Assembly: GCA_051294905.1 (NCBI GenBank)
Contig: CM119372.1
Coordinates: 34,598,001-34,662,000, forward strand
Source: Botryllus schlosseri
Lineage: Eukaryota
Reading direction: 5' to 3'
DNA length: 64,000 nt
The notes under the pieces were generated by a model, which was not told the origin of the DNA, ran no database searches, and saw nothing but the letters and a program-made list of their open reading frames with translations. Positions 1-64,000 of the stretch are shown in pieces (position 1 is the first letter of the stretch; each line of letters opens with the position of its first letter). A program made the translations under genes and the position numbers.

Positions 1-419
1 ACAAAGCTGACTTCTGTAACTATTGGTACAGTGCCCTAGGCATGAACGGAAAGGAGAAATGTTGATTGTTTTGCTCAGAAATGCCCCCAAACACCAAATT
101 TCTTCTCATATCACTCAGAGCTCAATGTGATAATGGTCTCTGTAACGCAAAAGTTATAGTAATTTTATACTTGCTCGCCCACGCATTGGAACAAAGAGTT
201 CGGCTCTCTGGTGGAAGGATTTGAAGTTGCATATACCGACTTGACAACGAATGTAATGCACGCTCCATGAAGGGATTTACATGCGCCGCTAGAAGATACA
301 CAATCTCACAAGCAGCAGCTGCAAACTTACGAACGCTGTTCATTATTACTTTATAATGCATAGAAATGTACTAAATGCCGGTATACGACTGGTAAATCGG
401 CTACAATAGCCTAAATTTA

Positions 420-518
420 TTAGTAGCCCATGAATGGAAGGTAACATAGTTCTGCGGCCCGCAGCGTCTTTTACTGTTAAAATGCGGCCCGTTATACAAG
501 GAAAGTTGAGAACCCCTG
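420..518. mobile_element. Right end of a hAT (Charlie/Buster-type) element
   Basis: Subterminal GCGGCCCG motifs and terminus GTTGAGAACCCCTG at 518. Left end not seen. Confidence 0.6.
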
Positions 519-2353
519 CTATAGGCCTATGTTAGCGAATCACCTAAAAAGGCATAGTCACCGGTTATCATGCCTACCATTAAAATGCAGCGATGAATTA
601 TTGAAAAGTTTGTGACACTCTGATGTGACAAGCTGCGAATGTAAGCAAAGTGACGTTATTCCGTACATGAGGCCGAATGTTTGATTTTGGATTCCCGCCT
701 CGCAATACCAGCTGTACTCAAATGAACTTTAGACTGCCTGACTGTACTTATAGTAATGGACGTTGAAGTTGATGTTGCTGAAAGCGAAAACCTATTTAAT
801 AGCAGAATCGTTTTGCATTCACGAACCTTGCCATTTTGTTGAAGACGAATTTGGGAAATATTATAATTCTAACTTTTTCATACAGCAAGTCGAACTTCAT
901 CAGCAGCGGAGAAGCCATCAGAATCAAAATTTTTATACATCAAAAACTTGAAGCTGACTGCGAGGAACGTGCTGACAGACCATGCCAAATTAAAGGAAGA
1001 TCACGATGGAACTCATGAGAGCATACATTCAAACCAAACTTGAATTCACATACGCAGTTAGTGAAACAATGACCGCCTTTGCGATTTACCTGTCATCAAA
1101 GGACCAGACAATGTGTAGCGTTGAAACGAAACAATGGTGAGATTTGTCGCTTGGTCAATACATACCAGCAAATAGCAAAGTTTGTGACAAGCAAGTCGCA
1201 TTGCGCTATTGCTATATCATTTGCATACTGAATCGATTAGGTTTGTATAAAGTCTTTAATTATATATTTGACATATACAGCGCTTCATTTTTAACTGCAG
1301 TGTATTATTTCCGAGTATCAGTCGATTGGTCTTCGTAATTCTTAAAACATTGACAGATCGAAATTTGAACAGGATTATGAATTTCTTATGTATGTGAGCA
1401 GTTATTAAATCAAATCTAGGTCCGTGCTCATCGGTCGTAAATGCGGGATGACCAGTTTTGTCCACTGGTGCGTGAACGTGGACAGGATTTGTTCAGATCA
1501 AAATCTTCAATTTCTAAATCCGGAGAGATCCCTAATGAGTTCTATCGATCCGAATCGTATCCCTAGACCGAAAACTGTCGCCTGTTCTCTCTGATCCCTG
1601 CGACCAGTCCATATAATAATAATATGGTAAATATTTAGTCTCTATATTGAATCGTATGATTGGTTACTTGGAAGATATATGACGATTGATTTATATCGGC
1701 CATTCGTTGTGTGCTTTCATTTCTCCGAAGGGATAGCAATTATCATCGTACAATATATATTGGTCAATTACAGTTATGAATAGTGTAAGTACCCTATATA
1801 TATGTATACCGTTCCTGGCGACAATGATTTTATCTGTATATTATTTGATGATCTTTGTCTGCTAGTACTGAGTTGATTATTGAACATTGTAGTCTGTATC
1901 AGTGCTTGTAAACCTTTTTGGAATGGTACGCTCGTCGATTAGTGATAGAGCTGAGTATCGCAGTGTTCTCACATTATAAATAAATAATTAAAAAAATAAA
2001 TAAATAAATGTATGTAGTTATACAAGCACGAAGTGACATCATTTGTCAACTGTCGATGTGAATGATTCTGTCAAGGACGTGCTCTAAATAAACCGATAAT
2101 TTCAATTTAGCATCTCTTCATATGTAAATGTATCTCTTATTGTTCAATATATGCCTCGTGAATGATGATATTGACAGGGATATGGCCTCGATAATGAGGA
2201 TGGAACGTTAGCATATCAATGAAAATGTAAAACGGTGTTTAAAGTATTGAAAAGTTGCTGGTAAGTTTCAATAAAGTAGCTAGGCAGTTATACGTTATCA
2301 TGTATAGACGCATAGCAGTGACTGGTTGCGAATTGGTTAGGTGGCTTCACATA

Positions 2354-2720
2354 TAGGGTTACCACATGTCCTCTTTTAAGAGGATTTGTCCTCCTTTGTC
2401 AGGAAATCGAAAATGTCCCCGACGGCGCCTATAAATGCCCTTCTTTTCGGAAATTCGTTGTCCTTTACAGCTTTGACAGCTAGGCTGACGGACCGGGTGA
2501 ACTAAAAATAGCTGTATATGACGGACGCTCGAACGGTCCATTCGGTAGTCGAATCGGAGTTTTGACCTTTTTTTCTTAGTCAGCACCAAAGGAGTATCTT
2601 GAAAAAGTGGGTAATCTGGGAGCAAATATTCTAAAATCAGCTGTTTTCAATTTCGGTACACAACTTCTGGGACCTAAAAAAAGTGTCCTCCTTTCCACAT
2701 TCCAAAATATGGTAACCCTC
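2354..2720. mobile_element. Short hAT MITE (Blackjack-like termini)
   Basis: TAGGGTTACCA...TGGTAACCCTC; flanks TTCACATA/TTTACATA (7/8 TSD); GTCCTC subterminal repeats shared with 46714-47129. Confidence 0.8.
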
Positions 2721-2945
2721 TTTACATAGATAGCAATGCTTATTATGACTTCGTAGCGTTGCAGTGTAAGGTATGCTCCCCTCCCCTTTTAACCCCCAGG
2801 ACGAAAACAAGAAAGAGTTTATTTCAAATGTTTTAAGTCCGTGAAACAAGTTTTTAAATCTATTGAACAAACCATTTCACTACATATTTATCAGGATCAG
2901 ATATCCGCACAAACGAGCAGGATCCACTACGAAGGACCCATAGTG

Positions 2946-4698
2946 TAGGGTTGCCATACGTCCGGAATTTCCCGGACATGTCCGGAATTTCACTGAAAAA
3001 TCTGCGTCCGGAAGGAATTTCTAAAATATGCCGAAATGTCCGGAATTTTGAAGGCTTGAAGCAGGCTCAAAAGTTTTTCGTAAATAAACATAAACAATAT
3101 TATTTTCAAGCAGATTTATGCTATTCAAAATTTTTCTTCGCGCCGCGCGCGAGTTAATGCAACGTATAATGATATTAGCACAGTGTCCTATATGGTGTCG
3201 ACACAGGCAAATCTCACGCCTCAGTGAAATTGTATCACGTCACAATTTCCATTTGGCTACAGGCAATTTGACGGTCATTTTTGACCGGCTTGCAAAGCAT
3301 CAAATTTGGTAAAACGGGTATCAATCGAAAGCTGACTCTGCACTGATTACGAAAATATAAATTTTATTCCGCTCGTGGCCCTGGAACTCCCACAATCAGC
3401 CTCGAATTTTTCATTGTTATGGAGATGGCATTGGGACGCAACAATGCTGAACAATGCTGTCTGAAACTTTTTCTCTTGAACTACTCTCTCGTTTCGCCAG
3501 ACAGCATTGTTGCGTCTCAATGCCAATCTCCATAACAATGAAAAATTCAAGGCTGATTGTGGGAGTTCCAGGGCCACGAGCGGAATAAAATTTATATTTT
3601 CGTAATCAGTGCAGAGTCAGCTTTCGATTGATACCCGTTTTACCAAATTTGATGCTCGGCAAGCCGGTTAAAAATGACCGTCAAATTGCCCGTAGCCAAA
3701 TGGAAATTGTGACGTGATACAATTTCACTGAGGCGTGAGATTTGCCTGTGTCGACACCATATAGGACACTATGATATTAGTATGGGCTGCAGGCACCACC
3801 CTCGTCAAAAAATGCAATCAAAATAAATATAAATAACCATCATTTACTGAAATAAGTCCGATTGTAATCGTAATTATAAGCTAACGGTATATTCCTAGAG
3901 TTGGTTAAGGCCGATTGGATGCTTCAATCTCAGACAGTGGTTCCAAATCTTGGGGTCGTCCGCCTTTATCTGGAGATCGCGATGATGTTGGACGTAATCA
4001 GTTTCCTAGGCCGTGAGTAAGTTAGAGCAGGCTGAATTTTTTTAGTAATCAGCTTATCAAGTTTTGAGCTTTTCCACGCAACATTTTCAAGTAGGGCGAC
4101 CATCAAAGATCGCGAGATTGCGAGATCGCGACCATAAAAGGTTGGAGATCACCGGATGTGCAACCTGCTGGTGCATTCTATAGTAGCCTAATATATCGAA
4201 GAATCAATATTATTTACAGAATTCATACAAAAAATTTAACAGCCAAATGCATATAGTAAGTGCCCAACAAGTTACATCGACTACCCTATGGTGGGCCCAA
4301 GATCAGTGCTTTTTGGGCGGAAGGGGGGGGGGATGGGATTGTTGTTTTGGACCTGATTAAAACACATAAACAGATAGCCGCACCGACCTACCTGTATAGC
4401 AGGGCTGTCAAACACAATCCTGACAGGCCAGACACGGCCCGCCAGATGATTTCATCCGGCCCGTGGAGGAATCTATTGCAAACCCTGGCAAGTAGGAATC
4501 ACCAGAGCTCACATTACAGATGGCCCATTCATGACCTATGTTCCACTTCATTCCTGTATAGTGTGTATACCGTCAATGGGCAATGCTTTGCTAGTGTGAC
4601 GTCATATTGACGGTCAATGTGTTACACCTCATTTTAAAATCCGCTAGTGGGCGCTAAAGAGTGTCCGGAATTTGCTTCACAAAAATATGGCAACCCTA
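2946..4698. mobile_element. Non-autonomous hAT (Blackjack-like), family A copy 1
   Basis: TIR TAGGGTTGCCATA/TATGGCAACCCTA; perfect TSD CCATAGTG (2938-2945, 4699-4706); TCCGGA subterminal repeats; homologous to 6120-8229 and 15176-16339. Confidence 0.92.
3179..3773. mobile_element. Fold-back MITE with ~280-bp inverted arms, possibly P superfamily
   Basis: Arms ~3179-3463 and ~3498-3773 are near-perfect reverse complements; termini CACAGTG...CACTATG; flanking direct repeat ATATTAG (3172-3178, 3774-3780). Nested in family A copy 1. Confidence 0.85.
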
Positions 4699-5176
4699 CC
4701 ATAGTGCCGTATCTGAGAACTTTTATAGAACGAAGATAAATGTTAAGATGATAAGGGGTGGGTGGAATCGACTTCATGAGTGCTGATTCAGTTCCGAGAC
4801 GAGTAAAGCTTCGAGTCGAGTAATCGAGCATCACACATTATGACGCTGTTACAGTTAATGGACTTGAAGTACCCCAATACGTACATTCTATGTACTTTCT
4901 GTATGCCCATAGATATTTAATGCCATGAACGTTGGTAGCCGTCTGCTGCATGTATTGAATAATACGCTACCCTATATCGACGTTTCATGACTCCGCGGTG
5001 ACAGGAAAGTATCACAACCATAAGTTTCGTTCATAACGAATTTGGAGCGTATAATGTTAGTGGATCTACTCTAAAGCATAGATCATCCCATTGTTTGTGG
5101 TACAAATAGCGATTTAACATCCATTATTATATTCTTTATTTACAGTAAAACTAGTAAATACGCACATTATTCTAAT

Positions 5177-5459
5177 GGCGAGATAGCGTAGTGGTATAAT
5201 CCACAGCTGCGACACCAATGGGTTGTGGGTTCGAGTTCGACCGAGGTCAACTCCAGAACTCCAAACCAAGTGTTGGAGGTTTATCTAGGCTCCTCCTCCT
5301 CGTCTCATCCATGTAACCGGCTTCTTGTAAAAGCCTAGAACTGGGTCGTGCTACAAGTCGGCATCTAGGAATAACAATGGAGAAACTTGGCCTGATGCAA
5401 ATGACCAATTGACCCCAGTAGTCGACAAACACCATGAATACCACAAACAAAAACACACA
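5177..5459 (+). mobile_element. tRNA-derived SINE
   Basis: Pol III A box TAGCGTAGTGG (5184) and B box GGTTCGAGTTC (5228); body shared with 60772-60955; CAAA-type tail. Confidence 0.75.
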
Positions 5460-5479
5460 TATTCCGGAGAGCAACCTGC

Positions 5480-5821
5480 CCCCAAAGGAAAATTGTATTG
5501 TATTGAAAATTGTACTCACAATTTATTTGTGAGAGAGCAATGGAGGCGCAGTAAAACGCACGATCATTGAATGATTGGTCGCTCTCACGGGTTACACCAG
5601 CGTTTCGCGAACAATCCGAGCATATGCAAGATACAGTGATTTTTATCGACACCAATTCCTTCATGATTCGAAATTGACTCGTGACTTTTGCTCCGAGTCA
5701 CGAGTAAATCCACATTTCTGATGCACCGAGTCAAATCAAGACATTTTAGCAAAGTGACTCGAGTCAAGTCAAGTCATACAAAAAAGGTGACTCGAGTCTG
5801 ACTCGAATCATCCTAGCACTG
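5480..5821. mobile_element. Partial hAT MITE, GACTCGAGTC-repeat family
   Basis: Reverse-complement similarity to the left part of 49218-50171; ends ATCCTAGCACTG. Confidence 0.7.
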
Positions 5822-6119
5822 GGGAATATACACCCTTGAAAAAAATCCATTACATTGTTAACCTAGTTTATTAAATGTCGTTATAAAATGCCGATCGCAT
5901 CTCTAATATTTCTCAGCTCATTTGTAATTCAGCAATTCCTATTATTAGTGCCTCCAATTAGCGGGAATCGACTAGACAGCGGTGCGCGATCATTCGTAAA
6001 GGTTGTTATTCATTTGTATGCGAAATGGTGCGATTAAAATCTCCTGGACTCGCTAATTGCATGACCGGACTCGTTACAGATGAAATGACATATTTGTTTC
6101 TTTTCTAGTTATAGTAGGC

Positions 6120-8229
6120 TAGGGTTGCCATATTTTTGTTTTACAAATTCCGGACGCTTTTCAGCGCCCACTAGCGGATTTCAAAATGAGGTGTGAGATC
6201 ATTGTCGATCAATATGACGTCACACCAGCAACGCTTTGTCTAATGACTAGAGGTGGTCACGATCCGGTTCAGGAGTACGTGGTTGTGTATTGTAAGTGGT
6301 AACCAGGGCCGAAACCACATTTTTCAGCCCCCTCCTGCCGAAATAAACACTGATCTTGGGCCCGCCGTAGGGTATTCGATGCAACTTCTGGGGGCTTACT
6401 ATATGCATCTGGTCTTTAAATGATTTGAATGAATTGTGTCAATATTATTGGTTCTTCCATATATTACTGTATAAATTTGATCGTCTCTCCGCCCACGTGA
6501 TCAGAGTTAGCGGGGTAGAGCTGGGGGAGGACGATGACTTCGAAAATGCAAGGAGCGTAATTGTACATCGTTAAGTCATGTTCATGTCACGCCGATGAAA
6601 TTATTTATCAGCCTAATGCCGGTGCACACTGCACCACTGAGCTATATAGACACCGCACATCCGGTGGTTTCCAACCTTTTTTGGTCGCGACTCCATTTCC
6701 AATTTGAAAATGTGCCGTGGCCCAGCTAAAAGTTTGATGAGCTGATTACTAATTAAAGGTAGGTACATTTGCCCAGACTCACTCACGGCCTATATTGGAA
6801 GCTAATTACGTTCAACATCTTCGCGAAACCAAGAAAAAAGGCAATCTACCCCCAGGTCTAGAACCACCACCTTTGAATATATCATTCAAACGGCCTGTCC
6901 TAAACCGACTCTATGATTTTTCCGTTATCTTGTGATTGCCATTACATGATTGCAATCACACTTATTTTTGTAAATGAATGGTATTTTTCATTTATTTTTG
7001 ATCGCAGTTTTTGCGAGGGTGATAGTCCACATATTAAAACCAATATATATGATGCCAAATCGCGCGAAGCGCGGAGAAAACGTTCATGTAGCATATATTA
7101 GGGATGGTGTGAACGTGAGGTTCACGTTTGCGTTCTGTGTGTGAACCTCAGAAATTCAGAGGTTCACGTTCACAAACGAACCTTGGTAGGTTCTGCACTG
7201 TGAACTTTTTTCATATATTACAATTTTTACTTCATTAAAAATCTTTGGTTGAAATTTACTGCATTTCAACTGCGGACCACTATATGCATATATGCCGCTG
7301 GCAGCATAAATAAATCAACACTAAACGAGCATGCACCTTGACAATTTCAAAAATTTTACTTGCTTTGTTACAAAAGTTTGCTCGAATATTTAGTGACTCT
7401 CCGCTGTGAGCTCGACCCGCAATCACACAACATCAAGAGCGAAATATACACTACATGTAGGTAGTCAGCGAATGGTGCTTATTCAACCAATCAATTAAAT
7501 TGATATCGTTGTCTGATGTAAAATATCTACCACGCATACGGGGTCAATCTTGATTTCATATGTTTATTGTATCATAAAAACCAAATCCATGCGATTTGGG
7601 TGTTGGCTACTGCTGTATAACTTGTTAATGGGGTAATATCGGTAGCAAGTATAGAAACCTGTGTTACACTCTGCGCAATATCAACGTAGAAATACTCAGA
7701 CGCCCGCCGAATGCATTATCCGGTCTGGCCTAGACTGTTAAGGCGTAAGCTTGTATTCCCTTGCAAGTCCTCGTCGAAATTGCTGGCAAAGCGACAGAAG
7801 ATATTGATTTTATGTATCATTTGATTGCCCAAGTTAAAACATTTATCGACGTTTAAAACGTCAATATGTACTTCAGCACTGTGACATTATGTGGCCTCTG
7901 AGTCGTCGCTAGGTATCGTGTGTACACTGTACAGGTTGGAATTAGCAATATGATGTCACGTGACGTCATGAGGTTCACGTTCGCGTTCACACAGAACCTT
8001 TCAAAAAAGTTCGTGCTCACACGAACCTGAATCTTTCAGAGGTTCACACCATCCCTAGATCTTCCCAAAAATAATCTTGTTTATGTTGATTTATGAAAAT
8101 ATTATGAGCATCACTTCAAGCCTTCAAAATTCCGGACATTTAGGCATATTTTAGAAATTCCTCCCGGACGCAGTTTTTACAGTGAAATTCCGGACATGTC
8201 CGGGAAATTCCGGACGTATGGCAACCCTA
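6120..8229. mobile_element. Family A hAT copy 2 (opposite orientation)
   Basis: Same TIRs; perfect TSD TAGTAGGC (6112-6119, 8230-8237). Confidence 0.92.
7099..8057. mobile_element. hAT-Ac-like MITE nested in family A copy 2
   Basis: TIR TAGGGATGGTGTGAAC/GTTCACACCATCCCTA; GTGAAC subterminal repeats; TSD not preserved. Confidence 0.8.
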
Positions 8230-8319
8230 TAGTAGGCTATTGCGTGCTAGAGTGTAGCTTATGAAGGATTATATCTACCATACGCATAAGTTCGTCAACA
8301 CCAACAAGTTTATCTGACA

Positions 8320-11300
8320 CATAGGCGCCGAGTTACGGGGTGGCGGGGTGGCGCAGCCACCCCATGACACAATTATGGGGTGGCGGCCACCCCATGCAAA
8401 ATGCTTAAACGCCCGCCGTCTAATCTGTCAATTAGCGAGTCTGTGACATCGCGTAAATGCCAACCATTTACCATTAACCGATGCGCGCGTGAATAATTGA
8501 ATACTCAGCTTCTTCGGCGACGACGAACTAGTGCTTAGAACGCCCAATAAAGTGTAATCCGTGATTTGTAATCACTAATAATCATACAATCGAAGCGACC
8601 TCGTTGACGGCGTCGATTTCGACACGCTTGCGCGAAAAATACCATCTCCTCTCTTGACCAGACGAACGAATTAACGTTCTACTTCTCTCAACTAAGCTGT
8701 AGTTGCGCGCATATTCGTTTACAAAATAATTCTTGAGGTAGTTTCGTGATAGTCTTTTGAATTGGAGCGCGATCGCGAAATAGGAAAGTGGGTTTGTGTA
8801 TGCCTTCGAAGAGACAGTCATTCCTGCGCAAAGTGCGCATATTCATTGCTCTAACAAGGGTTTGCTAACTTTTATCTGGTAATGCAGTAATGCAGCTCAA
8901 ACGTCGTTATAATGAGCAAACAATTGTCGCGATGTCAGACTCGGAACCTCATTGTGCTGTACGCAAGCTGAGGAATTACTGATTATGCGTGCATTCTCGT
9001 TTGCTATCATCTGTAGGTACTAATTCTTGTCTGCTTTATATGTTCGTATTCCCTCGATGTCACTTGTCAGTGTTTGATTTGTTATTAATCCTGCGCATTG
9101 TGTAGTACATGGCGTTGAATTACGTTGTCAAATATTGATGCAACAAGAGATTCTCTGTGGCGCAAATTCTGAATTTATTCGATTAGTTTGAGCGGGAACC
9201 TTCTATGTTCCAATAAACTTCATTGCTGGACGGCCTCTATCGGGCGCAACCATATCGCGGATCGAATCTCAAACCATCGGGATTTGTATTCCCAATAATA
9301 AGGTTGCGGCATGCGCCCATATTGCTCTTGCTGCAATAACACCTTGATAATTAAGTCACACCATTTCACGATCAAATTCGACTGGCTGATTGGGACCTAC
9401 GTAGGCCGTAGGCCCCGGGCCCCGGGCTGATATTAACCAGCGCGTTGTCGGCATTAAAACACTACGTGCGTAGCCAGTGAGTTTCTCATTTCAAACTAAA
9501 AATCCCGTCCTTTTGAAACGTCAATTCACAATTCGTATTATCGATGCTGCGTACTGCAAATTAGCGAGAAACATTTGTATGCGAAATGGGTCGTCGATAT
9601 CTCATGTGCACTATCGTCGGTGATTTGATTTGGCGCGTCCGTATGCAGGCCTGCTACCGTCCGCAGAAACCCTTTCGCCAAACAGTAACAATCTCTGAGT
9701 GTAATACTATTTGTGTTTATGTATCTTTTTGATTAAAACTTATACCCGCGTCTGAACAAATTGTGCTCTATGCCATTGCCGAATCTGGGTATTTAGGTAT
9801 GACTAGCGCACCCTGTAATTGTAAATATTGCGGGTTTATGGCATGTCTGCAATTTCGGTATCAGCGCAGCCTTGCCGGCCGATTGTGCAGTAGGGCTGTT
9901 CAAAAATACCTTTTTTTTCTGGATTCCAGCCATTCAGTCATTAAATTGTCAGGTTACACTAAAAATCGCTACACACCAAATTTGGTTCAATTCTAAAAAG
10001 TATAGGGCTCCGCAGATCCCATTAAAATTTTTAATTTAAACAGGAAAAATAAAAAATAAAATTTTAAAGTTTTCTGTCGACCCCATAAAATTGTTGAGCT
10101 GTCTTCAGAGACGATGCAAAACAAATTTGACTCAATTCCAACTAGTAGAAGCGGAGTTATTGGAGTTTTTCGTTGATAATCCTCGGATTATCCACCAATC
10201 AAGGATAATTCGAGAAATATCAACGAAAAACTCCAATAACTCCGCTTCTGCTAGTTGGAATTGAGTCAAATTTGTTTTGCATGGTCTCTGAAGACAGCTC
10301 AACAATTTCATGCGGTCGACAGAAAAATTCGAATTCTTTCTTTTTAATTTTCCGGTTTAAATTAAAAAATTCAAATGGATCTGCGGAGCCCTATACTTGT
10401 TAGAATTGAACCAAATTTGGTGTGCAGTGTTTTTTAGGGTAACCTGACAATTTGATAAGTGAACGACTGGAATCCAGAAAAATAAGTTATTTTTGAACAG
10501 CCCTATTGTGCAGTCCGATAAAATTGTTCACTACTATGTATTTCGCACAGCGTACTGATACTGATTTCAGCAAACTAACGATCGTTGTGAAATGTCAAAA
10601 TTCGACCTCATTGCTAGAAACGTAGATTTCATCACGCGCTCTGAGAAACACTATCTTCTACCCTGATTTGACGACCAAATATACGTTCACCTTCTACAAA
10701 TTAAAATGCAATATTTGCATCGATGAGGGCCGCAAGCCGCGTTTAAAATATTTTGTTAACCATTTTTGTCATAAATATTCTCTGAACGCAAAGTTGAACA
10801 GTGTTTTATTGTGTGTGCCTGGTAGTTGGAATTTATTTCAGTGCCCATAATAATAGTCCAGTTATGATTTGCGAACGTAAATCGGGAAATGCAGCAATGC
10901 AGTCTAAATCGATGTTTTAATCAGCAACCAATTGTCGCGATGCAAGCTACTCAATACTAAGTAAAAACCCATTGTGTTGGCGGCAAGAGAAAATGACTGA
11001 TTGGTCGCACGCGTTTGTACGTGTTCCAGAATTGTTGAGCCATGTTACTGCTCAGTCCAGCAATGAATGCCGAGCGTTCGGCAATCAATAACCTAATTTC
11101 GCAATGATCTCAGCGAGAGATCGCGTCGCGTGCACAGACGAAACTCGATAATTGGTCACGGCCGCGCGTAACACTGATAATACGACATGTTGAATCGCAA
11201 CTGAATATTAGCATCAGACTGGTAATTTCGAAAGGACGGGGTTTTGCGTTTCAAAAGGAGAGGGTTTCGACACCCCCTGGCTACGCGCCTGCCGCCACCC

Positions 11301-11324
11301 AATGCAAAAATAAAAGTCGGCAGA
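8320..11324. mobile_element. Non-autonomous hAT-like family B copy 1
   Basis: Begins CATAGGCGCCGAG; colinear with 56891-59987 over ~2.3 kb; right TIR clipped; flanks ATCTGACA/TTCTGACA. Confidence 0.85.
9891..10505. mobile_element. Palindromic MITE with hATm-like termini
   Basis: TIR TAGGGCTGTTCAAAAA; ~290-bp arms; perfect TSD TTGTGCAG; the matching site in family B copy 2 (~59170) is empty. Confidence 0.9.
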
Positions 11325-13928
11325 TTCTGACATATGCATTATTCGGCATTTACACATGTAAATTGATACCACCTCGCTACATTTCAAAAAATTTCAACTC
11401 CTTCCTATTTTTTTGTCCGCTTGCACATGCATTTTACCGAGGCGCAACACCGCATGAACGGTTACCAGTTGACTGCTCATCAATTGTATTACGTGCTGTT
11501 TAATACTTGAGGTCTTAACTTTCGCCAAAGCAAGTCTTCACAAAACTAAGCCTTTCCAAATTTTAGTGGAGGGGCAATTGTAAAGGGTGGAAATAGAGAT
11601 ATCAGGCTGAGGGAATGAAGAAAAAAGATTAGGAACCACTCTTATAATTTGAAAATACCATTGCTTTATGTAATTTTGTAGACTGTGCTATACTACTAGA
11701 AGAGCGTTACCACACTAGATTTCCATGTCATGAGATTGTGCTGTGATTTCAAAATAATCTCGTGTGTATTCTATTTATATTTTACCTTCCGTCCTCCATG
11801 ATTAGACTACCGGCATCGCTGACGACGCATGGTATAAAGATACTGGTGATATCATTGGTGCATCAGGGCTGTATGGATAATTTCATCAAAAATAATTGGA
11901 ATATAAACGCCGGAACATTTCCACGCATCGGAAATAGAATATCGCATGAGAGGTTAGACAAGTTGCGAAAGTATGGCATAAGTATCAAATATGGGATGGA
12001 AGAATGTTGCTATGGTAAGGAAAATTGAGAAGTATGGTATGGAACGATTGCGGCGGGTATGGAGTATAGAAAATTCCCATTCCATACCATACCATGCCCG
12101 GGATGTAACCAATAAATGTCTTCAAGATGAGAGGCTAGATAGAAAGGACTATAGGCTGATGAACGTGATATGCTCATTAAAAACTCACTCCAAAAGCTGT
12201 CGTCGGAAGCGTTATATTACATGCGCCACGAATATATCTTTCAATTCTACAATTTCTACATATAGTGTGATGTTATATTTAAAAAAAGAGTCGTTTTGCG
12301 GATGTTTATCACGAGACAGGAGACAAGACAGATGATGGTTGCACGATGATTGTGCTAATTTTGAACGAAATCGGGGAGGGGTCCGTGGCGATCCAAAAGG
12401 GGTCCGCGAAGACAAAAAGGTTGAGAAGCACTGTACTATAGAGATGGTGAGAACGATCGTCCACGTTCGTCTTCTATTTTATATATATATGGGTTTGCGT
12501 TAAAAAGCAAATGTTAGAGGGGTAGCCCTGTACTTTGTGAAAATATTGTGAAATATATGTGTTTCTTTGTAATTTTAACATCCATGATCGAAATCTGTTG
12601 GAATTCAACTTCATACCATTAGCTGCATCGCGATGGCAACAAAAAGCGCAAGTTCAATAATACTTTTGACGACGTAAATTATACACATACACATACCGCG
12701 CTATCTGTTCTTGCTAATAAAATTACCAGCTCCTATCACTGATACGTATTTGGCTTATATATCTATATTTTGGTCCGACCGCACTGCTATCTATCTGCCT
12801 TTAACTAAACGGCAATGTTATATTAGGGTCCATGATTCCACATGGTTCAGGTGGTCCGAATATCCTCATCCATTTAATACTGGGTGCGAATGCGGGTTCT
12901 TGCTGGTCGAAGTGACCTTAGATCTATCATGGTGCGTTGGCGGAAAGGCAAAAGCGTTTCCAGATGCCACACAATTTAACAAAAATCCCGATAAATTTAA
13001 TTTGAATTTCAGTTAATTCTGATGACAAGAGCGAAAATAAACATAGATGAAGTCATTGCGTCCATTTCATTGGAATAGGCTACCCGTCGTCCCACCATGT
13101 GATATTTCAGATTCATGCTGATGTTCATCTTCGAACGGACGAGAACCTTTCAGTGGTTCGCTTTCGCACCATTTCTTAGTGCCGAGGTTCGCAAACTTTT
13201 TTGGACACGCCCCCTTGATGATAGTGAAAAATGTCGCGTTCCCCCTATCGTCATATCATAAAATGCAAACAGAATGCTAGCAATCACCTCGGATCGTTTG
13301 ATGGTATGGAAGGTTATGACTCTTGCGGAGATAATTCTCAAATATGAAATTCGGACTGCTCGCAGAGACTATGACTTGGAGGTAAATCATGCGGATCGCG
13401 ATAATAATTTTCTGTTGACCGCAGCTTCGCGCCCCCTTCAGATGCTTTCACGCCCCCAAGGGCGGTTGCACTCCCCAGTTTGAGAACAACTGCCTTAGTG
13501 ACTACTGACCAGAATATTTAGTTGCTCGTCGTAATCAACAAGAGAACGACCATCATATTGCATATTGATTAACTGATATCAATTGGTACCTCAAACTCAG
13601 CAGAAATATCACTATTACAGAACCGATAGGAGATATAGGTCTACCAAATCCTATGAAAGGAGTATGATTCCAGTGAATATGGAAATGCCCGGTTTAGCTA
13701 AAGAGGGCAGTAACTATGATATATTGTTTACTGTGTATTTTACAAATGCTATGACTATCTTTGCGGAGCGACCAAATAATTGGATAGACATGGTAATAGA
13801 TATATGCATTGATTTTCTCTGGTTATCAATAAATGTAAGCACGTTTGGGTATATCTTTCGGCGGGCGACGCAAATACCACTCGAATTCAATTTGAATATA
13901 TACTAGTTTGAAATGTAATGTCATACGC

Positions 13929-14629
13929 CAGTGGTTCTCAACCTTTTTCGTCTCGTGCCCCCCTTGGCCGATATTTCAGCTAAAATCCCTCCCCCTCCCA
14001 TGAAAAAGTTGCCTGTGACTACAAAAATGTGCATTTGACGCGCAACCATTTGTTGACTGAGCAATTAATGGCCAAACTATGGCGAAAGCGGACCGCACTA
14101 AACTTTGGTAAAGTACAGTCAAATTTGACCTGTCTTTGACCGGTCGGGTAGCCGCTGATGTAAAAATAAATCTCCAAGTCCGCTTGCTATGGACTTGAGT
14201 TGAATCGATGAATTTGGTATGTTTTTCACGTTAGCTCATATGTTGGCTTAAAAAGTTAAACAATTTAACTAGCGGCCTTGTGCTGAATTTGGCTTGACGT
14301 TTTCCTGCTTAGTAGCAATTTGGTCGAGAGGCTGTCGCGGACCCAACAAATCGTCTCGTGAGCCTTACTTTATCAGGGGATGTAATATCTACGGAATGCA
14401 TTTACACATACACCAAGCTTGAAATCCGCCAAACAAACATACAATTGTAAAGAACTAGTTTCTACTTAACAGTTCTATAGCGTAAAAATCTAAAAACCTT
14501 GTGAGCCCAGTGTATCTTCCGATACATTGCCAAAGCACGATTCCCCATAAAAAAAATTAAGCCAAATTCCCCCCTAAAAACTTCAAAATTCCCACCAAGG
14601 GGGGAATTCTCCCCGGTTGGGAACCACTG
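13929..14629. mobile_element. hAT Charlie/Buster-type MITE
   Basis: CAGTGGTTCTCAACC...GGTTGGGAACCACTG; TSD TCATACGC/TCATGCGC; ends shared with 53922-55427. Confidence 0.88.
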
Positions 14630-15175
14630 TCATGCGCTATAATGGGTGATAAATAAAATTGAATATTATCCAAACAGTTAACATTACGTGTCCCGCTATC
14701 TAAATTGAAAGCATTCGGATATAAAACATGAATCCGTGAACGATGCGGGAATTACCGTGTCAAAACAATGACAGAATTGTTGCTAGTTTGAAGGAATGCA
14801 TAATCAGTTTCGCGGTACCAACCTTCTCTGAATATTGTTCAAAATAAACGTTCCGGTGCAGATCACAGCGAATCTCGTTACTGTAGCAGATAAGCTATCA
14901 GACATTTTGGGATCATCAGTTCCATCGTTATGCTTCTCTCCTCGGGGCCATGTATTCGATGCTTGCGCGTTTTATTCTGACCTGCTGTGATACATTTGTC
15001 GAGTGTCACAGAAACACTGACTATGTCGATTGCCCAGATATGATACTGGCTCGCATAGCAAATCTTATACCATATGAGATTGAGAGTCAAGATTTCAAAT
15101 GAGCGGAATACAAAAGGATGACGACCCGCCACTGACTTCATAATCAGTGATACCGAATACCCAACTCGATTAAAA

Positions 15176-16339
15176 TAGGGTTACCATATTTTTGTGGAGC
15201 AAATTTCGAAAACTCTTTAGCACCCACTAGCGGATTTTATAAAATGAGGTATGAAACATTGTCTGGTAATATGACTTCACACTAGCAAATCTTCGCCTCT
15301 TGACCAGAGGTGGTCACGATCCGGATCAGCAGCCACTATAAAGTTAGATCGGTGCATTTAGGTGGTTGTGTGTTGTAACCAGGGCCGAAAAAAACATTTT
15401 TTTCAGTCCCCTCCCGTCCAAATAAAAACCGATCTTGAGCCCACCACAAGGTAATCGATACAACTTCTGGGGGGGGGGGGTTTACTGTATTCATCTGGTT
15501 TCGGTATGCATCTGATCGTTAAATTTTGTGCATGAAATCAGTCCATGATATTGTTCAATGCATCTCTATAAAATCTTGATCCTCTCCCCACCCACATGAT
15601 CATAGTTAGCGGTAGATCTGGTAGAGGATGATGACTTTGAAAATGCAGGGAACGTAATTAGCCTATACATCGCAAAGTCATATTATGTCTAACGGATAAG
15701 ACTATTTATGAGCCTAAATGCCGCTCCGCACCAGCAGTTGCACATATAAGGTGGTTTTCAACCTTTTATGGTCGCGACTCCATTTCTTATTTGAAAATGT
15801 TCTGTGGCCCAGCTAGAAATTTGATAAGCTGATTACTGAAAAACAGTCAGCACCTTTGCCCATACTTATCCACGGTTTATTTTGGAAGCTGATTACGTTC
15901 AACATATTCGCGAACCGCAGAATGAAGACAAACGAACCCCAGGGTTAGAGCCAATATATTTGACTAATGCATCTAAATGACCTTAACCGACCCTAGGAAT
16001 ATACCGTTCTCCTGTAATTGCAATTACAATTAGACTTATTTCAGTAAATCATGGTTATTTTTATTAATTTTTGATTTGATGTTTTGCGAGGGTGGTGGTT
16101 CACATATTAAAATCAATGAATGTGAAACTAAATCGCGCACAGCGTGAACAAAAATTACAAGAGGTGTAAATCTGCCCATAAATAGTATCGTTTATGTTGA
16201 TTTATGAGAAACTTTTGATCCTATTTCAAACCTTCAAAATTCCGGACATTTAGGCATAATTTAGAATTTCTTCCAGGACGCATTTTGAGCAGTGAAATTT
16301 CGGACATGTCCGGGAAATTCCGGACACATCGCAACCCCA
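15176..16339. mobile_element. Family A hAT copy 3
   Basis: TAGGGTTACCATA...TCGCAACCCCA; TSD GATTAAAA/GAGTAAAA; colinear with copy 2 without its nested insert. Confidence 0.88.
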
Positions 16340-16943
16340 GAGTAAAAGTCTAACACTCGATTCAGAATCGAATCACTGTCTCGGGTACTCGATTAGGCCT
16401 AGTCCATTCTTACAGTACACTGTAGATTCACAGCGTTGAATGAAGCACATTGTGCATAGGTATATACAATATTTGGCTGACACATATTATCGGCTGAGAT
16501 CTGACATCGAGAATCCGCCATGTTGTGTGCACGTCCACACATCATCAGGGAATGTCATAAGATGTGGGTTAATGCTCATATGATGTGTCTATGAGCTCAC
16601 ATGCGTATCAGTATAGTCATTCCGGACGAATTTCCTGCGGTGTCAAACATTCATACCGGATATCAATTGAGAGGGTGTTTGAGAGGTGGCTGGCCAATCT
16701 TCACTCTGTAACTTCACGGAGTTACTGTTGACGTGATAGGCTATATCATCCCAGGCAGCTTAAAGCGCGGTAATATTGATACACGTCGAAAAGCCTCGCC
16801 AAATGTGATTTGATCGGTATGTCCTAAGCTATAGATTTTTCTTCAGGCTGCAGTGTTTAATTAACAATATTATTACAGTTATAAATAACCAAGGTTGTAA
16901 CCGACGGTGGTACCGGGCTTCAAGCAAATAGGTTGGTGATCAG

Positions 16944-17820
16944 TAGGGCAATTTTTTTTTGACATGTCAAAAAAAGTCAAAATTAGGTCAAAAGTGTAGC
17001 GTTAGGTCAAAATTTGTCAAAATTGTTTACAAAGTCAAACATTTTTTGACCTCTGCATTTCGTTTGTATCGTAGATTTTGCGCTGTCGGTGAACTTATCA
17101 TTTGACATTTTACAGCTTGTAGCCTACTTTATAGGCCTACCGTTGTAAACGGACCATCGTCTGCTCATTGTGAATCATAAATAGTCAAATGAAACAAATA
17201 GTGACATGGTTTTATGGTCAACGTACCGCAATATCCTAGCTGAAGCAAGACTGCTTGGACATTGCATGGTTCTTATATCAAGAAGCGCAAGCTGAAAAAT
17301 TGTGACATAGACAACATTGTCAGAATGAAGCAACACGGTTTGTCACCAGCAGTGTGCACACAACTTGAGTGTTGTCAGCCAACAAATGCTGCTGTTGAAC
17401 GTTCTTTGTCCGTTCTTGGCAAGCTACGTAGTAAGAACAGACACTTTCTACCCGAGAATGTAGGAAGGGTTCTTTCGTTGTACTACAACAAATTTTAATT
17501 ATTTCCACCAGAATACGTAATGTAACTACTGGAATTCTTCATAGGGCCAGATTTCGTTAAAATACTAGTTTTTCATGTAAAAATCTGTCAGTTTTTGAGC
17601 CAAAAACGTTTTTTCAGGCCAATCTACTTTGTAAGGACAAACAGTTCCAACCAGAAATGAAGATAAGTAGTACAATTTTAACATTATATGCGAAAACACC
17701 TAATTTGCATACGTGAGGTCAAAATTTGGTCAAATTTCATTTTTTTAGGTTAAAAAAGGTCAAAATTTAGATTTTTTAGGTCAAAATCTTCCGTTTTTTA
17801 GGTCAAAAAAAATTGCCCTA
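16944..17820 (+). mobile_element. hAT deletion derivative retaining transposase C-terminus (CGGBP/hAT19-like)
   Basis: TIR TAGGGCAATTTTTTTT; perfect TSD GTGATCAG; AGGTCAAAA repeats; ORF 17262-17498 has CQPTNAAVERSLSVLGKL, like the hAT dimerisation motif PTSxxxERxFS. Confidence 0.88.
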
Positions 17821-18232
17821 GTGATCAGATATTATGGTCGTGCTGTACCAATACCTGACTGACGACTCGCTGTCTTGAGGTTTGCTCTGATCTGACTTTA
17901 CATACCTACGATAGTCACGTTAATCCTTATAGTTAATCGCTTGTTTCTCATTTCAGTTTATTATAAACAAATTATCAGATCAGCATACCAAGAGATTGCG
18001 ATAAAATAAAAAGGTGATCATATTATTTCCTTACCGAACTTACCGAAGAAATTTATAATACAAATATGTATGAAACACCCCGACGTTGAACATTTTACTT
18101 GTATCCGGTACCGCTGTCATTGCCATCGAACAACAGTATAGCAATGATTCAGTTATTAGTAGTATCCTTTGTATTTTATCATTGATGAAATAAAAAATTG
18201 ACTCTGTCTCTTCTTTTCGCATGACTTACTGA

Positions 18233-18255
18233 GTCACGTGATTGTATGACGCAAT
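18233..18255. promoter_or_regulatory. Possible promoter motifs (E-box GTCACGTGA, CRE/CEBP-like TGACGCAAT)
   Basis: Motifs lie ~120 bp upstream of ATG 30047 once intervening insertions are removed. Function is inferred only. Confidence 0.3.
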
Positions 18256-19288
18256 CCTGAGACAATCGATCGTTACCAGAGATGAGCGGATTTGAAATTT
18301 CTATGTCCTAATCCAATCCAAATCCGAACCTTCAAATCCACATCCAAATCCTAATCCATGACTTTTTCATATTCAAGTCCATGTCCAATCCTAATCCGAT
18401 TCCAACTGGAAATTCAGAAAAAAAAACTATTTTATGCAATGGAGGGATTCGAAAATTGTCTTTTACAACCAACGATTCACTTGATTCAGTATTACCTAGT
18501 AACCATAAGTACATTAATAACTGATTTGAATAAAGTTTGTCGCCATTCGCCACACGACATTTCAATCTCCCAGAAAATATATAAATCCAATCCAAATCCT
18601 AATCCGTTCTGAAAAATATCTCCAATCCAAATCCAATCCAAATCCGACAAAATTTCACAAATCCTGTTTTTTCAAAACCTAATCCTAATCCATGCTCATT
18701 AGGGTTGTTCAGAATTGATCGACTTTCAAAATGTTGTGGTTTTCAGTCCGATTCCCATGCCTTATACCATAAAAACATATTCTAGGTACTTTTTTTCGTA
18801 ATTCATCCCTTGCATCCGTGTGCACATTGAGCTGGAAGAATATCGGCTAAAAATAGGGGATTCCCCTAAAATTTGAGTGTCGCTATTCGGACTAGGCTAG
18901 TAAAACGTCATATATAAGCTGGTTTTATGTAGCTATTGCGGTTGGAGTGCTACATAACCTCACTATAGAAAGTAATTGTCAGTTCAGGACACCATTTTCA
19001 TGTCCCACACTGCCTTAGAACTCCTCAAAACTGATAGTCATTTTGTTGGATCACCTATCCTACACTCCTCAACCCTACCCGAGATTGTTCATCAATTGCC
19101 GGGATCACCACGTGCAAGAATACAACTGTAAATGTATCATTCACTCACAGCCACATTATAAACATCACATTGTTCAAAGGAAACGAAACAAAAAGGCAAA
19201 GAAACAGATCAACTTGGCAAATACTACTTAAATCAGGTCCGGATGAAATGGTTGCTTTAGAGAAATCGGCATATCTGTTCCCGTTATC

Positions 19289-20600
19289 TTACACGGCTTG
19301 TAAGAGGCTCGCTCGCTGTTCTTTGTCATCTGTTTTGAAAGCATCAAAGTCGGTATTCAATTTCACCAAACGCTCTGCTGCGCCGTTAACTATTTCAACG
19401 CTACTGACAAATTCTTGAGCAATCACGAAATGCGAATCAGTATGCCATTCCGAAACTGGAAGACTAAACCAATCATGTTCGACATGTATAGCATTGAATA
19501 GAAACCATGATTCCGGTTCAATTAAAGCAACCATACTCATTGACTCAGAGACAGAGTCAGAGATTAGACTCAGAGGTATAGCCTACCTCTGCGAAATTGT
19601 GCAAGGATTGGCATTTGCAGCAATTTAGCAGCCATCGCTTCCTTCCCTTTGTCGGGAATCTTTGGTTTAGCCGAGAACATTGTTGATACCACCGTTTCCT
19701 CGGTGAGATGCCAATGATGTTCTCGCATCTTTTTATATGCCACATCAGCAACTGTGAAATCGCACAATGAAAAGTCTGTCATGCCATGAAGAAATTTGAG
19801 ATCAATATACTGTGCGTCACATGCATTACCAGTTTTCAACCAAGCTGGGACATAAAACAGGGCAACTTTCTAATGAACTCTTCAGAATAGCCCATTTGCT
19901 CTCTCCACGTGAACATTTTTGACAGTACAGCACTTGACTCATCCATCCAGTGCTATTAGTAGCACCAGGCTTGCGAAAACGATTATCAATATATTGGGCA
20001 GCTACAATCGCCAAGGTGCCTGTTGCACATTCTCTGTAGTCATTCATTATCAAGACTTCTTTCTGCTTTCCATTATATGGCTTCATCAGTGGAATTATTT
20101 CTTGCTTAGCTTCATCAGCTTTGATCGCCAACCAGCTGCATTCATCAAACTGAAGTGTTTTAGAGCTTCTTAATTGATCAATATCTTTCCACTTGGAAGG
20201 TATTAAAATCTGTGTTTTCAGGGCCTGTGGTCGCAGATCCAAACACACCTCACTTCCAGACCTCCCCGGATGACTAGTTCATAAATATGATGGCGACAAG
20301 CAGAAGTAGAAAGTGGAAAACTTTCCTGTTTATCAATTCTTCAAGTAACAGAACCGCACCTTTATTTTTTCCATTGTTTGAGGGTGTTGTGTCAAACACA
20401 AGAGCTCTGACATTATTTGCTAAATTATAAAGTTCCAGCAGTTCAAATGACAGATCAGCCTGTGCTTTTCCTGTAGCACTCTCCAGAGTTCGATTGCCAA
20501 GAAGTTTGCCTTTCTCAAATGCGTTGGAATACGCAGAATATGCCAGCACTGCCAAGGCCTCAAATTTCCCTCCGAAACGACTTCTAGTGAGCTTTGCATC
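19289..20600 (-). pseudogene. Frameshifted hATm-type DDE transposase
   Basis: Motifs in expected order across several frames: VFDTTPSNNGKNKGA, DYRECA, FRKPGATNSTGWMSQVLY, HHWHLTEETV, SWFLF, IVNGAAERLVKL. Confidence 0.8.
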
Positions 20601-22524
20601 CCTGTGCAATGCACTGTGCCAAGTTGATCTGTTTCTTTGCCTTTTTGTTTCGTTTCGTTTGAACAATGTGATGTTTATAATGTGGCTGTGAGCAGTGGTG
20701 GCCCTAGGATTGGGGGGGCCCTGGGCGAAACTTCTAGGGGGGGCCCCATATATCCATAAACACAGCTTCTGGGGGGCTACGCCCCCCAGACCCCCCTCGC
20801 CTCTCCATACAAGTATTATATATTGCATGTCTACAGTTTCTGTGATACTATACGGAATGTCGATGCTGTGTGTAACTATTTACTATAAAAGGCAACTGTG
20901 TCATTCAAGTTCAAGATGAGATTTTCATGCGTGAAAGTAATCACAAATACATTGGCAATGGAAACTAAAAAAGAAAAAGTTCATACTTTTTCAAGGAAAC
21001 GATGGCAGGATTCCAATGACTCAAATCGTGATATTTTGGTGACTTGACTTGGCTCAGATCAAAATATATAAGCAGAATGAGGACCGAGAGCTAATCGATT
21101 ACGAAGGTGACCAAACAATGAAGTTTATAGAACACATCCATAGAATTGAAACTTCCAACGAATGAACTGCTATGACCGGACAATTGAATTGATGCATTTA
21201 GTTCTTCAAAAAAGTAGAAATCAAAATGATGATAGCAAATATGACACCCAAAGTAAAAAAGAACAACTAAATGGAAACTATCATACGGGTACAAAATGAT
21301 ATTGGCTTGGTGTAAACTTACCGAAGCAGTCGAGACATCATGATTCATGAATACTCAAAACAACAACAAACAACAATGACTTCCCTTCTTTGACAAGAAG
21401 ACTCAACCAAGAGGAGTTTATGGTCATCAAGAATTATTACTGGATCATTCAACAAGGACTATATTTGTACAGTGAAAGAAAAATGATTTATTCCTAACAG
21501 CTAACACAGCAAAAGTACCTGCAGAAAAGAACAAATACCGGTATATTACAAATCACCACTTGTCCCAGAAGTTACCCAACCAGGACAGCTGCATGTTTAT
21601 GGTAAATATTACAATGAATCCTTGCAATGGTGCCGGTGATAAAACAGCTTAACCAGACAACCTCGTCTAAACGCCTAAAGATAGAATAGAAGCTCTTGAA
21701 CCTGACAATAAAATGAGGTAAGGGGTCAAAACTAGGCTCATAATAATTTTCAAAATCAAGTCATACACAGCGTCAAATTCAAATATTGTTGGCGCAACAC
21801 TGTCCACACGAAAATTTAGAACGCTAGTTTTAAGAGGAACTAAACATTATCCAAATCGCCTACTTCTGCCTAAAACATACATTGCTGTCACAACTTAAAA
21901 ATTATATAGTCAATAAAAACTCATTTTTCAGCATTCTTATAATAGCTTCCATATGATGAGTAGTCATGAAAATTTTCAAGTTGACAGAAATGAGAGGGAT
22001 ACTGCAATGATTTTCATTAGAAATGACTTTAAACTTGAGTGCAGTACACAAAAAAGCTACATTGTAACTTGAATGATATATTAGATCAACTTATATACAA
22101 GATAGCTCATGTACAGACCTACCAAAAATTCTGTCAATTTTACGACTGAATGAGCCGGAAAAGCTTGTTTTTTTATCATGCGCTGGCTTGAAAAGCTGGA
22201 TATTGAATTTAAAAACTTGAAATTGTGATGTAGGCTACTCGGATATATTTCAAAATCACTTAATCCAAATTTCTGTCAAATCTAAAAATTGAAATAAACC
22301 ATTTAATTGTTTTAGGGCGACTGACATGGAGTTAGCCTATTACTGAAAATAAATGAGATGCACCAGTCACTGAAAATGTATACTTCCTGTATACACTGTA
22401 GTAGTTTCTTGTGAATGTTATTGTAATTTTATAGCACTGAGAAAAAGGTGTTGAATATTATTCAAAAATATACTGGAAGTGATAATCATTCATGTTAGTG
22501 GATGCGATCGCGTCTCTCACACAA

Positions 22525-23600
22525 ATCACCAATTTGATGATCGACAACCGTTTACGGTACCATATTTTACATGGGTACATATATTTTCACGGTTATTCGC
22601 AAAACGATAACTATAAATTTCATAAATGTAGCAGGGGCCCCCCTCATAAAATATATGTAAGCTCTTATACCGCGTGCAGAAATTTAATTATCGACAACTG
22701 TTTACAGTACCATATTCTACATGGGTAGGCCTGCATGTATTTTTAGTTGTTCGCAAAATGATAACCAAAAATTGCGTAAATGTAGGTGCCCCCCTCATAA
22801 ATCGAAGTAATCTCGTACAACGCGTGCAGGATTTAATGATCAACAACTGTTTACGGTACCATATTCTACATGTGTACATATATTTCACTGTCATTCGCAA
22901 AATGATAACCAAAAATTGCGTAAATGTAGGAGGGGCCCCTCATAAATCGAAGTGAGCTCGCACGCTGAACGCGTGCCGAATTTTAATGATCGACAACCGT
23001 TTACAGTACCGTATTCCACATGAGTTGGCCTGCGCGTATTTTCAGTTATTTTCAAAATGATAACCAGAAATCGCATAAATGTAGAAGCCCCCCCTTATAA
23101 AATCAAAGTATGCTCTTTTACCACGCACAGAAATTTGATGATCGAAAACTGTTTACGGTACTACATGGGTAAGCCTACATGTGTTGCCACGGTTATTTGT
23201 AAAATGATAACTAAAAATTGAGTAAATGAGGGGTGTCCCATAAAATAAAAGTAAGCTCTTTTAACCGGTGCAGAAATTTAATGATCGACCACTGTTTACG
23301 GTTGACCTACCATATTCTACATGGGTAGGCCTGCATGTATTTATACGGTTATTCGCAAAATGATAACCAAAAATCGCATAAATGTAGGAGGGCCTTCCCT
23401 CATAAAATCAAAGTAAGCTCTTTTAACGCGGGAAGAAATTTGATGATCGACAACTGTTTACGAGACCATATTCTACATGGGTGCATGGATTTTCATGGTT
23501 ATTCGAAAAATGTTAATTTGAAAAATGAGAATTATGATTCACGCCTTTTTACGGTACTGTACCGTATTCTTCATGGATACAAGGATTTCCACGGTTATTT
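22525..23600. repeat. ~150-bp tandem repeat, about 7 diverged units
   Basis: ATTTRATGATCGACAACYGTTTAC recurs near 22532, 22681, 22831, 22981, 23131, 23274 and 23436. Confidence 0.9.
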
Positions 23601-23609
23601 AGAAAATGG

Positions 23610-23731
23610 TAATAGTTGGAAAAAAGCGCATAAACCGGAGAAATAGTTGGTAAAAATCGCGTAAACCGGAGAAATAGTTGGTAAAAAGCGCGTAAACCGG
23701 AGAAATAGTTGGAAAAAAGCGCGTAAACCGA
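23610..23731. repeat. 31-bp minisatellite, ~4 units
   Basis: AAATAGTTGG(T/A)AAAAAGCGCGTAAACCGGAG repeated. Confidence 0.9.
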
Positions 23732-23778
23732 GGAGGGGGGGCCCTCCTCAAACAGGGGGGGCCCTGGGCGACCGCCCA

Positions 23779-24205
23779 TGTTCCGACACGGCACTGAAAT
23801 CAATGAGTGGCGCTTTATCAGGTGTCGGGATCCTGTCTGCTGCACACTAAATCTGGCAATCTGGGTACTAAGCAAGCGTTGCGTATCAACTATCTTCTTT
23901 TGTCAAATACAAGCAGTCCAAATGAATATACGGAACAGCTTATTCAGAAGATACACGTTAAATGGCGAGATTCGCAAGATTGCTTGCTCGTCCGATAACA
24001 GTTGAAAAGGAGAATGAAACAACAGCAACAGCGAAATATAAAGGTTAACGAGAACGGACGGCGCAATAATTAACCAATCATCAACCAAACAGAACAATTA
24101 AGAGGTGTCGAGGAAAATAACGGAACGCAAATAAAGGACAGTTGAATTAATCAGTTTGGATGTTTTAGTGAATCAGTTTAACTAAAAACATGACTCGTCA
24201 AAACA
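23779..24205 (-). mobile_element. 3' LTR of a BEL/Pao retrotransposon
   Basis: On the minus strand, purine tract GTGGGGGAG (24214-24206) is followed by TGTTTTGAC...GTCGGAACA (TG..CA, imperfect inverted termini), directly downstream of gag. No second LTR to confirm. Confidence 0.7.
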
Positions 24206-24232
24206 CTCCCCCACTTGACCGACTATGATCGG

Positions 24233-26149
24233 TCAACAGATTCTTCTATCAGCTAATCTTTCCAACTTGTCGTTCAACGAAATCCATGGATCAGGTTTCA
24301 ACGAAACGTCCTTTGACGCAGCTGTTTTAACTTCACCTCTGTGGTGGATTCGTCCCAAAGCAGTAGGCAATATTGTGTCTATGTCGAAATCCCGAAACGC
24401 AGGGGTGGAAACATCAACAGTTGATACCATACACTTAGCGTCAATCAATGGTTCCGCAGAAACGTGTAACAATTTGTGGTGGGGTTTCCCACAGCGAGTG
24501 ACAGAACAACGCTCCTTACATTGATGAAAATGCTTCGGGTGGTCTTTGTGTCCTTTCGGGAATAAGCATCTAAAACACACTTTACCAGGCTTCATAACCA
24601 AGTCAGCCAATCGCTGGGCTGGTTTTAATTTCAGAAATTTAAAACAATCTTTCAATAAATGAGGTTTTGAGCAGTAGGTGCATGATAGCTGGACGGATTG
24701 AACCACGAGAGACTGGGCAGAAAATGAATTGTCAGGTTTATCGGTACCAACACTAACCAGCTCATCTTTATGTGGGGGCTTTTCACGTACGTCAACAGGG
24801 CAACGCCCATTCTGCGACTTACGCAACGATTCCATCGTCGCCAACTCGGTTCTTAGAAACTCAAACAGGAGATCAGAATCAGGAATCTTATCGGCTTCGA
24901 TCAAGGGGCTAGTTTTTCTGATCCAACGCTCATGCAACGTACCAGGCAACTGGGACTCTAGTACCTGTGTAAAGAGTTGGTCCCAAGAGACGTCATACTG
25001 CGATAAAACGGCCCTTTTAGCAGTAGCGGCATCGAGAAGTTGTCTGACTTTGTCGATCTTAAATTCTACTTTCTCACCCTGTAGTAAGTCTTCGATGTGA
25101 TTTCTCACGATCGCTTGCTTCTTTCCGTACCTTTTAAGAACGGCCTCTACTGCAGGCTCATAATTCACTGCCGCCGAGGGGAAACCATTGAGAAGGCCGG
25201 ATGACGAACCTTTAAGAGCTGCCTTTAAATACGAGATTTTGTAAAACGGACTGACCTTTGGATTTTTGTGAACCAATGGCTCGAACGACTCCCAAAATGC
25301 CGGAAAAGTCAAAATATCGCCATTGAATGTAGGCGGCACTATTCCACTCGGGAGGGATCCAGCAGCTTTTTCCGCTTCTTCGGCAGCTTTCAGCGATGAA
25401 GACTTGGATTTGGCAAGAGGAATGTGTACAAAATAAATTTCTTTTGATCTTCTCATGCCATCAATGATTTCGGTCTTGAAATCACCATCGTCAAGCTGGT
25501 CGACTTTTGAATCCACGAATGCCTTGAGATCGGTCATTGATATTTCTACCGACCGTATGAAGACCTCAATTTCTTCGACGAAGGTGGAATGTGCATGTTT
25601 CTTCTCCAGAGCTTGCAAAGACTCTAAGAGGTCAGCATTCATGCGCCTGAACTTCTTTATAACAACCTCGTGTAGACATGAATGTTCACTTCTTGCCGAT
25701 GAATGGTTATCGGACTGCTGGCGAATTTCTTCTAATTGCAGTCTGAATCGTCTTTCGGATTCTTCACGGTCTTGGGCGTGTTTCTGCTTGATCTCCTTGA
25801 GCTGCAGCTGAAACTTACGGTCAGAAGCTTCCCGATCTAATTGCTGCTGCTGCCGATCGAGATCTAGCTGATGCTTCATCATCTGAAAAAGCATAACCAG
25901 TTCAGATGATGTACTCTCGGTGGTGCTCAATGGAGAGGGCTTTGGTTCTTTCTTTTGTGAAGGTTTGTCGGAATCTCGGATTTTCCCTAATCGGTCAGTC
26001 AATACAGCTTCGCTCCCACTTGTAGCTTCGCCAAGTTCTTGTAATTCGGGTCGTAAATCGTCGACCGTCATCTTAGCTAATGGCTTCCAAGTCGGTGCCA
26101 AGGTTGGAGACTTGCGGGAATCCGTTGGAGACTTCACAAGAGACATCAC
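24233..26149 (-). CDS. gag: BEL/Pao Gag (SAP-like motif, coiled coil, DUF1759-like capsid, zinc knuckles); pol deleted
   Basis: 638-aa open frame; PPTFNGDILTFPAFWESF..KISYLK..NYEPAVEAVLKRYG; CTYCSKPHLLKDC, CFRCL..H..C and CSVTRCGKPHHKLLH knuckles; breaks off after ILPTA, where the protease would start. Confidence 0.9.
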   Translation of the reverse strand: MMSLVKSPTDSRKSPTLAPTWKPLAKMTVDDLRPELQELGEATSGSEAVLTDRLGKIRDSDKPSQKKEPKPSPLSTTESTSSELVMLFQMMKHQLDLDRQQQQLDREASDRKFQLQLKEIKQKHAQDREESERRFRLQLEEIRQQSDNHSSARSEHSCLHEVVIKKFRRMNADLLESLQALEKKHAHSTFVEEIEVFIRSVEISMTDLKAFVDSKVDQLDDGDFKTEIIDGMRRSKEIYFVHIPLAKSKSSSLKAAEEAEKAAGSLPSGIVPPTFNGDILTFPAFWESFEPLVHKNPKVSPFYKISYLKAALKGSSSGLLNGFPSAAVNYEPAVEAVLKRYGKKQAIVRNHIEDLLQGEKVEFKIDKVRQLLDAATAKRAVLSQYDVSWDQLFTQVLESQLPGTLHERWIRKTSPLIEADKIPDSDLLFEFLRTELATMESLRKSQNGRCPVDVREKPPHKDELVSVGTDKPDNSFSAQSLVVQSVQLSCTYCSKPHLLKDCFKFLKLKPAQRLADLVMKPGKVCFRCLFPKGHKDHPKHFHQCKERCSVTRCGKPHHKLLHVSAEPLIDAKCMVSTVDVSTPAFRDFDIDTILPTALGRIHHRGEVKTAASKDVSLKPDPWISLNDKLERLADRRIC

Positions 26150-26152
26150 TCA

Positions 26153-26344
26153 AACGTATGGAAACTATTTAGATGTTCGCAGATTTAGTGCCAAGCAGAG
26201 TCGATAGATCTTCGTTGGACAGCAGAGTCTTGAATGTAGACTAATACCATGCGGTGCCTGAATTGAAGAGTGTACTGTCCAACGAAGATCTATCGACTCT
26301 GCTTGGCACTAAATCTGCGAACATCTAAATAGTTTCCATACGTT
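26153..26344. repeat. Perfect 70-bp inverted repeat with 52-bp spacer
   Basis: 26153-26222 is the exact reverse complement of 26275-26344. Confidence 0.95.
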
Positions 26345-26831
26345 CCACCCCAAAAGCCACCACTGGCTGTGAGTGAATGATACATTTACAGTTGTATTCT
26401 TGCACGTGGTGATCCCGGCAATTGATGAACAATCTCGGGTAGGGTTGAGGAGTGTAGGATAGGTGATCCAACAAAATGACTATCAGTCTTAGGCAGTTTT
26501 GAGGAGTTCTAAGGCAGTGTGGGACATGGAAATGGTGTCCTGAACTGACAATACTTTCTATAGTGAGGTTATGTAGCACTCCAACCGCAATAGCTACATA
26601 AAACCAGCTTATATATGACGTTTTACTAGCCTAGTCCGAATAGCGACACTCAAATTTTAGGGGAATCCCCTATTTTTAGCCGATATTCTTCCAGCTCAAT
26701 GTGCACACGGATGCAAGGGATGAATTACGAAAAAAAGTACCTAGAATATGTTTTTATGGTATAAGGCATGGGAATCGGACTGAAAACCACGACATTTTGA
26801 AAGTCGATCAATTCTGAACAACCCTAATGCT

Positions 26832-28541
26832 CCCAAGAGTACTGATGACATCGAGCTACTCGAGAATGGCAGCATCATCAAAGACCAGCTTGCAGTAGCA
26901 GAAAAGTTCAATCAGTATTTTTGCAACATTGGTCCGGATCTTGCAGCTTCAATACCAAACTCCTCCGATGACTTTCTCTCGTACTTGAGTCCTGGTCCTC
27001 AGAAATCCATTTTTCTTGAGCCGACAAGTGAAGGAGAAGTTGCGATCGTATTATCTGAAATGAAAAGTAACAAAGCAGTAGGACCCGATCTCATCCCAAC
27101 TCACTTTCTGAAGCTAGTCTTTAATATTATTGGTGATGTTATATGCATTTTCTTCAATGAGTCGATACGTCTAGGCATTTTCCCAGATGCACTGAAAACT
27201 GCCAGAGTAATGCCAGTGTTTAAGAAAGGCTGTAAAAAGCTAATTTCCAACTACCGACCAATATCTGTTTTGCCAAATCTTGCCACGGTTTTTGAGAAAC
27301 TGATTGACTGCCGACTTAAGAACTTTTTTGAATTGAATGCAGTACTTTCTCCGACCCAGCATGGATTCAGATCCAACCACAACACCAACCATGCAATACT
27401 ATCAATTGTAACGGACTATTACAAAACCATCAAGCAAAAAGAAAGTGGCTGCAGCATTTTTATCGATCTCCGCAAAGCTTTCGATACAGTTAACCACAGA
27501 ATCTTAAGATACAAGCTAGAACACTATGGAATCAGGGGTATTGCAGCAACTCTACTTGAAAGCTACCTGGCAAACCGCAAACAATTTGTTAAACTGGGGA
27601 CATTAAGAACGATTACCAGAGATATAACTTGTGGAGTGCCACAAGGCTCAGTCCTTGGACCGACTTTTTTCCTCATTTATATTAACGACATTGTTAATGC
27701 ATCTTTATTCCGCACAACGCTATTTGCTGATGATACTCACCTCTTCATAACCTCCAACACTGTCGATGATTTGCATGCATCTGTGAATAGGGAACTCCCA
27801 AAAGTGTCGAGATGGCTGCAAGCAAACAAACTAAGTTTGAATGCAGATAAGACCGAGATGCTCGTTTTAAATAATGCCAGTCATAATTTCACTGTGAACA
27901 TCAATCATAAACAAATCTCAATATGTGACTCAGCAAAATATCTCGGCGTCACCATTGATTCCAAATTGTCTTGGAAGCAGCATATTGAATGCACAATATC
28001 AAAACTAGCTCGGTGTGTGGGAATAATGACCCGTCTCCAATCTTTGGTTTCCAGATCAGTACTACGAACCATCTACTTCTCTCTTTTCCACTCGCATCTG
28101 CAATATGGAATCGTAGTATGGGGAAATGCATGTACAACATTTTTGTGCAGAATTCGAACCCTGCAAAACCGTGCGATACGGCTGATCTCATCTGTACCTT
28201 TACGTACCAATTTATCGCCTTACTACCGTAAGCATCGAATTTTGCGAGTTGATGAACTATATCGCTTCGAAGTATCAAAAGTTGTTCACAAATATTTTTC
28301 CAATAGTCTCCCTCCTGTGTTTGATGACTTTTTCATACCTACTAAACATGTCCATTCCCATTACACGAGATCTTCGTCTAAAGGAAACGTCTACTTACCC
28401 CAACCCAATAGCAACCTAACTAAGAGATCTATCGACTACTCGGGACCTATCATCTGGAATGCATTACCATCACATATCCGTGAATTGCCTTATAATAGAT
28501 TCAAAAAAGCCCTACTTGATCACCTCTTGTCGTTACACTAA
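26832..28541 (+). CDS. ORF2 reverse transcriptase of a 5'-truncated CR1/L2(Crack)-group LINE
   Basis: Frame open from the truncation point (PKSTDD..AEKFNQYF); NYRPIS, QHGFR, FIDLRKAFDTV, GVPQGSVLGP, FADDT, KYLGV motifs; no stops; no endonuclease domain. Confidence 0.93.
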   Translation, partial: PKSTDDIELLENGSIIKDQLAVAEKFNQYFCNIGPDLAASIPNSSDDFLSYLSPGPQKSIFLEPTSEGEVAIVLSEMKSNKAVGPDLIPTHFLKLVFNIIGDVICIFFNESIRLGIFPDALKTARVMPVFKKGCKKLISNYRPISVLPNLATVFEKLIDCRLKNFFELNAVLSPTQHGFRSNHNTNHAILSIVTDYYKTIKQKESGCSIFIDLRKAFDTVNHRILRYKLEHYGIRGIAATLLESYLANRKQFVKLGTLRTITRDITCGVPQGSVLGPTFFLIYINDIVNASLFRTTLFADDTHLFITSNTVDDLHASVNRELPKVSRWLQANKLSLNADKTEMLVLNNASHNFTVNINHKQISICDSAKYLGVTIDSKLSWKQHIECTISKLARCVGIMTRLQSLVSRSVLRTIYFSLFHSHLQYGIVVWGNACTTFLCRIRTLQNRAIRLISSVPLRTNLSPYYRKHRILRVDELYRFEVSKVVHKYFSNSLPPVFDDFFIPTKHVHSHYTRSSSKGNVYLPQPNSNLTKRSIDYSGPIIWNALPSHIRELPYNRFKKALLDHLLSLH

Positions 28542-28834
28542 CACTGTTGCCCTACCTCGCCCAGACATTGCTTCATTGATCATTTGCTACCATTGTTTAA
28601 TTTTTTTTCTATTTTCCTTTCGTAACTAAACATTTTTTTACAGCCAGACTGTTCTGAGTCAAGTGTACCTGTTTGATGCTGGTGTGATCAGACTAGATGA
28701 CCTTCACGGTCTTATCGATCATTCCTATCTAATACCGAATACTGTGCACGCATATTTTCTGTACCACCATCACTGCCGTTTGTTATGTATTTTGGTTCGA
28801 TGAAAATAAAGACTCTCTCTCTCTCTCTCTCTCT
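26832..28834 (+). mobile_element. 5'-truncated LINE with (CT)n tail
   Basis: RT ORF, ~270-bp 3' UTR, AATAAA at ~28805, then (CT)n. Confidence 0.9.
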
Positions 28835-28866
28835 GATCGTTACCACGCAGGACCAGAGTGAGTGAG

Positions 28867-29980
28867 ACTGAAGTGGTCCTGGCGGAATTTAGGCGGAATA
28901 TTTGTGATCACGTGAAACACTATTTTCGCGAACGCAGAATATTAACCCTCAACCGATGCACGGCAAATGTCATATTTCAGGCTGGATACGAAAGTGTACC
29001 TCACCTACAATTCAGATAATTAACACATCATCGGAAAGAGCGTTCAAATTACTTTATTTAAAATCCATTTCTAGATTCCAGATCGTCCTGCTTAATTACG
29101 AACACGATGACCAAGTTACGTATATTGCGCTGTCGGGCATTGTTGGCCGCCATTTCAATGTATGGCAAATTCTGTGATATCATCTTCGGTGATATTGCGA
29201 TTCGGGGAAGCATCATGATGCAGATGATGCTTCTCTGAATCCTAATGTCACTGAAAATGACGCCATGGAAAAAGATGGAATATTGGATTTTTCATATGAT
29301 GCTTCCCTGAATCGCAATATCACCGAAGATGATATCACAGAAAATGGTGGAATATTAAATCAATCCGATGATGCTTCTCTGAATCCTAATGTCACTGAAG
29401 ATGATGCCACGGAAAAAGATGGAATATTGCATTCTTCATATGATGCTTCCCCGAATCGCAATATCAACGAAGATGATATCACAGAATTTGCCATACATTG
29501 AAATGGCGGCCAACAATGCCCGACAGCGCAATATGCGTAACTTGGTCATCGTGTTCGTAATTAAGCAGGACGATCTGGAATCTAGAAATGGATTTTAAAT
29601 AAAGTAATTTGAACGCTCTTTCCGATGATGTGTTAATTATCTGAATTGTAGGTGAGGTACACTTTTAAATCCGGCCTTGAATGTGGAATGTGCCATACAT
29701 TGAAATAGCGGCCAACAATGCCCGACAGCGCAATATACGTAACTTGGTCATCGTGTTCGTAATTAAGCAGGACGATCTGGAATCTAGAAATGGATTTTAA
29801 ATAAAGTAATTTGAACGCTTTTTCCGATGATGTGTTAATTAGGCGAGGTACACTTTCGTATCCAGCCTGAAATATGACATTTGCCGTGCATCGGTTGAGG
29901 GTCAATATTCTGCGTTCGCGAAAATAGTGTTCCACGTGATCACAAATATTCCGCCGAAATTCCGCCAGGACCACTTCAGT
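28867..29980. mobile_element. Fold-back DNA element with ~350-bp arms and internal 63-bp repeats
   Basis: TIR ACTGAAGTGGTCCTGGCGGAATTT; perfect TSD TGAGTGAG (28859-28866, 29981-29988); part of the right arm duplicated; superfamily unassigned. Confidence 0.88.
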
Positions 29981-30857
29981 TGAGTGAGATATACCGTGAA
30001 TCTGTCGGTCTTTGTTACGTGAGTCTAAATATCATATAGCGAGGAAATGGAGATGTTTTTAGTTCAAAACGGAATTAAGAGGAAACACATTGATTTACTG
30101 CAAGGTAATTCGTTTATGTAAATTTTCAACATCATCTGTAAATAATGTTATGTTCATGTTATCGAGTTTCACATACAGCACCAGCGGTATAAGTAGATAT
30201 AGATTACCTATTTTCGATCTAGCAGCTTGATGCGCCATAAGAGCAGACCATTGAAATGGGAGCTAATGCTGTTTAATAATTTCATCTGAATATATCATAA
30301 TAGACCTAGTGCTGAAACCTCATTCGCAGATGAAGTTATGTACATCTTTCTTTGCACTTGACCTGTTTCAATTACTTGATATGGTTTGGTAGAATGTCTA
30401 ATGGAAAGTGTTGTTTGTGCCCTTTTGTCGGAACTATCGATTTGTTGTCCACACATTTATTGTCACAGACAACATCCGAGTGTTATCATGTCATGCAGGA
30501 TCTGTGGCATAGTGTATTCAAAATATGAAGATCTCTGTAGCCATTGACCCATTGTAAAAGGAGACACAAAAATATGAAGACACTGGACTTGTTTTGCTAT
30601 AGAGCACCGTCCTCTCTTGACTATGACCTACTGCCCGAATCCTCTCCGAATTCAATATATTTTGTTTTAAAGTGCATTCATGATCAAATGCTTTTCAGCA
30701 TTACTTCTCGAAAAAGCTGTCGCAAAAGTTGAGGAATCTCAGAGAAAAGAATCGAAAAAGCTGTCGCAAAAGTTGAGGAATCTCAGAGAAAAGACAAAGG
30801 CATCTGGTACGTCTTCATGGAGAGCGCATGCTTTGTGTCCAGGCTCATCAGGTGATT

Positions 30858-33212
30858 GGGTCAGATCATGTCAGGTGGTCCAAAAAAATTTCAAAACATG
30901 CCCCCACCATCTCAGATTATCGTAAAAAATTGATATGCTTAGAAAACTTTTACTTCTGCTTTCAGAAAAATATATTTTATTAAAATCGGATGAGTGGAAT
31001 CGAAGATACGGCCGTTCAAAAATTGCTGTTATTGTGATCGCTCAAGCGGAAAAAAATGTCAGAAATTGATACATGTTATTTAAATTTGCTATAATTCGTT
31101 CAAATCAGGGTTGTTGAGCGTGACACTTTCACACTTGTTCCTTTATATCCTACTTTATACTTTTTCACCTTCTTTGACACCTGGGGTTGCATAGTCTGAC
31201 CCTTAACCTCGCTATTTTGTTCGTGTCTTTGAAAATCACTCATGCGTGACTTCATTTTCAATTGCAAATATCTCTTGGTGACCAGGTGATGTCATCAAGT
31301 GTAAGGTGTCATTGGAAAGCTCTTGACAAGAGCTTTTTAAATCAACAATAACATCAGTGACTTTTGAATCATAACATACCATAAGAGTGCCATGAAACTA
31401 ACCTGCAAATAACATGTTTTATTCAAAATCCTCCCCCTTTTTAACATGAGCAAACTCTGTAAAGCCCTACTACTACCTCGGTACGTTTTGCCTGATATAT
31501 CAGGTGAGCAGCGATGACTCTTCAAGTTAACGTAATGTAATAAAAAATAATTAAAAAATAAAATGTGTGAGCACTGGACACCGATTCCATACAGGCTGTA
31601 AAGCAACTCATTTCACCTTAATTCTATATACAGTACAGTACCAATTGTTTTATATACAAGGTAGTCAGTATAACTCAAACAGATAACTGCTGACATAAAT
31701 TATGCTGACAATAATTTTGAAAATATTTTTGAAAATTTGAGATAATTTTGCGATACAGCTTGAGGTGACCACAGAATACTTCCAAAACACATCAGAATTC
31801 ACAACTGACATGATAAAATGCAATGTTTTATGTAGTCTACACAATACATTCGGGCAACAATCAGCACTAAACAATGAAAGGAACAATGACAATCAAAATC
31901 ATTATCAATGTCCTGCGGGTTTTGTAGTTTTCATACTATGATTAGATAATAACTATATGCACATATCAGATCTATTTATCTTTGGTGATATTTTTTATAC
32001 ACTTGTTTGACTTTCAGTGCTGATTCCTTTGTCAGTAGGTGTTCTCCCTGATTATTAAATAAACAAGGAACGTAAACTGTGCACAAAATGTGCTGGAGCG
32101 GTGTCCAGCATGAATCTTAATTTTGAGGCCAGTGAAAAAACTCTGATGGGCCTTTTGGGTACATGAATTCAACTAAGGCTTTGTTGTTTGGCTTATCAGT
32201 TTCTGTGACCATGCCAATATACCAGTTTTTATCATAAACGGAGCATACAAATTTGTTTTGGACAATTTCAGTTTGAAGTACATGTTCTTGGTTTGAGTCT
32301 TCATCTAATTCAACTTCCAATACATACTGCACTTCTTGGCTGACACGTTTTGCTCTCAGTTTGGTTGATGACAATAGCCTAAAATGATGGAATGCCCGAG
32401 TACCTTTGCCTGTGGTAGCGAGCTGAAATCGATATTTCAAAAAAGATTTCGTGGCATCCAATTCGTCTTTTAGCAAATTAAAATAAATTTTATTTTTTGG
32501 AGATTTTTCACGCAATAGGACATCATTCAGACTTCTACATTCAAAATCTGACCATTCCAAACAGAACCTATACTACAATTATCCATACTTTACATAAGTC
32601 TCAATACAATACCGTACAACCTGTTATGAAAGTAAAATTGTAATAATATTTTGAACTCAACAATTTTACAACACTATTTTAGAACAAATTTTTCCAATGT
32701 GACTATAAAAAGTCAGTAATTTTATTGTTGATTATAAAATTACTTTTCAAGAGCTTTCCAATGATACCTTACACTTGATGATATCCCCTAGTCACCAAGA
32801 GATATCTGCAATTGAAAATGAAGTCACGCGTGAGTGATTTTCAAAGACATGAACAAAATCGTACAAAATCGCGAGGGTAAACGTCAGACTATGCAACCCC
32901 AGGTGTCAAAGAAGGCGAAAAAGTATCAAGTAGGATATAAATGAACAAGTGTGGAAGTGTCACTCTCAACAACCCTGATTTGACCGAAATATAGCAAATT
33001 TAAATTATATATATAAATTTCTGACATTTTTCCCGCCTGAGCGATCACAAAAATAGCAATTTTTAGACGGTCATATCTTTGGTTCAAGATGACCTTTTTT
33101 GATGAAATTTGGTTTTCTGAAATCAGAAAACACAGCTCTGTAAGCATGCCTATTTTCATGACAATCCAAGATGGTGGAAATATGGCCAGGATCAAGTGAC
33201 TTGATATGACCC
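30858..33212 (-). mobile_element. Sola2-like DNA transposon deletion derivative
   Basis: Diverged ~480-bp TIRs starting GGGTCA; 4-bp TSD GATT (30854-30857, 33213-33216); internal ORF 32117-32560. Confidence 0.75.
32117..32560 (-). pseudogene. Transposase C-terminal fragment (Sola2-like)
   Basis: GTRAFHHF...VCSVYDKNWYIGMV...VEFMYPKGP..FHWP resembles C-termini of this transposase group; lies between the TIRs. Confidence 0.6.
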
Positions 33213-34368
33213 GATTGGGATGATTGTCATTCTTTTTTTTTTATCATTTATAAGTTTCATGTTATTCAAAAGGTCACCCTAATATAACGATTGAAGATGC
33301 CAGGGTGCAGTTGGAAACAGAGTTCAACAGACCTGGCGCAAATTGGCTGAATGTCATCACTCTCATGAAATACACTCATCACGACAGACGTAATCAGTTG
33401 AAGGTGCTAGAATTTGGTGGCGTTGCTGAAATTTTGAAGAGCTTTCCAATGCTGCAAGATATTAGACTGGTGAGTTCTTTCATTCCTTACAGATGACTTC
33501 AATTTGCAGTCATAACTTCGAAATCAGTAAAATGAAATTGTTTGTGTGCCTCGGCAAATTAATAATTATATTGCCTATGTATCTTCCTATTGCATTAATA
33601 TACACTGTTTTCCTATTAAACAACATGTGTACAGTGTACAATGTACCAGCCTTGGACAACTAGTAGATTTTCAGCTCTTCCAAATTGAATTAGATTAGAA
33701 TTAAAGCGCAGTTTTTTCCAAATTAGATTACAATTAGAATTACTCAATTTGCAAAAACTTGAAAATTGACAGAAATTATGAATGACAAGGGAATCCAGCC
33801 AAATTCAAGCTTAGTTCATAGGAACGAGCATGAGATTGTGCACCATAGCTGAAAAGTTGGACGTGATGTTGCACGAGACGGATATTTTTGTTAGCTCACT
33901 ACCAAATACCATAGTCAATTAGCCATTTTTAGAAGAACTATGAATATGATCAGAATTGAAAAAATATGGAAACATTCAACTAATTGGGTTAGAATTATAT
34001 TAATGAGATTTCGTGATACCATATGCTAAAAATAATTCAATTATTGTGATGATTAAATAAAGAAAATCTAATTATGTTCGTATCAAGATAAGTTAGTGAA
34101 TAACTATGTATTTTAAAATAAATAATATGGATTAATTTACTTACTCTAACTAACCTGTTTAAGTGATGTGCATATTCATGACTAACAGCTCTGAGTAACG
34201 CGTTGTTATTCCCAATAGATCAGACATGAGTTTCATCTGCTTGTTGATAGAAGTGTTGAAGAAATGCATGAGAAGTACATGGAAATGCTTCTCACTCTTG
34301 ATAAAGTTTTTGGAGAGCAGACTGATCAAGAGGTTGGTATTATGTTTGATAATTAACAGTGCTACAGT

Positions 34369-35005
34369 CATAGGCGCCGACTTTTATTTTTGCATGGGGT
34401 GGCGGCAGGCGCGTAGCCAGGGGGTGTCGAAATCCTTCTTTTTGAAACGCAAAACAACGATCTTTTGAAATGACCATTCTGACTCTAATATTCAGTTGCA
34501 ATTCAACAAGTCGTATTATCGGTGTTACGCGGGGCCGCGACCAATCAGCGATATTCGTCTGCACGCATATCCCACAATGCTACGCGATGCGATTTCCCGC
34601 TGAAATATTTTAAACGCGGCTTGCGGCCCTCATTGATGCAAATAATGCATCGCAAATTGCGATAGGAGATGGTGTTTCTCAGAGCGTGCGATAAAATCTA
34701 CGTTTCTAACGATGAGGTCGAATTTGTACATCTAATAAGGAAATCAGCATAGAATGTTGTCGTTCAAACTAATGGAATAAATTAAGAATTTGCGCCATCG
34801 AGAATCTCGTGTTGCATCAATTTTTGACAACGTAATTCAACGCCGTGTACTGCACAATGCGCAGTATTAATAACAAATCAAACACTGACAAGTGACACCG
34901 AGGGAATACGAGTGTATAAAGCAGACAAGAATTAGCAGCCTTCAGATGATAGCAAACTAGATAGCGCGCATCTAATCAGTAATTCCACAACTTGCGTACA
35001 GCGCT
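34369..35005. mobile_element. Truncated, internally deleted family B copy (reverse orientation)
   Basis: Starts CATAGGCGCCGACTTTT, the reverse complement of the family B right end, followed by discontinuous internal segments. Confidence 0.8.
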
Positions 35006-36003
35006 AATGCCCAAACTTGCCTTTATCTGAGATGGAATGTGATGGCTGGAATGGAAACTTTTGAATTGCAGGAATGTTCCTCACCTGTCTATTATGGTTC
35101 TTATTAGTCCTTCACCTGTCTATTATGATTCTAATTGTTCGCAGGGAAATTAGGACGATGAAATTCATATCCTGCTCGAACTGCAGAAAACTCTATAATA
35201 GACAAGAAAATAAAGTCGAACCATGGTTTGAGTGCGATGTGTCTTTGTCAGGTAAGATTGCTATCAGTCTAGTATGGATCTGCTTCAGTTTAGATATACA
35301 TAGAAGTTCTATAAAATAGAATCCTTATATATTATCGAAATTCTTGAGCCGTCCTAAAACAAAGGTATATTATGCTATGCTAAACACTGCGCTCGACGTA
35401 ATGGAGCTGCAAAATTTCGTATTAAGACCAACTGACGTGGCTGCGCGTCATCGATTCTCAACCCGTTGCGAAAATATGCGATGGTGAAGTAAACGCACTA
35501 GAAACGCGGAAGCTCGAGCGTAACGGGTCTTATGCAAAATTCATTTAATTTATGTTTATAATATTTTGGAATCGGGAAAGGAGGATTTTCACACTAACAG
35601 TACTGGAGTTGCCAAAAAGGAAGACATTTGGGCGTCCTAGGACGACAATTTCAAAAACCTGAAAAAGGAGGACAAATCCTCCTAAAGGAGCTCGTATGTC
35701 AACCCTAATTTAATTGCAGCACCATTACGATGGCTTTCTGAAGACAATGTCTGCGGCAATTTTTTTTCGACCTGCGAGTTGATTTGAGACCACAACATTT
35801 TTATAGCGCAGTGCCCCTCTAAGATTAAGCAGCTAACAAGTTATGATCGAACGAGGTCCGAGGTTCATTGGTACCCCTTAAAATTCTGATGTAGAGAAAT
35901 TTATGCATCTGAGCACAATTGGTGCAACAATTAATGCTTCAATTTATAATCGAATAATATAACAACTTATAATCAATTTGCCCTTTGGAGCTAAGCTTGT
36001 TAA

Positions 36004-36529
36004 CGGTGCACTGCACTCTAAAAACTATGTGGTCTCAAATTCAAGGGCTAAACGAGAAAATTTTTCAGGCCGCAGCCATTTTCTTCAGAACGCCACCGTA
36101 ATGGAGCTGCAATTTATTGAATTTTCCACAGGGGAATCATACTCTAGCAGTCACGCAGAAATCGAACTTTATATAGTTGTCAGCCGATGCTATGAAGGAA
36201 ATATGTCGTACACGCCCTATGTACCAAAAAAATAGAATACATTAGGCCCGATTTTGACATAAATCTCCCGACTGAACATCTTCCGTTGAACGCGGTGTCT
36301 AAACTATCTTTGCGTGTACGACATATTTCCTTCATAATAACATCAGCTGACAACGATATAAAGTTCGATTTCTGCGAGACTGCTGGAGCATGATTACGAT
36401 CTGAAAAATTCTATAAATTGCAGCTTCTTTACGGTGGCGTTCTGAAGAAAATGGCTGCGGCCTAAAAAAATAATTTCTCGTTTCGCCCTTCAATTTGAGA
36501 CGACATGATTTTTAGAGTGCAGTGCCCCT
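36004..36529. mobile_element. Palindromic MITE, possibly Kolobok-type
   Basis: GCACTGCACTCTAAAAA...TTTTTAGAGTGCAGTGC arms of ~210 bp; flanks TTAA/TTGA; related fragment at ~35710-35820. Confidence 0.7.
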
Positions 36530-36577
36530 TTGAACTATTCGCCGATTCAACTACACTTAAATCTTCCGTGTAAGAAG

Positions 36578-37096
36578 CAGTGTCGTAACCAAGTCACAAG
36601 GCTTCGAGTCACAACTCAATCTCGCTTTTTATAGGATTGACTCGAGTCAAGTCGAGTCATTTTCAATTCACCACCCAGTCAAGTCCGAGTCCAAGTCAAC
36701 AAGTAGAGGTTCGAGTCCGATTCATGGTGTCATTGTGTTGACTGCTCAAGTTTCCAGTCCTGTTAAACCCACTTTTTATGACTGTTTGTTGATATCGAAT
36801 GGTTCGCATTTATAATACACTAATTTTCCTTACTTTTTAGTAGTTTCTAGTAGCATTTTAAAGTGCCAGTACCAATAGAAGAAATGCCAATAGTGTGGTT
36901 ATTTTAGTATTCTTCGAAATTACGATGAAATGTCTTTCTTGGCCATCTGAGTCTCGAGTCATATGACTTGGTTCGAGTCATGCGTAATAACTCAAGTCGA
37001 GTCAATGCACAGATTGTGTCGAATCGAGTCATTTTTCTGTTTTGAGAAAATGACTCGAGTCATGAGAAAGTCATTACTCGAGTCATTACATCCCTG
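36578..37096. mobile_element. hAT MITE, GACTCGAGTC-repeat family
   Basis: CAGTGTCGTAA...TTACATCCCTG; flanks GTAAGAAG/ATGAGAAG; inverted homologue at ~54312-54855. Confidence 0.78.
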
Positions 37097-37699
37097 ATGA
37101 GAAGTCTGTCATGTGCTCTTGGATTCGCACGTGAATATTTGGCAAAATAATTTGAAGCTAGCATATTGTTTTAATTCCAGGCACATGCAGTCGATTTAAC
37201 GACTTAAAAGTTGACTCGACTCCTCCTCATCTTTTGATTGCACGTCATGAGAATGGAGATGAACGGTCGTGGATTGCGGCCAATGGCATCACCATCAAGC
37301 GCAGATCCGAAAACCAAAGAAGACCGTTTGAGATTATAATTGATCTCGTAGCATGCTATTAAGCATGGGATCTTAGTTTTCCCAAGGTCTTTCAAATAAT
37401 GCCATTCATTCAACGTGTCCTTGTTGATGATAAAAATTCGGGATTTCAGTCGAACAAGTTCGTCAATTTTTGGAAAAAATATCAAAATGCCCAGCAATCG
37501 ATTGAAAAAATGTAGGCCAATTAATCTCCCTTGCTCCAAGTACTTGTACTGTGAGTACTGCTTTCTTTTGGTATGGAATGTACCTGTACATAGTGGATTT
37601 TGTTATTTTTTACATTTGCACAATAATTCGTTTTTTTGTGGTTAGACTTTTGCTATGCCTTCAATTAGTAAACTTCTCGTTTTTAGTGGCACTGTACAT

Positions 37700-38325
37700 T
37701 AGGGCTGTTCCAAAATAACATACTGTTGAGCCAAAATTAGTTTGCTATGGTTTTTTGGCAATTCAATCAATCATTTGATCACGAAACAGTCAATTTGTGA
37801 GAAACAATATTTATTGACGACATTACTGTACTACATACACCTTGCTTTAGTTCCAAATCCAGTTCTTTTATACTGTTAAATAGTATATTAATATTGAAAT
37901 GAACCCGAATATTTTCGTTCGACACCCGTCAGCAAATCTAGTAGAGAATTGAAAAGAACATTGTATATCAACAACTGTATCACAATATGACGTCACCAGC
38001 ATGAAATTTCGAGAGAGAGAAAGCATTCAATCTACTATTCCTAGGTGGTACACGAACTACTGTTGACAGAGTTTCGGCTGGTGTATTTTATATCTTATCA
38101 AAATACACCAGCCGAAACTCTGTCTACAGAAGGAGTTCGTGTACCTCCTGCATGGGAATAGTGCATTGAACGCTCACTCTCTCGAAATTTCATGCTGGGG
38201 AAGGCATATTTTGTGATACGATTGTTGATATACAATGTTCTTTCCAATTCTCCACTAGTTGCTGACGAGTATCATCCGAAAATATTCGGGTTGATTTCAA
38301 TATGAACATATACTATTCAATTGTG
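37700..38325. mobile_element. Decayed palindromic MITE with hATm-like left end
   Basis: Starts TAGGGCTGTTCCAAAAT; ~37870-38088 is inverted against ~38101-38325. Confidence 0.6.
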
Positions 38326-39446
38326 TATTGAAGTTCTTTACCTCCAAGAAGCTCTGTTATTACTGTATAAAATCCTGTCTTACTGTGTCAAAAACTTGTT
38401 GTTTTCAATTTGTATTTTCATATTTACCGGCAACTTACACTGTTTCTTTTATTGTACATTCTACAACCGATTCTTTTGAAATAAAACATTGTTTCGAGAA
38501 GAGCCTGTGGAAGTGAAGGTATTTCAGTTACATAATTTCGAGCTCTGCAGCGATAGGTACGGACATGCCACTTCAGACCACACAATATTGTGACATACAT
38601 CGCTACCACGCAATGTGGCATCTAAAAAAAATTCGATTATTGTGTTTTTTAGGTGCATAAATGCACGCGTTTAAGCTTACAGTGATGGATGACTGGCAAC
38701 ATTCTTTCCCTCAACGGCTACTGTTGAAGCCGATATTTCTCAGATTCGCTGGGCGAGAAATGAATTTAGGAGAAGCTTAGCTGACCTGATTTTGTAAGCA
38801 CTGTTACAGCGCAAACGATTTAAGTCTATTCAACAGCTGTGACAATCAGCTGTTGAGCGTGTTTGTTAGGCTTGTTTTTTTTTGCGTATTGGCACCGATT
38901 CCGATGGATACTGCACATTTTGTGGTATCGTTTGATATTATCAACCTATGAAATCGTTAGGCTTTTTCTTCTTCTTATTGTTTGTTGGCATGCACTGATT
39001 ATGCGTGGATGCTGCACATTTTGTGGTGTCTTTTGACAAACTAGATCAAATAAAGCGTTTTTGTGACTAATTCGAGGCTGAAACTATCTATTTAGAGGAC
39101 GATGCCAAAACTGCCAAAAAAAGTTATTTTTGGCAGTTTTGGCATTTGCCAAAAATAAGACGGCCTGGCGATAAGCCAAATTTCCGGGGGCTTCGCCCCA
39201 GACCCTACAGTTGGGCGATTGTTTTCACTTGTACTTGTAAGCACATTCATTCTACTCAGTGTAAGCAGAGAGTTTATGTAGCTTAATCGCGCCAATAGAG
39301 AAAATTTTCGGTCATTCATGACTGAATCGGTTTTCTCGCTGCCGAATTTTTGGCACACCTTTCGGGGTCCCATGCCAGCCTAAACTTAATTATGTGTTGG
39401 TACTTTGTGGTGCGGTAATGGCTATGATTTAAGTTCATTTGGAAAA

Positions 39447-40452
39447 TGTTATGATCGTGCATTTTACGTTGGTATCGTTTGTCTGTTATTTGTCTAGGAT
39501 TAGAAATTACCGACAATCATTATTTCCTCGTGTATCGTGCTTCGTATTTATACTCTGTGTTCTGTTGTCTACTTTTTCGTTTACCTGCACTCTGGATCGT
39601 GTCGCCTGTATTAAAGTTATTCTGCTGATAATATACTGATTTCATATTACAACATCGTCGTATGAGTTATTGTTCAAACAAGATCAAGAACATAACAATT
39701 GGTGTCAGAAGTGGGATTCGAACCCACGCATCCACTCGGAGGGGGTAAAGATTTCAACTTCGCGCTCCAAACACTTCTCGCTACTTACCGATGTGCACCG
39801 CACCCGGGCATAGACTGGAAAACGCATGCTGAGATTTTACATGGTCGGCAGCCGCACAATTTGTTAAGTTTATGCTCGCCCTTCGATAAATCGAAACCCG
39901 TTACGCCTGGACAATCAGTATCTCATTTCGAGATTGGTTCCTCGGTGTATACGCTCGCAGTTACCGACGCGGACCAAATGGGTTGCCGGCGTTGTGACGG
40001 AAATAATGGGACGCGTTGTGTACATTGTCAAAACAGATCATGGGCATTGGAGAAGGCATAAAAACCAACTCCAGCCACGCTTGATTTCCACTGGTGATGA
40101 AACAGCCACACAGGATGTCGCTCAGCCTCAACAGTCACAAACTGAACAACCATTGGCCAGAAATAGGGCACAACCTCCTGAAGCTAGTCCTGCTCGAACG
40201 TCTGGCAGTTATGTTCGTGCATTTTACGTTGGTATCGTCTCTTATTTGTCTATGATTAGAAATTACCGACAATCATTATTTCCTCGTGTGTCGTGCTTCG
40301 TGTTTATACCGTGTTCTGTTGTCTACTTTTTTCGTTTACCTGCACTCTGGATCGTGTCGTCTGTATTAAAGTTCTTCTGCTGATAATATACTGGTTTCAT
40401 ATTGCAACCTCGTCGTATAAGTTATTGTTCAAACAAGATCAACAACATAACA
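39447..40452 (+). mobile_element. Internally deleted Gypsy (Mag-like) LTR element, TRIM-sized
   Basis: LTRs 39447-39697 and ~40208-40452 (TGTTATG...CATAACA); TSD GAAAA (39442-39446, 40453-40457); tRNA-Leu PBS; integrase remnants LATYRCAPH..AEILHGRQ and KWVAGVV..G..VYIV..WRRHKNQL. Confidence 0.93.
39700..39741 (-). other. Primer-binding site: 42-nt copy of mature tRNA-Leu 3' end including CCA
   Basis: Reverse complement CTCCGAGTGGATGCGTGGGTTCGAATCCCACTTCTGACACCA = variable arm, T arm, acceptor strand, CCA. Confidence 0.88.
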
Positions 40453-41679
40453 GAAAATAATTTTGGGCTCTTTTCAAGCTCGGACCCTCTCCAATTGGGC
40501 GGTTTGGGGTGCCCCAGTTACGGTCCTGCACAAAATAATGAATCGAAAACGAATGATCGCGCAAACTGCGCTGTTTAGCGATGAGTCAGCTCGTAGCTGT
40601 TCTGTACTTGTCGCTCGCATGTCGTCAAATGACACGTCTTGAACTTTAAGTTAAATCGAACATGTTTCCAGCCCTAATGTTTCCTCACAAAGTTCCGAAT
40701 CACTTTAAAATTTGATGTTTTATTTATTTTATCAATGGATAAGCCTTCAACATGCATCTTGAATTTAAGGTATAAAATTGTAATATACCTGGCGGACCGG
40801 CATCGGTCAGCGGACCGGTGGTTGAGAACCACTGATATAGAGGCTATTTCGCCCAGTCTATTTCACTCACGACCGCGACGGCCAACATCTCCCAAAGTCT
40901 TCTACTTTACCAAGTTCAAATCATGAAAAGTAAAACGTTTTACCTAAAAGACTAACGGTTTAGTAGATGAGAAAGCAGTGCTAAAATCTTGCCACGTAAT
41001 GAAATAGTTCTGGTAGACAACACCTACCCGTGTCGTCCGAAAAAGTAGACGTACTCACTGAGTTCTGAGTACATCTGGTGAGCAATTCCGTTGTCTTTGA
41101 TCCAGCGACAATCTTTAGGGGAGCTCGAGAAATGATAACATGCTTCAACAAATTAATTAACAACAGTGGGACTGCCCGAAGCTATAGCCCGCGAGCAGAT
41201 CACGAACTACGAATAGTCTCAACTAGAGCTCGAGCGCAGACTTCGACAACGAGAAAATTTTCACCTTTTCCAAACTAGATTAGAATTCTATTAGAGCTAC
41301 ACAGTTTTTCATAATTACACTAGAACTGGAATAATAGCTACATATATTTTTTTAATCATAATAACCGAATTTGCGAAAACGTGGAAATTGAATGGAGTTC
41401 AGTTCATATCAAATCATCTCATAGGCATGAGGATGGCAAAAGTCTGTACACCGAGCTTGGTTTGTTGCGCAATTTCCAGCTCTCCAGTAGCATTTTCAGG
41501 AAAACCAGAATTAGAATAGAAATAAAATTACGCCATTGAAACATTTCACAAATTAGAATAGAATTAGCTTATCAGCATTTCGCTGTAATTAGTCTTTTTG
41601 GAAAACTAGAATTATCCAGTTGTCCAAGTATGCCCGAGCAATAATTATCGATTTGCCAGTAATATGGAGTCCATATGAC

Positions 41680-41845
41680 CAATGTTTCTTCTAATTCTTC
41701 ACGCGTCTGCGCGCACTCACTAACTCACTGCGCGGTTCCTTGGACAACAGTCCGTAACGACTAAACAAATGGTCATCGCTTCGGAATTTTTGTGCGCAGA
41801 GACCGCGCCGGCACTGCGCACGTGCGCAGCTTAGAGGGAACATTG
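41680..41845. mobile_element. 166-bp hAT MITE
   Basis: CAATGTTTCTTCTAA...TTAGAGGGAACATTG; TSD CATATGAC/CATATGGC; second copy at 62810-62994. Confidence 0.8.
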
Positions 41846-42387
41846 CATATGGCACTTTGAAAGTAATATCTGCCCAGGTCATTAGTGGTACAAAACATCA
41901 TGACTTTCCATGACGTTACAGCGTGGTGGAGTCGGATTACTATAAACTTCAACCGCTAGAATAGGAATATTGATCTATTTCTGATAACTTACAGGAGTCC
42001 AGATGCAGCAGCTACAGTTAATTTCATGTTCAAGCATACGCCTTAAGCTAGATATCGTGTCTTTAGAATATCGGCTTAACATATCGGGGTTCGGTGAAGT
42101 TACCGGTTATCGGTTTTATTGATATAAACCAAAATATCAGATATCAGTCGGGCTCCAATCTTCACGTTGAGCATGAACATTGCTGAAGGTATACATTGTA
42201 TAATTACGTGCCTTAGATTCTCGAAGGCATCACCTCCCCGAGAAAGGGGATGAAAATTTATCAAGTACTACATATGGGAGTACCAATAGTATTTGCCAAA
42301 ATTATACTAGTAGTAAATTTTGGAGTCGCGAGTAGACAACGCATGAACACTGGCTTTTCGTTTTACCAATTCTCATCGTTTTTATTT

Positions 42388-42916
42388 ATGCACCACTACC
42401 CACAGAATCGGAAACGAGCCATCAATCCGCCAATCCTCCCCATGCCCGGGCTGTTTCGAATAATTAGGCCGCAGCTTCCGTCAATTCCTTTCATGTTTGC
42501 TTCGCAACAATACCGAAGTTTCGGGGAAGGCCGTCTTAGTAAAGGATCCCCGTCGTTTATAGTCGGACATAGGAATGTAACTAATCGTCTTCGATCTCCG
42601 ACTTTCACCATGGATCAAGAAAACATTCTTGGCGAATGTTCTCGCATCAGTTCGTACCCCACCGGTCTAAAAATTTCACCTCTAACGGCGGATTACGTTT
42701 ACGAGGCACGTGTCGTACTTTCGATCGACACTTGAATTGTACGTCGCCCGCACGAGACGGTGTGACCCGCGTGGCTTTCTTGAGTTATTAAAAGAGACGG
42801 GCCCGAGAGCCCGGTCGGTTTCGAACCAATAAAAGCACGTCTCCCGAAGTTGCTGCTTAATCGCATGTATTAGCTCTGGAATTGCCACAGTTTGAGACAA
42901 GCATATCAACCAGATA
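42388..42916 (-). pseudogene. 18S rRNA pseudogene (5' two-thirds, multiply deleted, divergent)
   Basis: Minus strand has ordered universal blocks TATCTGGTTGAT, ATGCTTGTCTCAAA, AGAGCTAATACATGC, AGAGGTGAAATT, GCCAAGAATGTTTTC, CGAAGACGAT, AAAGGAATTGACGGAAG, GATTCTGTGGGTAGTGGTGCAT. Confidence 0.92.
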
Positions 42917-43080
42917 TCTCATTCGCCGCGAGGAGTCCGCACCGCCGCGAGGGCGATCGGACGCCGGGACCAACGTGTCGCTTCGCTCTCGATCGCTCGA
43001 TCGTTCTCGCAACCGTCCGCAGTCGCGAAGGGCGCGGGCGCCCGCGCACCGCTTAGTAGAGTCACCGCTCGCTCGTTGTT
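42917..43080 (-). other. Probable 5' external transcribed spacer co-inserted with the 18S fragment
   Basis: Abruptly GC/CpG-rich stretch contiguous with the 18S 5' end in an AT-rich background. Confidence 0.6.
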
Positions 43081-45577
43081 AGTACTTATAGTAAGCACAG
43101 TGATCGATTGAGTTTACCGTGACCTATTCCGTATTTCTCGTTAATCGCATATTATACACCGGACATGATTCCTCATGGATTTATTATTATTATTTGTGGT
43201 GATATGAGTTCCTATTTTCCATAATTTTGTATATGGTGCGTTTATCTCAATAAAACAACCCCATAATTTGCTAGAGTTTGCAGCATACTTTTCCATACTA
43301 ACTAACCATTGCAAGTTTTTGTGTCGACAGGCCTTCACATCTGGTAGCGATGTCTTAAGTTAATATAGAATATCGATGTATCATTCCTAGTGGCTAGATC
43401 TCGACTTATCTCATTATTCATCTCCTATGGTCTTACTTGAATCAAACAGTAATTGTTGTTATTCCACTATTCTTTATTGAACATTTGAATCCTTCGTAAA
43501 CCACTCGTTCATATCGCATTAGCATTGGTCGCAATTGTACGAAAATTGATGGGGGTGACAAATCGTATAATATAATGTGATTTCTAGGCTGAACTTCCAG
43601 GAACAAATCACAATGCAATCGTGAATAATTGTGATTACTTTCCAATGCATTCGCAACCGTGTTTGAGTGCATGGTAGGGATTTCCCTGTAATCGTAATTG
43701 TTATCGTGCGTTTCAGAATTAGTCGCAATCGCAATGGATTACATTGAGTAGTCAATCGATTTATACAGTCACGCCCGCATCCACACCACTTCGTTGAGAT
43801 CATTCTGCTTAAACATGGTGCATTCAACGTAAACCGACTGTGCTGTAGGTGCTTCACGCGGATTACGAAGTTTAATTTCGTCAACTTGGGTGCCTTTTTA
43901 ATCCGGATAATCCGACGAAAAGACGCAAGCGAATTATGCGAATTATGCTCAATCAGGAAGATGAGATAAGTCGGAATATCTCTTTGATATAAATGATTTC
44001 TTCGTCACAGCAAGCTATATTATCCTGTTACAGAAGACGACGTACTGGCTGTGGGCGCCAGTTTGATTTCATAATACTAATATGGAATTCAAACATTAGA
44101 CATGTTTGTGCGCCGGTAGAGATGAGCACGGATTTCGACGTCGACTTGCAAAGCAGGATGTGAATATTTTGTCCGTATTTAGCGGATTTGCGATTATCAT
44201 TGAGCTGAAATTAGCAGTGATCTTGAGATCAGATTAGTACATGCTGTCAATTGATTCAAAATTTTGGATTCGAAGATAAAAGTCCGGACAGGATTCACCT
44301 ACGAAATAATTGAGATTGTCATTGAAATTCCGGATCTGCAATTGCTTCAGCTACGACTTAACCATGGCTGGGACGGACTAATGCTGTTTTGGTTATATGC
44401 CTGTGGTTGCGCTTGCAAAGTGAATAAGCCGTCTTGATATAATAACGCCACGATTCGGCAACATTCTGTTAGAGATCATATCTATTATATGAGGTGGCGT
44501 TAGTGATTGGTGATGTAGGAAACACTGTACTGACTATATATGAAAGCAATGTCCTCATCGTATAAGCCTGTATGAAGACTGGAGTATGAGATACAAATAA
44601 TGTACACTTGCACAGTCTTTTCAATTTCAAAAGATACCGATTCCTGCTATTGTCAGTAGCATCATTCGCTACCGGACATTATGAATTGTAAAATATAATA
44701 CATATGCTCCTCAATGGGGCAGGGAATTAGCCTACTATGAAATGATTTGGATTGGATGCTAAGGTATTGTTTAATGTTTTACTAGGAATTTATTTTGTAC
44801 TAGAAAAGTATTTTACTATCATCCTAAATGCGAACAAGCGCGACTATTACAAGGCTTCAGGAGGTCAATGGGATCGTTGGAAATTGACAATATGCATTTT
44901 AATAATCCATTTATAAAGATGCAAGCACGATAAGATTTGAATACAACACTGAACGTCACCGCAAACCTCCGTAATCTGTTCAGTGTTCACTGTATGCCGT
45001 CAATATTATGCAGTAGAATTGCTTTCTTCTACACTCGTTAAAACTCTTTCGATAATTTATTTCATCTTCGAATATCAAGTATATAACATATTACACCCGT
45101 GATATACAGCATCGTCGCCCAATTGTGCTTATTTACGGTGATTTACCTCAATTTAAACCAAGGATCATAAAAAGAGAAACAAATATCGAGGCGGATAAGC
45201 ATTATGCGATGATTATAATCATATATTTATTCGCCAACACGGCCATCGAATGAATGCAAGACTGAGACGCTGAAGGGATGCTTCGAACCCTGAACTGCCG
45301 AAGTTCGTGAAGAGCCCTATCGTTGATACAAATTTCGTTGCGGACACCATCCTATATGGCGGCACAGAGAGGGGTAAGAGTCGAAGGAGATTCGAATTCT
45401 TCGTTCTGAGTAATGGTGCGCCTACTGCAGGGTTGGACGATGAGATTTAGTCCGCCAAAGGTAATTGAAGAGAAGCGTAAACGAGCTATCAATCATATGA
45501 TTATCTATTATTACCATAGAGGTGGATTGGATTTATTCACATGTCAATTAAAAAGCCTTAGATTGCCGTGTAATTAC

Positions 45578-46092
45578 TAGGGCTGGGCAAAATCGAGTAC
45601 CTGGGTGATTCGATTCTGAATCACGTAAAATGATCCGAGTCGAGTCGAGTATTCGAGTATCACTCATTATGACGTCACAACCGAATGTACTATGTCAAAG
45701 TTAAAATATGTACCTTTTATGCCACCACGAAGAACATAATGCCTCTTATCCGTCACATTGAAGATAGTTTGGTATTTTTTCGACCATCCCGATTTCATTG
45801 CACTTCTTGACAATGTGGTGGGATGATCATGACTTCGGAAATGTGTTATTTTCAGTAACGTTCCTAGCTTTGTACTATGTCTCGTATGCTGAGATGCCGC
45901 AAATCAAGGTTTTAATGCTTCCTCATTGGAAAATATTACCAAAACTATAACTCTCGTTAGTAAATTAACTTTCAGTTGCGAGGAGCGTATAATTTCAGTA
46001 CTCGAAAAAATCGTCTTTTACTACTCGACTCGAATCATCAAAATTAATACTCGATTCAGATTCGAGTACTCGAATCATTGTGCCCAGCCCTA
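45578..46092. mobile_element. hAT-Ac-like MITE family D
   Basis: TIR TAGGGCTGGGCA; perfect TSD GTAATTAC; inverted homologue at ~51265-51784. Confidence 0.9.
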
Positions 46093-46713
46093 GTAATTAC
46101 ATCGAATAATCGTAACAGCTGACCTACATAAGAAAATATATAAGGCGCAGTAAGCACATTGCCACATTTTAAGAAGTTTATGTATATTGGGATCATCCAT
46201 TTCCCGTGTATTGGCTGCCGATGGTTTAAGATCGATGAGTCTAAGGTTACAGAATTGGGTAGTAGGCTATTAAATGCCCCTAACGAGCTAGATGCGTAAA
46301 CTTTTTCGAATGATTATACGAGGGATAAAAAGTTTGGGTTGCAACTAGGTCGAAAGTCTAAATCCTGACCCAATCTCAACGTTCCTAAGCAACTCATTGA
46401 GATAAATGGCAAAATTAGAAATTCGTCCGCCCTCTACAGGCGTATACTCGCTGAATGAAGTTCCGTGTGTGTAACTTTTCGACGGATTATACCTGAGAAA
46501 GTGCTCTCACAAATAGATATGCTACCAAACACGGCGTACATATTTAACGCAAACGCTTTAGTGATCATGTCCACCTAATCAAGTAACCAAAATTTGTACA
46601 GAAAATGTACTCGGTCTTCCGTAATACACCTATTTAAGTGATCAATTCTCCGAGTAGTAATAGCACAATAACACGAACTGCCTGTTCCGTTCAGCGTAGT
46701 CGTCGCTCTATAG

Positions 46714-47129
46714 TAGGATTACCTTAGGTCCTCTTTCAAGAGGATTTGTCCTCTTTTTCGACTTTTTTGCAAGTGTCCTCGGAGGACGCCGAAATGTCCT
46801 CTTTTTGAGATTTTGTCTTCTTTATTGATAATTTTGGTTTAATATAGGGAAAAATCCGACTGAGATACAGTAAATCAGCCCTTGAGTAACGCATGGAGGC
46901 TATTTCGGGAGCTGAGCCGGAAAGATGACTTTTATTTTAGTCAACCAACGGATAATGTGATAGAAAAACTGCATTTCGGGAGTTGAGCCGGAAAGCTGCC
47001 CTCTTTTTATTCAACCAACCACGAAGTGGGAAAAATTTACCGTTTTTTCTGAACTTTCCTCCGGTATTGAAAGTCTGAAAATTTTGAAGAAGTGTCCTCT
47101 TTTCAGATTTCCAAAATATGGCAACTCTA
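46714..47129. mobile_element. hAT Blackjack-like MITE
   Basis: TAGGATTACC...TGGCAACTCTA; perfect TSD CTCTATAG. Confidence 0.85.
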
Positions 47130-49134
47130 CTCTATAGCCATAATTAAAGCCAGCGTTGTGCAACTAATATGCAGCAGCAGTCAACGTGTTCAATCTGTTC
47201 ATGTATTCCAAATTTAGTGTTAAGTAGCCTGTATATATTTCCTTTACCATGTATTTATATTACTCCGCGTCTCACATAAGCAGGGGTCACCATAGTATGC
47301 AAGGCACGAATGAATGGGAATCGTGCCATTTTGTTGTATTGAATTTTTGCATTTGCGACATTGCTCGCAGCCTATGTCGTAAAGCAGGGGTCGACAACCT
47401 CCTGAACGCGTGCAATTAGCGGCACGCGAGATGATTTTTCATGGCACGCCAAATGATTTTACGAACACGACATATCATAACCATGTTTTTTTGCAAAACA
47501 AGTCACATACGTTTTCAAAATAGAAAAAGCAAAAAATATTTGATAAATCAACAAAATGCAGACACTTTTGGGGCAGATTTTAGTTATCCTGAACATTTTA
47601 TCGTGCTCCGCGCGATTTGCCGTGACTTATTTTCCTAATTTTGGGAAACCGACAAAATTATATATACGGCAACCTAATATCGTATGAAATCGTTTGGAAG
47701 CTTTAGTCTGAGAGTGTGCAGTGTGAAGCCTGTGGGACCGCAAATATTTGATATGATCTAGCATTTTCACGCTAGAAGACACACGTTTCGGCAACATGCA
47801 ACTCCAATATTATTGACGGCGATAAAACATTGAAATATAATAATCGCCACATATTGGCCAAAACCTCCGACATTGATATGTCCACTGTGCAGGCGCCGAA
47901 ATGACCGGCGCGAATAGTCCAGTTTCCGCAGCTTGAGCCGCACGTGTCAAATGAGACCCACCGAGGAAAATAATGAGTCGCGTGTCGAAATGCGAATTTA
48001 GAGCTGTGTTCGTCCCACGAAAGGATATATTGTTTTAGTTTCGTCTAAAGCGATGCCAATATATCTGGAGCAACGACAATAACCTTTACCTCTATACCAC
48101 GATCTTTGGAGCTTTGCAGACAAATCTCGTGTTAGACAAACTTAATTGGGACATCAAACCGACTAGCATGATACAAAGATTGGTACATTTTTATCATCAG
48201 GTCATCTCATCAAAGCATATTTGATAAGCCTGTCACTTATGGGCTATGGTATCGAACACAGTAGACTTGGAAACGGTCAAGACAACCACAGAAGATCGAT
48301 CCTTACACGGCTAAAATTAGATGGTGCGTACTGCGCACCTTACGTATATAGGCGGTAGGTCTAGTGAGGTAGCGACTAAAATTGATACCCGACGCGACCA
48401 ATACTGTAAGAATTACAGATGTAACCGATGCCGATGCAGGCTGCAGATAGTTGGTTGGTGTGATTCCTTACTTGAAACGCTAAAAATCACAAAATGAAAT
48501 ATGGTTGACACGCCAGTTGGTAATATTTTACAATTTTTTAATATTTTGACACGCTGCGTATGAAAGGTTGCCGGCCCTTGTCGTAAAGTGTCCCGATATA
48601 ATAGAGTACCGAATAGCCTACTTGAACCATGAAAATCGCCCTACCAACGAAAATAGACATCCGGCGGACATCCGCTATTATTAACGCACTTCTGTTGAAT
48701 ATGAGCCTAAAAAATATTGAGAATTGAACATTCGTCGAAGCGAACACGCAGAAACTATGCGGGCTATGCTAACGATTCTAGTGATCCTCATATACTTCAA
48801 TATGGGATCTCACATAGTACCTGGAAAGAAAACAGTGCAATTTTTTGCTAACGCGATGGATGAAAAGCTCCGCAAGAAACACGATGATACTCTACTGGAA
48901 CCGTCTAAAACTCCCGAGACAAAGTAGGCGCTCCTCAATATGTCTAAACAGGTCGGCGGTGAAGTGTATAGCGTTGACACTATCAGAGATGTCATCTCGT
49001 AATCAATAACGAGGCATAGCTCTGCGAATTGTAACTTTTCTCAGGGTGACAACCTGTTTTTTCCCTGCCTTGTTCGTGTCTGATTGCGTAAAAATTTGTT
49101 TCAGAAGCATTATGTATAAGATATTACGGATGGT

Positions 49135-50509
49135 TAGGGTTGTATTTAAAAGAAATGGTTGTTTAAAACAATTCGTTCGAAACATGTTTTAAACAGTGTT
49201 TTAAACAAAGGTCTTAGCAGTGTTGGGATGACTCGAGTCATGACTTGACTCGAGTCGGACTCGAGTCAACTTTTTCGTATGACTTGACTTGACTCGAGTC
49301 ACTTTGCAAAAATGACTTGACTTGACTTGACTCGGCGCTTCAGAAATGTGGATTGACTCGTGACTCGGAGCAAAATTTACGAGTCAATTTCAAGTCATCA
49401 ATAAGTAAATGGTGTAGACTAAATCAATGTATTAGGCGTGACTAAATCAATGCATCATGCGTAAGTGTGTATGTTCGGATAATTCGCGATACGCCGGTGA
49501 CACTTGTGAGAGCAACCAGTCTTTCACTTATTGTACGTTCCACTTCCGCCGGTCCTCCATTGTTATATCACAAATAAATTGGCCGCAAACGAAATGGTCG
49601 CAGCTTACGTTGGTGTAGTAGTAGTAGTAGATTAATCCAATAACTGTTTCTAAGATGGCGCAGTGCTTACATTGCGCTGTGCGAACCTTTACCAACCCTC
49701 TTGAATGACTTAAATCTAATGAATACAGTTTATGCGTTTATATTCTTACGGATGTGCAGATGGGTATTATTGTACCATACCAATTTACCCACCAAAATAT
49801 TCACGTATTTTATTAGCAGTTCTACGTGTGCGTGTGCGATACAACGCCTTTTTGCATGTAGGCCTATACTTGACTTTATATTCGTTATTTGATTCAAGAT
49901 AAAGGCAAATTAATCTATATTTCACACAGCTGGCAAAATGACTTTGAATCATCACTCATACTTCGAAAATGCAATTTGACTTGAATTGTGACTTGACTCG
50001 TGACTTGACTTGACTTGACTCGACTTGACTTGAGTCACCTCCAAAATTCGACTGACTTGACTTGACTCGAGTCACCTTCGAAAATCCATTGACTTGACTT
50101 GACTCGAGTCAAAATCTGCAATGACCTGAGATGACTCGTGACTCGAAGGTAGTGACTTGATCCCAACACTGGGTCTTAGAAATATTTTGTTTTTTTTTTC
50201 ATTGTAAAATCATGTCATATTTGCGTAAATAGTTTCTAAATATATAAGCCCACATACAATTACCACCCAACATAGCCGACGTATATACGATATGGGATGG
50301 TTGAAACCCTCAAAATATTCAGTTCAACAGCTAAAGTACGTAGATATTTCGTCAAATGAGCTGTATTTACCCTATTTTTTCTATTGTCAATGTCAATCCA
50401 CGAGGACGTCACAATTGAATATTCCGGAAGCCATGACCTAAAAAAAAACAATAAAAACATGTTTTAAACATGTCCGTTTGAAATTGATTTTTGTTTAAAT
50501 ACAACCCTA
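49135..50509. mobile_element. hAT MITE hosting a nested MITE
   Basis: TIR TAGGGTTGTATTTAAA; TSD CGGATGGT/CGGTTGGT. Confidence 0.85.
49218..50171. mobile_element. hAT MITE with dense GACTT/GACTCGAGTC subterminal repeats
   Basis: TIR CAGTGTTGGGAT; perfect TSD GGTCTTAG. Confidence 0.92.
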
Positions 50510-51264
50510 CGGTTGGTGCAAACCCCCGAAAGGTTATGTGTGAACGCGAAGGTGAACCTATGACCCCACGTGACCATATATCGCTAATTCTACCCTACAA
50601 GTAGTTGTAGTAATATATTACTGTACAGTTTTCCACGCACATGATAGCTAGCGGCCCTCTCATGCCACATTATGCCTCCATACTGATGTACGTGCTGACT
50701 TTTTTAAACGTCACCTAGGCGTACTGTATCAACTGAAACAATCAATTGCTATATTAATTTCACATAATCAATATCGTCTGTGGCTTCGTACAGATGTATT
50801 CTTAAGAGTGGAACACCGGTCTTTGTACTTGCGCCAGATACTTTCTTACAATCAAGTTATAAAGTAGCCAACACCCCAGTCGGAAGGATTTGGTTTTTAT
50901 GGTACAATAAGGATAGCAAATCAAAAAAGATCTCGTACGCCTGATAGATTTTATTACATTAAACGTCGATGCATTCATTATATTATCAATTAGGTTGATG
51001 TAAATATTAATTTTGTAGACGAAGCACAATTCGCTGACTTCTTACACGTAGTGTGTTTCGATTTCGAAGCTGATATGAAAAGAATCTCAATAGTAATTTT
51101 AGCATTGTCGCGAAGATCCATCGTGCAATTTGTAAAGTAGCCTAATCTTCGGGTTACTACTGTAACCACGATCAATTGGACCAAAACTTACCGGAGTACT
51201 TTACTAATCTTTCATTTACCACTACTACATGTAGTACAGGGATCGGCAACCCGCGGCTCGTGAG

Positions 51265-51784
51265 TAGGGCTGGGCCCAATGATTCGAGTACTCGAATTTG
51301 AATCGCGTAATAATTTTGATGATTCGAGTCGAGTATTGAAACGCAATTTTTTCGAGTAGTGATAATATACGCTCCACGCCACTTAAAGTTGATTTTTCAA
51401 CGATAATAATAGTTTTGATACTATTTTCCACTTCGGAAGGCTGCAAACCTTGATTGGCCGTATCGCAGCATACGAAACACAAGTACAAAGCTATACTAAC
51501 GTTGCTGGCGATAACATATTTCTGGAGTCATGATCCCCCCACAGCATGTCACAAAGTGTAAAGAAACTGGTATGGTCGACAAAACAACCAAATAATCTCT
51601 TATAGTCTAATGTGATGGATAACAGGCGTTATATTCTTTGTGGACGCATAAAAGGTACAAATTTTAGCATGGACATCTTACATAATGTTATTACGTCATA
51701 ATGAGTGATACTCGAATACTCGACTCGACTCGAAGCATAATGCGTGATTCAGAATCGAATCACTCAGGTACTCGATTTTGCCCG
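51265..51784. mobile_element. Family D MITE copy inside a Charlie-type fragment
   Basis: Reverse complement of 45578-46092; preceded by CAGGGATCGGCAACCCGCGGCTC at ~51237. Confidence 0.75.
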
Positions 51785-53708
51785 ATTTTGAGCCGCATGC
51801 GATAAAAATATTTGTAACTGTAATACGTAAATTATTTCGCAACACACACTCTCTCTCACGACCATCTGCATGATCCATGGTATGTATTTTTCTATTGCAA
51901 ACCTACATGGCAACGCTTTCATGTGTATATACATATATCTATATGCTTCAAATTTGTCATTTCATCTATATGCTTCAAGCGTATGTTGGTTTAGCCTGCG
52001 AAACAAGTACTATTCCGGCCATCTTTGTGTACGCATGTAGATACACAGTGTATTGATATTATGTTGTTTTTCAGTTATCACGACTGTCCTGCGGGTTGGA
52101 TTCGTTGCAAAAGACGTTAACTTCGCAATTCAGGTAATGGTATAGTTTGAAAATATCGAAGTTCAAGATGCAATGTGTATTCCGTGCGTTTCACTATGCA
52201 GCGAGCCAGCGACAGCAAATTATTTCAAATTATTTATATGTGCAATAGGGATGATGGAAACGTTTGCTGGTTCACATTCGTGTTCGGTATGCGAAACGAG
52301 TAGAAGGAAATTTTGGCACGAGTCAAGTTATCTCAAATTTTCCAATCATGAGTCATTTTCAAGTCATGTATGTTTAGTTCCACTTGTGCAAGTTGATGTG
52401 TGGATGTCGAGACAGATGTAATTGCATATTGCATGTATATGCCTGTGACTCTTATAACTAACATTTCATAGGGATGCTACAGTCAGCAGCAACCTCATAT
52501 GTATGTTAAAGAAAAACACTGTTTGAGCGTGCAGGATAATTTAAGATCAGAGTTTGTCGCAATCCAGATTTTGTTGCTAGTAAAACATAACTATTCAACT
52601 ATTTGAACATTCATCTGAATGGTAAATAAACGCCTGCCTTCCTGGGGGTTATTTTATGCACATGTACAGTAGTACGCTGCACCCTATTTCCAAAATCTAT
52701 GCAGGTCTGCATGTTCTATTCGAATTCAACGCCTTCGAAGCAGCGTGCAAAGTATGGCGCCGTTTTAGCCCACTATATTCATGCTCGTAAATCCTATTTT
52801 CAATGTCGCATATATATATATATATTCTATAGCCCGAAATGGATTCATACATATGTGGTACACAGATATTCATCTTTGATGAGACTTAGTCAGTTTCCAA
52901 CGAACGACCTCAATGAAAAAATTCTTGTATGGTTGCAGCGATATTAATTCCCTGTCAATATGGCGGCAGTTAAGGACATGCCTAAGCTGTTTTGTTTGCG
53001 TTGTCACAGTAATGTAAATGGATTTCAGAATGACATAGAAGGATGCAGTATCATATGCAGTGACTTGAAAATAGACCAAAAATTTCGTACTTTAATCACG
53101 AATAATTTTCTACCTTTGACACGTCAACTCCGAGTCAAGTCAAGTCTGTTTAGGGCAGTGCTAGGGCATGGATCTCCAACATGTAACCACGGCCTCCAAC
53201 CATTTTAAAGAGCCACGAAATAATTTGAAAAAACGGTTGAAACAAATATGGGGGCAATTGATTTCGTAACACGTTCAGAGCAGGCCGGGCGGTGTAAAAA
53301 AGGTTGGGGAATCCACGGTGTAATGTAAAGTCAACTTGTTAAAAACGTGACTCGAGTCATCCCAACACTGACGTCAGTCATGATAATTCAGATGTTCACA
53401 TTCGCAAACGATCGTTAGTAGGTTTTATTCTGTGGAGGTTTTTGTGAAATATCTGATTTTTCCAGTATTCATCATAACATTCATGATCAGAATTCCATGG
53501 ATTTAAACTTCATCTCATTCGCTGCATCCCTATGGTAGCGCAAAAAAAAATAGCACTAAACTAAGATACTGTGCTTGAGGGATCACGCTATTTTAATTGC
53601 TAATAGCTAAATTACTCACTACCGACCTACACTTGATCTATGTTCCGTGCGGTCGCAGAGTAAGTTATGTCTGATGAGACGGAAATGGGTATGTGGTCCA
53701 AAATTGTT

Positions 53709-55560
53709 CCGACAGTCGACGAGCATGTCCACATTCAAGTCGAAATACAAGCAATTACTACTAAATGAATACTAGTCCATCCTCAAGATTACCGGACCAC
53801 GACTGACCTATCGATCTCGCCTTCCATGACATACCACCCCATTTTTGTCGCTTGTTTTTTTCTATACTATCTTCTTTACTTTTCATTCAGTGTGCATGCC
53901 TCCTCTTTACATCGCCTAGGCCAGTGGTTCCCAACCTTTTTCATCTCGTGCCTCCCTTGGCCGAAATTTGAGCCAAAATTCCCCCCTTAGGAGAAATCTG
54001 TCCGATGATAAAAAAAGTTCATTTTTACCTGTTGACTGAAGAATAAGACGGGCGGTACCGAGTGTTTGTTTCTAGCAAGTTTGTAACAACACTTTGTAGA
54101 CCTCCAAAACAATGGTCTTGGTCCCAATCAAAATAAATTCTGGAAGGCTTGACTCAACAAACCCCCACACTTCCATTTGTGTTTTCGGCTTACCACGCAC
54201 CAATCGCTAATATACCGTAATTGCTGTGAAAAATCATTATGCATAAATTTACTGATTTCGATATGATTTTTTCTCAAGTTTGCGTATGCATTTGGCCAAT
54301 AACATTGGTACAGACTCGAGTCCCAATTTTTTGAAGACTCGACTTGACTCGAGTCATTTTCTCAAAATACGGAAACAACTCGACTCGAGAAAATCTGTGT
54401 ATTGACTTCACTTGGACTCGAGTCATTGTGCATGACTCGAACCAAGGCATATGACTTGAGACTATAAGACGGCCAACACCGACATTTCATTGTAATTTCG
54501 AAGAACAGTAAATTTACCACCCTATTGGTATTTCGGCTATTGGTCCTGGTACTTGAAAATGCGACAAGAGATTGCTAAAAGTGAGGAAAATTAGTATATT
54601 ATAAATCCAACTCATACAATATCACGAAACAGAGTTATAAAAAGTGGGTTTAACAAGACTCCAACTGGAAACTGAGCAGTCAACACAATGACTTGGACTC
54701 GGACTCGAGTCATAATACCATGACTCGGAATCGACCCTCTGCTCGGTGACTCGGACTCGGACTTGACTCAATGGTGAATTGAAAATGACTCGACTTAACT
54801 CGAGTCAAAACGATGAAAGTGAGATTGACTTGTGACTCGGAGCCTTGTTCACAGCCCACGTGATCAGATTTCCTGCTGGAGCTCATTGAAATTTAGGACA
54901 CCCATTCCGTTTCGGCAACATGGCACCAAGTTTAACATGTCTTTTTTCGATCGGATAGCTGTTCACTAAAAATAAAGCAAGGTTAGCGATCTCTTTGACT
55001 TGAATCGATGACGTTGGAATATTTTGTCACTGTCTGAAAATGTTGAGTTGAAAATATAAGATAAATACTTTCACTAGAGGTCTTGTTGTGATAGATTAAG
55101 CACGACATTTGCTCGCTTAGGATATATTTGATTCAGAGGCCGTCACTGGACTACAAAATTGTCTTGCTAACTGCAGCACATTTGAACTAGTTTAAAAATA
55201 AAACAAGGGGGAATTTGTATGTGAAAAAAAAATACAAATAGCCTTTGAACATACTTTCAAAAAAAAAAAGTTATAAGGAGCATACGTTCGGATACAACTG
55301 GTTGGCTACATGACAGTTCCGACATGAACAATTTGGGAAATCCGTTACAATTCTAACGTTGAATTCCTCCCTAAAAATTGCAAAATTCCCCCCAAGGGGG
55401 GAATTCCTCCCCGGTTGGGAACCACTGGCCTAGGCCAAGGTGGGTGTCCTATTTCATAGACTAGTCCAAGTCGCTTCGACACCTTCCTATCTTTCATTGT
55501 ATCGCATTTCTGTGGTGTATTGAACTGATAAAATTGCTAATAAACCAATGATGATGATGA
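53709..55560 (+). mobile_element. Short 3' fragment of the 61420-62654 LINE family, interrupted by a hAT MITE
   Basis: 53709-53921 plus 55436-55560 closely match ~62312-62654, including the (ATG)n tail. Confidence 0.9.
53922..55427. mobile_element. hAT Charlie/Buster-type element with nested MITE (~54312-54855)
   Basis: TIR CAGTGGTTCCCAACC; perfect TSD GCCTAGGC; the empty site is visible in the other LINE copy at ~62515. Confidence 0.93.
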
Positions 55561-56890
55561 GGGTTCCGGCGATTCACCGTCTGCGGTTCCAATCAGTGAA
55601 CTCTTACGAATTGCACTCAATTCACGGTGATTGTTGCCTACTAGTATGGCAATATTTTACATAGTCACGAGTGTGTACTGCAAAGGTGAAAGCGCTTTCC
55701 ACTGCCACCCATATCGCACTAAAATTTCTAAGAATTTAATTCGAATTATTGCTAATTACGATATGGAGGGTAAAATATGTCAATCTGAATTCTAAATCAA
55801 CAGAATATAGGTTGACGTATGTGGCCTCCTTACATTTATTTCGAATTACGATCGTGATGTCATAGGCTCGTGTTCACCAGACCTGAACCTTTCATGGGTT
55901 TGCAATTGCACCATCCCTGGTATCTAACCGGAAAGTTGCTATTGTCGATTATCACCAGTAGAGCGCAACTATCAGTTGTCGTTACAGGTAGTTGCACTAA
56001 CAACAGCCTTACATGCATGTTTATGTAGATCAGGAGCGGGCAACTTCTCCAGTCGGCGGGCCGGATATGGGGAAATAAAGTACTTGGCGGGCCGGATTCC
56101 TGAATTGATACATTATTTGCGTATTTATCCACCGACATAAGAAATGATCAAATGAATCGTATTTATTGGTAATTTTGACCGTAAAGCATAGTGACCAAAA
56201 CAGTAGTCAATGAATTTGTTAAAGTAATGTACTTCAATAGCTGTTGAAGTCAATGAAACATCTGTGGTATATCAAAGTTGTCAACAAGCTATGTGACCTC
56301 TGGCTGCATGTTGGACGTACAAACCCTTAGTAAAGACTGCACGTGAACATAAGTTAGATTTGAATGCAGCTTTGTCATGTTTTTGTTCATGGTCGAAAAC
56401 GTTTGCACGCAAATGCATATCGCCTCATTATCATGAAAGACTGGAAGCTTTCCGCGGGACGTATGCTGCCCGCCCCTGATGCAGATGAATAAATCGTACA
56501 ATCGGTCCCGCCTATTAGAATTAGTGAAGTCTGGCTTAAATTTTGTTTCGAATACGGTTGCATTGTAAAGTCCGTTTTTTCCTGTCGTCGCAATCCCTGA
56601 GATATCACTAAGAACAATATGAAAACAATATATTTTCTGGACTTTATCACATGTTGTTTGTAAAATGATCAAAAGACCCAGGATATCTCAGTGGGATCCC
56701 TGATGTGCATAGAAAATTAGGAATACTTTTGTCCTACTCTGGTTTGAAGCGGTTGCTGTGTATATTTGGGCCTGCATTCGTTGCAATACATCTGTCGCAT
56801 TTGCTAAGTCTCTTGAAGTCCTCTGCCGACAGTTATAAAGATCAAAGACCGAACGCATATCGAAGACGAAAGTGAAACGAACCTTGGCCC

Positions 56891-59800
56891 CACAGGCGCC
56901 GAGTTACGGGGTGACGGGGTGGCGCAGCCACCCCATGACATCATTATGAGGTGGCGGCCACCACATACAAAATGCTTAAACGCCCGCCGTCTGAGCTGTC
57001 AATCAGCGGGGGTGTGATTATCGCGTAAATGCCAACTATTTACTAACCGATACGCGCGCGACTAATTGTATACGCAGCTTGAACTAGTGCTAAACGGCCA
57101 AATAAATTGTAATCCGTGATTAGTAATCATGCAATCGAGGCGACCTCGTTTACGACGTCGATTTCGACACGCGTGCTCTGAGAAACAACAGCTCTCTTTA
57201 CTGGATGAGCGAATTCACGTTATACTTCTCTCAATTAAATTGTATTTGCACGCATATTCGTTTACAAAATAATTCTTGAGTTAGTTTCGTGATAGCCTTT
57301 TTAATTGAACCGCGAAAAAGGACAGTGTGTTTGTGTGTGCCTGCGAATTGAAAGTCATTCCTGCGCTAAGTGCGCATATTCAATTGCAAAGAATTGTCGC
57401 GATGTCAGACTCGGAACTCGGACGAATAACGGATTAGATGCGCGCTTTCTCGTTTGCTATCATCTCTAATTCTTGTGTGCTTTGCACACTCGTATTCAGT
57501 CGAAGACACTTATCAATGTTTGATCTGTTATTAACACTGTGCATTGTGCAGTGCACGGCGTTGAATTATGTTGTCTAATATTGATGCAACAAGAGATTCT
57601 CGGTGGCGGAAATTATAAAATTATTCGAATATTTTGAGCGGGAACCTTCTAAGTTCCAATAAACTTCATTGCTGGACGGACTCTATCGGGCACAGCTATG
57701 TCGCGGATCGAATTTCAAACCATCGGGATTGGTATTTCCATTGATAAGGTTGCGGCATGTGCAGCCATAATGCTCTTGCAGCAATAACACCTGGATAATT
57801 AAAATCACACCGTTCCACGATCAAATTCGACTGGCTGAATGGGACTTACGTATGCCGTAGGTCCCGGGCTGAATAACCAGCGCGTTGTCGGTATTAAAAC
57901 CCTAGGTGCGTAGCCAGTGAGTTTCTCATTTAAAACTAGAAATCCAGTCCTTTTGAAATGCCAATTCACTAATTCGTATTATCGATGCTGCGTACAGCGT
58001 TGGGACCCCGGGAAATCCCGATAGCTGGATCCCGGGATTACTACTCCCAATGAAATCCCGGGATTTTTAAACAGCATCTACCAAGGTTTACGTAACGCCA
58101 TATCACTGATTTTGGTAATAAAGCAGTGTCACAAACTCGGCTGATTGCCTAAAACAGCGGTCTCAAACACGCGGCCCGCGTCGGCATTTTGAATTTTCTA
58201 GTAATCGACAGTATTTGACTGAAAAATATCTTATTTTGAATTTGAGAACTTAAAATTCACCCGAAAACCACTCCAAAAACCATCGCTAGGTTAAATGCCT
58301 GCAAGCTGCGAAGTTATAACGCGACAGCTTTTACGATGACATGATGCATTTGTCGTCTCGCATGATGTCTAACTGTCTATAACTCATTCTTTCGCCAAAT
58401 TATGCAAAGCACAACAATATTTTTAATAAAATATTCAAAATATACCTTTTTCTTGGCAAACGTGAATATTCCAATAGTGAATAAATAACATTTTCACAAT
58501 GTGTATGGAATGTCAGTCTGCAAGGTCCGTCAAATAAGACCTAATTGAAATTGCAGAATATAACCCTATTTGATACTGCGGCCCGTCGAGTCATCAGAAA
58601 CTACGAAATTGGCCTGCAAGCAAATTTAAGTTTGAGTCCCCTGGTCTGAACGATGATACTCTTGATGCTTTCAGGTTTTTGCGTCAATATTAAAAGAAAT
58701 AAATGTTGTTTGTGGAGTTTTTATGTGTATTTTACTACTTTTCTAATCGCGGGAAATCCCGGGATTGAGAAGCGGAAATCCCGGGAAATCCCGATCCCGG
58801 GATTTCAAATTTGATTCCGAAGTCCCAACCGTAGCTGCGTACTCAAAATTAGCGAGAATCATTTGTATGCGAAAGGGTCATCGATGTCTCATTGGTACTA
58901 TCGGCGGTGGTATGCTTTAGCGCCCCCGCATGCAGGCCTACTACCGTCAGCAGAATCACTTTCGCCAAACAGTAACAATCTCTGAGTGTAATATTGTTAG
59001 TGTTTATGTATCTTTTTGATTAAAACTTATGCCCGCGTCTGAACAAATTGTGCTCGTTGTCATTGCCGAATCTGGGTATTCAGGTATGACTAGCGAACCC
59101 TGTAATTGTAATTGTTGAAGGTTTGCGGCATGCCTGCAATTTCGTTATCAGCGCAACCTTGCCGGCCGATTGTACGTACAGTCCGATAAAATTGATCACT
59201 ACTATGTATTTCGCGCAGCGTACTGATGCTGATTTCAGCAAACTGACGATCGTTATTAGATGTACAAATTCGACCTCATCGCTAGAAACGTAGATTTCAT
59301 CGCGCGCTCTGAGAACCACCATCTCCTGTCGCTATTTGACGACCAAATATACGTTCACCTTCTACAAATTAAAGTGCATTATTTGCATCGTTGAGGGCCG
59401 CAAGCCGCGTTTGAAATATTTTGTGAACCATTTTTGTGATAAATATTCTCGTAGCGCGAAGTTGTTTGTGCCTGCTAGTTGGAATTTATTCCAGTGCCCA
59501 TAATTTCAATTATGCTTTGCGAACGTAAATCGGGAAGTGCAGCAATGCAGTCAAAATCGATGTTTTAATCAGCAACCAATTGTCGCGATGTGAGCTACTT
59601 TACTAAGTAAAAACCCATTGGCGGTAAGGGATAATTACTGATTGGCCGCGCGCGTTTGTAATCATTATTCTTGCCTGTCTTTCGTGTTCCAGAATTGTCG
59701 CGCCGTGTTATTGCTCAGTCCAGCGACGAATGCCGAGTGCGCGACAATCAATGACCTACTTTCGCAATCATCTCAGCGGGAGATCGCGTCGCATTACACC

Positions 59801-59987
59801 GTGTGATGCGATATGCGTGCACAGAATAATCTCGCTAATTGGCCCCGCGTAACACTGATAACACGGCTTGTTGAATTGCAACTGAATATTAGCGTCAGAA
59901 TGGTCATTGCAAAAGGAAGGGGTTTCGACACCCCCCTGGCTACGCGCCTGCCGCCACCCCATGCAAAAATCAAAGTTGGCGCCTATG
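56891..59987. mobile_element. Family B hAT-like element copy 2
   Basis: CACAGGCGCCGA...TTGGCGCCTATG; perfect TSD CTTGGCCC. Confidence 0.9.
57995..58833. mobile_element. hAT MITE with ATCCCGGGA repeats, containing a Charlie-type MITE (58155-58643)
   Basis: CAGCGTTGGGAC...GTCCCAACCGTA; perfect TSD GCTGCGTA; empty site in copy 1 at ~9546. Confidence 0.88.
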
Positions 59988-60771
59988 CTTGGCCCTACTT
60001 ACTTGACTGCTTATATTGACCGTGCATGGTGGTGATTATCTGGAAATCCATATTTTCATTCTATCGCAATCTTGAATGTGTGGTTGAATTGATAACATCT
60101 TCGACCACAAATTTATAGCGCAAAATTCATTCTACTTGTCTGACCTATAGTGGTAGACCTAATTACTTATATAATGTAATTGTCTTGCAGGACTGGTGCC
60201 AGGAAAAAAGATATCTCTGTTGACATCCTACAAACATCATTTCAGTTATACTATATTCCGCAAATATATTTGAAGCTATGCTATTATTGAACTTTGCTAT
60301 CCAGGGTTGAAGCGATATGGATTCAGATTTCAGATACATAGTACATAGCTTTACTATTAATGGTTAGTCGACATGAAGCGTATTTATAATCATTTACACT
60401 AGTGCGGAGCGGATCGACAAATTCTCTGGTCCGACTGCGATCCTGTTTTTCAATTCGGTGGTCCGGCTCCGGCCAAGAATGTAAAAGTCCAGCCGAATAT
60501 CCAATCCGGCTCCGTTCCATGCTCCGTACTACACGGTACGGTGATTCCGTGAATTTATAAATATGGTTCGTTTATTTTCGCACTGGCTTTGCGGTTACTT
60601 GCGTGTGGTTGGTTGTAGCTAATTAGTTGCAAAAGTCATGCTTATCAATAAAGATTCTGGCCGTATCAAAAAAGTACTGATCCGGTTCCGGCCAAAATTG
60701 AAAAAAATCCGGCCGGATATCCAATCCGGTTCTGGTCATGCTCCGCACAAATTTACATCAGATCGCTCATC

Positions 60772-60955
60772 GTTTGTTTGTTTGTTTGAGGTATTCATGG
60801 TGTTTATCGACTACTATGGTCATTTACACCAGGTCAGTTTCTGAATTTTTATTCCGTAACTGCCGACTTGTAGCACGGCCCACTTCAAGGCTTTTATATG
60901 ACACCGCTTACACGGATGATATAGCGAGGGGGAGCCGAGATAAACCTCCAACACT
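60772..60955 (-). mobile_element. Second copy of the SINE 3' body with (CAAA)n tail
   Basis: Reverse complement aligns with ~5269-5450 (AGTGTTGGAGGTTTATCT..GTGCTACAAGTCGGCA..AAACACCATGAATACC). Confidence 0.8.
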
Positions 60956-61005
60956 CATCGTCGTATCATTAGCACGGTTAATGAGCTGCCGACCTCGTTC
61001 TAGGC

Positions 61006-63779
61006 CAGTGGTTCTCAACCTTGCCCCCAGCGCCCCCCAGGAGGCGCTGGCGATTTTGAAGGGGGGCGGAAACGCTCATGGGGCGATATGGGGGGCGCTG
61101 GGCTCAGGGGGGCGGTATGGGGGGCGCTGGAGAAAAATGGCTTCGCAGTAGATGATGTGGTGATAGGACATATCCTTAATGAGTATTCAGAGCAAATTAA
61201 CACCGAAAACTTCGTTACATATAGCCTTCAAAATACCTATAGGTTTAATTGTCCATGGGTCCCTAAATGACTGACACCGAATGTTCCTGTCTTGGCAATC
61301 TGAACCCCAGAAGACAAATTCCATCTGGCAGGGAAAAATTATATGTCAGTGAAGAAATACCAATCTGAAATCGTGTGCGTCTTTTAGTTTAGTACGATTG
61401 GGCGACAGGGATATTCCTGTTGCGGTTGCGATCTCAGACACCTTGTCCTCTCCTCACCTGGTGACCTGTGGTGTGCCCCAAGGCTCAGTACTTGGACCGG
61501 TCCTTTTCACCTTATATGTCAACGACATTTTTGAAACCTCCTCATTGAACACCACACTGTTCGCTGATGATACTCACCTCCTCTCTTCCGCGTCTTCGAT
61601 GGCAGAGCTGGATGCCCTGACTGGTGATCAAATGCCCAAAGTCCATGAGTGGACGGCCCAGAACAACCTTTGCATAAACGCCTCGAAATCGCAATTGCTG
61701 ACAGTAAATTCAAAAAATAACCTAACCGTTAATATCGCTGGTCAGCCCGTTTCCAACACAGATAATGCCAAATATCTCGGGGTTTTACTGGACTCGAACA
61801 TGTCCTGGAAGAGTCATATTCAGTCCCTAGGAACTAAATTATCACCGAAGTGCGGCCTGTTCTACAGCCTTAGGCGCTTCATGCCAGCATGGGTTCTTCT
61901 GATACTCTTTAAATCCTTAATCCAATCGAAGTTAGACTATGGCATCCTCTGTTGGGGGGCTGCCAGTAAAACTGCACTCAAGCCACTGCAAAAACTACAA
62001 CATAAAGTACTCCGAATCATAGCTAGGGCCCCAAAGGGGCCTGGCTGCCCATCCAACAAGTCGCTGCTGAAGAGATTCGGCGTCCTAAACATAGAAGATA
62101 TGCGGAAACTAGAAAACGCCAAGTTTATGTATCAGTTCCACTGTGGTCGTTGCCCCGAATATTTCAATGACTTCTTTACCTCGGAATCAAAAGCGCACAA
62201 GTACAACACACGCGCGTCCACGTCGTCCAAATATCATATGATCGACCGAAAAGATCATCGCTCTATCAAATATGCCGGACCTGATGTGTGGAACAGTATC
62301 CCGCCGGCCATCCGACAGTCGACGAGCATGTCCACATTCAAGTCGAAATATAAGCAACTACTACTAAATAAATACAGTCCATCCTCAAGATTACCGGACC
62401 ACGACTGACCTATCGATCTCGCTTCCCATGACATGCCGCCCCATTTCTTGTCGCTTTCTTTTTCTATACTATCTTCTTTACTTTCATTCAGTGTGCATGC
62501 CTCCTCTTTACATCGCCTAGGCCAAGGTGGGTGTCAGATTTCATAGACTAGTCCTTGTCGCTTCGACATCTTCCTGTCTCTTCATTGTATCGCATTTTTT
62601 GTGGTGTATTGAACTGATAAAATTGCTAATAAACCAATGATCATGATGATGATGTTGGGCGATATCCCCGTTGAGCGATTCCATATTTTTTGATATTGCA
62701 GACAGGGGGTCACGAAATAACATCATGCAACGAAGTCATACCAACGGGTTCGCCCGCCCGAATATGTTTAATTATTAGTAACGGGCCCTACAGTTTCCAA
62801 GAAACCTCACAATGTTCGCTTTAAGTTTTGATGAGTCTGCGCACACTCAACAACTCACTGCGCTGACCCTTGGACAACAGTGCGTAACGACTAAAAAAAG
62901 GTAATAACTCCGGATTTGTTGTGCGCAACGTAGATTTTATGTGCGCAGAGACCGTGTCAGCACTGCGCACGTGCGCAGCTTAGAGGGAACATTGCACCTC
63001 ACTCAGCTCTACCGGTAAATGTGTTTACGTGAGCAGAGAGAGAATAAAAATTGATTTCAATTTACAGGCAATTCCCGATGATATTGACCAATTCAATCAT
63101 TAATTAGTGAAATTTTTCGCACTTCACGCGACTAGGCGAGAATAGCTGCCTCAGTAAATGAACGCCCAATGTAGATACCTAATAGGCTATCAGCAAATAG
63201 CGGACAGCCTAATGGGGGTCTGGGAGTGAAGTCCCCGGAAGTTTGGTTTATCACCCGATGGGGGCCCAGGACCAACGTTTTTTGTTTGGGGGGGGGCTGA
63301 CGAAGTGCTGTTACGGCCCTGGTAACGAATAATTGTACCTGCGGGCACGCCCGAATATGTTTACTTATTCATTACGTGCCCTTTATTTTCCTATACAACA
63401 GCTCACTCAGAGCTACTGGTAAATCTGATTACGTGGGCTGAGAGGATAAAAAGTTTATAGCGACTTATGTATGTAATTACCACCTATTCATTCATGCATT
63501 ATAGAAAATTTTGGTACCTAGGGCGACCAGGCCACACAAACTTTGCTCACCATCAAAATCATGATATGGGATTCGTGGGGGCGAAGCCCTCAGAAGTTCG
63601 GTTTATCACGCTATGGGTGCGCAAGGCAATCGTTTTTTGGGGGGTTGACGAAGTGATGTTACGGCCCTCCCTCTTACTCATTGTCTTTATTACATTCCTT
63701 ACAATATGAAGTTGGGGGGCGCTGGAGCACGATAATTTTTGAAAGGGGGCGCTGGAAGAAAAAAGGTTAAGATCCACTG
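61006..63779. mobile_element. hAT Charlie/Buster-type element carrying a nested LINE and MITEs
   Basis: CAGTGGTTCTCAACC...GGTTAAGATCCACTG; perfect TSD TTCTAGGC (60998-61005, 63780-63787); GGGGGCGCTG subterminal repeats. Confidence 0.88.
61398..62408 (+). CDS. C-terminal half of RT ORF2 of a second 5'-truncated CR1/L2-group LINE (element ~61420-62654)
   Basis: GVPQGSVLGP, FADDT, KYLGV, DYGILCWG, LQHKVLR motifs; homologous to but diverged from 26832-28541; (ATG)n tail. Confidence 0.92.
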   Translation: MGDRDIPVAVAISDTLSSPHLVTCGVPQGSVLGPVLFTLYVNDIFETSSLNTTLFADDTHLLSSASSMAELDALTGDQMPKVHEWTAQNNLCINASKSQLLTVNSKNNLTVNIAGQPVSNTDNAKYLGVLLDSNMSWKSHIQSLGTKLSPKCGLFYSLRRFMPAWVLLILFKSLIQSKLDYGILCWGAASKTALKPLQKLQHKVLRIIARAPKGPGCPSNKSLLKRFGVLNIEDMRKLENAKFMYQFHCGRCPEYFNDFFTSESKAHKYNTRASTSSKYHMIDRKDHRSIKYAGPDVWNSIPPAIRQSTSMSTFKSKYKQLLLNKYSPSSRLPDHD

Positions 63780-64000
63780 TTCTAGGCTATTGTAAGACAC
63801 TTGTAATCGTATTGTCATTGATCTAACTAACTGTCCGAAGTGGATGGCCAGGCCCACTATAATATTCGTCAGGTACTATTGGATCGAGAGTTCACAAGTT
63901 TAAGGGGTGTATTGCAACAACTGCATAGTACAATGAAATGGCAAACGCTTCAAGCCAAACAAGACTTCCTCAAATTAAGTACACTCCACTGTACGTTTGA

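What the first reader, a model, noticed from the sequence alone, without database searches (positions are those of the whole stretch)
39698..39790. LTR element carries 42 nt of its primer tRNA-Leu, then jumps straight into integrase
Seen: 2 nt after the 5' LTR there is a tRNA-Leu complement running from CCA through the T arm into the variable arm; within a few bases the sequence becomes the integrase core end. gag, PR, RT and RNase H are absent, no polypurine tract is visible before the 3' LTR, yet both LTRs and a perfect GAAAA TSD are present. Known: PBSs are usually at most ~18 nt because m1A58 stops plus-strand copying. Inference: RT read through an under-modified primer and template-switched, creating a 1-kb TRIM-like element in one event; a fossil of tRNA-modification read-through.
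Basis: partly seen in the sequence, partly recalled or inferred. Interest (0 to 1): 0.7.

Follow-up and report, generated by a model that had tools for sequence, protein, structure and literature searches.

The report
Retrotransposon fossil of over-copied tRNA primer
A broken jumping gene in a marine animal carries a much longer copy of its tRNA primer than usual, fused straight to the end of its integrase gene, the likely scar of a copying error that also turns up in other animals' elements.

Summary
Observation confirmed. A 1,006-bp Ty3/Gypsy remnant (39447-40452; LTRs 232/245 identical; GAAAA TSD) carries a 41-42-nt complement of tRNA-Leu(CAA), CCA included (40/42 to a fetched gene). It is joined with 1 nt of overlap to integrase residue 1200 of a 1,372-aa relative that is 93% identical. 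Best reading: plus-strand strong-stop DNA ran past A58 into the primer and mis-transferred into integrase.

Corrections: a second deletion removed the integrase tail and polypurine tract, so 'one event' is not shown; it is not a TRIM; under-modification of the primer is inferred.

The case is not unique. A metagenome scan gave 58 loci (38 distinct), 26 read as LTR ends with 28-57 nt of tRNA. End points differ within single LTR families, 5 of 7 copies reaching nt 49 stop before G37, two cross the intron site without an intron, and two jump into gag or RNase H as here.

Over-extension is known from retroviral biochemistry; my 10 literature searches showed no report of such integrated fossils. 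This family's normal PBS length could not be read. The scan's earlier notes held nothing similar.

The parts
39442..39446 (+). target-site duplication GAAAA, left copy
39447..39697 (+). 5' LTR, 251 nt, TG...CA
   Evidence: contig loose ends pile up at 39447 and 39697 (table 7)
39698..39699 (+). 2-nt spacer
39700..39717 (+). ordinary 18-nt primer-binding site, complement of tRNA-Leu positions 76-59 including CCA
39718..39741 (+). over-extension: complement of tRNA-Leu(CAA) positions 58 to 45 (T arm and variable arm); last base shared with integrase
   Evidence: 22 of 24 identical to gene L018 and to copies L023, L047
39741..40207 (+). integrase fragment, end of core and C-terminal part (P0001 residues 1200-1355), frameshifted, cut at both ends
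40207..40208 (+). second deletion junction: last ~16 integrase codons, stop, polypurine tract and first LTR base missing
   Evidence: loose ends behind 40202 in X5 (11 contigs) and X23 (21 reads) continue as the P0001 tail (table 7)
40208..40452 (+). 3' LTR
40453..40457 (+). target-site duplication GAAAA, right copy

Best explanation
A dead copy of a high-copy Ty3/Gypsy (Mag-like) retrotransposon, made by a faulty plus-strand transfer. (1) tRNA-Leu(CAA) primed the minus strand as usual [established pathway; PBS shown]. (2) Plus-strand strong-stop DNA started at the polypurine tract, since the 5' LTR begins correctly [shown], copied the LTR, and did not stop at A58 but went on through the T arm and variable arm [product shown; cause inferred: unmodified A58 or bypass of m1A]. 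It probably ran to the next hard stop at G37 and was trimmed or mis-paired back to nt 41-42 [inferred from the survey]. (3) Its 3' end no longer fitted the PBS and was extended on the minus strand inside integrase with 1 nt of overlap, dropping about 3.6 kb of gag-pol [junction shown, timing inferred]. (4) Both outer ends were intact, so integrase supplied by the particle inserted it with a 5-bp duplication [shown]. (5) A separate deletion of roughly 60-75 nt removed the integrase tail and PPT, most likely after insertion [junction shown; timing inferred, about 60:40]. It has no function and, lacking a PPT, should not move again.
For: Only plus-strand copying of the primer gives tRNA complement in this orientation, with CCA and in register with the PBS. 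No leader or gag base lies between the tRNA copy and integrase. Full-length relatives exist with integrase continuous across the junction: P0001; contig pieces starting at 39754 and 39759 carry 73 and 102 other letters upstream (table 8). Survey: 20 of 33 non-gene clusters have CA directly before the tRNA copy (0 of 5 genes). Three LTR families, 5 clusters each, show different end points (35-57 nt). L014 jumps into RNase H, L046 into a gag zinc knuckle, and 7 of 33 jump back into their own LTR end (one weak). Five of 7 copies that reach nt 49 stop at 49-50, before G37 (P 1e-4; 0.002 after correcting for 15 windows). L017 and L046 cross the site where 5 of 5 fetched genes have an intron, without it. 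Over-extension to positions 55, 54 and 37 is documented in HIV-1 in vitro (PMC13191261 section 10; PMC8599865 passages).
Against: The PBS length of this family's full-length members was not seen; the depth dip over 39729-39765 cannot be used because human-like contigs are filtered. Inherited long PBSs exist: L007 and L024 have different LTR ends but the same 43-nt copy and the same next bases. The window's copy ends short of the intron site, so RNA versus gene template cannot be told for it. Its end point is not a marked stop (4 of 14 stop at 41-43, P 0.11). Junction overlap is only 1 nt. The G37 test is post hoc, several end points were read by eye, 15 of the 26 clusters used belong to three families of probably one host, and the intron-bearing genes come from other organisms than L017 and L046. 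The missing PPT is not predicted by the mechanism.
Confidence: 0.78

Rival explanations
1. The long PBS is a fixed trait of the family or a subfamily, from an older read-through that re-annealed in the leader and stayed viable; this copy only suffered a mis-transfer or deletion at the end of that PBS.
For: L007/L016 and L024 share one 43-nt copy and the following bases behind different LTR ends; L033 has a copy running to position 38 followed 25 nt later by an open 485-aa copia gag frame; L041 has 28 nt and a 379-aa ORF. This family's PBS was not read.
Against: In the three families sampled five times each, end points differ from copy to copy. In three DNA runs the depth over 39729-39765 is fully explained by 11-13 nt of integrase coverage, though the filter caveat makes this weak.
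Confidence: 0.12
2. Post-insertion DNA repair: a break in a full-length copy was patched by invading a tRNA-Leu gene through the 15-nt PBS homology, copying 23-24 nt and rejoining inside integrase.
For: The copy is old (5.3% LTR divergence) and has a second deletion. Another family copy joins LTR position 39672 to integrase within 8 nt of the same site without any tRNA (table 5c), so plain deletions land here too. The window's copy does not reach the intron site.
Against: Parallel cases are frequent, pile up before G37, and two lack the intron, which points to mature RNA as the template.
Confidence: 0.08
3. A tRNA-derived SINE or tRNA pseudogene inserted at the deletion point, or a chance match.
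For: The window is rich in LINEs.
Against: No tail, no own duplication, exact register with the PBS 2 nt after the LTR; 22 of 24 match beyond 18 nt has chance 5e-11.
Confidence: 0.02

Closest known systems
Over-extended plus-strand strong-stop products of HIV-1 and M-MLV (P3-P5 in PMC13191261 section 10, read whole; PMC8599865, passages)
   Same: Copying beyond m1A58 into the primer, with later stops at 55, 54 and 37.
   Different: Described in vitro or in TRMT6-mutant cells, and the long products are said not to complete or integrate. Here they are integrated, fixed copies of retrotransposons, rescued by mis-transfer.
Plus-strand mis-transfer deletions in spleen necrosis virus vectors (Pulsinelli and Temin 1991; recalled, not held in the library)
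   Same: As recalled: large deletions that start at the PBS end, one with a few extra tRNA bases.
   Different: As recalled 2-3 extra bases in a laboratory vector, against 23-24 here and up to 39 in the survey.
Primer over-extension sequence of lentiviruses and spumaviruses (PMC13191261 section 10)
   Same: tRNA complementarity that goes on past the 18-nt PBS.
   Different: About 22 nt, conserved and functional; here 41-42 nt and tied to a deletion. L007/L024, L033 and L041 may be longer inherited analogues.
Mag-like Ty3/Gypsy retrotransposons (K02A2.6-like clusters; PMC2577118, passages)
   Same: Parent P0001: single gag-pol frame, two zinc knuckles, RT-RNase H-integrase order, 5-bp TSD.
   Different: No tree against named references was built; the window copy has lost all but the integrase end.
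TRIMs, including Helenus and Ajax (10.1101/010850, passages; PMC10886601, abstract and passages)
   Same: Under 1.5 kb, two LTRs, TSD, tRNA-derived sequence.
   Different: TRIMs keep PBS and PPT, are multi-copy and lack pol; Helenus has its tRNA sequence inside the LTRs and unrelated to its primer.

Membership tests
Ty3/Gypsy LTR retrotransposon | Two LTRs with TG...CA ends and a short TSD | tested here: met
   (3' LTR lacks its first T)
Ty3/Gypsy LTR retrotransposon | RT - RNase H - integrase order with Gypsy-type domains | tested here: met
   in the 93%-identical parent P0001; the window pieces alone hit no Pfam model
Mag clade | Two CCHC arrays in gag, single frame | tested here: met
   P0001 sequence; criterion from PMC2577118 passages, shared with Micropia/Mdg3
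Mag clade | RT/RNase H/integrase phylogeny with named members | not tested
   no named reference set was fetched; only automatic K02A2.6-like labels
TRIM | Size under 1,500 bp with TSD | tested here: met
   1,006 bp
TRIM | No retrotransposon coding sequence | tested here: not met
   467 nt of integrase; criterion from 10.1101/010850
TRIM | PBS and PPT both present | tested here: not met
   PPT deleted
TRIM | Two or more copies with different TSDs | tested here: inconclusive
   no second copy in the window, none among listed pieces (most rows not shown), no protein spanning the junction; no genome held
Plus-strand over-extension / mis-transfer product | tRNA complement with CCA, in register with the PBS, longer than 18 nt | tested here: met
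Plus-strand over-extension / mis-transfer product | Deletion starts exactly where the tRNA copy ends; 5' LTR start intact | tested here: met
Plus-strand over-extension / mis-transfer product | Parent family has a normal-length PBS | tested here: inconclusive
   depth argument confounded by filter; gag fragments gave no upstream reading
Plus-strand over-extension / mis-transfer product | PPT kept in front of the 3' LTR | tested here: not met
   needs a second deletion (table 7)
Plus-strand over-extension / mis-transfer product | Primer lacked m1A58 | not testable with these tools
   T opposite A58 at 39718; m1A gives both arrest and mixed read-through (PMC4787781 passages)

The most novel reading that the evidence does not exclude
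Integrated over-extension products are a recurrent, apparently undescribed class of LTR-element insertions in animals, in both Gypsy and Copia. Their end points map the primer tRNA's modifications in the germ line (leak at A58, hard stop at G37), some become heritable long PBSs, and they are a route by which LTR elements capture up to three quarters of a mature tRNA.
Probability: 0.5. Interest if true: 0.7.

Novelty: new variant of a known kind. Interest (0 to 1): 0.5.

Why it matters
The single copy is junk. The class matters: whether m1A58 sets the plus-strand stop in vivo was argued for decades and rests on HIV work in vitro and in mutant cells, where long products are treated as dead ends. 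If genomes keep many integrated copies of such products, PBS length and the base opposite A58 become a free, genome-wide readout of primer modification across species, and they explain a kind of large deletion and tRNA capture in LTR elements.

Tried and rejected
No genome held; records behind metagenome loci not held, so TSDs and PPTs of the analogues were not seen. ARAGORN found no tRNA gene in the window. No RNA holder listed; X23 reads lay on the family but 97% run on unlike, so they say nothing on this copy. Depth dip at 39729-39765: not used as evidence (filter). Viral collection: 1 locus with an 18-nt PBS, 0 for the 27-nt pattern, no P0001 relative. Scans leaving position 58 free gave 1 genome and 7 viral loci, prokaryote-type tRNAs or their remnants, no LTR ends, so misincorporation at A58 was not measured. 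A junction-spanning protein was not found; gag fragments P0002-P0005 gave no PBS reading. A special stop at U44 was considered and dropped (P 0.11). Seven survey clusters without an LTR-like end (L003, L020, L025, L030, L032, L044, L058) were left out of the end-point count. Earlier-findings look-ups gave nothing relevant.

Full report
1. Observation. The element spans 39447-40452 (1,006 bp). The LTRs are 39447-39697 and 40208-40452, 232 of 245 aligned bases identical, flanked by GAAAA on both sides; the 3' LTR lacks its first T. After a 2-nt spacer, 39700-39741 is the complement of a tRNA 3' end with CCA, a perfect T stem and a variable-arm hairpin. The host genome is not held, so I compared it with tRNA-Leu(CAA) genes fetched from metagenome contigs: 40 of 42 to L018, 34-36 of 42 to the other four genes, which differ in the variable arm. 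Beyond nt 18 the match to L018 is 22 of 24 (chance 5e-11). Two mismatches are within what LTR divergence predicts.

2. Parent element. The frame after 39741 is 93% identical to residues 1200-1269 of P0001, and the next frame 82% to 1278-1355. P0001 is a 1,372-aa gag-pol with two zinc knuckles and RT, RNase H, integrase domains, near K02A2.6-like clusters: Ty3/Gypsy, Mag-like as a lead (PMC2577118 passages; no tree). The family is abundant: 11,056, 2,727 and 1,152 contig pieces from three runs and 437 RNA reads lay on 39100-40205. The host appears to be a repeat-rich marine animal (inference).

3. Two junctions, not one. At the 5' junction, family contigs show the natural integrase letters before 39741 (table 5c); only G39741 fits both sides, so the tRNA copy is 41 or 42 nt, with no leader or gag base left. 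At the 3' side, 11 contigs and 21 reads continue behind 40202 with the integrase tail of P0001 (table 7), whereas the window goes straight into the LTR. About 16 codons, the stop, the polypurine tract and one LTR base are gone; a 5-nt match between tail and LTR start lies 3 nt beyond the junction. Because the 5' LTR starts correctly, a PPT was present when the plus strand began, so this deletion is either later or came from a second template (inference).

4. Is it unique? One scan of the metagenome collection for 26 nt of tRNA-Leu 3' end with CCA gave 58 loci, 38 distinct clusters: 5 intron-bearing genes and 33 others. Of the 33, 20 have CA directly before the copy and 24 within 2 nt, against 0 of 5 genes directly. 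Three LTR-end families have 5 clusters each, with different end points: 42-57, 35-57 and 36-50 nt. After the copy, L014 enters RNase H (P0001 residue 839 on), L046 a gag zinc knuckle, 7 of 33 return to their own LTR end above a cross-family control (L049 only barely), L033 leads to an open copia gag frame and L041 to a 379-aa frame with no Pfam hit. L017 and L046 run 57 nt through the anticodon with no intron, where 5 of 5 fetched genes have one; those genes are from other organisms. For 26 events (7 clusters without an LTR-like end dropped, L007/L024 merged, L015 counted twice), 5 of 7 that reach nt 49 stop at 49-50 (P 1e-4, 0.002 corrected; post hoc; some ends read by eye). That is just before G37, which I recall as m1G in tRNA-Leu. 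It is also the intron site, but what follows is pol in L014, LTR end in L015 and L023, and gag leader in L033; in L047 it is unidentified. Two other events end at 42, as here; 41-43 is not enriched (P 0.11). No second LTR or TSD was seen for most survey loci, so their LTR status rests on CA ends, shared ends and what follows.

5. Mechanism. RT can write tRNA complement on the plus strand only by copying its primer. PMC13191261 (section 10, read whole) and PMC8599865 (passages) describe the major stop at m1A58, minor stops at 55, 54 and 37, and state that long products cannot complete normal transfer. The window and survey loci look like such products rescued by mis-transfer to an internal site or to the LTR end (confidence 0.78). 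Whether A58 was unmodified is not shown: the base is the correct T, but m1A gives both arrest and mixed read-through (PMC4787781 passages), and my pattern required T.

6. Against. This family's normal PBS was not seen. The low depth over 39729-39765 equals 11-13 nt of integrase coverage in all three DNA runs, but the tool filters human-like contigs, so it is not evidence. L007 and L024 show that a long PBS can be inherited, which keeps that rival at 0.12. DNA repair from a tRNA gene cannot be excluded for this copy (0.08); another family copy joins the LTR to nearly the same integrase site with no tRNA (table 5c).

7. Known or new. Not a TRIM: it fails the no-pol and PPT criteria (10.1101/010850 passages; PMC10886601 abstract and passages). 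It works like the mis-transfer deletions of retroviral vectors (Pulsinelli and Temin 1991; recalled, not held). Ten full-text searches listed no paper on integrated retrotransposon copies with long primer over-extension; I saw most hits only as listings, also read passages of PMC7472051 and PMC11251516, opened no supplements, and older subscription papers and Repbase notes are outside the library. Verdict: real, a new variant of a known error, one instance of a recurrent class; interest 0.5.

Noticed in passing
window 39672 / 39741 (run X3, table 5c): Two contigs (depth 17 and 12) join LTR position 39672 to integrase within 8 nt of the window's junction, without tRNA: a second, independent deletion landing at the same G-rich integrase site.
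   Followed up: partly
L007:343-368, L016, L024:661-686: Two different LTR ends share one 43-nt tRNA copy and the next bases; L007's contig is labelled with coverage 1525. Looks like a family with an inherited long PBS.
   Followed up: partly
L033:1-1455 (minus strand): Copia gag-pol frame, open for 485 aa to the locus edge, 25 nt after a tRNA-Leu copy that runs to position 38: over-extension in an apparently intact element.
   Followed up: partly
L015:445-523: Two tRNA copies in tandem (49 and 42 nt) separated by the last 4 nt of the LTR: two successive over-extensions or a slip back to the LTR end.
   Followed up: partly
L017 and L046: Two different LTR families both end at exactly nt 57 (tRNA position 30); unexplained.
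   Followed up: no
L034:427 onward in PBS orientation: 36-nt copy, then a duplicate of the last 42 LTR bases, then a second, decayed PBS.
   Followed up: partly
window 24233-26149 (minus): BEL/Pao-type gag frame (DUF1759, E 2e-21) with a weak N-terminal SAP-domain hit (E 0.003, below cut-off).
   Followed up: no
window 26784-28541 and 61353-62408 (plus): LINE-type reverse transcriptase frames (first: RVT_1, E 4e-34; second by motif only).
   Followed up: no
window 18697-19153 and 26364-26829: 467-nt inverted repeat pair, 97% identical, 7 kb apart.
   Followed up: no
window 28867-29980: Nested inverted repeats of 220-300 nt at 87-94% identity, foldback-like.
   Followed up: no
window 22531-23526: Tandem array with a period of about 150 nt, 75-80% identical units.
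   Followed up: no
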